This document shows, one piece after another, positions 1-39,096 of a stretch of DNA of 39,096 bases. Under the pieces are notes generated by a model, which worked only from the letters and a program-made list of their open reading frames with translations, was not told the origin of the DNA and made no database searches. This stretch comes from Escherichia phage T7. A program made the position numbers and the translations under genes. Numbering within the stretch: the stretch's first letter is position 1; every line of letters begins with the position of its first letter. Location of the stretch: the sequence record AY264777.1; one strand, written 5' to 3'.

Positions 1-137
1 TTCCCCCATAAGGGGTACCTAAAGCCCAGCCAATCACCTAAAGTCAACCTTCGGTTGATCTTGAGGGTTCCCTAAGGGTTGGGGATGACCCTTGGGTTTG
101 TCTTTGGGTGTTACCTTGAGTGTCTCTCTGTGTTCCT
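1..137. repeat. Left direct terminal repeat, partial (window starts about 23 bp inside the 160-bp repeat)
   Basis: 1..120 is identical to 38960..39079 at the other end; the last 17 bp differ from the right copy at 2 positions. Confidence 0.9.
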
Positions 138-149
138 ATCTGTTACAGT

Positions 150-330
150 CTTCTAAAGTATCCTCTTAAAGTCACCTCCTAACGTCCATCCTAAAGCCAA
201 CACCTAAAGCCTACACCTAAAGACCCATCAAGTCAACGCCTATCTTAAAGTTTAAACATAAAGACCAGACCTAAAGACCAGACCTAAAGACACTACATAA
301 AGACCAGACCTAAAGACGCCTTGTTGTTAG
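150..330. repeat. Left-end array of short CCTAAAG-like repeats (T7 end-proximal short repeats)
   Basis: Irregularly spaced cctaaag/cttaaag/cataaag heptamers, e.g. accagacctaaagaccagacctaaagac; non-coding. Confidence 0.6.
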
Positions 331-364
331 CCATAAAGTGATAATCTTTAATCATTGTCTTTAT

Positions 365-387
365 TAATACAACTCACTATAAGGAGA
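365..387 (+). promoter_or_regulatory. T7 RNAP promoter phiOL
   Basis: taatacaactcactataaggaga, 21/23 match to the T7 consensus. Confidence 0.8.
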
Positions 388-438
388 GACAACTTAAAGA
401 GACTTAAAAGATTAATTTAAAATTTATCAAAAAGAGTA

Positions 439-476
439 TTGACTTAAAGTCTAATCTATAGGATACTTACAGCCAT
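439..476 (+). promoter_or_regulatory. E. coli sigma70 early promoter A1
   Basis: -35 ttgact (439-444), 17-bp spacer, -10 gatact (462-467), start near 475; matches the recalled T7 A1 context. Confidence 0.8.
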
Positions 477-565
477 CGAGAGGGACACGGTGAATAGCCA
501 TCCCAATCGACACCGGGGTCAACCGGATAAGTAGACAGCCTGATAAGTCGCACGAAAAACAGGTA

Positions 566-604
566 TTGACAACATGAAGTAACATGCAGTAAAATACAAA
601 TCGC
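566..604 (+). promoter_or_regulatory. E. coli sigma70 early promoter A2
   Basis: -35 ttgaca (566-571), -10 taaaat (590-595), start near 603. Confidence 0.8.
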
Positions 605-690
605 TAGATAACACTAGCAGCGTCAACCGGGCGCACAGTGCCTTCTAGGTGACTTAAGCGCACCACGGCACATAAGGTGAAACAAAACGG

Positions 691-728
691 TTGACAACAT
701 GAAGTAAACACGGTACGATGTACCACAT
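691..728 (+). promoter_or_regulatory. E. coli sigma70 early promoter A3
   Basis: -35 ttgaca (691-696), -10 tacgat (714-719), start near 727. Confidence 0.8.
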
Positions 729-813
729 GAAACGACAGTGAGTCACCACACTGAAAGGTGATGCGATCTAACGAAACCTGACCTAAGACGCTCTTTAACA
801 ATCTGGTAAATAG

Positions 814-870
814 CTCTTGAGTGCATGACTAGCGAATAACTCAAGGGTATCGCAAGGTGCCCTTTATGAT
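814..870 (+). promoter_or_regulatory. Probable RNase III processing stem-loop R0.3
   Basis: Imperfect inverted repeat ctcttgagt...actcaaggg followed by ccctttatgat upstream of gene 0.3. Confidence 0.45.
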
Positions 871-901
871 ATTCACTACTAACTGCACGAGGTAACACAA
901 G

Positions 902-1255
902 ATGGTTATGTCTAACATGACTTACAACAACGTTTTCGACCACGCTTACGAAATGCTGAAAGAAAACATCCGTTATGATGACATCCGTGACACTGATGAC
1001 CTGCACGATGCTATTCACATGGCTGCCGATAATGCAGTTCCGCACTACTACGCTGACATCTTTAGCGTAATGGCAAGTGAGGGCATTGACCTTGAGTTCG
1101 AAGACTCTGGTCTGATGCCTGACACCAAGGACGTAATCCGCATCCTGCAAGCACGTATCTATGAGCAATTAACGATTGACCTCTGGGAAGACGCAGAAGA
1201 CTTGCTCAATGAATACTTGGAGGAAGTCGAGAAGTACGAGGAGAATGAAGAGTAA
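902..1255 (+). CDS. ocr: Gene 0.3 Ocr, DNA-mimic anti-restriction protein (117 aa)
   Basis: ORF track 902..1255; acidic protein matching recalled T7 Ocr apart from 3 substitutions. Confidence 0.92.
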
Positions 1256-1338
1256 TGTCTACTACCAACGTGCAATACGGTCTGACCGCTCAAACTGTAC
1301 TTTTCTATAGCGACATGGTGCGCTGTGGCTTTAACTGA
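1255..1338 (+). pseudogene. 0.4: Gene 0.4 (FtsZ inhibitor) truncated by premature TGA after 27 codons
   Basis: ATG at 1255 overlapping the ocr stop; tga at 1336-1338; reading through would give 51 codons ending at tga 1408-1410, the wild-type length. Confidence 0.7.
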
Positions 1339-1412
1339 TCACTCGCAATGGCACAGCTCAAAGAACTGTACGAAAACAACAAGGCAATAGCTTTAGAATC
1401 TGCTGAGTGATA

Positions 1413-1450
1413 GACTCAAGGTCGCTCCTAGCGAGTGGCCTTTATGATTA
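1413..1450 (+). promoter_or_regulatory. RNase III processing site R0.5
   Basis: Motif ctcaaggtcgctcctagcgagtggcctttatgatt, which recurs in intergenic regions. Confidence 0.55.
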
Positions 1451-1472
1451 TCACTTTACTTATGAGGGAGTA

Positions 1473-1616
1473 ATGTATATGCTTACTATCGGTCTACTCA
1501 CCGCTCTAGGTCTAGCTGTAGGTGCATCTTTTGGGAAGGCTTTAGGTGTAGCTGTAGGTTCTTACTTTACCGCTTGCATCATCATAGGAATCATCAAAGG
1601 GGCACTACGCAAATGA
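1473..1616 (+). CDS. 0.5: Gene 0.5, small hydrophobic protein (47 aa)
   Basis: ATG at 1473 inside ORF-track frame 1407..1616; product MYMLTIGLLTALGLAVG... Confidence 0.7.
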   Translation: MYMLTIGLLTALGLAVGASFGKALGVAVGSYFTACIIIGIIKGALRK

Positions 1617-1774
1617 TGAAGCACTACGTTATGCCAATCCACACGTCCAACGGGGCAACCGTATGTACACCTGATGGGTTCGCAATGAAACAACGAATCG
1701 AACGCCTTAAGCGTGAACTCCGCATTAACCGCAAGATTAACAAGATAGATTCCGGCTATGACAGAACGCACTGA
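1613..1774 (+). CDS. 0.6: Gene 0.6A (53 aa); 0.6B would be a frameshift extension into the 1758..1976 frame
   Basis: Internal ATG at 1613 of ORF 1574..1774; product MMKHYVMPIHTSNGATV... Confidence 0.65.
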   Translation: MMKHYVMPIHTSNGATVCTPDGFAMKQRIERLKRELRINRKINKIDSGYDRTH

Positions 1775-1998
1775 TGGCTTAAAGAAAGGTTATATGCCCA
1801 ATGGCACACTATACGCTGCAAATTGGCGAATAGTGAGAACTTGGCGAGAGAACAACCTCGAACGCCGCAAGGAACAAGAGAGGGCGGCGTGGCATAGACG
1901 AAAGGAAAAGGTTAAAGCCAAGAAACTCGCCGCACTTGAACAGGCACTAGTCAACACACTGAACGCTATCTCATAACGAACATAAAGGACACAATGCA

Positions 1999-2259
1999 AT
2001 GAACATTACCGACATCATGAACGCTATCGACGCAATCAAAGCACTGCCAATCTGTGAACTTGACAAGCGTCAAGGTATGCTTATCGACTTACTGATCGAG
2101 ATGGTCAACAGCGAGACGTGTGATGGCGAGCTAACCGAACTAAATCAGGCGCTTGAGGAACGAATCGCGCTGCACTGGCGTAATGCTGACCGGATGGCTA
2201 TCGCTAATGGTCTTACGCTCAACATTGATAAGCAACTTGACGCAATGTTAATGGGCTGA
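1999..2259 (+). CDS. 0.7: Gene 0.7 remnant, 86 aa, in-frame internal deletion of the protein kinase/host-shutoff protein (wild type 359 aa)
   Basis: ORF 1999..2259 joins the recalled gp0.7 N-terminus ([14 protein letters not shown]...ELNQALE) to its C-terminus ([33 protein letters not shown]). Confidence 0.85.
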
Positions 2260-2264
2260 TAGTC

Positions 2265-2305
2265 TTATCTTACAGGTCATCTGCGAGTGGCCTGAATAGG
2301 TACGA
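2265..2305 (+). promoter_or_regulatory. Probable RNase III processing site R1
   Basis: acaggtcatctgcgagtggcctgaatagg upstream of gene 1, related to the recurring motif. Confidence 0.45.
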
Positions 2306-2329
2306 TTTACTAACTGGAAGAGGCACTAA

Positions 2330-4981
2330 ATGAACACGATTAACATCGCTAAGAACGACTTCTCTGACATCGAACTGGCTGCTATCCCGTTCAACACTCT
2401 GGCTGACCATTACGGTGAGCGTTTAGCTCGCGAACAGTTGGCTCTTGAGCATGAGTCTTACGAGATGGGTGAAGCACGCTTTCGCAAGATGTTTGAGCGT
2501 CAACTTAAAGCTGGTGAGGTTGCGGATAACGCTGCCGCCAAGCCTCTCATCACTACCCTACTCCCTAAGATGATTGCACGCATCAACGACTGGTTTGAGG
2601 AAGTGAAAGCTAAGCGCGGCAAGCGCCCGACAGCTTTCCAGTTCCTGCAAGAAATCAAGCCGGAAGCCGTAGCGTACATCACCATTAAGACCACTCTGGC
2701 TTGCCTAACCAGTGCTGACAATACAACCGTTCAGGCTGCAGCAAGCGCAATCGGTCGGGCCATTGAGGACGAGGCTCGTTTCGGTCGTATCCGTGACCTT
2801 GAAGCTAAGCACTTCAAGAAAAACGTTGAGGAACAACTCAACAAGCGCGTAGGGCACGTCTACAAGAAAGCATTTATGCAAGTTGTCGAGGCTGACATGC
2901 TCTCTAAGGGTCTACTCGGTGGCGAGGCGTGGTCTTCGTGGCATAAGGAAGACTCTATTCATGTAGGAGTACGCTGCATCGAGATGCTCATTGAGTCAAC
3001 CGGAATGGTTAGCTTACATCGCCAAAATGCTGGCGTAGTAGGTCAAGACTCTGAGACTATCGAACTCGCACCTGAATACGCTGAGGCTATCGCAACCCGT
3101 GCAGGTGCGCTGGCTGGCATCTCTCCGATGTTCCAACCTTGCGTAGTTCTTCCTAAGCCGTGGACTGGCATTACTGGTGGTGGCTATTGGGCTAACGGTC
3201 GTCGTCCTCTGGCGCTGGTGCGTACTCACAGTAAGAAAGCACTGATGCGCTACGAAGACGTTTACATGCCTGAGGTGTACAAAGCGATTAACATTGCGCA
3301 AAACACCGCATGGAAAATCAACAAGAAAGTCCTAGCGGTCGCCAACGTAATCACCAAGTGGAAGCATTGTCCGGTCGAGAACATCCCTGCGATTGAGCGT
3401 GAAGAACTCCCGATGAAACCGGAAAACATCGACATGAATCCTGAGGCTCTCATCGCGTGGAAACGTGCTGCCGCTGCTGTGTACCGCAAGGACAAGGCTC
3501 GCAAGTCTCGCCGTATCAGCCTTGAGTTCATGCTTGAGCAAGCCAATAAGTTTGCTAATCATAAGGCCATTTGGTTCCCTTACAACATGGACTGGCGCGG
3601 TCGTGTTTACGCTGTGTCAATGTTCAACCCGCAAGGTAACGATATGACCAAAGGACTGCTTACGCTGGCAAAAGGTAAACCAATCGGTAAGGAAGGTTAC
3701 TACTGGCTGAAAATCCACGGTGCAAACTGTGCGGGTGTCGATAAGGTTCCGTTCCCTGAGCGCATCAAGTTCATTGAGGAAAACCACGAGAACATCATAG
3801 CTTGCGCTAAGTCTCCACTGGAGAACACTTGGTGGGCTGAGCAAGATTCTCCGTTCTGCTTCCTTGCGTTCTGCTTTGAGTACGCTGGGGTACAGCACCA
3901 CGGCCTGAGCTATAACTGCTCCCTTCCGCTGGCGTTTGACGGGTCTTGCTCTGGCATCCAGCACTCCTCCGCGATGCTCCGAGATGAGGTAGGTGGTCGC
4001 GCGGTTAACTTGCTTCCTAGTGAAACCGTTCACGACATCTACGGGATTGTTGCTAAGAAAGTCAACGAGATTCTACAAGCAGATGCAATCAATGGGACCG
4101 ATAACGAAGTAGTTACCGTGACCGATGAGAACACTGGTGAAATCTCTGAGAAAGTCAAGCTGGGCACTAAGGCACTGGCTGGTCAATGGCTGGCTTACAG
4201 TGTTACTCGCAGTGTGACTAAGCGTTCAGTCATGACGCTGGCTTACGGGTCCAAAGAGTTCGGCTTCCGTCAACAAGTGCTGGAAGATACCATTCAGCCA
4301 GCTATTGATTCCGGCAAGGGTCTGATGTTCACTCAGCCGAATCAGGCTGCTGGATACATGGCTAAGCTGATTTGGGAATCTGTGAGCGTGACGGTGGTAG
4401 CTGCGGTTGAAGCAATGAACTGGCTTAAGTCTGCTGCTAAGCTGCTGGCTGCTGAGGTCAAAGATAAGAAGACTGGAGAGATTCTTCGCAAGCGTTGCGC
4501 TGTGCATTGGGTAACTCCTGATGGTTTTCCTGTGTGGCAGGAATACAAGAAGCCTATTCAGACGCGCTTGAACCTGATGTTCCTCGGTCAGTTCCGCTTA
4601 CAGCCTACCATTAACACCAACAAAGATAGCGAGATTGATGCACACAAACAGGAGTCTGGTATCGCTCCTAACTTTGTACACAGCCAAGACGGTAGCCATC
4701 TTCGTAAGACTGTAGTGTGGGCACACGAGAAGTACGGAATCGAATCTTTTGCACTGATTCACGACTCCTTCGGTACCATTCCGGCTGACGCTGCGAACTT
4801 GTTCAAAGCAGTGCGCGAAACTATGGTTGACACATATGAGTCTTGTGATGTACTGGCTGATTTCTACGACCAGTTCGCTGACCAGTTGCACGAGTCTCAA
4901 TTGGACAAAATGCCAGCACTTCCGGCTAAAGGTAACTTGAACCTCCGTGACATCTTAGAGTCGGACTTCGCGTTCGCGTAA
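2330..4981 (+). CDS. 1: Gene 1, T7 RNA polymerase (883 aa)
   Basis: ORF 2330..4981; full-length single-subunit RNAP; specificity-loop region as recalled for wild type. Confidence 0.98.
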   Translation: MNTINIAKNDFSDIELAAIPFNTLADHYGERLAREQLALEHESYEMGEARFRKMFERQLKAGEVADNAAAKPLITTLLPKMIARINDWFEEVKAKRGKRPTAFQFLQEIKPEAVAYITIKTTLACLTSADNTTVQAAASAIGRAIEDEARFGRIRDLEAKHFKKNVEEQLNKRVGHVYKKAFMQVVEADMLSKGLLGGEAWSSWHKEDSIHVGVRCIEMLIESTGMVSLHRQNAGVVGQDSETIELAPEYAEAIATRAGALAGISPMFQPCVVLPKPWTGITGGGYWANGRRPLALVRTHSKKALMRYEDVYMPEVYKAINIAQNTAWKINKKVLAVANVITKWKHCPVENIPAIEREELPMKPENIDMNPEALIAWKRAAAAVYRKDKARKSRRISLEFMLEQANKFANHKAIWFPYNMDWRGRVYAVSMFNPQGNDMTKGLLTLAKGKPIGKEGYYWLKIHGANCAGVDKVPFPERIKFIEENHENIIACAKSPLENTWWAEQDSPFCFLAFCFEYAGVQHHGLSYNCSLPLAFDGSCSGIQHSSAMLRDEVGGRAVNLLPSETVHDIYGIVAKKVNEILQADAINGTDNEVVTVTDENTGEISEKVKLGTKALAGQWLAYSVTRSVTKRSVMTLAYGSKEFGFRQQVLEDTIQPAIDSGKGLMFTQPNQAAGYMAKLIWESVSVTVVAAVEAMNWLKSAAKLLAAEVKDKKTGEILRKRCAVHWVTPDGFPVWQEYKKPIQTRLNLMFLGQFRLQPTINTNKDSEIDAHKQESGIAPNFVHSQDGSHLRKTVVWAHEKYGIESFALIHDSFGTIPADAANLFKAVRETMVDTYESCDVLADFYDQFADQLHESQLDKMPALPAKGNLNLRDILESDFAFA

Positions 4982-4989
4982 CGCCAAAT

Positions 4990-5012
4990 CAATACGACTC
5001 ACTATAGAGGGA
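4990..5012 (+). promoter_or_regulatory. T7 promoter phi1.1A (part of the primary replication origin)
   Basis: caatacgactcactatagaggga. Confidence 0.85.
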
Positions 5013-5014
5013 CA

Positions 5015-5052
5015 AACTCAAGGTCATTCGCAAGAGTGGCCTTTATGATTGA
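5015..5052 (+). promoter_or_regulatory. RNase III processing site R1.1
   Basis: ctcaaggtcattcgcaagagtggcctttatgatt. Confidence 0.55.
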
Positions 5053-5064
5053 CCTTCTTCCGGT

Positions 5065-5087
5065 TAATACGACTCACTATAGGAGAA
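5065..5087 (+). promoter_or_regulatory. T7 promoter phi1.1B
   Basis: taatacgactcactataggagaa. Confidence 0.85.
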
Positions 5088-5165
5088 CCTTAAGGTTTAA
5101 CTTTAAAACCCTTAAGTGTTAATTAGAGATTTAAATTAAAGAATTACTAAGAGAGGACTTTAAGT

Positions 5166-5294
5166 ATGCGTAACTTCGAAAAGATGACCAAACGTTCTAA
5201 CCGTAATGCTCGTGACTTCGAGGCAACCAAAGGTCACAAGTTGAATAAGACTAAGCGTGACCGCTCTCACAAGCGTAGCTGGGAGGGTCAGTAA
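5166..5294 (+). CDS. 1.1: Gene 1.1 (42 aa, basic)
   Basis: ATG 5166 to taa 5292-5294; MRNFEKMTKRSNRNARDFEATKGHKLNKTKRDRSHKRSWEGQ. Confidence 0.7.
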   Translation: MRNFEKMTKRSNRNARDFEATKGHKLNKTKRDRSHKRSWEGQ

Positions 5295-5295
5295 G

Positions 5296-5553
5296 ATGGG
5301 ACGTTTATATAGTGGTAATCTGGCAGCATTCAAGGCAGCAACAAACAAGCTGTTCCAGTTAGACTTAGCGGTCATTTATGATGATTGGTATGATGCTTAT
5401 ACAAGAAAAGATTGCATACGGTTACGTATTGAGGACAGGAGTGGAAACTTGATTGATACTAGCACCTTCTACCACCACGACGAGGACGTTCTGTTCAATA
5501 TGTGTACTGATTGGTTGAACCATATGTATGACCAGTTGAAGGACTGGAAGTAA
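5296..5553 (+). CDS. 1.2: Gene 1.2, inhibitor of host dGTPase (85 aa)
   Basis: Internal ATG 5296 of ORF 5257..5553; MGRLYSGNLAAFKAATNKLF... Confidence 0.8.
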   Translation: MGRLYSGNLAAFKAATNKLFQLDLAVIYDDWYDAYTRKDCIRLRIEDRSGNLIDTSTFYHHDEDVLFNMCTDWLNHMYDQLKDWK

Positions 5554-5573
5554 TACGACTCAGTATAGGGACA
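5551..5573 (+). promoter_or_regulatory. T7 promoter phi1.3
   Basis: taatacgactcagtatagggaca. Confidence 0.85.
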
Positions 5574-5575
5574 AT

Positions 5576-5615
5576 GCTTAAGGTCGCTCTCTAGGAGTGG
5601 CCTTAGTCATTTAAC
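5576..5615 (+). promoter_or_regulatory. RNase III processing site R1.3
   Basis: cttaaggtcgctctctaggagtggccttagtcattt. Confidence 0.5.
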
Positions 5616-5633
5616 CAATAGGAGATAAACATT

Positions 5634-6713
5634 ATGATGAACATTAAGACTAACCCGTTTAAAGCCGTGTCTTTCGTAGAGTCTGCCATTAAGAAGGCTC
5701 TGGATAACGCTGGGTATCTTATCGCTGAAATCAAGTACGATGGTGTACGCGGGAACATCTGCGTAGACAATACTGCTAACAATTACTGGCTCTCTCGTGT
5801 ATCTAAAACGATTCCGGCACTGGAGCACTTAAACGGGTTTGATGTTCGCTGGAAGCGTCTACTGAACGATGACCGTTGCTTCTACAAAGATGGCTTTATG
5901 CTTGATGGGGAACTCATGGTCAAAGGCGTAGACTTTAACACAGGGTCCGGCCTACTGCGTACCAAATGGACTGACACGAAGAACCAAGAATTCCATGAAG
6001 AGTTATTCGTTGAACCAATCCGTAAGAAAGATAAAGTTCCCTTTAAGCTGCACACTGGACACCTTCACATAAAACTGTACGCTATCCTCCCGCTGCACAT
6101 CGTGGAGTCTGGAGAAGACTGTGATGTCATGACGTTGCTCATGCAGGAACACGTTAAGAACATGCTGCCTCTGCTACAGGAATACTTCCCTGAAATCGAA
6201 TGGCAAGCGGCTGAATCTTACGAGGTCTACGATATGGTAGAACTACAGCAACTGTACGAGCAGAAGCGAGCAGAAGGCCATGAGGGTCTCATTGTGAAAG
6301 ACCCGATGTGTATCTATAAGCGCGGTAAGAAATCTGGCTGGTGGAAAATGAAACCTGAGAACGAAGCTGACGGTATCATTCAGGGTCTGGTATGGGGTAC
6401 AAAAGGTCTGGCTAATGAAGGTAAAGTGATTGGTTTTGAGGTGCTTCTTGAGAGTGGTCGTTTAGTTAACGCCACGAATATCTCTCGCGCCTTAATGGAT
6501 GAGTTCACTGAGACAGTAAAAGAGGCCACCCTAAGTCAATGGGGATTCTTTAGCCCATACGGTATTGGCGACAACGATGCTTGTACTATTAACCCTTACG
6601 ATGGCTGGGCGTGTCAAATTAGCTACATGGAGGAAACACCTGATGGCTCTTTGCGGCACCCATCGTTCGTAATGTTCCGTGGCACCGAGGACAACCCTCA
6701 AGAGAAAATGTAA
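5634..6713 (+). CDS. 1.3: Gene 1.3, ATP-dependent DNA ligase (359 aa)
   Basis: ORF 5634..6713; ligase motif region EIKYDGVRG with the adenylation lysine. Confidence 0.95.
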   Translation: MMNIKTNPFKAVSFVESAIKKALDNAGYLIAEIKYDGVRGNICVDNTANNYWLSRVSKTIPALEHLNGFDVRWKRLLNDDRCFYKDGFMLDGELMVKGVDFNTGSGLLRTKWTDTKNQEFHEELFVEPIRKKDKVPFKLHTGHLHIKLYAILPLHIVESGEDCDVMTLLMQEHVKNMLPLLQEYFPEIEWQAAESYEVYDMVELQQLYEQKRAEGHEGLIVKDPMCIYKRGKKSGWWKMKPENEADGIIQGLVWGTKGLANEGKVIGFEVLLESGRLVNATNISRALMDEFTETVKEATLSQWGFFSPYGIGDNDACTINPYDGWACQISYMEETPDGSLRHPSFVMFRGTEDNPQEKM

Positions 6714-6718
6714 TCACA

Positions 6719-6752
6719 CTGGCTCACCTTCGGGTGGGCCTTTCTGCGTTTA
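6719..6752 (+). terminator. Early terminator TE (intrinsic, for E. coli RNAP)
   Basis: GC-rich hairpin ggctcaccttcgggtgggcc followed by tttctgcgttt just after the gene 1.3 stop. Confidence 0.8.
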
Positions 6753-6766
6753 TAAGGAGACACTTT

Positions 6767-6922
6767 ATGTTTAAGAAGGTTGGTAAATTCCTTGCGGCTT
6801 TGGCAGCTATCCTGACGCTTGCGTATATTCTTGCGGTATATCCTCAAGTAGCACTAGTAGTAGTTGGCGCTTGTTACTTAGCGGCAGTGTGTGCTTGCGT
6901 GTGGAGTATAATTAACTGGTAA
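6767..6922 (+). CDS. 1.4: Gene 1.4 (51 aa, hydrophobic)
   Basis: Internal ATG 6767 of ORF 6734..6922. Confidence 0.6.
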   Translation: MFKKVGKFLAALAAILTLAYILAVYPQVALVVVGACYLAAVCACVWSIINW

Positions 6923-6942
6923 TACGACTCACTAAAGGAGGT
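6920..6942 (+). promoter_or_regulatory. T7 promoter phi1.5
   Basis: taatacgactcactaaaggaggt. Confidence 0.85.
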
Positions 6943-6949
6943 ACACACC

Positions 6950-7039
6950 ATGATGTACTTAATGTTATTACTCATCGTCATTGTAGGATGCCTTGCGCTC
7001 TACTGTAGCGATGATGATATGCCAGATGGTCACGCTTAA
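6950..7039 (+). CDS. 1.5: Gene 1.5 (29 aa)
   Basis: ATG 6950 to taa 7037-7039 between phi1.5 and phi1.6. Confidence 0.55.
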   Translation: MMYLMLLLIVIVGCLALYCSDDDMPDGHA

Positions 7040-7059
7040 TACGACTCACTAAAGGAGAC
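7037..7059 (+). promoter_or_regulatory. T7 promoter phi1.6
   Basis: taatacgactcactaaaggagac. Confidence 0.85.
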
Positions 7060-7064
7060 ACTAT

Positions 7065-7325
7065 ATGTTTCGACTTCATTACAACAAAAGCGTTAAGAAT
7101 TTCACGGTTCGCCGTGCTGACCGTTCAATCGTATGTGCGAGCGAGTGCCGAGCTAAGATACCTCTTATTGGTAACACAGTTCCTTTGGCACCGAGCGTCC
7201 ACATCATTATCACCCGTGGTGACTTTGAGAAAGCAATAGACAAGAAACGTCCGGTTCTTAGTGTGGCAGTGACCCGCTTCCCGTTCGTCCGTCTGTTACT
7301 CAAACGAATCAAAGAGGTGTTCTGA
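7065..7325 (+). CDS. 1.6: Gene 1.6 (86 aa)
   Basis: ORF track 7065..7325. Confidence 0.75.
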
Positions 7326-7907
7326 TGGGACTGTTAGATGGTGAAGCCTGGGAAAAAGAAAACCCGCCAGTACAAGCAACTGGGTGTATAGCTTGCTTAG
7401 AGAAAGATGACCGTTATCCACATACCTGTAACAAAGGAGCTAACGATATGACCGAACGTGAACAAGAGATGATCATTAAGTTGATAGACAATAATGAAGA
7501 TCGCCCAGATGATTTGAATGGCTGCGGTATTCTCTGCTCCAATGTCCCTTGCCACCTCTGCCCCGCAAATAACGATCAAAAGATAACCTTAGGTGAAATC
7601 CGAACGATGGACCCACGTAAACCACATCTGAATAAACCTGAGGTAATTCCTACAGATGATCAGTCTTCCGCTGAGACAATCGAAGGTGTCACTAAGCCTT
7701 CCCACTACATGCTGTTTGACGACATTGAGGCTATCGAAGTGATTGCTCGTTCAATGACCGTTGAGCAATTCAAGGGATACTGCTTCGGTAACATTTTAAA
7801 GTACAGACTACGTGCTGGTAAGAAGTCAGAGTTAGCGTACTTAGAGAAAGACCTAGCGAAAGCAGACTTCTATAAAGAACTCTTTGAGAAACATAAGGAT
7901 AAATGTT

Positions 7908-7915
<8 letters not shown>
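7325..7915 (+). CDS. 1.7: Gene 1.7, nucleotide kinase (196 aa)
   Basis: ORF track 7325..7915; length matches T7 gp1.7. Confidence 0.85.
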
Positions 7916-8248
<333 letters not shown>

Positions 8249-8251
<3 letters not shown>

Positions 8252-8271
8252 TACGACTCACTATTAGAGAA
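8249..8271 (+). promoter_or_regulatory. T7 promoter phi2.5 (A-initiating class II promoter)
   Basis: taatacgactcactattagagaa. Confidence 0.8.
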
Positions 8272-8316
8272 GACTCCCTCTGAGAAACCAAACGAAACCT
8301 AAAGGAGATTAACATT

Positions 8317-9015
8317 ATGGCTAAGAAGATTTTCACCTCTGCGCTGGGTACCGCTGAACCTTACGCTTACATCGCCAAGCCGGACTACGGCAACGAAGAG
8401 CGTGGCTTTGGGAACCCTCGTGGTGTCTATAAAGTTGACCTGACTATTCCCAACAAAGACCCGCGCTGCCAGCGTATGGTCGATGAAATCGTGAAGTGTC
8501 ACGAAGAGGCTTATGCTGCTGCCGTTGAGGAATACGAAGCTAATCCACCTGCTGTAGCTCGTGGTAAGAAACCGCTGAAACCGTATGAGGGTGACATGCC
8601 GTTCTTCGATAACGGTGACGGTACGACTACCTTTAAGTTCAAATGCTACGCGTCTTTCCAAGACAAAAAAACCAAAGAGACCAAGCACATCAATCTGGTT
8701 GTGGTTGACTCAAAAGGTAAGAAGATGAAAGACGTTCCGATTATCGGTGGTGGCTCTAAGCTGAAAGTTAAATATTCTCTGATTCCATACAAGTGGAACA
8801 CTGCTGTAGGTGCGAGCGTTAAGCTGCAACTGGAATCCGTGATGCTGGTCGAACTGGCTACCTTTGGTGGCGGTGAAGACGATTGGGCTGACGAAGTTGA
8901 AGAGAACGGCTATGTTGCCTCTGGTTCTGCCAAAGCGAGCAAACCACGCGACGAAGAAAGCTGGGACGAAGACGACGAAGAGTCCGAGGAAGCAGACGAA
9001 AACGGAGACTTCTAA
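8317..9015 (+). CDS. 2.5: Gene 2.5, single-stranded DNA-binding protein (232 aa)
   Basis: ORF 8317..9015; acidic C-terminal tail ...DEESEEADENGDF. Confidence 0.95.
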   Translation: MAKKIFTSALGTAEPYAYIAKPDYGNEERGFGNPRGVYKVDLTIPNKDPRCQRMVDEIVKCHEEAYAAAVEEYEANPPAVARGKKPLKPYEGDMPFFDNGDGTTTFKFKCYASFQDKKTKETKHINLVVVDSKGKKMKDVPIIGGGSKLKVKYSLIPYKWNTAVGASVKLQLESVMLVELATFGGGEDDWADEVEENGYVASGSAKASKPRDEESWDEDDEESEEADENGDF

Positions 9016-9435
9016 GTGGAACTGCGGGAGAAAATCCTTGAGCGAATCAAGGTGACTTCCTCTGGGTGTTGGGAGTGGCAGGGCGCTACGAACAATAAAG
9101 GGTACGGGCAGGTGTGGTGCAGCAATACCGGAAAGGTTGTCTACTGTCATCGCGTAATGTCTAATGCTCCGAAAGATTCTACCGTCCTGCACTCCTGTGA
9201 TAATCCATTATGTTGTAACCCTGAACACTTATCCATAGGAACTCCAAAAGAGAACTCCACTGACATGGTAAATAAGGGTCGCTCACACAAGGGGTATAAA
9301 CTTTCAGACGAAGACGTAATGACAATCATGGAGTTCAGCGAGTCCAATGTATCCTTAGCTCGCACCTATGATGTCTCCCAACAGACTATTTGTGATATAC
9401 GCAAAGGGAGGCGACATGGCAGGTTACAGCGCTAA
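9016..9435 (+). CDS. 2.8: Gene 2.8, HNH-like protein (139 aa), apparent GTG start
   Basis: ORF 9016..9435; Cys/His-rich N-terminal half. Confidence 0.75.
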   Translation: MELREKILERIKVTSSGCWEWQGATNNKGYGQVWCSNTGKVVYCHRVMSNAPKDSTVLHSCDNPLCCNPEHLSIGTPKENSTDMVNKGRSHKGYKLSDEDVMTIMEFSESNVSLARTYDVSQQTICDIRKGRRHGRLQR

Positions 9436-9865
9436 AGGAATCCGAAAAGTTGGAGCGTTTCGCTCTGGCCTAGAGGACAAGGTTTCAAAGCAGTTGGAAT
9501 CAAAAGGTATTAAATTCGAGTATGAAGAGTGGAAAGTGCCTTATGTAATTCCGGCGAGCAATCACACTTACACTCCAGACTTCTTACTCCCAAACGGTAT
9601 ATTCGTTGAGACAAAGGGTCTGTGGGAAAGCGATGATAGAAAGAAGCACTTATTAATTAGGAAGCAGCACCCCGAGCTAGACATCCGTATTGTCTTCTCA
9701 AGCTCACGTACTAAGTTATACAAAGGTTCTCCAACGTCTTATGGAGAGTTCTGCGAAAAGCATGGTATTAAGTTCGCTGATAAACTGATACCTGCTGAGT
9801 GGATAAAGGAACCCAAGAAGGAGGTCCCCTTTGATAGATTAAAAAGGAAAGGAGGAAAGAAATAA
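9416..9865 (+). CDS. 3: Gene 3, endonuclease I, Holliday-junction resolvase (149 aa)
   Basis: Internal ATG 9416 of ORF 9368..9865; MAGYSAKGIRKVGAFRSGLEDKVSKQLE... Confidence 0.9.
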   Translation: MAGYSAKGIRKVGAFRSGLEDKVSKQLESKGIKFEYEEWKVPYVIPASNHTYTPDFLLPNGIFVETKGLWESDDRKKHLLIRKQHPELDIRIVFSSSRTKLYKGSPTSYGEFCEKHGIKFADKLIPAEWIKEPKKEVPFDRLKRKGGKK

Positions 9866-10320
9866 TGGCTCGTGTACAGTTTAAACAACGTGAATTTACT
9901 GATGCAATCTTTGTTCACTGCTCGGCTACCAAGCCAAGTCAGAATGTTGGTGTCCGTGAGATTCGCCAGTGGCACAAAGAGCAGGGTTGGCTCGATGTGG
10001 GATACCACTTTATCATCAAGCGAGACGGTACTGTGGAGGCAGGACGAGATGAGATGGCTGTAGGCTCTCACGCTAAGGGTTACAACCACAACTCTATCGG
10101 CGTCTGCCTTGTTGGTGGTATCGACGATAAAGGTAAGTTCGACGCTAACTTTACGCCAGCCCAAATGCAATCCCTTCGCTCACTGCTTGTCACACTGCTG
10201 GCTAAGTACGAAAGCGCTGTGCTTCGCGCCCATCATGAGGTGGCGCCGAAGGCTTGCCCTTCGTTCGACCTTAAGCGTTGGTGGGAGAAGAACGAACTGG
10301 TCACTTCTGACCGTGGATAA
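9865..10320 (+). CDS. 3.5: Gene 3.5, lysozyme (N-acetylmuramoyl-L-alanine amidase, RNAP inhibitor) (151 aa)
   Basis: ORF 9865..10320; MARVQFKQREFTDAIFVHCSATK... Confidence 0.95.
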   Translation: MARVQFKQREFTDAIFVHCSATKPSQNVGVREIRQWHKEQGWLDVGYHFIIKRDGTVEAGRDEMAVGSHAKGYNHNSIGVCLVGGIDDKGKFDANFTPAQMQSLRSLLVTLLAKYESAVLRAHHEVAPKACPSFDLKRWWEKNELVTSDRG

Positions 10321-10321
10321 T

Positions 10322-10344
10322 TAATTGAACTCACTAAAAGGAAA
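10322..10344 (+). promoter_or_regulatory. T7 promoter phi3.8 (variant initially transcribed sequence)
   Basis: taattgaactcactaaaaggaaa. Confidence 0.75.
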
Positions 10345-10383
10345 CCACAGCGGTTTCCCTTTGTTCGCATTGGAGGTCAAATA

Positions 10384-12424
<2,041 letters not shown>

Positions 12425-12482
12425 CAGGATTCTTGATGACTTTCCAGACGACTACGAAAAGTTTCGCTGGAGAGTCCCATTC

Positions 12483-12505
12483 TAATACGACTCACTAAAG
12501 GAGAC
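12483..12505 (+). promoter_or_regulatory. T7 promoter phi4.3
   Basis: taatacgactcactaaaggagac. Confidence 0.85.
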
Positions 12506-12510
12506 ACACC

Positions 12511-12723
12511 ATGTTCAAACTGATTAAGAAGTTAGGCCAACTGCTGGTTCGTATGTACAACGTGGAAGCCAAGCGATTGAACGATGAGGCTCGTAAAGAG
12601 GCCACACAGTCACGCGCTCTGGCGATTCGCTCCAACGAACTGGCTGACAGTGCATCCACTAAAGTTACCGAAGCTGCCCGTGTGGCAAACCAAGCTCAAC
12701 AGCTTTCCAAATTCTTTGAGTAA
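12511..12723 (+). CDS. 4.3: Gene 4.3 (70 aa)
   Basis: ORF track 12511..12723. Confidence 0.7.
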   Translation: MFKLIKKLGQLLVRMYNVEAKRLNDEARKEATQSRALAIRSNELADSASTKVTEAARVANQAQQLSKFFE

Positions 12724-12742
12724 TCAAACAGGAGAAACCATT

Positions 12743-13012
12743 ATGTCTAACGTAGTTGAAACTATCCGTCTATCCGATACAGCTGACCAGTGGAACCGTC
12801 GAGTCCACATCAACGTTCGCAACGGTAAGGCGACTATGGTTTACCGTTGGAAGGACTCTAAGTCCTCTAAGAATCACACTCAGCGTATGACGTTGACAGA
12901 TGAGCAAGCACTGCGTCTGGTCAATGCGCTTACCAAAGCTGCCGTGACAGCAATTCATGAAGCTGGTCGCATCAATGAAGCTATGGCTATCCTCGACAAG
13001 ATTGATAACTAA
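12743..13012 (+). CDS. 4.5: Gene 4.5 (89 aa)
   Basis: Internal ATG 12743 of ORF 12584..13012, preceded by aggagaaacc. Confidence 0.7.
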   Translation: MSNVVETIRLSDTADQWNRRVHINVRNGKATMVYRWKDSKSSKNHTQRMTLTDEQALRLVNALTKAAVTAIHEAGRINEAMAILDKIDN

Positions 13013-13020
13013 GAGTGGTA

Positions 13021-13058
13021 TCCTCAAGGTCGCCAAAGTGGTGGCCTTCATGAATACT
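13021..13058 (+). promoter_or_regulatory. RNase III processing site R4.7
   Basis: tcctcaaggtcgccaaagtggtggccttcatgaatact. Confidence 0.5.
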
Positions 13059-13079
13059 ATTCGACTCACTATAGGAGAT
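13057..13079 (+). promoter_or_regulatory. T7 promoter phi4.7
   Basis: ctattcgactcactataggagat. Confidence 0.8.
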
Positions 13080-13085
13080 ATTACC

Positions 13086-13493
13086 ATGCGTGACCCTAAA
13101 GTTATCCAAGCAGAAATCGCTAAACTGGAAGCTGAACTGAAGGACGTTAAGTACCATGAAACTAAGACTCGCTCCGCTGTTCACATCTTGAAGAACTTAG
13201 ACTGGACTTGGACAAGACAGACTGGCTGGAAGAAACCAGAAGTTACCAAGCTGAGTCATAAGGTGTTCGATAAGGACACTATGACCCACATCAAGGCTGG
13301 TGATTGGGTTAAGGTTGACATGGGAGTTGTTGGTGGATACGGCTACGTCCGCTCAGTTAGTGGCAAATATGCACAAGTGTCATACATCACAGGTGTTACT
13401 CCACGCGGTGCAATCGTTGCCGATAAAACCAACATGATTCACACAGGTTTCTTGACAGTTGTTTCATATAAAGAGATTGTTAAGTCACGATAA
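13086..13493 (+). CDS. 4.7: Gene 4.7 (135 aa)
   Basis: Internal ATG 13086 of ORF 12957..13493. Confidence 0.75.
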   Translation: MRDPKVIQAEIAKLEAELKDVKYHETKTRSAVHILKNLDWTWTRQTGWKKPEVTKLSHKVFDKDTMTHIKAGDWVKVDMGVVGGYGYVRSVSGKYAQVSYITGVTPRGAIVADKTNMIHTGFLTVVSYKEIVKSR

Positions 13494-13511
13494 TCAATAG
13501 GAGAAATCAAT

Positions 13512-15626
13512 ATGATCGTTTCTGACATCGAAGCTAACGCCCTCTTAGAGAGCGTCACTAAGTTCCACTGCGGGGTTATCTACGACTACTCCACCGCTGA
13601 GTACGTAAGCTACCGTCCGAGTGACTTTGGTGCGTATCTGGATGCGCTGGAAGCCGAGGTTGCACGAGGCGGTCTTATTGTGTTCCACAACGGTCACAAG
13701 TATGACGTTCCTGCATTGATCAAACTGGCAAAGTTGCAATTGAACCGAGAGTTCCACCTTCCTCGTGAGAACTGTATTGACACCCTTGTGTTGTCACGTT
13801 TGATTCATTCCAACCTCAAGAACATCGATATGGGTCTTCTGCGTTCCGGCAAGTTGCCCGGAAAACGCTTTGGGTCTCACGCTTTGGAGGCGTGGGGTTA
13901 TCGCTTAGGCGAGATGAAGGGTGAATACAAAGACGACTTTAAGCGTATGCTTGAAGAGCAGGGTGAAGAATACGTTGACGGAATGGAGTGGTGGAACTTC
14001 AACGAAGAGATGATGGACTATAACGTTCAGGACGTTGTGGTAACTAAAGCTCTCCTTGAGAAGCTACTCTCTGACAAACATTATTTCCCTCCTGAGATTG
14101 ACTTTACGGACGTAGGATACACTACGTTCTGGTCAGAATCCCTTGAGGCCGTTGACATTGAACATCGTGCTGCATGGCTGCTCGCTAAACAAGAGCGCAA
14201 CGGGTTCCCGTTTGACACAAAAGCAATCGAAGAGTTGTACGTAGAGTTAGCTTCTCGCCGCTCTGAATTGCTCCGTAAATTGACCGAAACGTTCGGCTCG
14301 TGGTATCAGCCTAAAGGTGGCACTGAGATGTTCTGCCATCCGCGAACAGGTAAGCCACTACCTAAATACCCTCGCATTAAGACACCTAAAGTTGGTGGTA
14401 TCTTTAAGAAGCCTAAGAACAAGGCACAGCGAGAAGGCCGTGAGCCTTGCGAACTTGATACCCGCGAGTACGTTGCTGGTGCTCCTTACACCCCAGTTGA
14501 ACATGTTGTGTTTAACCCTTCGTCTCGTGACCACATTCAGAAGAAACTCCAAGAGACTGGGTGGATCCCGACCAAGTACACCGATAAGGGTGCTCCTGTG
14601 GTGGACGATGAGGTACTCGAAGGAGTACGTGTAGATGACCCTGAGAAGCAAGCCGCTATCGACCTCATTAAAGAGTACTTGATGATTCAGAAGCGAATCG
14701 GACAGTCTGCTGAGGGAGACAAAGCATGGCTTCGTTATGTTGCTGAGGATGGTAAGATTCATGGTTCTGTTAACCCTAATGGAGCAGTTACGGGTCGTGC
14801 GACCCATGCGTTCCCAAACCTTGCGCAAATTCCGGGTGTACGTTCTCCTTATGGAGAGCAGTGTCGTGCTGCTTTTGGCGCTGAGCACCATTTGGATGGG
14901 ATAACTGGTAAGCCTTGGGTTCAGGCTGGCATCGACGCATCCGGTCTTGAGCTACGCTGCTTGGCTCACTTCATGGCTCGCTTTGATAACGGCGAGTACG
15001 CTCACGAGATTCTTAACGGCGACATCCACACTAAGAACCAGATAGCTGCTGAACTACCTACCCGAGATAACGCTAAGACGTTCATCTATGGGTTTCTCTA
15101 TGGTGCTGGTGATGAGAAGATTGGACAGATTGTTGGTGCTGGTAAAGAGCGCGGTAAGGAACTCAAGAAGAAATTCCTTGAGAACACCCCCGCGATTGCA
15201 GCACTCCGCGAGTCTATCCAACAGACACTTGTCGAGTCCTCTCAATGGGTAGCTGGTGAGCAACAAGTCAAGTGGAAACGCCGCTGGATTAAAGGTCTGG
15301 ATGGTCGTAAGGTACACGTTCGTAGTCCTCACGCTGCCTTGAATACCCTACTGCAATCTGCTGGTGCTCTCATCTGCAAACTGTGGATTATCAAGACCGA
15401 AGAGATGCTCGTAGAGAAAGGCTTGAAGCATGGCTGGGATGGGGACTTTGCGTACATGGCATGGGTACATGATGAAATCCAAGTAGGCTGCCGTACCGAA
15501 GAGATTGCTCAGGTAGTCATTGAGATCGCACAAGAAGCGATGCGCTGGGTTGGAGACCACTGGAACTTCCGGTGTCTTCTGGATACCGAAGGTAAGATGG
15601 GTCCTAATTGGGCGATTTGTCACTGA
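13512..15626 (+). CDS. 5: Gene 5, DNA polymerase (704 aa)
   Basis: ORF 13512..15626; family A polymerase with N-terminal 3'-5' exonuclease ([13 protein letters not shown]). Confidence 0.97.
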
Positions 15627-15641
15627 TACAGGAGGTTACTC

Positions 15642-15998
15642 ATGAACGAAAGACACTTAACAGATGCTGCTTCTGAAATGCTAGTAGCCTACAAATTTAC
15701 CAAAGCTGGGTACATTGTCTATTACCCTATGCTGACTCAGAGTAAAGAGGACTTGGTTGTATGTAAAAATGGTAAATTTAGTAAGGTTCAGGTTAAAACA
15801 GCCACAACGGTTCAAACCAACACAGGAGATGCCAAGCAGGTTAGGCTAGGTGGATGCGGTAGGTCCGAATATAAGGATGGAGACTTTGACATTCTTGCGG
15901 TTGTGGTTGACGAAGATGTGCTTATTTTCACATGGGACGAAGTAAAAGGTAAGACATCCATGTGTGTCGGCAAGAGAAACAAAGACATAAAATTATAG
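15642..15998 (+). CDS. 5.3: Gene 5.3, homing-endonuclease-like (118 aa)
   Basis: ORF track 15642..15998. Confidence 0.75.
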   Translation: MNERHLTDAASEMLVAYKFTKAGYIVYYPMLTQSKEDLVVCKNGKFSKVQVKTATTVQTNTGDAKQVRLGGCGRSEYKDGDFDILAVVVDEDVLIFTWDEVKGKTSMCVGKRNKDIKL

Positions 15999-16009
15999 GA
16001 GAAATTATT

Positions 16010-16309
16010 ATGGCTATGACAAAGAAATTTAAAGTGTCCTTCGACGTTACCGCAAAAATGTCGTCTGACGTTCAGGCAATCTTAGAGAAAGATATGCTGC
16101 ATCTATGTAAGCAGGTCGGCTCAGGTGCGATTGTCCCCAATGGTAAACAGAAGGAAATGATTGTCCAGTTCCTGACACACGGTATGGAAGGATTGATGAC
16201 ATTCGTAGTACGTACATCATTTCGTGAGGCCATTAAGGACATGCACGAAGAGTATGCAGATAAGGACTCTTTCAAACAATCTTCTGCAACAGTACGGGAG
16301 GTGTTCTGA
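16010..16309 (+). CDS. 5.5: Gene 5.5, H-NS-binding protein (99 aa)
   Basis: Internal ATG 16010 of ORF 15962..16309. Confidence 0.8.
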   Translation: MAMTKKFKVSFDVTAKMSSDVQAILEKDMLHLCKQVGSGAIVPNGKQKEMIVQFLTHGMEGLMTFVVRTSFREAIKDMHEEYADKDSFKQSSATVREVF

Positions 16310-16518
16310 TGTCTGACTACCTGAAAGTGCTGCAAGCAATCAAAAGTTGCCCTAAGACTTTCCAGTCCAACTATGTACGGAACAATGCGAGCCTCGTAGC
16401 GGAGGCCGCTTCTCGTGGTCACATCTCGTGCTTGACTACTAATGGACGTAACGGTGGCGCTTGGGAAATCATTGCTTCCGGTACTCGCTTTCTGAAACGA
16501 ATGGGAGGATGTGTCTAA
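16309..16518 (+). CDS. 5.7: Gene 5.7 (69 aa)
   Basis: ORF track 16309..16518. Confidence 0.75.
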   Translation: MSDYLKVLQAIKSCPKTFQSNYVRNNASLVAEAASRGHISCLTTNGRNGGAWEIIASGTRFLKRMGGCV

Positions 16519-16676
16519 TGTCTCGTGACCTTGTGACTATTCCACGCGATGTGTGGAACGATATACAGGGCTACATCGACTCTCTGGAACGTGAGAACGA
16601 TAGCCTTAAGAATCAACTAATGGAAGCTGACGAATACGTAGCGGAACTAGAGGAGAAACTTAATGGCACTTCTTGA
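16518..16676 (+). CDS. 5.9: Gene 5.9, RecBCD inhibitor (52 aa)
   Basis: Internal ATG 16518 of ORF 16461..16676. Confidence 0.75.
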   Translation: MSRDLVTIPRDVWNDIQGYIDSLERENDSLKNQLMEADEYVAELEEKLNGTS

Positions 16677-17565
16677 CCTTAAACAATTCTATGAGTTACG
16701 TGAAGACTGCGACGACAAGGGTATCCTTGTGATGGACGGCGACTGGCTGGTCTTCCAAGCTATGAGTGCTGCTGAATTTGATGTCTCTTGGGAGGAAGAG
16801 ATTTGGCATCGATGCTGTGACCACGCTAAGGCCCGTCAGATTCTTGAGGATTCCATTAAGTCCTACGAGACCCGTAAGAAGGCTTGGGCAGGTGCTCCAA
16901 TTGTCCTTGCGTTCACCGATAGTGTTAACTGGCGTAAAGAACTGGTTGACCCGAACTATAAGACTAACCGTAAGGCCGTGAAGAAACCTGTAGGGTACTT
17001 TGAGTTCCTTGATGCTCTCTTTGAGCGTGAAGAGTTCTATTGCATCCGTGAGCCTATGCTTGAGGGTGATGACGTTATGGGAGTTATTGCTTCCAATCCG
17101 TCTGCCTTCGGTGCTCGTAAGGCTGTAATCATCTCTTGCGATAAGGACTTTAAGACCATCCCTAACTGTGACTTCCTGTGGTGTACCACTGGTAACATCC
17201 TGACTCAGACCGAAGAGTCCGCTGACTGGTGGCACCTCTTCCAGACCATCAAGGGTGACATCACTGATGGTTACTCAGGGATTGCTGGATGGGGTGATAC
17301 CGCCGAGGACTTCTTGAATAACCCGTTCATAACCGAGCCTAAAACGTTTGTGCTTAAGTCCGGTAAGAACAAAGGCCAAGAGGTTACTAAATGGGTTAAA
17401 CGCGACCCTGAGCCTCATGAGACGCTTTGGGACTGCATTAAGTCCATTGGTGCGAAGGTTGGTATGACCGAAGAGGATATTATCAAGCAGGGCCAAATGG
17501 CTCGAATCCTACGGTTCAACGAGTACAACTTTATTGACAAGGAGATTTACCTGTGGAGACCGTAG
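16663..17565 (+). CDS. 6: Gene 6, 5'-3' exonuclease (300 aa)
   Basis: ORF track 16663..17565. Confidence 0.95.
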   Translation: MALLDLKQFYELREDCDDKGILVMDGDWLVFQAMSAAEFDVSWEEEIWHRCCDHAKARQILEDSIKSYETRKKAWAGAPIVLAFTDSVNWRKELVDPNYKTNRKAVKKPVGYFEFLDALFEREEFYCIREPMLEGDDVMGVIASNPSAFGARKAVIISCDKDFKTIPNCDFLWCTTGNILTQTEESADWWHLFQTIKGDITDGYSGIAGWGDTAEDFLNNPFITEPKTFVLKSGKNKGQEVTKWVKRDPEPHETLWDCIKSIGAKVGMTEEDIIKQGQMARILRFNEYNFIDKEIYLWRP

Positions 17566-17666
17566 CGTATATTGGTCTGGGTCTTTGTGTTCTCGGAGTG
17601 TGCCTCATTTCGTGGGGCCTTTGGGACTTAGCCAGAATAATCAAGTCGTTACACGACACTAAGTGA
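17553..17666 (+). CDS. 6.3: Gene 6.3 (37 aa), apparent GTG start overlapping the gene 6 end
   Basis: gtg 17553 to tga 17664-17666; hydrophobic peptide (V/M)ETVAYIGLGLCVLGVCLISWGLW... Confidence 0.5.
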   Translation: METVAYIGLGLCVLGVCLISWGLWDLARIIKSLHDTK

Positions 17667-17667
17667 T

Positions 17668-17730
17668 AAACTCAAGGTCCCTAAATTAATACGACTCACT
17701 ATAGGGAGATAGGGGCCTTTACGATTATTA
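17668..17730 (+). promoter_or_regulatory. RNase III site R6.5 flanking promoter phi6.5
   Basis: aactcaaggtccc ... aggggcctttacgatta bracketing the promoter. Confidence 0.5.
17687..17709 (+). promoter_or_regulatory. T7 class III promoter phi6.5 (exact consensus)
   Basis: taatacgactcactatagggaga. Confidence 0.9.
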
Positions 17731-17763
17731 CTTTAAGATTTAACTCTAAGAGGAATCTTTATT

Positions 17764-18018
17764 ATGTTAACACCTATTAACCAATTACTTAAGAACCCTA
17801 ACGATATTCCAGATGTACCTCGTGCAACCGCTGAGTATCTACAGGTTCGATTCAACTATGCGTACCTCGAAGCGTCTGGTCATATAGGACTTATGCGTGC
17901 TAATGGTTGTAGTGAGGCCCACATCTTGGGTTTCATTCAGGGCCTACAGTATGCCTCTAACGTCATTGACGAGATTGAGTTACGCAAGGAACAACTAAGA
18001 GATGATGGGGAGGATTGA
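17764..18018 (+). CDS. 6.5: Gene 6.5 (84 aa)
   Basis: ORF track 17764..18018. Confidence 0.75.
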
Positions 18019-18022
18019 CACT

Positions 18023-18289
18023 ATGTGTTTCTCACCGAAAATTAAAACTCCGAAGATGGATACCAATCAGATTCGAGCCGTTGAGCCAGCGCCTCTGACC
18101 CAAGAAGTGTCAAGCGTGGAGTTCGGTGGGTCTTCTGATGAGATGGATACCGAGGGCACCGAAGTGTCTGGACGCAAAGGCCTCAAGGTCGAACGTGATG
18201 ATTCCGTAGCGAAGTCTAAAGCCAGCGGCAATGGCTCCGCTCGTATGAAATCTTCCATCCGTAAGTCTGCATTTGGAGGTAAGAAGTGA
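18023..18289 (+). CDS. 6.7: Gene 6.7, head protein (88 aa)
   Basis: Internal ATG 18023 of ORF 18002..18289. Confidence 0.8.
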   Translation: MCFSPKIKTPKMDTNQIRAVEPAPLTQEVSSVEFGGSSDEMDTEGTEVSGRKGLKVERDDSVAKSKASGNGSARMKSSIRKSAFGGKK

Positions 18290-18690
18290 TGTCTGAGTTC
18301 ACATGTGTGGAGGCTAAGAGTCGCTTCCGTGCAATCCGGTGGACTGTGAAACACCTTGGGTTGCCTAAAGGATTCGAAGGACACTTTGTGGGCTACAGCC
18401 TCTACGTAAACGAAGTGATGGACATGTCTGGTTGCCGTGAAGAGTACATTCTGGACTCTACCGGAAAACATGTAGCGTACTTCGCGTGGTGCGTAAGCTG
18501 TGACATTCATCACAAAGGAGACATTCTGGATGTAACGTCCGTTGTCATTAATTCTGAGGCAGACTCTAAGGGCTTACAGCGATTCCTAGCGAAACGCTTT
18601 AAGTACCTTGCGGAACTCCACGATTGCGATTGGGTGTCTCGTTGTAAGCATGAAGGCGAGACAATGCGTGTATATTTTAAGGAGGTATAA
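18289..18690 (+). CDS. 7: Gene 7, host-range/adsorption-related protein (133 aa)
   Basis: Second ATG (18289) of ORF 18286..18690. Confidence 0.8.
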   Translation: MSEFTCVEAKSRFRAIRWTVKHLGLPKGFEGHFVGYSLYVNEVMDMSGCREEYILDSTGKHVAYFAWCVSCDIHHKGDILDVTSVVINSEADSKGLQRFLAKRFKYLAELHDCDWVSRCKHEGETMRVYFKEV

Positions 18691-18693
18691 GTT

Positions 18694-18993
18694 ATGGGTA
18701 AGAAAGTTAAGAAGGCCGTGAAGAAAGTCGCCAAGTTCGTTAAGAAAGTCGTTAAGGAAGGGGCTCGTCCGGTTAAACAGGTTGCTGGCGGTCTAGCTGG
18801 TCTGGCTGGTGGTACTGGTAAAGCACAGATGGTGGAAGTACCACAAGCTGCCGCACAGATTGTTGATGTACCTGAGAAAGAGGTTTCCACTGAGGACGAA
18901 GCACAGACAGAAAGCGGACGCAAGAAAGCTCGTGCTGGCGGTAAGAAATCCTTGAGTGTAGCCCGTAGCTCCGGTGGCGGTATCAACATTTAA
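18694..18993 (+). CDS. 7.3: Gene 7.3, tail-associated protein (99 aa)
   Basis: ORF track 18694..18993; Lys/Ala/Gly-rich. Confidence 0.8.
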   Translation: MGKKVKKAVKKVAKFVKKVVKEGARPVKQVAGGLAGLAGGTGKAQMVEVPQAAAQIVDVPEKEVSTEDEAQTESGRKKARAGGKKSLSVARSSGGGINI

Positions 18994-19006
18994 TCAGGAG
19001 GTTATC

Positions 19007-19399
19007 GTGGAAGACTGCATTGAATGGACCGGAGGTGTCAACTCTAAGGGTTATGGTCGTAAGTGGGTTAATGGTAAACTTGTGACTCCACATAGGCACA
19101 TCTATGAGGAGACATATGGTCCAGTTCCAACAGGAATTGTGGTGATGCATATCTGCGATAACCCTAGGTGCTATAACATAAAGCACTTTACGCTTGGAAC
19201 TCCAAAGGATAATTCCGAGGACATGGTTACCAAAGGTAGACAGGCTAAAGGAGAGGAACTAAGCAAGAAACTTACAGAGTCAGACGTTCTCGCTATACGC
19301 TCTTCAACCTTAAGCCACTGCTCCTTAGGAGAACTGTATGGAGTCAGTCAATCAACCATAACGCGAATACTACAGCGTAAGACATGGAGACACATTTAA
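19007..19399 (+). CDS. 7.7: Gene 7.7, HNH homing-endonuclease-like (130 aa), apparent GTG start
   Basis: gtg 19007 after aggagg; product (M)EDCIEWTGGVNSKGYGRKWV... Confidence 0.7.
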   Translation: MEDCIEWTGGVNSKGYGRKWVNGKLVTPHRHIYEETYGPVPTGIVVMHICDNPRCYNIKHFTLGTPKDNSEDMVTKGRQAKGEELSKKLTESDVLAIRSSTLSHCSLGELYGVSQSTITRILQRKTWRHI

Positions 19400-21009
19400 T
19401 GGCTGAGAAACGAACAGGACTTGCGGAGGATGGCGCAAAGTCTGTCTATGAGCGTTTAAAGAACGACCGTGCTCCCTATGAGACACGCGCTCAGAATTGC
19501 GCTCAATATACCATCCCATCATTGTTCCCTAAGGACTCCGATAACGCCTCTACAGATTATCAAACTCCGTGGCAAGCCGTGGGCGCTCGTGGTCTGAACA
19601 ATCTAGCCTCTAAGCTCATGCTGGCTCTATTCCCTATGCAGACTTGGATGCGACTTACTATATCTGAATATGAAGCAAAGCAGTTACTGAGCGACCCCGA
19701 TGGACTCGCTAAGGTCGATGAGGGCCTCTCGATGGTAGAGCGTATCATCATGAACTACATTGAGTCTAACAGTTACCGCGTGACTCTCTTTGAGGCTCTC
19801 AAACAGTTAGTCGTAGCTGGTAACGTCCTGCTGTACCTACCGGAACCGGAAGGGTCAAACTATAATCCCATGAAGCTGTACCGATTGTCTTCTTATGTGG
19901 TCCAACGAGACGCATTCGGCAACGTTCTGCAAATGGTGACTCGTGACCAGATAGCTTTTGGTGCTCTCCCTGAGGACATCCGTAAGGCTGTAGAAGGTCA
20001 AGGTGGTGAGAAGAAAGCTGATGAGACAATCGACGTGTACACTCACATCTATCTGGATGAGGACTCAGGTGAATACCTCCGATACGAAGAGGTCGAGGAT
20101 ATGGAAGTCCAAGGCTCCGATGGGACTTATCCTAAAGAGGCTTGCCCATACATCCCGATTCGGATGGTCAGACTAGATGGTGAATCCTACGGTCGTTCGT
20201 ACATTGAGGAATACTTAGGTGACTTACGGTCCCTTGAAAATCTCCAAGAGGCTATCGTCAAGATGTCCATGATTAGCTCTAAGGTTATCGGCTTAGTGAA
20301 TCCTGCTGGTATCACCCAGCCACGCCGACTGACCAAAGCTCAGACTGGTGACTTCGTTACTGGTCGTCCAGAAGACATCTCGTTCCTCCAACTGGAGAAG
20401 CAAGCAGACTTTACTGTAGCTAAAGCCGTAAGTGACGCTATCGAGGCTCGCCTTTCGTTTGCCTTTATGTTGAACTCTGCGGTTCAGCGTACAGGTGAAC
20501 GTGTGACCGCCGAAGAGATTCGGTATGTAGCTTCTGAACTTGAAGATACTTTAGGTGGTGTCTACTCTATCCTTTCTCAAGAATTACAATTGCCTCTGGT
20601 ACGAGTGCTCTTGAAGCAACTACAAGCCACGCAACAGATTCCTGAGTTACCTAAGGAAGCCGTAGAGCCAACCATTAGTACAGGTCTGGAAGCAATTGGT
20701 CGAGGACAAGACCTTGATAAGCTGGAGCGGTGTGTCACTGCGTGGGCTGCACTGGCACCTATGCGAAACGACCCTGATATTAACCTTGCGATGATTAAGT
20801 TACGTATTGCCAACGCTATCGGTATTGACACTTCTGGTATTCTACTCACCGAAGAACAGAAGCAACAGAAGATGGCCCAACAGTCTATGCAAATGGGTAT
20901 GGATAATGGTGCTGCTGCGCTGGCTCAAGGTATGGCTGCACAAGCTACAGCTTCACCTGAGGCTATGGCTGCTGCCGCTGATTCCGTAGGTTTACAGCCG
21001 GGAATTTAA
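19399..21009 (+). CDS. 8: Gene 8, head-tail connector (portal) (536 aa)
   Basis: Internal ATG 19399 of ORF 19384..21009. Confidence 0.95.
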   Translation: MAEKRTGLAEDGAKSVYERLKNDRAPYETRAQNCAQYTIPSLFPKDSDNASTDYQTPWQAVGARGLNNLASKLMLALFPMQTWMRLTISEYEAKQLLSDPDGLAKVDEGLSMVERIIMNYIESNSYRVTLFEALKQLVVAGNVLLYLPEPEGSNYNPMKLYRLSSYVVQRDAFGNVLQMVTRDQIAFGALPEDIRKAVEGQGGEKKADETIDVYTHIYLDEDSGEYLRYEEVEDMEVQGSDGTYPKEACPYIPIRMVRLDGESYGRSYIEEYLGDLRSLENLQEAIVKMSMISSKVIGLVNPAGITQPRRLTKAQTGDFVTGRPEDISFLQLEKQADFTVAKAVSDAIEARLSFAFMLNSAVQRTGERVTAEEIRYVASELEDTLGGVYSILSQELQLPLVRVLLKQLQATQQIPELPKEAVEPTISTGLEAIGRGQDLDKLERCVTAWAALAPMRNDPDINLAMIKLRIANAIGIDTSGILLTEEQKQQKMAQQSMQMGMDNGAAALAQGMAAQATASPEAMAAAADSVGLQPGI

Positions 21010-21029
21010 TACGACTCACTATAGAGAGA
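21007..21029 (+). promoter_or_regulatory. T7 class III promoter phi9 (variant at +2)
   Basis: taatacgactcactatagagaga. Confidence 0.85.
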
Positions 21030-21108
21030 CCTCATCTTTGAAATGAGCGATGACAAGAGGTTGGAGTCCTCGGTCTTCCTGTAGTTCAACTTTAAGGAGA
21101 CAATAATA

Positions 21109-22032
21109 ATGGCTGAATCTAATGCAGACGTATATGCATCTTTTGGCGTGAACTCCGCTGTGATGTCTGGTGGTTCCGTTGAGGAACATGAGCAGAACAT
21201 GCTGGCTCTTGATGTTGCTGCCCGTGATGGCGATGATGCAATCGAGTTAGCGTCAGACGAAGTGGAAACAGAACGTGACCTGTATGACAACTCTGACCCA
21301 TTCGGTCAAGAGGATGACGAAGGCCGCATTCAGGTTCGTATCGGTGATGGCTTTGAGCCGACCGATGTGGACACTGGAGAAGAAGGCGTTGAGGGCACCG
21401 AAGGTTCCGAAGAGTTTACCTCACTGGGCGAGACTCCAGAAGAACTGGTAGCTGCCTCTGAGCAACTTGGTGAGCACGAAGAGGGCTTCCAAGAGATGAT
21501 TAACATTGCTGCTGAGCGTGGCATGAGTGTCGAGACCATTGAGGCTATCCAGCGTGAGTACGAGGAGAACGAAGAGTTGTCCGCCGAGTCCTACGCTAAG
21601 CTGGCTGAAATTGGCTACACGAAGGCTTTCATTGACTCGTATATCCGTGGTCAAGAAGCTTTGGTGGAGCAGTACGTAAACAGTGTCATTGAGTACGCTG
21701 GTGGTCGTGAACGTTTTGATGCACTGTATAACCACCTTGAGACGCACAACCCTGAGGCTGCACAGTCGCTGGATAATGCGTTGACCAATCGTGACTTAGC
21801 GACCGTTAAGGCTATCATCAACTTGGCTGGTGAGTCTCGCGCTAAGGCGTTCGGTCGTAAGCCAACTCGTAGTGTGACTAATCGTGCTATTCCGGCTAAA
21901 CCTCAGGCTACCAAGCATGAAGGCTTTGCGGACCGTAGCGAGATGATTAAAGCTATGAGTGACCCTCGGTATCGCACAGATGCCAACTATCGTCGTCAAG
22001 TCGAACAGAAAGTAATCGATTCGAACTTCTGA
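21109..22032 (+). CDS. 9: Gene 9, capsid assembly (scaffolding) protein (307 aa)
   Basis: ORF 21109..22032; highly acidic. Confidence 0.95.
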   Translation: MAESNADVYASFGVNSAVMSGGSVEEHEQNMLALDVAARDGDDAIELASDEVETERDLYDNSDPFGQEDDEGRIQVRIGDGFEPTDVDTGEEGVEGTEGSEEFTSLGETPEELVAASEQLGEHEEGFQEMINIAAERGMSVETIEAIQREYEENEELSAESYAKLAEIGYTKAFIDSYIRGQEALVEQYVNSVIEYAGGRERFDALYNHLETHNPEAAQSLDNALTNRDLATVKAIINLAGESRAKAFGRKPTRSVTNRAIPAKPQATKHEGFADRSEMIKAMSDPRYRTDANYRRQVEQKVIDSNF

Positions 22033-22045
22033 TAGACTTCGAAAT

Positions 22046-22068
22046 TAATACGATTCATTATAGGGAGA
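22046..22068 (+). promoter_or_regulatory. T7 class III promoter phi10 (two substitutions, -9 and -5)
   Basis: taatacgattcattatagggaga followed by the gene 10 leader ccacaacggtttccctctagaaataattttgtttaactttaagaaggagatatacat. Confidence 0.9.
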
Positions 22069-22125
22069 CCACAACGGTTTCCCTCTAGAAATAATTTTGT
22101 TTAACTTTAAGAAGGAGATATACAT

Positions 22126-23163
22126 ATGGCTAGCATGACTGGTGGACAGCAAATGGGTACTAACCAAGGTAAAGGTGTAGTTGCTGCTGGAGATAAACTG
22201 GCGTTGTTCTTGAAGGTATTTGGCGGTGAAGTCCTGACTGCGTTCGCTCGTACCTCCGTGACCACTTCTCGCCACATGGTACGTTCCATCTCCAGCGGTA
22301 AATCCGCTCAGTTCCCTGTTCTGGGTCGCACTCAGGCAGCGTATCTGGCTCCGGGCGAGAACCTCGACGATAAACGTAAGGACATCAAACACACCGAGAA
22401 GGTAATCATCATTGACGGTCTCTTGACGGCTGACGTTCTGATTTATGATATTGAGGACGCGATGAACCACTACGACGTTCGCTCTGAGTATACCTCTCAG
22501 TTGGGTGAATCTCTGGCGATGGCTGCGGATGGTGCGGTTCTGGCTGAGATTGCCGATCTGTGTAACGTGGAAAGCAAATATAATGAGAACATCGAGGGCT
22601 TAGGTACTGCTACCGTAATTGAGACCACTCAAAACAAGGCCGCACTTACCGACCAAATTGCGCTGGGTAAGGAGATTATTGCGGCTCTGACTAAGGCTCG
22701 TGCGGTTCTGACCAAGAACTATGTTCCGGCTGCTGACCGTGTGTTCTACTGTGACCCAGATAGCTACTCTGCGATTCTGGCAGCACTGATGCCGAACGCA
22801 GCAAACTACGCTGCTCTGATTGACCCTGAGAAGGGTTCTATTCGCAACGTTATGGGCTTTGAGGTTGTAGAAGTTCCGCACCTCACCGCTGGTGGTGCTG
22901 GTACCGCTCGTGAGGGCACTACTGGTCAGAAGCACGTCTTCCCTGCCAATAAAGGTGAGGGTAATGTCAAGGTTGCTAAGGACAACGTTATCGGTCTGTT
23001 CATGCACCGCTCTGCGGTAGGTACTGTTAAGCTGCGTGACTTGGCTCTGGAGCGCGCTCGCCGTGCTAACTTCCAAGCGGACCAGATTATCGCTAAGTAC
23101 GCAATGGGCCACGGTGGTCTTCGCCCAGAAGCTGCTGGTGCAGTGGTTTTCAAAGTGGAGTAA
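22126..23163 (+). CDS. 10: Gene 10A, major capsid protein (345 aa)
   Basis: ORF 22126..23163; MASMTGGQQMG...VVFKVE. Confidence 0.98.
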   Translation: MASMTGGQQMGTNQGKGVVAAGDKLALFLKVFGGEVLTAFARTSVTTSRHMVRSISSGKSAQFPVLGRTQAAYLAPGENLDDKRKDIKHTEKVIIIDGLLTADVLIYDIEDAMNHYDVRSEYTSQLGESLAMAADGAVLAEIADLCNVESKYNENIEGLGTATVIETTQNKAALTDQIALGKEIIAALTKARAVLTKNYVPAADRVFYCDPDSYSAILAALMPNAANYAALIDPEKGSIRNVMGFEVVEVPHLTAGGAGTAREGTTGQKHVFPANKGEGNVKVAKDNVIGLFMHRSAVGTVKLRDLALERARRANFQADQIIAKYAMGHGGLRPEAAGAVVFKVE

Positions 23164-23321
23164 TGCTGGGGGTGGCCTCAACGGTCGCTGCTAGTCCCGA
23201 AGAGGCGAGTGTTACTTCAACAGAAGAAACCTTAACGCCAGCACAGAAGGCCGCACGCACCCGCGCTGCTAACAAAGCCCGAAAGGAAACTGAGTTGGCT
23301 GCTGCCACCGCTGAGCAATAA
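22126..23321 (+). CDS. 10: Gene 10B, minor capsid protein via -1 ribosomal frameshift near the 3' end of 10A
   Basis: Slippery tract ggttttc near 23147-23153; -1 frame open to taa 23319-23321. Confidence 0.55.
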
Positions 23322-23328
23322 CTAGCAT

Positions 23329-23369
23329 AATCCCTTGGGGCCTCTAAACGGGTCTTGAGGGGTTTTTTG
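23329..23369 (+). terminator. Tphi, T7 RNA polymerase terminator (stem variant)
   Basis: aatcccttggggcctctaaacgggtcttgaggggttttttg; GC-rich hairpin plus U-tract. Confidence 0.9.
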
Positions 23370-23386
23370 CTGAAAGGAGAAACTAT

Positions 23387-23977
23387 ATGCGCTCATACGA
23401 TATGAACGTTGAGACTGCCGCTGAGTTATCAGCTGTGAACGACATTCTGGCGTCTATCGGTGAACCTCCGGTATCAACGCTGGAAGGTGACGCTAACGCA
23501 GATGCAGCGAACGCTCGGCGTATTCTCAACAAGATTAACCGACAGATTCAATCTCGTGGATGGACGTTCAACATTGAGGAAGGCATAACGCTACTACCTG
23601 ATGTTTACTCCAACCTGATTGTATACAGTGACGACTATTTATCCCTAATGTCTACTTCCGGTCAATCCATCTACGTTAACCGAGGTGGCTATGTGTATGA
23701 CCGAACGAGTCAATCAGACCGCTTTGACTCTGGTATTACTGTGAACATTATTCGTCTCCGCGACTACGATGAGATGCCTGAGTGCTTCCGTTACTGGATT
23801 GTCACCAAGGCTTCCCGTCAGTTCAACAACCGATTCTTTGGGGCACCGGAAGTAGAGGGTGTACTCCAAGAAGAGGAAAATGAGGCTAGACGTCTCTGCA
23901 TGGAGTATGAGATGGACTACGGTGGGTACAATATGCTGGATGGAGATGCGTTCACTTCTGGTCTACTGACTCGCTAA
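23387..23977 (+). CDS. 11: Gene 11, tail tubular protein A (196 aa)
   Basis: ORF track 23387..23977. Confidence 0.95.
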
Positions 23978-24000
23978 CATTAATAAATAAGGAGGCTCTA

Positions 24001-26385
24001 ATGGCACTCATTAGCCAATCAATCAAGAACTTGAAGGGTGGTATCAGCCAACAGCCTGACATCCTTCGTTATCCAGACCAAGGGTCACGCCAAGTTAACG
24101 GTTGGTCTTCGGAGACCGAGGGCCTCCAAAAGCGTCCACCTCTTGTTTTCTTAAATACACTTGGAGACAACGGTGCGTTAGGTCAAGCTCCGTACATCCA
24201 CCTGATTAACCGAGATGAGCACGAACAGTATTACGCTGTGTTCACTGGTAGCGGAATCCGAGTGTTCGACCTTTCTGGTAACGAGAAGCAAGTTAGGTAT
24301 CCTAACGGTTCCAACTACATCAAGACCGCTAATCCACGTAACGACCTGCGAATGGTTACTGTAGCAGACTATACGTTCATCGTTAACCGTAACGTTGTTG
24401 CACAGAAGAACACAAAGTCTGTCAACTTACCGAATTACAACTCTAATCAAGACGGATTGATTAACGTTCGTGGTGGTCAGTATGGTAGGGAACTAATTGT
24501 ACACATTAACGGTAAAGACGTTGCGAAGTATAAGATACCAGATGGTAGTCAACCTGAACACGTAAACAATACGGATGCCCAATGGTTAGCTGAAGAGTTA
24601 GCCAAGCAGATGCGCACTAATTTGTCTGATTGGACTGTAAATGTAGGGCAAGGATTCATCCATGTGATCGCACCTAGTGGTCAACAGATTGACTCCTTCA
24701 CGACTAAAGATGGCTACGCAGACCAGTTGATTAACTCTGTGACCCACTACGCTCAGTCGTTCTCTAAGCTGCCACCTAATGCTCCTAACGGCTACATGGT
24801 GAAAATCGTAGGGGACGCCTCTAAGTCTGCCGACCAGTATTACGTTCGGTATGACGCTGAGCGGAAAGTTTGGACTGAGACTTTAGGTTGGAACACTGAG
24901 GACCAAGTTCTATGGGAAACCATGCCACACGCTCTTGTGCGAGCCGCTGACGGTAATTTCGACTTCAAGTGGCTTGAGTGGTCTCCTAAGTCTTGTGGTG
25001 ACGTTGACACCAACCCTTGGCCTTCTTTTGTTGGTTCAAGTATTAACGATGTGTTCTTTTTCCGTAACCGCTTAGGATTCCTTAGTGGGGAGAACATCAT
25101 ATTGAGTCGTACAGCCAAATACTTCAACTTCTACCCTGCGTCCATTGCGAACCTTAGTGATGACGACCCTATAGACGTAGCTGTGAGTACCAACCGAATA
25201 GCAATCCTTAAGTACGCCGTTCCGTTCTCAGAAGAGTTACTCATCTGGTCCGATGAAGCACAATTCGTCCTGACTGCCTCGGGTACTCTCACATCTAAGT
25301 CGGTTGAGTTGAACCTAACGACCCAGTTTGACGTACAAGACCGAGCGAGACCTTTTGGGATTGGGCGTAATGTCTACTTTGCTAGTTCGAGGTCCAGCTT
25401 CACGTCCATCCACAGGTACTACGCTGTGCAGGATGTCAGTTCCGTTAAAAATGCTGAGGACATTACATCACACGTTCCTAACTACATCCCTAATGGTGTG
25501 TTCAGTATTTGCGGAAGTGGTACGGAAAACTTCTGTTCGGTACTATCTCACGGGGACCCTAGTAAAATCTTCATGTACAAATTCCTGTACCTGAACGAAG
25601 AGTTAAGGCAACAGTCGTGGTCTCATTGGGACTTTGGGGAAAACGTACAGGTTCTAGCTTGTCAGAGTATCAGCTCAGATATGTATGTGATTCTTCGCAA
25701 TGAGTTCAATACGTTTCTAGCTAGAATCTCTTTCACTAAGAACGCCATTGACTTACAGGGAGAACCCTATCGTGCCTTTATGGACATGAAGATTCGATAC
25801 ACGATTCCTAGTGGAACATACAACGATGACACATTCACTACCTCTATTCATATTCCAACAATTTATGGTGCAAACTTCGGGAGGGGCAAAATCACTGTAT
25901 TGGAGCCTGATGGTAAGATAACCGTGTTTGAGCAACCTACGGCTGAGTGGAATAGCGACCCTTGGCTGAGACTCAGCGGTAATTTGGAGGGACGCATGGT
26001 GTACATTGGGTTCAACATTAACTTCGTATATGAGTTCTCTAAGTTCCTCATCAAGCAGACTGCCGACGACGGATCTACCTCCACGGAAGACATTGGGCGC
26101 TTACAGTTACGTCGAGCGTGGGTTAACTACGAGAACTCTGGTACGTTTGACATTTATGTTGAGAACCAATCGTCTAACTGGAAGTACACAATGGCTGGTG
26201 CCCGATTAGGCTCTAACACTCTGAGGGCTGGGAGACTGAACTTAGGGACCGGACAATATCGATTCCCTGTGGTTGGTAACGCCAAGTTCAACACTGTATA
26301 CATCTTGTCAGATGAGACTACCCCTCTGAACATCATTGGGTGTGGCTGGGAAGGTAACTACTTACGGAGAAGTTCCGGTATTTAA
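24001..26385 (+). CDS. 12: Gene 12, tail tubular protein B (794 aa)
   Basis: ORF track 24001..26385. Confidence 0.95.
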   Translation: MALISQSIKNLKGGISQQPDILRYPDQGSRQVNGWSSETEGLQKRPPLVFLNTLGDNGALGQAPYIHLINRDEHEQYYAVFTGSGIRVFDLSGNEKQVRYPNGSNYIKTANPRNDLRMVTVADYTFIVNRNVVAQKNTKSVNLPNYNSNQDGLINVRGGQYGRELIVHINGKDVAKYKIPDGSQPEHVNNTDAQWLAEELAKQMRTNLSDWTVNVGQGFIHVIAPSGQQIDSFTTKDGYADQLINSVTHYAQSFSKLPPNAPNGYMVKIVGDASKSADQYYVRYDAERKVWTETLGWNTEDQVLWETMPHALVRAADGNFDFKWLEWSPKSCGDVDTNPWPSFVGSSINDVFFFRNRLGFLSGENIILSRTAKYFNFYPASIANLSDDDPIDVAVSTNRIAILKYAVPFSEELLIWSDEAQFVLTASGTLTSKSVELNLTTQFDVQDRARPFGIGRNVYFASSRSSFTSIHRYYAVQDVSSVKNAEDITSHVPNYIPNGVFSICGSGTENFCSVLSHGDPSKIFMYKFLYLNEELRQQSWSHWDFGENVQVLACQSISSDMYVILRNEFNTFLARISFTKNAIDLQGEPYRAFMDMKIRYTIPSGTYNDDTFTTSIHIPTIYGANFGRGKITVLEPDGKITVFEQPTAEWNSDPWLRLSGNLEGRMVYIGFNINFVYEFSKFLIKQTADDGSTSTEDIGRLQLRRAWVNYENSGTFDIYVENQSSNWKYTMAGARLGSNTLRAGRLNLGTGQYRFPVVGNAKFNTVYILSDETTPLNIIGCGWEGNYLRRSSGI

Positions 26386-26415
26386 TTAAATATTCTCCCT
26401 GTGGTGGCTCGAAAT

Positions 26416-26438
26416 TAATACGACTCACTATAGGGAGA
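26416..26438 (+). promoter_or_regulatory. T7 class III promoter phi13 (exact consensus)
   Basis: taatacgactcactatagggaga. Confidence 0.9.
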
Positions 26439-26465
26439 ACAATACGACTACGGGAGGGTTTTCTT

Positions 26466-26882
26466 ATGATGACTATAAGACCTACTAAAAGTACAGACTT
26501 TGAGGTATTCACTCCGGCTCACCATGACATTCTTGAAGCTAAGGCTGCTGGTATTGAGCCGAGTTTCCCTGATGCTTCCGAGTGTGTCACGTTGAGCCTC
26601 TATGGGTTCCCTCTAGCTATCGGTGGTAACTGCGGGGACCAGTGCTGGTTCGTTACGAGCGACCAAGTGTGGCGACTTAGTGAAAAGGCTAAGCGAAAGT
26701 TCCGTAAGTTAATCATGGAGTATCGCGATAAGATGCTTGAGAAGTATGATACTCTTTGGAATTACGTATGGGTAGGCAATACGTCCCACATTCGTTTCCT
26801 CAAGACTATCGGTGCGGTATTCCATGAAGAGTACACACGAGATGGTCAATTTCAGTTATTTACAATCACGAAAGGAGGATAA
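26466..26882 (+). CDS. 13: Gene 13, internal virion protein A (138 aa)
   Basis: ORF track 26466..26882. Confidence 0.9.
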   Translation: MMTIRPTKSTDFEVFTPAHHDILEAKAAGIEPSFPDASECVTLSLYGFPLAIGGNCGDQCWFVTSDQVWRLSEKAKRKFRKLIMEYRDKMLEKYDTLWNYVWVGNTSHIRFLKTIGAVFHEEYTRDGQFQLFTITKGG

Positions 26883-26886
26883 CTAT

Positions 26887-27477
26887 ATGTGTTGGGCAGC
26901 CGCAATACCTATCGCTATATCTGGCGCTCAGGCTATCAGTGGTCAGAACGCTCAGGCCAAAATGATTGCCGCTCAGACCGTTGCTGGTCGTCGTCAAGTT
27001 ATGGAAATCATGAGGCAGACGAACATCCAGAATGCTGACTTATCGTTGCAAGCTCGAAGTAAACTTGAGGAAGCGTCCGCCGAGTTGACCTCACAGAACA
27101 TGCAGAAGGTCCAAGCTATTGGGTCTATCCGAACGGCTATCGGAGAGAGTATGCTTGAAGGTTCCTCAATGGACCGCATTAAGCGAGTCACAGAAGGACA
27201 GTTCATTCGGGAAGCCAATATGGTAACTGAGAACTATCGCCGTGACTACCAAGCAATCTTCGCACAGCAACTTGGTGGTACTCAAAGTGCTGCAAGTCAG
27301 ATTGACGAAATCTATAAGAGCGAACAGAAACAAAAAAGTAAGCTACAGATGGTTCTGGACCCACTGGCTATCATGGGGTCTTCCGCTGCGAGTGCTTACG
27401 CATCCGGTGCGTTCGACTCTAAGTCCACAACTAAGGCACCTATTGTTGCCGCTAAAGGAACCAAGACGGGGAGGTAA
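26887..27477 (+). CDS. 14: Gene 14, internal virion protein B (196 aa)
   Basis: Internal ATG 26887 of ORF 26812..27477 (MCWAAAIPIAISG...). Confidence 0.9.
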   Translation: MCWAAAIPIAISGAQAISGQNAQAKMIAAQTVAGRRQVMEIMRQTNIQNADLSLQARSKLEEASAELTSQNMQKVQAIGSIRTAIGESMLEGSSMDRIKRVTEGQFIREANMVTENYRRDYQAIFAQQLGGTQSAASQIDEIYKSEQKQKSKLQMVLDPLAIMGSSAASAYASGAFDSKSTTKAPIVAAKGTKTGR

Positions 27478-27483
27478 TGAGCT

Positions 27484-29727
27484 ATGAGTAAAATTGAATC
27501 TGCCCTTCAAGCGGCACAACCGGGACTCTCTCGGTTACGTGGTGGTGCTGGAGGTATGGGCTATCGTGCAGCAACCACTCAGGCCGAACAGCCAAGGTCA
27601 AGCCTATTGGACACCATTGGTCGGTTCGCTAAGGCTGGTGCCGATATGTATACCGCTAAGGAACAACGAGCACGAGACCTAGCTGATGAACGCTCTAACG
27701 AGATTATCCGTAAGCTGACCCCTGAGCAACGTCGAGAAGCTCTCAACAACGGGACCCTTCTGTATCAGGATGACCCATACGCTATGGAAGCACTCCGAGT
27801 CAAGACTGGTCGTAACGCTGCGTATCTTGTGGACGATGACGTTATGCAGAAGATAAAAGAGGGTGTCTTCCGTACTCGCGAAGAGATGGAAGAGTATCGT
27901 CATAGTCGCCTTCAAGAGGGCGCTAAGGTATACGCTGAGCAGTTCGGCATCGACCCTGAGGACGTTGATTATCAGCGTGGTTTCAACGGGGACATTACCG
28001 AGCGTAACATCTCGCTGTATGGTGCGCATGATAACTTCTTGAGCCAGCAAGCTCAGAAGGGCGCTATCATGAACAGCCGAGTGGAACTCAACGGTGTCCT
28101 TCAAGACCCTGATATGCTGCGTCGTCCAGACTCTGCTGACTTCTTTGAGAAGTATATCGACAACGGTCTGGTTACTGGCACAATCCCATCTGATGCTCAA
28201 GCCACACAGCTTATAAGCCAAGCGTTCAGTGACGCTTCTAGCCGTGCTGGTGGTGTTGACTTCCTGATGCGAGTCGGTGACAAGAAGGTAACACTTAACG
28301 GAGCCACTACGACTTATCGAGAGTTGATTGGTGAGGAACAGTGGAACGTTCTCATGGTCACAGCACAACGTTCTCAGTTTGAGACTGATGCGAAGCTGAA
28401 CGAGCAGTATCGCTTGAAGATTAACTCTGCGCTGAACCAAGAGGACCCAAGGACAGCTTGGGAGATGCTTCAAGGTATCAAGGCTGAACTAGATAAGGTC
28501 CAACCTGATGAGCAGATGACACCACAACGTGAGTGGCTAATCTCCGCACAGGAACAAGTTCAGAATCAGATGAACGCATGGACGAAAGCTCAGGCCAAGG
28601 CTTTGGACGATTCCATGAAGTCAATGAACAAACTTGACGTAATCGACAAGCAATTCCAGAAGCGAATCAACGGTGAGTGGGTCTCAACGGATTTTAAGGA
28701 TATGCCAGTCAACGAGAACACTGGTGAGTTCAAGCATAGCGATATGATTAACTACGCCAATAAGAAGCTCGCTGAGATTGACAGTATGGACATTTCAGAC
28801 GGTGCCAAGGATGCTATGAAGTTGAAGTACCTTCAAGCGGACTTTAAGGACGGAGCATTCCGTACAACCATCGGAACCATGGTCACTGACGCTGGTCAAG
28901 AGTGGTCTGCCGCTGTGATTAACGATAAGTTACCAGAACGAACCCCAGCTATGGATGCTCTGCGCAGAATCCGCAATGCTGACCCTCAGTTGATTGCTGC
29001 GCTATACCCAGACCAAGCTGAGCTATTCCTGACGATGGACATGATGGACAAGCAGGGTATTGACCCTCAGGTTATTCTTGATGCCGACCGACTGACTGTT
29101 AAGCGGTCCAAAGAGCAACGCTTTGAGGATGATAAAGCATTCGAGTCTGCACTGAATGCATCTAAGGCTCCTGAGATTGCCCGTATGCCAGCGTCACTGC
29201 GCGAATCTGCACGTAAGATTTATGACTCCGTTAAGTATCGCTCGGGGAACGAAAGCATGGCTATGGAGCAGATGACCAAGTTCCTTAAGGAATCTACCTA
29301 CACGTTCACTGGTGATGATGTTGACGGTGATACCGTTGGTGTGATTCCTAAGAATATGATGCAGGTTAACTCTGACCCGAAATCATGGGAGCAAGGTCGG
29401 GATATTCTGGAGGAAGCACGTAAGGGAATCATTGCGAGCAACCCTTGGATAACCAATAAGCAACTGACCATGTATTCTCAAGGTGACTCCATTTACCTTA
29501 TGGACACCACAGGTCAAGTCAGAGTCCGATACGACAAAGAGTTACTTTCGAAGGTCTGGAGTGAGAACCAGAAGAAACTCGAAGAGAAAGCTCGTGAGAA
29601 GACTCTGGCTGATGTGAACAAGCGAGCACCTATAGTTGCCGCTACGAAGGCTCGTGAAGCTGCTGCTAAACGAGTCCGAGAGAAACGTAAACAGACTCCT
29701 AAGTTCATTTACGAACGTAAGGAGTAA
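27484..29727 (+). CDS. 15: Gene 15, internal virion protein C (747 aa)
   Basis: ORF track 27484..29727. Confidence 0.95.
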   Translation: MSKIESALQAAQPGLSRLRGGAGGMGYRAATTQAEQPRSSLLDTIGRFAKAGADMYTAKEQRARDLADERSNEIIRKLTPEQRREALNNGTLLYQDDPYAMEALRVKTGRNAAYLVDDDVMQKIKEGVFRTREEMEEYRHSRLQEGAKVYAEQFGIDPEDVDYQRGFNGDITERNISLYGAHDNFLSQQAQKGAIMNSRVELNGVLQDPDMLRRPDSADFFEKYIDNGLVTGTIPSDAQATQLISQAFSDASSRAGGVDFLMRVGDKKVTLNGATTTYRELIGEEQWNVLMVTAQRSQFETDAKLNEQYRLKINSALNQEDPRTAWEMLQGIKAELDKVQPDEQMTPQREWLISAQEQVQNQMNAWTKAQAKALDDSMKSMNKLDVIDKQFQKRINGEWVSTDFKDMPVNENTGEFKHSDMINYANKKLAEIDSMDISDGAKDAMKLKYLQADFKDGAFRTTIGTMVTDAGQEWSAAVINDKLPERTPAMDALRRIRNADPQLIAALYPDQAELFLTMDMMDKQGIDPQVILDADRLTVKRSKEQRFEDDKAFESALNASKAPEIARMPASLRESARKIYDSVKYRSGNESMAMEQMTKFLKESTYTFTGDDVDGDTVGVIPKNMMQVNSDPKSWEQGRDILEEARKGIIASNPWITNKQLTMYSQGDSIYLMDTTGQVRVRYDKELLSKVWSENQKKLEEKAREKTLADVNKRAPIVAATKAREAAAKRVREKRKQTPKFIYERKE

Positions 29728-29753
29728 CTAAAGGCTACATAAGGAGGCCCTAA

Positions 29754-32700
29754 ATGGATAAGTACGATAAGAACGTACCAAGTGATTATGATGGTCTGTT
29801 CCAAAAGGCTGCTGATGCCAACGGGGTCTCTTATGACCTTTTACGTAAAATCGCTTGGATAGAATCACGATTTGTGCATACAGCAAAATCTAAGACTGGA
29901 CCATTAGGCATGATGCAATTTACCAAGGCAACCGCTAAGGCCCTCGGTCTGCGAATTACCGATGGTCCAGACGACGACCGACTGAACCCTGAGTTAGCTA
30001 TTAATGCTGCCGCTAAGCAACTTGCAGGTCTGGTAGGGAAGTTTGATGGCGATGAACTCAAAGCTGCCCTTGCGTACAACCAAGGCGAGGGACGCTTGGG
30101 TAATTCACAACTTGAGGCGTACTCTAAGGGAGACTTCGCATCAATCTCTGAGGAGGGACGTAACTACATGCGTAACCTTCTGGATGTTGCTAAGTCACCT
30201 ATGGCTGGACAGTTGGAAACTTTTGGTGGCATAACCCCAAAGGGTAAAGGCATTCCGGCTGAGGTAGGATTGGCTGGAATTGGTCACAAGCAGAAAGTAA
30301 CACAGGAACTTCCTGAGTCCACAAGTTTTGACGTTAAGAGTATCGAACAGGAGGCTACGGCGAAACCATTCGCCAAGGACTTTTGGGAGACCCACGGAGA
30401 AACACTTGACGAGTACAACAGTCGTTCAACCTTCTTCGGATTCAAAAATGTTGCCGAAGCTGAATTCTCCAACTCAGTCGCTGGGATGGCTTTCCGTGCT
30501 GGTCGTCTCGATAATGGTTTTGATGTGTTTAAAGACACCATTACGCCGACTCGCTGGAACTCTCACATCTGGACTCCAGAGGAGTTAGAGAAGATTCGAA
30601 CAGAGGTTAAGAACCCTGCGTACATCAACGTTGTAATTGGTGGTTCCCCTGAGAACCTCGATGATCTCATTAAATTGGCTAACGAGAACTTTGAGAATGA
30701 CTCCCGCGCTGCCGAGGCTGGCCTAGGTGCCAAACTGAGTGCTGGTATTATTGGTGCTGGTGTGGACCCGCTTAGCTATGTTCCTATGGTCGGTGTCACT
30801 GGTAAGGGCTTTAAGTTAATCAATAAGGCTCTTGTAGTTGGTGCCGAAAGTGCTGCTCTGAACGTTGCATCCGAAGGTCTCCGTACTTCCGTAGCTGGTG
30901 GTGACGCAGACTATGCGGGTGCTGCCTTAGGTGGCTTTGTGTTTGGCGCAGGCATGTCTGCAATCAGTGACGCTGTAGCTGCTGGACTGAAACGCAGTAA
31001 ACCAGAAGCTGAGTTCGACAATGAGTTCATCGGTCCTATGATGCGATTGGAAGCCCGTGAGACAGCACGAAACGCCAACTCTGCGGACCTCTCTCGGATG
31101 AACACTGAGAACATGAAGTTTGAAGGTGAACATAATGGTGTCCCTTATGAGGACTTACCAACAGAGAGAGGTGCCGTGGTGTTACATGATGGCTCCGTTC
31201 TAAGTGCAAGCAACCCAATCAACCCTAAGACTCTAAAAGAGTTCTCCGAGGTTGACCCTGAGAAGGCTGCACGAGGAATCAAACTGGCTGGGTTCACCGA
31301 GATTGGCTTGAAGACCTTGGGGTCTGACGATGCTGACATTCGTAGAATGGCTATCGACCTCGTTCGTTCTCCTACTGGTATGCAGTCTGGTGCCTCAGGT
31401 AAGTTCGGTGCAACAGCTTCTGACATCCATGAGAGACTTCATGGTACTGACCAGCATACTTATAATGACTTGTACAAAGCAATGTCTGACGCTATGAAAG
31501 ACCCTGAGTTCTCTACTGGCGGCGCTAAGATGTCCCGTGAAGAAACTCGATACACTATCTACCGTAGAGCGGCACTAGCTATTGAGCGTCCAGAACTACA
31601 GAAGGCACTCACTCCGTCTGAGAGAATCGTTATGGACATCATTAAGCGTCACTTTGACACCAAGCGTGAACTTATGGAAAACCCAGCAATATTCGGTAAT
31701 ACAAAGGCTGTGAGTATCTTCCCTGAGAGTCGCCACAAAGGTACTTACGTTCCTCACGTATATGACCGTCATGCCAAGGCGCTGATGATTCAACGCTACG
31801 GTGCCGAAGGTTTGCAGGAAGGGATTGCCCGCTCATGGATGAACAGCTACGTCTCCAGACCTGAGGTCAAAGCCAGAGTCGATGAGATGCTTAAGGAATT
31901 ACACGGGGTGAAGGAAGTAACACCAGAGATGGTAGAGAAGTACGCTATGGATAAGGCTTATGGTATCTCCCACTCAGACCAGTTCACCAACAGTTCCATA
32001 ATAGAAGAGAACATTGAGGGCTTAGTAGGTATCGAGAATAACTCATTCCTTGAGGCACGTAACTTGTTTGATTCGGACCTATCCATCACTATGTCAGACG
32101 GACAGCAATTCTCAGTGAATGATCTAAGGGACTTCGATATGTTCCGCATCATGCCAGCGTATGACCGTCGTGTCAATGGTGACATCGCCATCATGGGGTC
32201 TACTGGTAAAACCACTAAGGAACTTAAGGATGAGATTTTGGCTCTCAAAGCGAAAGTTGCGGGAAACGGTAAGAAGACTGGCGAGGTACATGCTTTAATG
32301 GATACCGTTAAGATTCTTACTGGTCGTGCTAGACGCAATCAGGACACTGTGTGGGAAACCTCACTGCGTGCCATCAATGACCTAGGGTTCTTCGCTAAGA
32401 ACGCCTACATGGGTGCTCAGAACATTACGGAGATTGCTGGGATGATTGTCACTGGTAACGTTCGTGCTCTAGGGCATGGTATCCCAATTCTGCGTGATAC
32501 ACTCTACAAGTCTAAACCAGTTTCAGCTAAGGAACTCAAGGAACTCCATGCGTCTCTGTTCGGGAAGGAGGTGGACCAGTTGATTCGGCCTAAACGTGCT
32601 GACATTGTGCAGCGCCTAAGGGAAGCAACTGATACCGGACCTGCCGTGGCGAACATCGTAGGGATCTTGAAGTATTCAACACAGGAACTGGCTGCTCGCT

Positions 32701-33710
32701 CTCCGTGGACTAAGCTACTGAACGGAACCACTAACTACCTTCTGGATGCTGCGCGTCAAGGTATGCTTGGGGATGTTATTAGTGCCACCCTAACAGGTAA
32801 GACTACCCGCTGGGAGAAAGAAGGCTTCCTTCGTGGTGCCTCCGTAACTCCTGAGCAGATGGCTGGCATCAAGTCTCTCATCAAGGAACATATGGTACGC
32901 GGTGAAGACGGGAAGTTTACCGTTAAGGACAAGCAAGCGTTCTCTATGGACCCACGGGCTATGAACTTATGGAGACTGGCTGACAAGGTAGCTGATGAGG
33001 CAATGCTGCGTCCACATAAGGTGTCCTTACAGGATTCCCATGCGTTCGGAGCACTAGGTAAGATGGTTATGCAGTTTAAGTCTTTCACTATCAAGTCCCT
33101 TAACTCTAAGTTTCTGCGAACCTTCTATGATGGATACAAGAACAACCGAGCGATTGACGCTGCGCTGAGCATCATCACCTCTATGGGTCTCGCTGGTGGT
33201 TTCTATGCTATGGCTGCACACGTCAAAGCATACGCTCTGCCTAAGGAGAAACGTAAGGAGTACTTGGAGCGTGCACTGGACCCAACCATGATTGCCCACG
33301 CTGCGTTATCTCGTAGTTCTCAATTGGGTGCTCCTTTGGCTATGGTTGACCTAGTTGGTGGTGTTTTAGGGTTCGAGTCCTCCAAGATGGCTCGCTCTAC
33401 GATTCTACCTAAGGACACCGTGAAGGAACGTGACCCAAACAAACCGTACACCTCTAGAGAAGTAATGGGCGCTATGGGTTCAAACCTTCTGGAACAGATG
33501 CCTTCGGCTGGCTTTGTGGCTAACGTAGGGGCTACCTTAATGAATGCTGCTGGCGTGGTCAACTCACCTAATAAAGCAACCGAGCAGGACTTCATGACTG
33601 GTCTTATGAACTCCACAAAAGAGTTAGTACCGAACGACCCATTGACTCAACAGCTTGTGTTGAAGATTTATGAGGCGAACGGTGTTAACTTGAGGGAGCG
33701 TAGGAAATAA
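29754..33710 (+). CDS. 16: Gene 16, internal virion protein D with N-terminal lytic transglycosylase domain (1318 aa)
   Basis: ORF 29754..33710; N-terminal region (IAWIESRF...GPLGMMQF) typical of lytic transglycosylases. Confidence 0.95.
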   Translation: MDKYDKNVPSDYDGLFQKAADANGVSYDLLRKIAWIESRFVHTAKSKTGPLGMMQFTKATAKALGLRITDGPDDDRLNPELAINAAAKQLAGLVGKFDGDELKAALAYNQGEGRLGNSQLEAYSKGDFASISEEGRNYMRNLLDVAKSPMAGQLETFGGITPKGKGIPAEVGLAGIGHKQKVTQELPESTSFDVKSIEQEATAKPFAKDFWETHGETLDEYNSRSTFFGFKNVAEAEFSNSVAGMAFRAGRLDNGFDVFKDTITPTRWNSHIWTPEELEKIRTEVKNPAYINVVIGGSPENLDDLIKLANENFENDSRAAEAGLGAKLSAGIIGAGVDPLSYVPMVGVTGKGFKLINKALVVGAESAALNVASEGLRTSVAGGDADYAGAALGGFVFGAGMSAISDAVAAGLKRSKPEAEFDNEFIGPMMRLEARETARNANSADLSRMNTENMKFEGEHNGVPYEDLPTERGAVVLHDGSVLSASNPINPKTLKEFSEVDPEKAARGIKLAGFTEIGLKTLGSDDADIRRMAIDLVRSPTGMQSGASGKFGATASDIHERLHGTDQHTYNDLYKAMSDAMKDPEFSTGGAKMSREETRYTIYRRAALAIERPELQKALTPSERIVMDIIKRHFDTKRELMENPAIFGNTKAVSIFPESRHKGTYVPHVYDRHAKALMIQRYGAEGLQEGIARSWMNSYVSRPEVKARVDEMLKELHGVKEVTPEMVEKYAMDKAYGISHSDQFTNSSIIEENIEGLVGIENNSFLEARNLFDSDLSITMSDGQQFSVNDLRDFDMFRIMPAYDRRVNGDIAIMGSTGKTTKELKDEILALKAKVAGNGKKTGEVHALMDTVKILTGRARRNQDTVWETSLRAINDLGFFAKNAYMGAQNITEIAGMIVTGNVRALGHGIPILRDTLYKSKPVSAKELKELHASLFGKEVDQLIRPKRADIVQRLREATDTGPAVANIVGILKYSTQELAARSPWTKLLNGTTNYLLDAARQGMLGDVISATLTGKTTRWEKEGFLRGASVTPEQMAGIKSLIKEHMVRGEDGKFTVKDKQAFSMDPRAMNLWRLADKVADEAMLRPHKVSLQDSHAFGALGKMVMQFKSFTIKSLNSKFLRTFYDGYKNNRAIDAALSIITSMGLAGGFYAMAAHVKAYALPKEKRKEYLERALDPTMIAHAALSRSSQLGAPLAMVDLVGGVLGFESSKMARSTILPKDTVKERDPNKPYTSREVMGAMGSNLLEQMPSAGFVANVGATLMNAAGVVNSPNKATEQDFMTGLMNSTKELVPNDPLTQQLVLKIYEANGVNLRERRK

Positions 33711-33730
33711 TACGACTCACTATAGGGAGA
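33708..33730 (+). promoter_or_regulatory. T7 class III promoter phi17 (exact consensus)
   Basis: taatacgactcactatagggaga. Confidence 0.9.
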
Positions 33731-33782
33731 GGTGAAATAATCTTCTCCCTGTAGTTTCTTAGATTTACTTTAAGGAGGTCAA

Positions 33783-35444
33783 ATGGCTAACGTAATTAAA
33801 ACCGTTTTGACTTACCAGTTAGATGGCTCCAATCGTGATTTTAATATCCCGTTTGAGTATCTAGCCCGTAAGTTCGTAGTGGTAACTCTTATTGGTGTAG
33901 ACCGAAAGGTCCTTACGATTAATACAGACTATCGTTTTGCTACACGTACTACTATCTCTCTGACAAAGGCTTGGGGTCCAGCCGATGGCTACACGACCAT
34001 CGAGTTACGTCGAGTAACCTCCACTACCGACCGATTGGTTGACTTTACGGATGGTTCAATCCTCCGCGCGTATGACCTTAACGTCGCTCAGATTCAAACG
34101 ATGCACGTAGCGGAAGAGGCCCGTGACCTCACTACGGATACTATCGGTGTCAATAACGATGGTCACTTGGATGCTCGTGGTCGTCGAATTGTGAATCTAG
34201 CGAACGCTGTGAATGACCGCGATGCTGTTCCGTTTGGTCAACTAAAAACCATGAACCAGAACTCATGGCAAGCACGTAATGAAGCCTTACAGTTCCGTAA
34301 TGAGGCTGAGACTTTCAGAAACCAAGCGAAGGGCTTTAAGAACGAGTTCAGTACCAACGCTACGAACACAAAGCAGTGGCGCGATGAGACCAAGGGTTTC
34401 CGAGACGAAGCCAAGCGGTTCAAGAATACGGCTGGTCAATACGCTACATCTGCTGGGAACTCTGCTTCCGCTGCGCATCAATCTGAGGTAAACGCTGAGA
34501 ACTCTGCCACAGCATCCGCTAACTCTGCTCATTTGGCAGAACAGCAAGCAGATCGTGCGGAACGTGAGGCAGACAAGCTGGAAAATTACAATGAATTGGC
34601 TGGTGCAATTGATAAGGTAGATGGAACCAATGTGTACTGGAAAGGAAATATTCACGCTAACGGGCGCCTTTACATGACCACAAACGGTTTTGACTGTGGC
34701 CAGTATCAACAGTTCTTTGGTGGTGTCACTAATCGTTACTCTGTCATGGAGTGGGGAGATGAGAACGGATGGCTGATGTATGTTCAACGTAGAGAGTGGA
34801 CAACAGCGATAGGCGGTAACATCCAGTTAGTAGTAAACGGACAGATCATCACCCAAGGTGGAGCCATGACCGGTCAGCTAAAATTGCAGAATGGGCATGT
34901 TCTTCAATTAGAGTCCGCATCCGACAAGGCGCACTATATTCTATCTAAAGATGGTAACAGGAATAACTGGTACATTGGTAGAGGGTCAGATAACAACAAT
35001 GACTGTACCTTCCACTCCTATGTACATGGTACGACCTTAACACTCAAGCAGGACTATGCAGTAGTTAACAAACACTTCCACGTAGGTCAGGCCGTTGTGG
35101 CCACTGATGGTAATATTCAAGGTACTAAGTGGGGAGGTAAATGGCTGGATGCTTACCTACGTGACAGCTTCGTTGCGAAGTCCAAGGCGTGGACTCAGGT
35201 GTGGTCTGGTAGGGTTGGCGGTGGGGTAAGTGTGACTGTTTCACAGGATCTCCGCTTCCGCAATATCTGGATTAAGTGTGCCAACAACTCTTGGAACTTC
35301 TTCCGTACTGGCCCCGATGGAACCTACTTCATAGCCTCTGATGGTGGATGGTTACGATTCCAAATACACTCCAACGGTCTCGGATTCAAGAATATTGCAG
35401 ACAGTCGTTCAGTACCTAATGCAATCATGGTGGAGAACGAGTAA
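33783..35444 (+). CDS. 17: Gene 17, tail fiber protein (553 aa)
   Basis: ORF track 33783..35444. Confidence 0.95.
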   Translation: MANVIKTVLTYQLDGSNRDFNIPFEYLARKFVVVTLIGVDRKVLTINTDYRFATRTTISLTKAWGPADGYTTIELRRVTSTTDRLVDFTDGSILRAYDLNVAQIQTMHVAEEARDLTTDTIGVNNDGHLDARGRRIVNLANAVNDRDAVPFGQLKTMNQNSWQARNEALQFRNEAETFRNQAKGFKNEFSTNATNTKQWRDETKGFRDEAKRFKNTAGQYATSAGNSASAAHQSEVNAENSATASANSAHLAEQQADRAEREADKLENYNELAGAIDKVDGTNVYWKGNIHANGRLYMTTNGFDCGQYQQFFGGVTNRYSVMEWGDENGWLMYVQRREWTTAIGGNIQLVVNGQIITQGGAMTGQLKLQNGHVLQLESASDKAHYILSKDGNRNNWYIGRGSDNNNDCTFHSYVHGTTLTLKQDYAVVNKHFHVGQAVVATDGNIQGTKWGGKWLDAYLRDSFVAKSKAWTQVWSGRVGGGVSVTVSQDLRFRNIWIKCANNSWNFFRTGPDGTYFIASDGGWLRFQIHSNGLGFKNIADSRSVPNAIMVENE

Positions 35445-35502
35445 TTGGTAAATCACAAGGAAAGACGTGTAGTCCACGGATGGACTCTCAAGGAGGTACA
35501 AG

Positions 35503-35706
35503 GTGCTATCATTAGACTTTAACAACGAATTGATTAAGGCTGCTCCAGTTGTTGGGACGGGTGTAGCAGATATTAGTGCTCGACTGTTCTTTGGGTTAAG
35601 CCTTAACGAATGGTTCTACGCTGCTGCTATCGCCTACACAGTGGTTCAGATTGGTGCCAAGGTAGTCGATAAGATGATTGACTGGAAGAAAGCTAATAAG
35701 GAGTGA
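35503..35706 (+). CDS. 17.5: Gene 17.5, holin (67 aa)
   Basis: ORF 35503..35706; one hydrophobic segment and a charged C-terminus. Confidence 0.85.
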   Translation: MLSLDFNNELIKAAPVVGTGVADISARLFFGLSLNEWFYAAAIAYTVVQIGAKVVDKMIDWKKANKE

Positions 35707-35711
35707 TATGT

Positions 35712-35981
35712 ATGGAAAAGGATAAGAGCCTTATTACATTCTTAGAGATGTTGGACACTGCGATGGCTCAGCGTATGCTTGCGGACCTTTCGGACCATGA
35801 GCGTCGCTCTCCGCAACTCTATAATGCTATTAACAAACTGTTAGACCGCCACAAGTTCCAGATTGGTAAGTTGCAGCCGGATGTTCACATCTTAGGTGGC
35901 CTTGTTGGTGCTCTTGAAGAGTACAAAGAGAAAGTCGGTGATAACGGTCTTACGGATGATGATATTTACACATTACAATGA
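35712..35981 (+). CDS. 18: Gene 18, terminase small subunit (89 aa)
   Basis: Internal ATG 35712 of ORF 35703..35981. Confidence 0.85.
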   Translation: MEKDKSLITFLEMLDTAMAQRMLADLSDHERRSPQLYNAINKLLDRHKFQIGKLQPDVHILGGLVGALEEYKEKVGDNGLTDDDIYTLQ

Positions 35982-35983
35982 TA

Positions 35984-36020
35984 TACTCAAGGCCACTACA
36001 GATAGTGGTCTTTATGGATG
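35984..36020 (+). promoter_or_regulatory. RNase III processing site R18.5
   Basis: tactcaaggccactacagatagtggtctttatggatg. Confidence 0.5.
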
Positions 36021-36075
36021 TCATTGTCTATACGAGATGCTCCTACGTGAAATCTGAAAGTTAACGGGAGGCATT

Positions 36076-36507
36076 ATGCTAGAATTTTTACGTAAGCTAA
36101 TCCCTTGGGTTCTCGTTGGGATGCTATTCGGGTTAGGATGGCATCTAGGGTCAGACTCAATGGACGCTAAATGGAAACAGGAGGTACACAATGAGTACGT
36201 TAAGAGAGTTGAGGCTGCGAAGAGCACTCAAAGAGCAATCGGTGCGGTATCTGCTAAGTATCAAGAAGACCTTGCCGCGCTGGAAGGGAGCACTGATAGG
36301 ATTATTTCTGATTTGCGTAGCGACAATAAGCGGTTGCGCGTCAGAGTCAAAACTACCGGAATCTCCGATGGTCAGTGTGGATTCGAGCCTGATGGTCGAG
36401 CCGAACTTGACGACCGAGATGCTAAACGTATTCTCGCAGTGACCCAGAAGGGTGACGCATGGATTCGTGCGTTACAGGATACTATTCGTGAACTGCAACG
36501 TAAGTAG
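36076..36507 (+). CDS. 18.5: Gene 18.5, Rz-like i-spanin (143 aa)
   Basis: ORF 36076..36507 with N-terminal transmembrane segment. Confidence 0.85.
   Translation: MLEFLRKLIPWVLVGMLFGLGWHLGSDSMDAKWKQEVHNEYVKRVEAAKSTQRAIGAVSAKYQEDLAALEGSTDRIISDLRSDNKRLRVRVKTTGISDGQCGFEPDGRAELDDRDAKRILAVTQKGDAWIRALQDTIRELQRK
36191..36442 (+). CDS. 18.7: Gene 18.7, Rz1-like o-spanin embedded in a different frame of 18.5 (83 aa)
   Basis: ORF 36191..36442 wholly inside 18.5; lipobox-like LICVATISGCAS. Confidence 0.7.
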   Translation: MSTLRELRLRRALKEQSVRYLLSIKKTLPRWKGALIGLFLICVATISGCASESKLPESPMVSVDSSLMVEPNLTTEMLNVFSQ

Positions 36508-36528
36508 GAAATCAAGTAAGGAGGCAAT

Positions 36529-38289
36529 GTGTCTACTCAATCCAATCGTAATGCGCTCGTAGTGGCGCAACTGAAAGGAGACTTCGTGGCGTTCCTATTC
36601 GTCTTATGGAAGGCGCTAAACCTACCGGTGCCCACTAAGTGTCAGATTGACATGGCTAAGGTGCTGGCGAATGGAGACAACAAGAAGTTCATCTTACAGG
36701 CTTTCCGTGGTATCGGTAAGTCGTTCATCACATGTGCGTTCGTTGTGTGGTCTTTATGGAGAGACCCTCAGTTGAAGATACTTATCGTATCAGCCTCTAA
36801 GGAGCGTGCAGACGCTAACTCCATCTTTATTAAGAACATCATTGACCTGCTGCCATTCCTATCTGAGTTAAAGCCAAGACCCGGACAGCGTGACTCGGTA
36901 ATTAGCTTTGATGTAGGCCCAGCCAATCCTGACCACTCTCCTAGTGTGAAATCAGTAGGTATTACTGGTCAGTTAACTGGTAGCCGTGCTGACATTATCA
37001 TTGCGGATGACGTTGAGATTCCGTCTAACAGTGCAACTATGGGTGCCCGTGAGAAGCTATGGACTCTGGTTCAGGAGTTCGCTGCATTACTTAAACCGCT
37101 GTCTTCCTCTCGCGTTATCTACCTTGGTACACCTCAGACAGAGATGACTCTCTATAAGGAACTTGAGGATAACCGTGGGTACACAACCATTATTTGGCCT
37201 GCTCTGTACCCAAGGACACGTGAAGAGAACCTCTATTACTCACAGCGTCTTGCTCCTATGTTACGCGCTGAGTACGATGAGAACCCTGAGGCACTTGCTG
37301 GGACTCCAACAGACCCAGTGCGCTTTGACCGTGATGACCTGCGCGAGCGTGAGTTGGAATACGGTAAGGCTGGCTTTACGCTACAGTTCATGCTTAACCC
37401 TAACCTTAGTGATGCCGAGAAGTACCCGCTGAGGCTTCGTGACGCTATCGTAGCGGCCTTAGACTTAGAGAAGGCCCCAATGCATTACCAGTGGCTTCCG
37501 AACCGTCAGAACATCATTGAGGACCTTCCTAACGTTGGCCTTAAGGGTGATGACCTGCATACATACCACGATTGTTCCAACAACTCAGGTCAGTACCAAC
37601 AGAAGATTCTGGTCATTGACCCTAGTGGTCGCGGTAAGGACGAAACAGGTTACGCTGTGCTGTACACACTGAACGGTTACATCTACCTTATGGAAGCTGG
37701 AGGTTTCCGTGATGGCTACTCCGATAAGACCCTTGAGTTACTCGCTAAGAAGGCAAAGCAATGGGGAGTCCAGACGGTTGTCTACGAGAGTAACTTCGGT
37801 GACGGTATGTTCGGTAAGGTATTCAGTCCTATTCTTCTTAAACACCACAACTGTGCGATGGAAGAGATTCGTGCCCGTGGTATGAAAGAGATGCGTATTT
37901 GCGATACTCTTGAGCCAGTCATGCAGACTCACCGCCTTGTAATTCGTGATGAGGTCATTAGGGCCGACTACCAGTCCGCTCGTGACGTAGACGGTAAGCA
38001 TGACGTTAAGTACTCGTTGTTCTACCAGATGACCCGTATCACTCGTGAGAAAGGCGCTCTGGCTCATGATGACCGATTGGATGCCCTTGCGTTAGGCATT
38101 GAGTATCTTCGTGAGTCCATGCAGTTGGATTCCGTTAAGGTCGAGGGTGAAGTACTTGCCGACTTCCTTGAGGAACACATGATGCGTCCTACGGTTGCTG
38201 CTACGCATATCATTGAGATGTCTGTGGGAGGAGTTGATGTGTACTCTGAGGACGATGAGGGTTACGGTACGTCTTTCATTGAGTGGTGA
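36529..38289 (+). CDS. 19: Gene 19, terminase large subunit (586 aa), apparent GTG start
   Basis: ORF track 36529..38289. Confidence 0.95.
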
Positions 38290-38370
38290 TTTATGCATTA
38301 GGACTGCATAGGGATGCACTATAGACCACGGATGGTCAGTTCTTTAAGTTACTGAAAAGACACGATAAAT

Positions 38371-38393
38371 TAATACGACTCACTATAGGGAGA
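38371..38393 (+). promoter_or_regulatory. T7 promoter phiOR (exact consensus)
   Basis: taatacgactcactatagggaga. Confidence 0.9.
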
Positions 38394-38547
38394 GGAGGGA
38401 CGAAAGGTTACTATATAGATACTGAATGAATACTTATAGAGTGCATAAAGTATGCATAATGGTGTACCTAGAGTGACCTCTAAGAATGGTGATTATATTG
38501 TATTAGTATCACCTTAACTTAAGGACCAACATAAAGAGAGGAGACTC

Positions 38548-38697
38548 ATGTTCCGCTTATTGTTGAACCTACTGCGGCATAGAGTCACCTACCGATTTCT
38601 TGTGGTACTTTGTGCTGCCCTTGGGTACGCATCTCTTACTGGAGACCTCAGTTCACTGGAGTCTGTCGTTTGCTCTATACTCACTTGTAGCGATTAG
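38548..38697 (+). CDS. 19.5: Gene 19.5 (49 aa)
   Basis: ATG 38548 to tag 38695-38697; MFRLLLNLLRHRVTYRFLVVLCAALGYASLTG... Confidence 0.6.
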   Translation: MFRLLLNLLRHRVTYRFLVVLCAALGYASLTGDLSSLESVVCSILTCSD

Positions 38698-38759
38698 GGT
38701 CTTTCTGACCGACTGATGGCTCACCGAGGGATTCAGCGGTATGATTGCATCACACCACT

Positions 38760-38936
38760 TCATCTCTATAGAGTCAAGTCCTAAGGTATATCCATAAAGA
38801 GCCTCTAATGGTCTATCCTAAGGTCTATACCTAAAGATAGGCCATCCTATCAGTGTCACCTAAAGAGGGTCTTAGAGAGGGCCTATGGAGTTCCTATAGG
38901 GTCCTTTAAAATATACCATAAAAATCTGAGTGACTA
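38760..38936. repeat. Right-end short-repeat region (cctaaag/cctaagg-like motifs) preceding the terminal repeat
   Basis: Recurring tcctaaggtctatacctaaagataggccatcctatcagtgtcacctaaagag motifs. Confidence 0.45.
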
Positions 38937-39096
38937 TCTCACAGTGTACGGACCTAAAGTTCCCCCATAAGGGGTACCTAAAGCCCAGCCAATCACCTAA
39001 AGTCAACCTTCGGTTGATCTTGAGGGTTCCCTAAGGGTTGGGGATGACCCTTGGGTTTGTCTTTGGGTGTTACCTTGAGTGTCTCTCTGTGTCCCA
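38937..39096. repeat. Right direct terminal repeat (160 bp)
   Basis: 38960..39079 identical to 1..120; begins tctcacagtgtacggacctaaag. Confidence 0.9.

What the first reader, a model, noticed from the sequence alone, without database searches (positions are those of the whole stretch)
22126..23321. Four missense changes in the major capsid protein and two in the 10B extension
Against the gp10A sequence I recall with confidence, the window has T95I (22408-22410 atc), G144D, V178I and A194V, each a single G:C->A:T change. In the 10B frameshift tail it has cacagAaggcc and ggaaActgag where I recall cacagGaggcc and ggaaGctgag. The -1 frameshift slippery site ggttttc is retained.
Basis: partly seen in the sequence, partly recalled or inferred. 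Interest (0 to 1): 0.45.

Follow-up and report, generated by a model that had tools for sequence, protein, structure and literature searches.

The report
Mutagen-induced substitutions in T7 capsid gene
The six amino-acid changes in the phage T7 capsid gene are real, but they are just this gene's average share of about 300 chemically induced mutations in an already published laboratory T7 line, so the finding is ordinary.

Summary
Observation confirmed in every detail. Against wild-type T7 (V01146/AY264774), gene 10A (22126-23163) carries T95I, G144D, V178I and A194V. The 10B frameshift tail carries E375K (23247) and A389T (23289). The GGTTTTC slippery site is intact. All changes are single G:C>A:T transitions.

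The window is a whole T7 genome with 304 substitutions versus wild type, 94% of them G:C>A:T, plus an 819-bp deletion in gene 0.7. Its gp10A protein is already deposited as AAP34105.1/AAP34157.1 on a 39,096-bp contig, the window's length. It is almost certainly AY264777, parent of isolate P82 (AY264778), from the mutagen-plus-bottleneck T7 lines of Bull et al. 2003.

Gene 10 is not unusual: 10 substitutions against 9.3 expected, 4 missense against 4.7, 4 synonymous against 4.0. All four missense changes sit at positions that vary among natural T7-like capsids. None changed in P82. An independent line, K, carries a similar load.

Best reading: tolerated, near-neutral mutagenesis load. More consequential for capsid output may be the adjacent phi10 promoter double mutation (-9 and -5 C>T). 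Already known; low interest.

The parts
22126..23163 (+). Gene 10A, the major capsid protein (345 aa, HK97 fold). It has 8 G:C>A:T substitutions: T95I (22409), L100L (22423), G144D (22556), Q169Q (22632), V178I (22657), A194V (22706), I239I (22842), G290G (22995).
   Evidence: ORF. Codon-level comparison with V01146. The region is 100% identical to AY264778 gene 10A. The PDB T7 gp10A sequences differ at only these four residues.
23145..23151 (+). GGTTTTC, the -1 ribosomal frameshift slippery site that produces gp10B. It is unchanged from wild type.
   Evidence: identical to V01146 across 23131-23165. The join coordinates are annotated in V01146.
23148..23321 (+). The 10B-specific -1 frame extension (residues 342-398, stop at 23319-23321), with E375K (23247 G>A) and A389T (23289 G>A).
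   Evidence: an intact 398-aa product. In independent line K this tail carries R386* and A394V in a viable phage.
22046..22068 (+). Phi10 class III promoter upstream of gene 10. It reads TAATACGAtTCAtTATAGGGAGA, with -9 C>T (22054) and -5 C>T (22058).
   Evidence: It is the only one of the 17 T7 promoters in the window with a change upstream of +1. PMC5937735 reports that changes at -9 to -7 lower activity to below 5%, and that changes at -5 also strongly reduce it.
23322..23370 (+). Tphi transcription terminator downstream of gene 10. One stem C>T at 23331 turns a G-C pair into G-U.
   Evidence: RNA folding gives the same hairpin, with the free energy going from -24.8 to -22.2 kcal/mol.

Best explanation
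The six amino-acid changes, together with four silent changes, are gene 10's proportional share of a genome-wide load of mutations induced by an alkylating mutagen. The window is a complete genome of a laboratory T7 line, isolate 'P' of Bull et al. 2003 and almost certainly GenBank AY264777.

Mechanism, marked by how well each step is supported:
1. Propagation with a G:C>A:T mutagen through repeated single-plaque bottlenecks fixed mutations nearly at random. The spectrum and the even density are shown here. The identity of the mutagen, nitrosoguanidine, comes from the literature and my own knowledge.
2. The only filter was that each plaque had to stay viable. Missense changes therefore survived preferentially at tolerant positions of the capsid protein. 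This is shown: all four sit at naturally variable columns.
3. The capsid still assembles, and the -1 frameshift still makes 10B. The intact reading frames and slippery site are shown. That the changes are close to neutral for fitness is inferred from their persistence, unchanged, through the fitness-recovery line P82.

The two 10B changes lie in a C-terminal tail described as a surface-exposed, unstructured extension. It is replaceable, and at least its C-terminal part is dispensable.
For: Provenance:
- Region 21900-23500 is 100% identical to AY264778 (T7 isolate P82) and 99.1% identical to the other T7 records listed.
- The whole window differs from P82 by 26 substitutions, and from wild type by 304 substitutions plus an 819-bp deletion.
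- AY264774 to AY264778 are wild type, K, K115, a record absent from the collection, and P82.
- The exact gp10A sequence is deposited as AAP34105.1 and AAP34157.1 (UniRef100_Q6WY24). The longest contig is 39,096 bp, the window's length.
- The source paper (Bull et al. 2003, J Mol Evol 57:241) is cited for fixing random mutations through extreme bottlenecks.
- T7 lines were propagated with mutagen on a defined phylogeny.
- G:C>A:T changes dominate after nitrosoguanidine or hydroxylamine treatment of T7.

Spectrum: 286 of 304 substitutions are G:C>A:T.

No enrichment in gene 10:
- 10 substitutions against 9.3 expected.
- 4 missense against 4.7 expected, and 4 synonymous against 4.0.
- Genome-wide there are 143 missense, 121 synonymous and 1 nonsense change in the uninterrupted genes tallied. 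dN/dS on G:C>A:T sites is 0.65.

Tolerance of the four positions:
- In natural T7-like capsids position 95 is T/N/S/H/V/I, 144 is G/K/A/S/T/N/I, 178 is V/A/T/E/I and 194 is A/R/G/K/S.
- None is among the invariant or at-least-90%-conserved columns.
- The probability that all 4 fall in variable columns by chance is 0.029.
- With line K added, 9 of 10 missense changes fall in variable columns (P = 0.002).

Independent replicate: line K carries six gp10A changes (V31I, T167I, A172T, A179V, A194T, T260I), plus R386* and A394V in the 10B tail.

No selection to undo them: P82 is identical to the window over 20400-25000, whereas it reverted or altered three RNA polymerase changes.

10B tail: it is described as an unstructured surface extension that phage-display vectors replace (PMC8923235).
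Against: - No fitness, assembly or stability measurement is available here, so 'near-neutral' is an inference.
- G144D puts a charge at the C-terminal end of the predicted spine helix (helix 120-146), and D was not seen there in about 130 natural relatives. It could be mildly deleterious.
- Persistence in P82 shows only that no reversion or local compensation was fixed in that recovery line. Compensation could lie in another gene.
- Genome-wide dN/dS of 0.65 shows that selection did act, so the load is not purely random.
- The original paper could not be read. The identification of the window as isolate 'P', and the details of the passage regime, rest on accession order, contig length and my own recollection.
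Confidence: 0.9

Rival explanations
1. One or more of the capsid substitutions is functionally important. It could be deleterious: G144D at the end of the spine helix, or T95I in the E-loop stretch, might weaken assembly, maturation or stability and contribute to line P's fitness loss. Or it could be compensatory: co-adapted with the scaffold gp9 changes S82F, P105S and R270H, or with lowered gene 10 transcription from the crippled phi10 promoter.
For: - D144 and V194 were not seen in natural relatives.
- Codon 194 was hit in both independent lines, and 178/179 are adjacent hits.
- 3 of 4 missense changes in P and 4 of 6 in K fall within residues 144-194, against 13% expected.
- Scaffold residue R270 was hit in both lines.
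- The phi10 promoter carries -9 and -5 changes.
- In the K to K115 recovery, gene 10 did change: R49H, A172T to P, and S365P.
Against: - The clustering is explained by tolerance. Residues 144-194 form the most variable segment in natural homologues: 73% variable columns against 38% elsewhere. The boundaries were also chosen after seeing the data.
- The chance that two lines share a codon is roughly 0.1 (my estimate).
- Gene 10's missense count is slightly below the genome-wide expectation.
- No gene 10, gene 9 or promoter change was fixed during the P to P82 recovery.
- Bottleneck fixation does not favour beneficial alleles.
Confidence: 0.08
2. The differences are natural strain polymorphism or sequencing errors, not induced mutations.
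For: None was found. V01146 and the laboratory wild type AY264774 do differ at three minor positions: a 1-bp indel and a GT/TG swap.
Against: - All ten changes are shared exactly with the independently deposited descendant P82.
- Only AY264778 matches the region at 100%; the other T7 records listed carry the wild-type alleles at 99.1% identity.
- A 94% G:C>A:T spectrum fits neither natural divergence nor random sequencing error.
Confidence: 0.02

Closest known systems
Wild-type bacteriophage T7 gene 10 (V01146 / NC_001604; gp10A structures 2XVR, 3IZG, 3J7V-X)
   Same: - Same gene, length and reading frames.
- Same translation leader, slippery site GGTTTTC and 10B stop codon.
- 341 of 345 gp10A residues and 392 of 398 gp10B residues are identical.
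   Different: - 10 G:C>A:T substitutions in the coding region: T95I, G144D, V178I, A194V, E375K, A389T and 4 silent changes.
- Two changes in the phi10 promoter.
- One change in the Tphi stem.
T7 isolate P82 (AY264778), the fitness-recovery descendant of the same mutagenised line
   Same: Identical over window 20400-25000, which includes gene 10, phi10 and Tphi. The gp10A protein is identical (AAP34157.1).
   Different: Elsewhere P82 differs by 26 substitutions, a 12-bp deletion in gene 7.3 and two 1-bp deletions. It reverted RNA polymerase F546S and Q568H.
T7 isolate K (AY264775), an independent mutagenised, bottlenecked line
   Same: - Same kind of load: 415 substitutions against wild type.
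- Six gp10A missense changes, mostly in residues 167-194.
- Codon 194 is also hit (A194T).
- The 10B tail is also mutated.
   Different: The specific substitutions differ. Only 22 substitutions genome-wide are shared with the window, and none of them is in gene 10. K has a nonsense codon in the 10B tail (R386*) and an intact phi10 promoter.

Membership tests
Bacteriophage T7 major capsid protein gp10A (HK97-fold capsid protein of Teseptimavirus) | Near-identical full-length sequence to T7 gp10A | tested here: met
   phmmer against the PDB gives E = 3e-221 over residues 1-345 of 345 for 2xvr/3izg/3j7v-x, with only 4 mismatches. The DNA is 99.1% identical to V01146.
Bacteriophage T7 major capsid protein gp10A (HK97-fold capsid protein of Teseptimavirus) | HK97-type fold | tested here: met
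   The AlphaFold2 model built with a 65-sequence alignment (pTM 0.63; the A-domain is confident, the N-arm and E-loop are not) matches the T7 capsid 3j7w/3j7v at E = 1e-31 to 1e-25 with TM about 0.52. It also matches other HK97-fold capsids and, weakly (E > 0.03), encapsulins.
Bacteriophage T7 major capsid protein gp10A (HK97-fold capsid protein of Teseptimavirus) | Genomic position between scaffold gene 9 and tail gene 11, flanked by the phi10 promoter and the Tphi terminator | tested here: met
   The ORF order is 9, 10A, 11. It is colinear with the annotated V01146 and AY264778 records.
Gene 10 programmed -1 frameshift (10A/10B) | Slippery heptamer GGTTTTC at codons 341-342, with an open -1 frame to a 398-aa product | tested here: met
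   The site is intact at 23145-23151, and the -1 frame is open to the stop at 23319-23321.
Gene 10 programmed -1 frameshift (10A/10B) | Frameshifting actually occurs at about the wild-type rate (roughly 5-10% of capsid protein) | not testable with these tools
   This needs protein analysis of virions. The Tphi region has one stem change. A distal 3' stimulator near Tphi has been reported, but I recall that from memory and did not verify it here.
Mutagenised, bottlenecked T7 lines of Bull et al. 2003 (GenBank AY264775-AY264778) | Sequence identity with a deposited member of the series | tested here: met
   - The window differs from P82 (AY264778) by 26 substitutions, against 304 from wild type.
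- The exact gp10A is AAP34105.1 on a 39,096-bp contig.
- AY264777 itself is not in the collection, so full-length identity could not be checked directly.
Mutagenised, bottlenecked T7 lines of Bull et al. 2003 (GenBank AY264775-AY264778) | Hundreds of substitutions with an alkylating-mutagen spectrum (G:C>A:T) | tested here: met
   There are 304 substitutions: 159 C>T plus 127 G>A, or 94%.

The most novel reading that the evidence does not exclude
The capsid changes are not passive load. At least one of them (G144D at the end of the spine helix, or T95I in the E-loop stretch) alters procapsid assembly or maturation and is co-adapted with other changes in this genome. The candidates are the scaffold gp9 changes (S82F, P105S, R270H) and the reduced gene 10 transcription expected from the phi10 promoter changes at -9 and -5. 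On this reading the window records a viable alternative solution for T7 capsid production.
Probability: 0.07. Interest if true: 0.3.

Novelty: already known. Interest (0 to 1): 0.08.

Why it matters
It matters little beyond bookkeeping. The variant capsid protein is already in GenBank and UniProt (AAP34105.1 / Q6WY24) and comes from a published mutation-accumulation experiment.

The modest value is as a natural tolerance map. Two independent mutagenised lines show which gp10A positions accept substitutions in a viable phage: mainly residues 144-194, which is also the segment most variable in nature. They also show that the 10B tail tolerates charge changes and, in line K, truncation. This could inform the engineering of T7 display or capsid variants.

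The neighbouring phi10 promoter double mutation is the more thought-provoking feature. It suggests the phage remains viable with its strongest capsid promoter probably disabled.

Tried and rejected
1. A single-sequence AlphaFold2 model of the window's gp10A was useless (pLDDT 33). The alignment-based model is good only for the A-domain, with pLDDT below 50 for residues 1-77, 86-124 and 297-332. T95 could therefore be placed only by HK97 fold order.
2. Mapping onto actual capsid coordinates (3J7X and related entries), to tell surface from inter-subunit interface, was not possible.
3. Three papers are not in the library: Bull et al. 2003, Springman et al. 2010 and Guo et al. 2014. The passage regime and the gp10A domain boundaries could not be quoted from them.
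4. I tested whether gene 10 is enriched for mutations, or for missense changes, relative to the genome. It is not.
5. I tested whether the T7 RNA polymerase carries specificity-loop changes (residues 739-770) that might rescue the mutated phi10 promoter. There are none among its nine substitutions.
6. The exact window RNA polymerase sequence is not in the protein collection, so that route to confirming AY264777 failed. The gp10A route succeeded.
7. The clustering of missense changes in residues 144-194 looked significant. I reject it as evidence of adaptation: the boundaries were chosen post hoc, and the segment is the naturally variable one.

Full report
**What is in the sequence**

The interval 22126-23321 is T7 gene 10. 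Gene 10A is an intact 345-codon ORF at 22126-23163, and the 10B extension lies in the -1 frame and ends at 23321. I compared the window base by base with wild-type T7 (V01146.1) and with the laboratory wild type AY264774.1 over 20400-25000. There are 28 differences, and every one is G>A or C>T.

Eight of them fall in 10A. Four are missense:
- T95I (22409)
- G144D (22556)
- V178I (22657)
- A194V (22706)

- L100 (22423)
- Q169 (22632)
- I239 (22842)
- G290 (22995)

Translating 10B with the annotated -1 join gives an intact 398-aa protein with E375K (23247) and A389T (23289). The slippery heptamer GGTTTTC at 23145-23151 is unchanged. The sequences of the solved T7 capsid structures (2xvr, 3izg, 3j7v, 3j7w, 3j7x) have the wild-type residue at all four positions.

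**What the window is**

Region 21900-23500 is 100% identical to a single record, AY264778.1 ('T7 isolate P82'). The other T7 records listed match at 99.1%.

A whole-genome alignment gives these distances:
- Window against wild type: 304 substitutions.
- Window against P82: 26 substitutions.
- Window against the independent isolates K and K115 (AY264775/6): about 660 substitutions.

Relative to V01146, the window also lacks 819 bp inside gene 0.7 and the first 23 terminal bases.

The GenBank series runs AY264774 (wild type), AY264775 (K), AY264776 (K115), AY264777 (not in the collection) and AY264778 (P82). The exact gp10A protein of the window is deposited as AAP34105.1 and AAP34157.1 (UniRef100_Q6WY24). 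AAP34157.1 is P82's gene 10A. AAP34105.1 falls in the accession gap between K115 and P82, and the longest contig recorded for the sequence is 39,096 bp, which is the window's length. The window is therefore almost certainly AY264777, the parent 'P' of P82.

[quoted passage not shown] Later papers cite it for fixing random mutations by forcing populations through extreme bottlenecks. The lines descend from T7 propagated with mutagen on an imposed phylogeny (Hillis et al. 1992, described). I could not read the 2003 paper itself. The letter names and the use of nitrosoguanidine are from my own knowledge. They are consistent with the statement that G:C>A:T changes dominate after nitrosoguanidine mutagenesis of T7.

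**Is gene 10 special?**

No. Of the 304 substitutions, 159 are C>T and 127 are G>A, which is 94%.

| Measure | Observed | Expected from the genome-wide rate |
|---|---|---|
| Substitutions in the 1196-bp gene 10 interval | 10 | 9.3 (Poisson P(>=10) = 0.45) |
| Missense in 10A | 4 | 4.7 |
| Synonymous in 10A | 4 | 4.0 |

These figures come; the 10A expectations use rates per G:C>A:T site. Across the uninterrupted genes I tallied there are 143 missense, 121 synonymous and 1 nonsense change, and dN/dS on mutable sites is 0.65. There was thus a mild viability filter, not free drift. Gene 10 carries an exactly average load.

**Where the changes sit and what they probably do**

I collected natural relatives in two ways. 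One set is 72 distinct capsid sequences from viral contigs at 77-99% identity. The other is 64 proteins from the large protein search at 76-94% identity.

Residues seen at the four positions:
- Position 95: T, N, S, H, V, I
- Position 144: G, K, A, S, T, N, I
- Position 178: V, A, T, E, I
- Position 194: A, R, G, K, S

I95 and I178 occur naturally. D144 and V194 were not seen, but both positions accept polar or charged residues. None of the four is an invariant or a >=90%-conserved column, although 57% of columns are invariant in the first set. The chance that four G:C>A:T missense mutations all land in variable columns is 0.029.

The independent line K carries V31I, T167I, A172T, A179V, A194T and T260I. 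Five of these six are also at variable columns. Pooling both lines, 9 of 10 missense changes fall in variable columns (P = 0.002).

Three of four missense changes in P, and four of six in K, fall within residues 144-194. That is also the most variable segment in nature, with 73% variable columns against 38% elsewhere. I read this as tolerance, not adaptation. The boundaries of that segment were also chosen after seeing the data.

An AlphaFold2 model built with the 65-sequence alignment has pTM 0.63. It matches the T7 capsid entries 3j7w/3j7v at E = 1e-31 to 1e-25. Its placements are:
- G144 lies at the C-terminal end of the long helix 120-146, which is the spine helix of the HK97 fold.
- V178 and A194 lie at the two ends of a confidently predicted A-domain helix, 177-197 (pLDDT about 88-93).
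- T95 lies in the low-confidence stretch between the N-arm and the spine helix. By HK97 fold order this is the E-loop region, and that placement is an inference.

The 10B tail is described in the literature as an unstructured surface extension. It makes up about 5-10% of capsid protein, and display vectors replace it (PMC8923235). Line K carries a stop codon in it (R386*) and is viable. E375K and A389T are therefore very unlikely to matter.

**Evidence from the descendant**

P82, the recovery line, is identical to the window across 20400-25000. No capsid, scaffold, promoter or terminator change was reverted or locally compensated. By contrast, P82 reverted RNA polymerase F546S and Q568H and changed D351N to D351Y. 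This suggests, but does not prove, that the gene 10 substitutions were not a major part of the fitness deficit.

**Surroundings**

The changes around gene 10 are arguably more interesting than those within it.

- **Phi10 promoter.** It reads TAATACGAtTCAtTATAGGGAGA (22046-22068), with C>T at -9 and at -5. It is the only one of the 17 T7 promoters in this genome changed upstream of +1. PMC5937735, citing Imburgio et al. 2000, reports that substitutions at -9 to -7 reduce activity below 5% and that -5 changes also strongly reduce it. None of the nine RNA polymerase substitutions lies in the specificity loop, residues 739-770. Phi10 is therefore probably nearly inactive, and gene 10 mRNA would have to come from read-through from upstream promoters. 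That last step is an inference.
- **Phi9 promoter.** It has a +2 G>A change.
- **Tphi terminator.** It has one stem C>T (23331) that converts a G-C pair to G-U. The fold is unchanged, and the free energy goes from -24.8 to -22.2 kcal/mol.
- **Gene 11 Shine-Dalgarno.** It goes from AGGAGG to AGGAGA (23380).

All of these persist in P82.

**Verdict**

It is the expected, average share of a mutagen-induced, bottleneck-fixed mutation load in an already published and deposited laboratory T7 genome.

The best explanation is tolerated, near-neutral substitutions at naturally variable capsid positions and in a dispensable tail (confidence about 0.9). A functional role for one or more of them, deleterious or compensatory, is not excluded (about 0.08). 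Natural polymorphism or sequencing error is effectively ruled out.

Novelty: already known. Interest: low.

Noticed in passing
window 22046-22068 (changes at 22054 and 22058): The phi10 promoter carries C>T at -9 and at -5. It is the only one of the 17 T7 promoters in the window altered upstream of +1. Published variant data say either change alone severely reduces T7 RNA polymerase activity. Both changes persist in recovery line P82, and the RNA polymerase has no specificity-loop change.
   Followed up: partly
window 21025: The phi9 promoter has a +2 G>A change (GGGAGA to GAGAGA) in the initially transcribed sequence. This is the next promoter upstream, from which gene 10 read-through transcripts would come.
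   Followed up: no
window 23331 (Tphi, 23322-23370): A C>T change in the Tphi terminator stem turns a G-C pair into G-U. The predicted hairpin is unchanged, and the free energy goes from -24.8 to -22.2 kcal/mol.
   Followed up: yes
window 23380: A G>A change in the gene 11 Shine-Dalgarno sequence (AGGAGG to AGGAGA), 7 nt upstream of the gene 11 ATG at 23387.
   Followed up: no
window 2146|2147: An 819-bp deletion inside gene 0.7, the protein kinase and host shut-off gene (reference 2169-2987). The window also lacks the first 23 bases of the reference left end.
   Followed up: partly
window 1255-1410 and 12147-12485: Nonsense mutations in two non-essential genes: W28* in gene 0.4 and W59* in gene 4.2. 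The P82 record annotates these two as 'similar to gene 0.4' and 'similar to gene 4.2'.
   Followed up: partly
window 21916-21918 (gene 9 codon 270): Scaffold protein residue R270 is hit in both independent mutagenised lines: R270H here and R270C in line K. Capsid codon 194 shows the same pattern (A194V here, A194T in K), and codons 178 and 179 are adjacent hits. This may be chance, or it may reflect mutable and tolerant codons.
   Followed up: partly
window 36529-38289 (gene 19): The large terminase gene has 1 missense change against 11 synonymous. This is the strongest sign of purifying selection among the large genes. Gene 8 (portal) has only 3 substitutions in 1611 bp.
   Followed up: no
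window 2330-4981 (gene 1): T7 RNA polymerase carries nine missense changes: V137A, P274L, D351N, D366N, T375I, M490I, F546S, Q568H and G624S. Recovery line P82 reverted F546S and Q568H and changed D351N to D351Y, which points to the polymerase as a main target of fitness recovery.
   Followed up: partly
whole window: 22 substitutions are shared between this line and the independent line K. Several of them are not G:C>A:T changes (for example reference 15094 G>T, 30719 C>A, 36164 T>C). This fits a shared early history or a shared ancestral stock.
   Followed up: no

What the first reader, a model, noticed from the sequence alone, without database searches (positions are those of the whole stretch)
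23329..23369. Tphi terminator stem carries a C->U change at its base
Wild-type Tphi, as in common expression vectors, is ctagcataaCCCCttggggcctctaaacgggtcttgaggggttttttg. The window has ataaTCCCttgggg (23331). The first C of the stem-closing CCCC:GGGG block becomes U, turning a C-G pair into a U-G wobble. That should modestly destabilise the hairpin and could raise read-through into genes 11-12.
Basis: partly seen in the sequence, partly recalled or inferred. Interest (0 to 1): 0.4.

Follow-up and report, generated by a model that had tools for sequence, protein, structure and literature searches.

The report
Mutagen-induced point change in T7 terminator
The single C-to-T change at the base of the phage T7 Tphi terminator is real, but it is one of about 305 chemically induced mutations in a published laboratory-mutagenised T7 strain, so it is most likely a tolerated passenger mutation that slightly weakens the terminator.

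Summary
Observation confirmed. Window 23322-23369 is the T7 Tphi 48-mer with one mismatch, C->T at 23331 (V01146 position 24172, "T-38").

Context changes its meaning. The window is a nearly complete T7 genome from a laboratory-mutagenised lineage. It differs from wild-type T7 by 304-306 substitutions, and 286 of these are G:C->A:T with a strong 5'-purine-G bias. It also has an 819-bp deletion in gene 0.7. Its closest record is GenBank AY264778 "T7 isolate P82" (Bull et al. 2003 series), which keeps the Tphi change.

A hit in the Tphi hairpin is expected by chance (0.48 expected; P(>=1) = 0.38).

The physical description is right. C-G becomes U.G, with ddG of +1.8 to +2.6 kcal/mol. With the U-tract excluded, occupancy of the closing pair falls from 0.95-0.98 to 0.31-0.42.

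The pair is C-G in 29 of 30 distinct natural Tphi-type hairpins. It lies in the bottom stem, which published work shows is critical. More read-through into genes 11-12 is therefore plausible, but it is untested.

Three things complicate the prediction:
- Docking of antiterminating oligo(G) abortive RNAs is predicted to weaken.
- The phi10 promoter carries two core mutations.
- T7 RNA polymerase carries nine amino-acid changes.

Verdict: ordinary, low interest.

The parts
23331..23331 (+). The C->T substitution. It corresponds to V01146 24172 and to position T-38 in the numbering of Lee et al. 2010. It is the first C of the bottom-left CCCCUU stretch of Tphi.
   Evidence: The release site T is V01146 24210 (PMC2952870), and 24210 - 24172 = 38.
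23331..23362 (+). Tphi terminator hairpin: a 13-bp stem with a 6-nt loop. The outermost pair is now U.G instead of C-G.
   Evidence: MFE structures and energies. The terminator-like site is also called by the pattern scan.
23329..23330 (+). AA flank that can pair with the first two U of the U-tract in free RNA. This stacks on the U.G pair and stabilises it.
   Evidence: In the 48-mer fold the stem extends to 15 pairs.
23363..23369 (+). U6 tract followed by the G release position (T).
   Evidence: Sequence. The V01146 terminator point 24210 maps to window 23369. Termination mainly at the G after oligo(U) is reported in PMC2952870.
22046..22068 (+). Class III promoter phi10 (+1 at 22063), which drives the transcription unit ended by Tphi. 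It carries C-9T (22054) and C-5T (22058).
   Evidence: Positions -9 to -7 and -5 are reported as critical in PMC5937735.
22126..23163 (+). Gene 10A (major capsid protein), with changes T95I, G144D, V178I and A194V. The 10B frameshift extension runs on to its stop at 23319-23321 and carries E->K (23247) and A->T (23289).
   Evidence: Annotation of P82 shifted by +10; translations; sequence.
23374..23380 (+). Gene 11 Shine-Dalgarno region. G->A at 23380 changes GGAGG to GGAGA.
   Evidence: The same AAGGAGAAACTATATG occurs in natural relatives L036, L037 and L083.
23387..23977 (+). Gene 11 (tail tubular protein A; D165N). It has no promoter of its own and depends on read-through of Tphi.
   Evidence: PMC2952870.
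24001..26385 (+). Gene 12 (tail tubular protein B; P148S, T223I, P246S, P463S, G649E). It also has no promoter of its own.
   Evidence: P82 annotation shifted by +10.

Best explanation
The window is an almost complete genome of a laboratory-mutagenised T7 lineage. It is the 'P' line of the Bull et al. 2003 series, ancestor or sibling of GenBank AY264778 'isolate P82', and most probably the record AY264777. The Tphi C->T at 23331 is one of about 286 alkylating-mutagen-type G:C->A:T transitions. It arose at a hot 5'-GG site and was fixed as a passenger. Shown: its effect on the RNA is to replace the outermost C-G pair of the terminator stem with a marginal U.G pair. Inferred: at the moment of termination, the pair that must pull G(T-7) out of the upstream end of the RNA-DNA hybrid mostly does not form. 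The stem is then effectively one pair shorter and one nucleotide further from the release site. [quoted passage not shown] The phage tolerates this, since the change was not reverted or compensated locally during later recovery passages.
For: Origin:
- The window differs from T7+ by 306 substitutions, 286 of them G:C>A:T.
- The strand-collapsed 5' neighbour bias is GG 2.96%, AG 2.11%, CG 0.82% and TG 0.27%.
- G:C>A:T dominance is reported for nitrosoguanidine- or hydroxylamine-treated T7 (PMC6042481).
- Only 26 substitutions separate the window from AY264778 P82, and 300 of 306 are shared.
- AY264774 is tied to Bull et al. 2003 (PMC2680503).
- 0.48 hits are expected in the hairpin.
- The variant is absent from 17 IMG/VR, 45 genome-contig, 40 metagenome and 9 plasmid copies of Tphi, and from 177 of 178 matching phage records.
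- The independent K lineage has the wild-type C.

Effect:
- ddG is +2.6 kcal/mol for the 48-mer and +1.8 for the bare stem.
- The closing pair contributes -1.8 kcal/mol in wild type and +0.5 in the mutant. Its occupancy falls from 0.95-0.98 to 0.31-0.42, with or without 20-200 nt of upstream context.
- The three pairs next to the U-tract are C-G in 29-30 of 30 distinct natural Tphi-type hairpins, while pairs 5-11 vary.
- Bottom-stem weakening by IMP lowers termination from 78% to 9.3% (PMC2952870).

Tolerance: the change is retained in P82, and there is no other change in 22800-23900.
Against: - No measurement of termination exists for this allele.
- In free RNA the AA/UU flanks keep the U.G pair in the MFE structure, so the effect could be negligible.
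- The same substitution weakens predicted docking of antiterminating oligo(G) RNAs by 2.3-2.9 kcal/mol, which works in the opposite direction.
- The polymerase has nine substitutions of unknown effect on termination.
- Near-invariance of the pair in nature could mean a larger, deleterious effect rather than a modest one.
- Identity with AY264777 and the use of nitrosoguanidine in this particular lineage rest on my memory of Bull et al. 2003. That paper is not held in the library, and AY264777 is not in the collection.
Confidence: 0.6

Rival explanations
1. Passenger mutation with no measurable functional consequence. The U.G wobble, stacked on the flanking A-U pairs, preserves the terminator hairpin well enough that termination efficiency is unchanged.
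For: - The 48-mer MFE structure is unchanged apart from the wobble.
- Wild-type Tphi already tolerates five G-U pairs (PMC9157156).
- This is tied for the mildest destabilising transition available in the stem.
- It is retained without local compensation in P82.
Against: - The pair is C-G in 29 of 30 distinct natural hairpins, and none has U.G there.
- When the U-tract is unavailable for pairing, the U.G pair is unfavourable and mostly open.
- The bottom stem is the most sensitive part of Tphi (PMC2952870).
Confidence: 0.22
2. Selected compensation. A leakier Tphi was favoured because transcription reaching genes 11-12 had fallen in this genome. The contributing changes would be the doubly mutated phi10 core, phi9 G+2A, the loss of GGG starts that make oligo(G) antiterminator RNAs, and a weakened gene 11 Shine-Dalgarno.
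For: - phi10 carries C-9T and C-5T, phi9 carries G+2A, and phi3.8 carries G+1A and G+5A.
- Changes at -9 to -7 reduce promoter activity below 5%, and -5 changes also reduce it strongly (PMC5937735).
- Knocking out phi9 and phi10 lowers RNA for genes 9-12 (PMC6068830).
- The gene 11 SD changes from GGAGG to GGAGA.
Against: - The hit is fully expected by chance.
- Lineages passed through bottlenecks fix mutations largely by drift.
- Engineered delta-phi9/phi10 T7 evolved for 160-180 generations acquired no Tphi change (PMC6068830).
- The order of the mutations is unknown.
Confidence: 0.08
3. Net strengthening of termination in vivo. By changing CCCCUU to UCCCUU, the mutation mainly weakens docking of oligo(G) abortive transcripts, which normally antiterminate Tphi late in infection. 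Read-through into genes 11-12 would then fall rather than rise.
For: - Predicted duplex energies for G4-G6 weaken by 2.3-2.9 kcal/mol.
- Antitermination correlates with duplex stability on the 5' half of the stem, and oligo(G) is the most potent class from GGG-start promoters (PMC2952870).
Against: - The second docking site (CCUCU, top-left) and the strongest antiterminators (phi1.5 8-mer, phi6.5 13-mer) are unaffected or little affected.
- Docking of template-encoded GGGA(GA) improves by 0.7-1.2 kcal/mol.
- The hairpin itself is weakened at its critical end.
Confidence: 0.06
4. The change creates an E. coli sigma-70 promoter. CATAAC becomes CATAAT as a -10 element, with CTGCCA as a -35 element 18 nt upstream. 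Transcripts would start inside the hairpin and so escape Tphi.
For: The pattern scan flags 23302-23331 as promoter-like only because of the new T at hexamer position 6.
Against: - It matches only 9 of 12 positions with an 18-nt spacer.
- Such matches occur at chance level in this region (3 found against 1.9 expected).
- From established T7 biology, host RNA polymerase is shut off by gp2 before class III DNA is expressed.
Confidence: 0.02

Closest known systems
Bacteriophage T7 terminator Tphi (class I, hairpin plus U-tract terminator for T7 RNA polymerase; V01146 24163-24210, as used in pET vectors)
   Same: It has the same location between genes 10 and 11. 47 of 48 bases are identical, and the stem-loop, U6 tract and G release site are the same.
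   Different: The outermost stem pair is U.G instead of C-G. This allele was found only in this lineage among about 290 copies examined.
GenBank AY264778, 'Enterobacteria phage T7 isolate P82' (Bull, Badgett, Rokyta, Molineux 2003 series, AY264774-AY264778)
   Same: It shares 300 of the window's 306 substitutions, the same 819-bp gene 0.7 deletion, and the same Tphi, phi10 and gene 11 SD changes.
   Different: P82 has 26 substitution differences. These include reversion of RNAP F546S and Q568H, RNAP D351N->Y, and three new gene 12 changes. It also has a 12-bp deletion in gene 7.3 and two 1-bp deletions. The window looks like its pre-recovery ancestor.
Tphi-type terminators of other T7-like phages (T3-like, Yersinia, Klebsiella and other Autographiviridae)
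   Same: They share the CCCC...GGGG base directly abutting a U-tract upstream of the gene 11 homologue.
   Different: Natural variation is confined to the upper stem and loop, with compensatory changes. None of the 30 distinct sequences has U.G at the closing pair.
Engineered Tphi bottom-stem perturbations of Lee, Nguyen and Kang 2010 (IMP substitution; reversed bottom pairs)
   Same: They affect the same bottom stem and the same CCCCUU (T-38 to T-33) element.
   Different: Those perturbations weaken or alter several pairs at once. Here a single outermost pair is changed, and no measurement exists for it.

Membership tests
T7 Tphi class I terminator | Located between the major capsid gene 10 and tail gene 11 | tested here: met
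   Gene 10A ends at 23163 and the 10B stop is at 23319-23321. The hairpin is at 23331-23362 and gene 11 starts at 23387.
T7 Tphi class I terminator | Stable G+C-rich stem-loop immediately followed by a U-tract | tested here: met
   MFE is -20.2 kcal/mol with z = -3.3. It is followed by U6 then G, and the terminator scan calls it.
T7 Tphi class I terminator | Sequence identity to the reference Tphi | tested here: met
   47 of 48 bases match, with 0 matches in 100 shuffles.
T7 Tphi class I terminator | Conserved CCCC:GGGG bottom stem abutting the U-tract | tested here: not met
   The window has UCCC:GGGG. 29 of 30 distinct natural hairpins have C-G at this pair.
T7 Tphi class I terminator | Actually terminates T7 RNA polymerase, at partial efficiency | not testable with these tools
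   This needs in vitro transcription or RNA mapping. Literature values for wild type are 62-95% depending on the assay (PMC9157156; PMC2952870).
Mutagenised T7 lineage P of the Bull et al. 2003 series | Near identity to a deposited member of the series | tested here: met
   There are 26 substitutions and 19 gap columns against AY264778 P82, compared with 306 substitutions against T7+ and 666 against isolate K.
Mutagenised T7 lineage P of the Bull et al. 2003 series | Alkylating-mutagen spectrum: G:C>A:T with a 5'-purine preference | tested here: met
   286 of 306 substitutions are G:C>A:T. The 5' neighbour rates are G 2.96%, A 2.11%, C 0.82% and T 0.27%.
Mutagenised T7 lineage P of the Bull et al. 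2003 series | Exact identity to the deposited record AY264777 | not testable with these tools
   AY264777 is not in the phage collection. No record matches window 3300-4100 exactly, and the best match is P82 at 99.6%. The paper is not held.
Sigma-70 promoter created de novo | -10 and -35 hexamers with 16-18 nt spacing, occurring above chance | tested here: inconclusive
   CTGCCA, 18 nt, CATAAT gives 9 of 12 matches. The region has 3 such sites against 1.9 expected.

The most novel reading that the evidence does not exclude
The Tphi closing-pair change is not a passive passenger. It is part of a selected rebalancing of late transcription in a genome whose phi10 promoter is dead and whose GGG-start promoters (phi3.8, phi9, phi10) make fewer oligo(G) antiterminator RNAs. 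A constitutively leakier hairpin would replace abortive-RNA-mediated antitermination as the way to supply the promoter-less tail genes 11 and 12.
Probability: 0.07. Interest if true: 0.45.

Novelty: already known. Interest (0 to 1): 0.15.

Why it matters
It matters little on its own. Tphi is one of the best-known terminators, and this allele sits in a published, deliberately mutagenised laboratory genome. The same allele is already public in AY264778.

There are two modest points of value:
- It shows that T7 remains viable with a U.G at a stem-closing pair that is essentially invariant across natural T7-like phages. It does so together with a phi10 promoter mutated at two critical positions. 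This bears on how much slack there is in late-gene regulation.
- The allele would be a clean single-base reagent. It could separate the two proposed roles of the CCCCUU element, namely hairpin closure and docking of antiterminating abortive RNAs.

Tried and rejected
(1) I tried to read Bull et al. 2003 (J Mol Evol 57:241) by DOI, but it is not held. AY264777 is not in the phage collection. The identification of the window as 'isolate P' and of the mutagen as nitrosoguanidine therefore stays an inference from the spectrum, the sister records and my memory.

(2) I looked for point-mutant data on the closing pair.
- The massively parallel T7 terminator study (PMC8783025) tests modifiers and interacting motifs, not this base.
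- The G3 2022 engineering paper (PMC9157156) redesigns whole stems.
- No direct measurement was found.

(3) Literature searches for Tphi mutations arising in T7 experimental evolution found none.

(4) I considered whether the two other substitutions within 100 nt upstream (23247, 23289) alter hairpin formation.
- They remove about 6 kcal/mol of predicted upstream structure.
- They leave hairpin pair probabilities unchanged.
- I rejected them as an influence on hairpin folding. I did not reject them as an influence on efficiency, because upstream context is reported to matter.

(5) A sigma-70 promoter created by CATAAT is at chance level and biologically implausible late in infection.

(6) Sequencing error is rejected, because the descendant P82 carries the same base.

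(7) A natural polymorphism is rejected. There were 0 occurrences in IMG/VR, genome and metagenome scans, with positive controls of 17, 45 and 40 wild-type copies.

Full report
1. THE OBSERVATION

The mismatch is T for C at 23331. The quoted wild-type sequence equals V01146 24163-24210. V01146 annotates the Tphi termination point at 24210, which maps to window 23369. The changed base is therefore V01146 24172, position T-38 in the numbering of Lee, Nguyen and Kang 2010 (PMC2952870).

2. WHAT THE WINDOW IS

A 1.1-kb query around the site is 100% identical to GenBank AY264778, "Enterobacteria phage T7 isolate P82". It is only 99.4% identical to standard T7. I aligned the window to V01146, to T7+ (AY264774) and to isolates P82, K (AY264775) and K115 (AY264776).

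- The window is a whole T7 genome lacking the first 23 nt. It carries an 819-bp deletion in gene 0.7 between short direct repeats.
- It differs from T7+ by 306 substitutions, from P82 by 26, and from K by 666.
- Of the 306 substitutions, 159 are C>T and 127 are G>A.
- Collapsed to the G strand, the per-site rate depends strongly on the 5' neighbour: GG 2.96%, AG 2.11%, CG 0.82% and TG 0.27%.

From my own knowledge, this context bias is the classic signature of N-methyl-N'-nitro-N-nitrosoguanidine. Dominance of G:C>A:T after nitrosoguanidine or hydroxylamine treatment of T7 is stated in PMC6042481.

[quoted passage not shown] That paper is not held. AY264777 is absent from the collection, and no record matches the window exactly where it differs from P82. 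The window is therefore most probably AY264777, the pre-recovery "P" genome. This last step is inference.

3. IS A HIT IN TPHI SURPRISING?

No. Using the genome's own context-specific rates, 0.48 G:C>A:T hits are expected in the 32-nt hairpin, so P(>=1) = 0.38. For the CCCC:GGGG block, 0.22 hits are expected. The site itself is a minus-strand 5'-GG, the hottest class.

Non-coding DNA carries 38 substitutions in 3,518 nt (1.08%). Coding DNA carries 0.73%.

4. WHAT THE CHANGE DOES TO THE RNA

- The 48-mer folds to the same 15-pair structure, at -20.2 kcal/mol instead of -22.8.
- For the bare hairpin, the MFE goes from -19.7 to -17.9 kcal/mol, and the terminal U.G is left open.
- Evaluated explicitly, the closing pair contributes -1.8 kcal/mol in wild type and +0.5 in the mutant. 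Its ensemble probability drops from 0.95 to 0.31.
- With 20-200 nt of native upstream sequence, it drops from 0.96-0.98 to 0.41-0.42. Pair 2 and the rest of the stem are unaffected.
- Among all destabilising G>A or C>U changes possible in the stem, this is tied for the mildest.

5. WHY POSITION MATTERS MORE THAN TOTAL ENERGY

I collected the region upstream of gene 11 homologues from 75 viral contigs, with gp11 identity down to about 55%. Thirty distinct Tphi-type hairpins share a CCCC...GGGG base directly against the U-tract.

- The three pairs nearest the U-tract are C-G in 29, 30 and 30 of 30 hairpins.
- Pairs 5-11 show four to six pair types each, including compensatory changes.
- No natural sequence has U.G at the closing pair.

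I also scanned for the otherwise exact hairpin.

- C was found in all 17 IMG/VR copies.
- The T allele was found in 0 genome-contig and 0 metagenome stretches. The wild-type allele was found in 45 and 40.
- The T allele was in 0 of 9 plasmid records and in only 1 of 178 phage records, namely P82.

Experimentally, Lee et al. found that weakening the bottom stem by IMP at T-12 and T-10 to T-7 reduces termination from 78% to 9.3%. The same treatment of the central stem has almost no effect.

From established structural knowledge, the T7 RNAP elongation complex holds a 7-8 bp RNA-DNA hybrid. I infer that the C(T-38)-G(T-7) pair is the one that must compete with the upstream end of that hybrid. Losing its favourable energy should make hairpin completion less effective. 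This step is inferred, not shown.

6. AN OPPOSING EFFECT

Lee et al. also showed that G-rich abortive transcripts, especially oligo(G) from GGG-start promoters, antiterminate Tphi. They do this by sequestering CCCCUU (T-38 to T-33) and CCUCU in the 5' half of the stem. The effect correlates with duplex stability.

- Predicted docking of G4-G6 to the 5' half weakens by 2.3-2.9 kcal/mol in the mutant.
- Docking of GGGA, GGGAG and GGGAGA improves by 0.7-1.2 kcal/mol, because GGGA pairs with UCCC.
- The phi1.5 8-mer is unchanged.
- The phi6.5 13-mer weakens by 1.1 kcal/mol.

The net in vivo direction is therefore not certain.

7. THE REST OF THE TRANSCRIPTION UNIT IS ALSO CHANGED

- The phi10 core reads TAATACGATTCATTATA, carrying C-9T and C-5T.
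- phi9 has G+2A, phi3.8 has G+1A and G+5A, phi2.5 has G+3A, and phi17 has C+9T.
- PMC5937735 reports that substitutions at -9 to -7 reduce activity below 5% (citing Imburgio 2000), that R756 contacts -9, and that -5 substitutions also strongly reduce activity. phi10 is therefore probably nearly inactive.
- Across both the P and K lineages, these are the only substitutions in any promoter core. All other promoter hits lie at +1 to +6.
- The gene 11 Shine-Dalgarno is GGAGA instead of GGAGG. Some natural relatives have the same variant.
- T7 RNA polymerase carries V137A, P274L, D351N, D366N, T375I, M490I, F546S, Q568H and G624S.
- Lysozyme carries S11F and G117S.

Read-through in this phage therefore cannot be predicted from the hairpin alone.

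8. SELECTION OR DRIFT?

- P82 retains all 38 non-coding substitutions, apart from the terminal base that its record lacks. These include Tphi, both phi10 changes and the gene 11 SD change.
- P82's own changes lie elsewhere. They include reversion of RNAP F546S and Q568H, RNAP D351N->Y, gp12 S465P, A732D and L741R, and a 12-bp deletion in gene 7.3.
- Engineered delta-phi9/phi10 T7 evolved for 160-180 generations acquired no Tphi change (PMC6068830).
- The independent K lineage has wild-type Tphi.

There is thus no positive evidence that the Tphi change was selected. The simplest reading is a tolerated passenger.

9. VERDICT

The feature is real and correctly described. It is an induced point mutation in a well-known element of a published laboratory strain, and it is expected by chance given the mutational load.

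The location of the change makes it more plausible than the small ddG suggests. It remains untested, and the effect on abortive-RNA docking partly offsets it.

Novelty: already known element and publicly deposited allele. Interest: low.

Noticed in passing
window 22046-22068 (phi10; substitutions at 22054 and 22058): The phi10 class III promoter carries C-9T and C-5T, two positions reported as critical for T7 promoter activity. These are the only promoter-core substitutions in either mutagenised lineage (P or K) across all 17 T7 promoters. Both are retained in P82. phi10 is probably nearly dead, which likely matters more for gene 10-12 expression than the Tphi change does.
   Followed up: partly
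window 21025 (phi9 +2), 10339 and 10343 (phi3.8 +1 and +5), 8268 (phi2.5 +3), 33733 (phi17 +9): G>A or C>T changes occur in the initially transcribed sequences of four other T7 promoters. phi9 and phi3.8 lose their GGG start, which should reduce oligo(G) slippage products. Over all 17 promoters (-17 to +6) there are 6 hits against 2.58 expected.
   Followed up: partly
window 2334?-4995 region, gene 1 (substitutions include window 3380, 3966, 4033): T7 RNA polymerase has nine amino-acid changes: V137A, P274L, D351N, D366N, T375I, M490I, F546S, Q568H and G624S. In the recovered descendant P82, F546S and Q568H reverted and D351N became D351Y. This suggests those three were the costly ones.
   Followed up: partly
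window 23380: The gene 11 Shine-Dalgarno is weakened from GGAGG to GGAGA. The same AAGGAGAAACTATATG occurs naturally in some T7 relatives (L036, L037, L083).
   Followed up: partly
window ~2146 (junction): There is an 819-bp deletion inside gene 0.7 (V01146 2169-2987), between imperfect direct repeats AGGC(A/G)CTTGAG. The independent K lineage has a different, overlapping deletion (V01146 1759-2578). This is parallel loss of the early non-essential region.
   Followed up: partly
window 1338 and 12323: Nonsense mutations occur in the non-essential genes 0.4 (W28*) and 4.2 (W59*). The latter is also E534K in the overlapping gene 4A. This matches the 'similar to gene 0.4 / 4.2' misc_features in the P82 record.
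   Followed up: no
window 25387-25393 region (gene 12 codons 463-465): gp12 has P463S in the window, and P82 adds S465P. An unrelated evolved T7 line in PMC6068830 acquired R464M. This is a possible adaptive hotspot in tail tubular protein B.
   Followed up: no
window 23247 and 23289: Two G>A changes occur in the gene 10B frameshift extension (E->K and A->T). Both fall on paired positions of a predicted upstream structure and remove about 6 kcal/mol of it. Upstream context is reported to influence Tphi efficiency.
   Followed up: partly
window 23302-23331: The C>T turns CATAAC into CATAAT, a -10-like hexamer with a weak -35 (CTGCCA) 18 nt upstream. This is a chance-level match and is unlikely to be relevant late in infection.
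   Followed up: yes
L098-L142 (genome-contig hits): The exact wild-type Tphi 36-mer occurs on short contigs (about 0.2-7 kb) in 'genomes' of unrelated taxa such as Streptomyces, Runella, Bacillus and MAGs. This is almost certainly expression-vector contamination of those assemblies.
   Followed up: no
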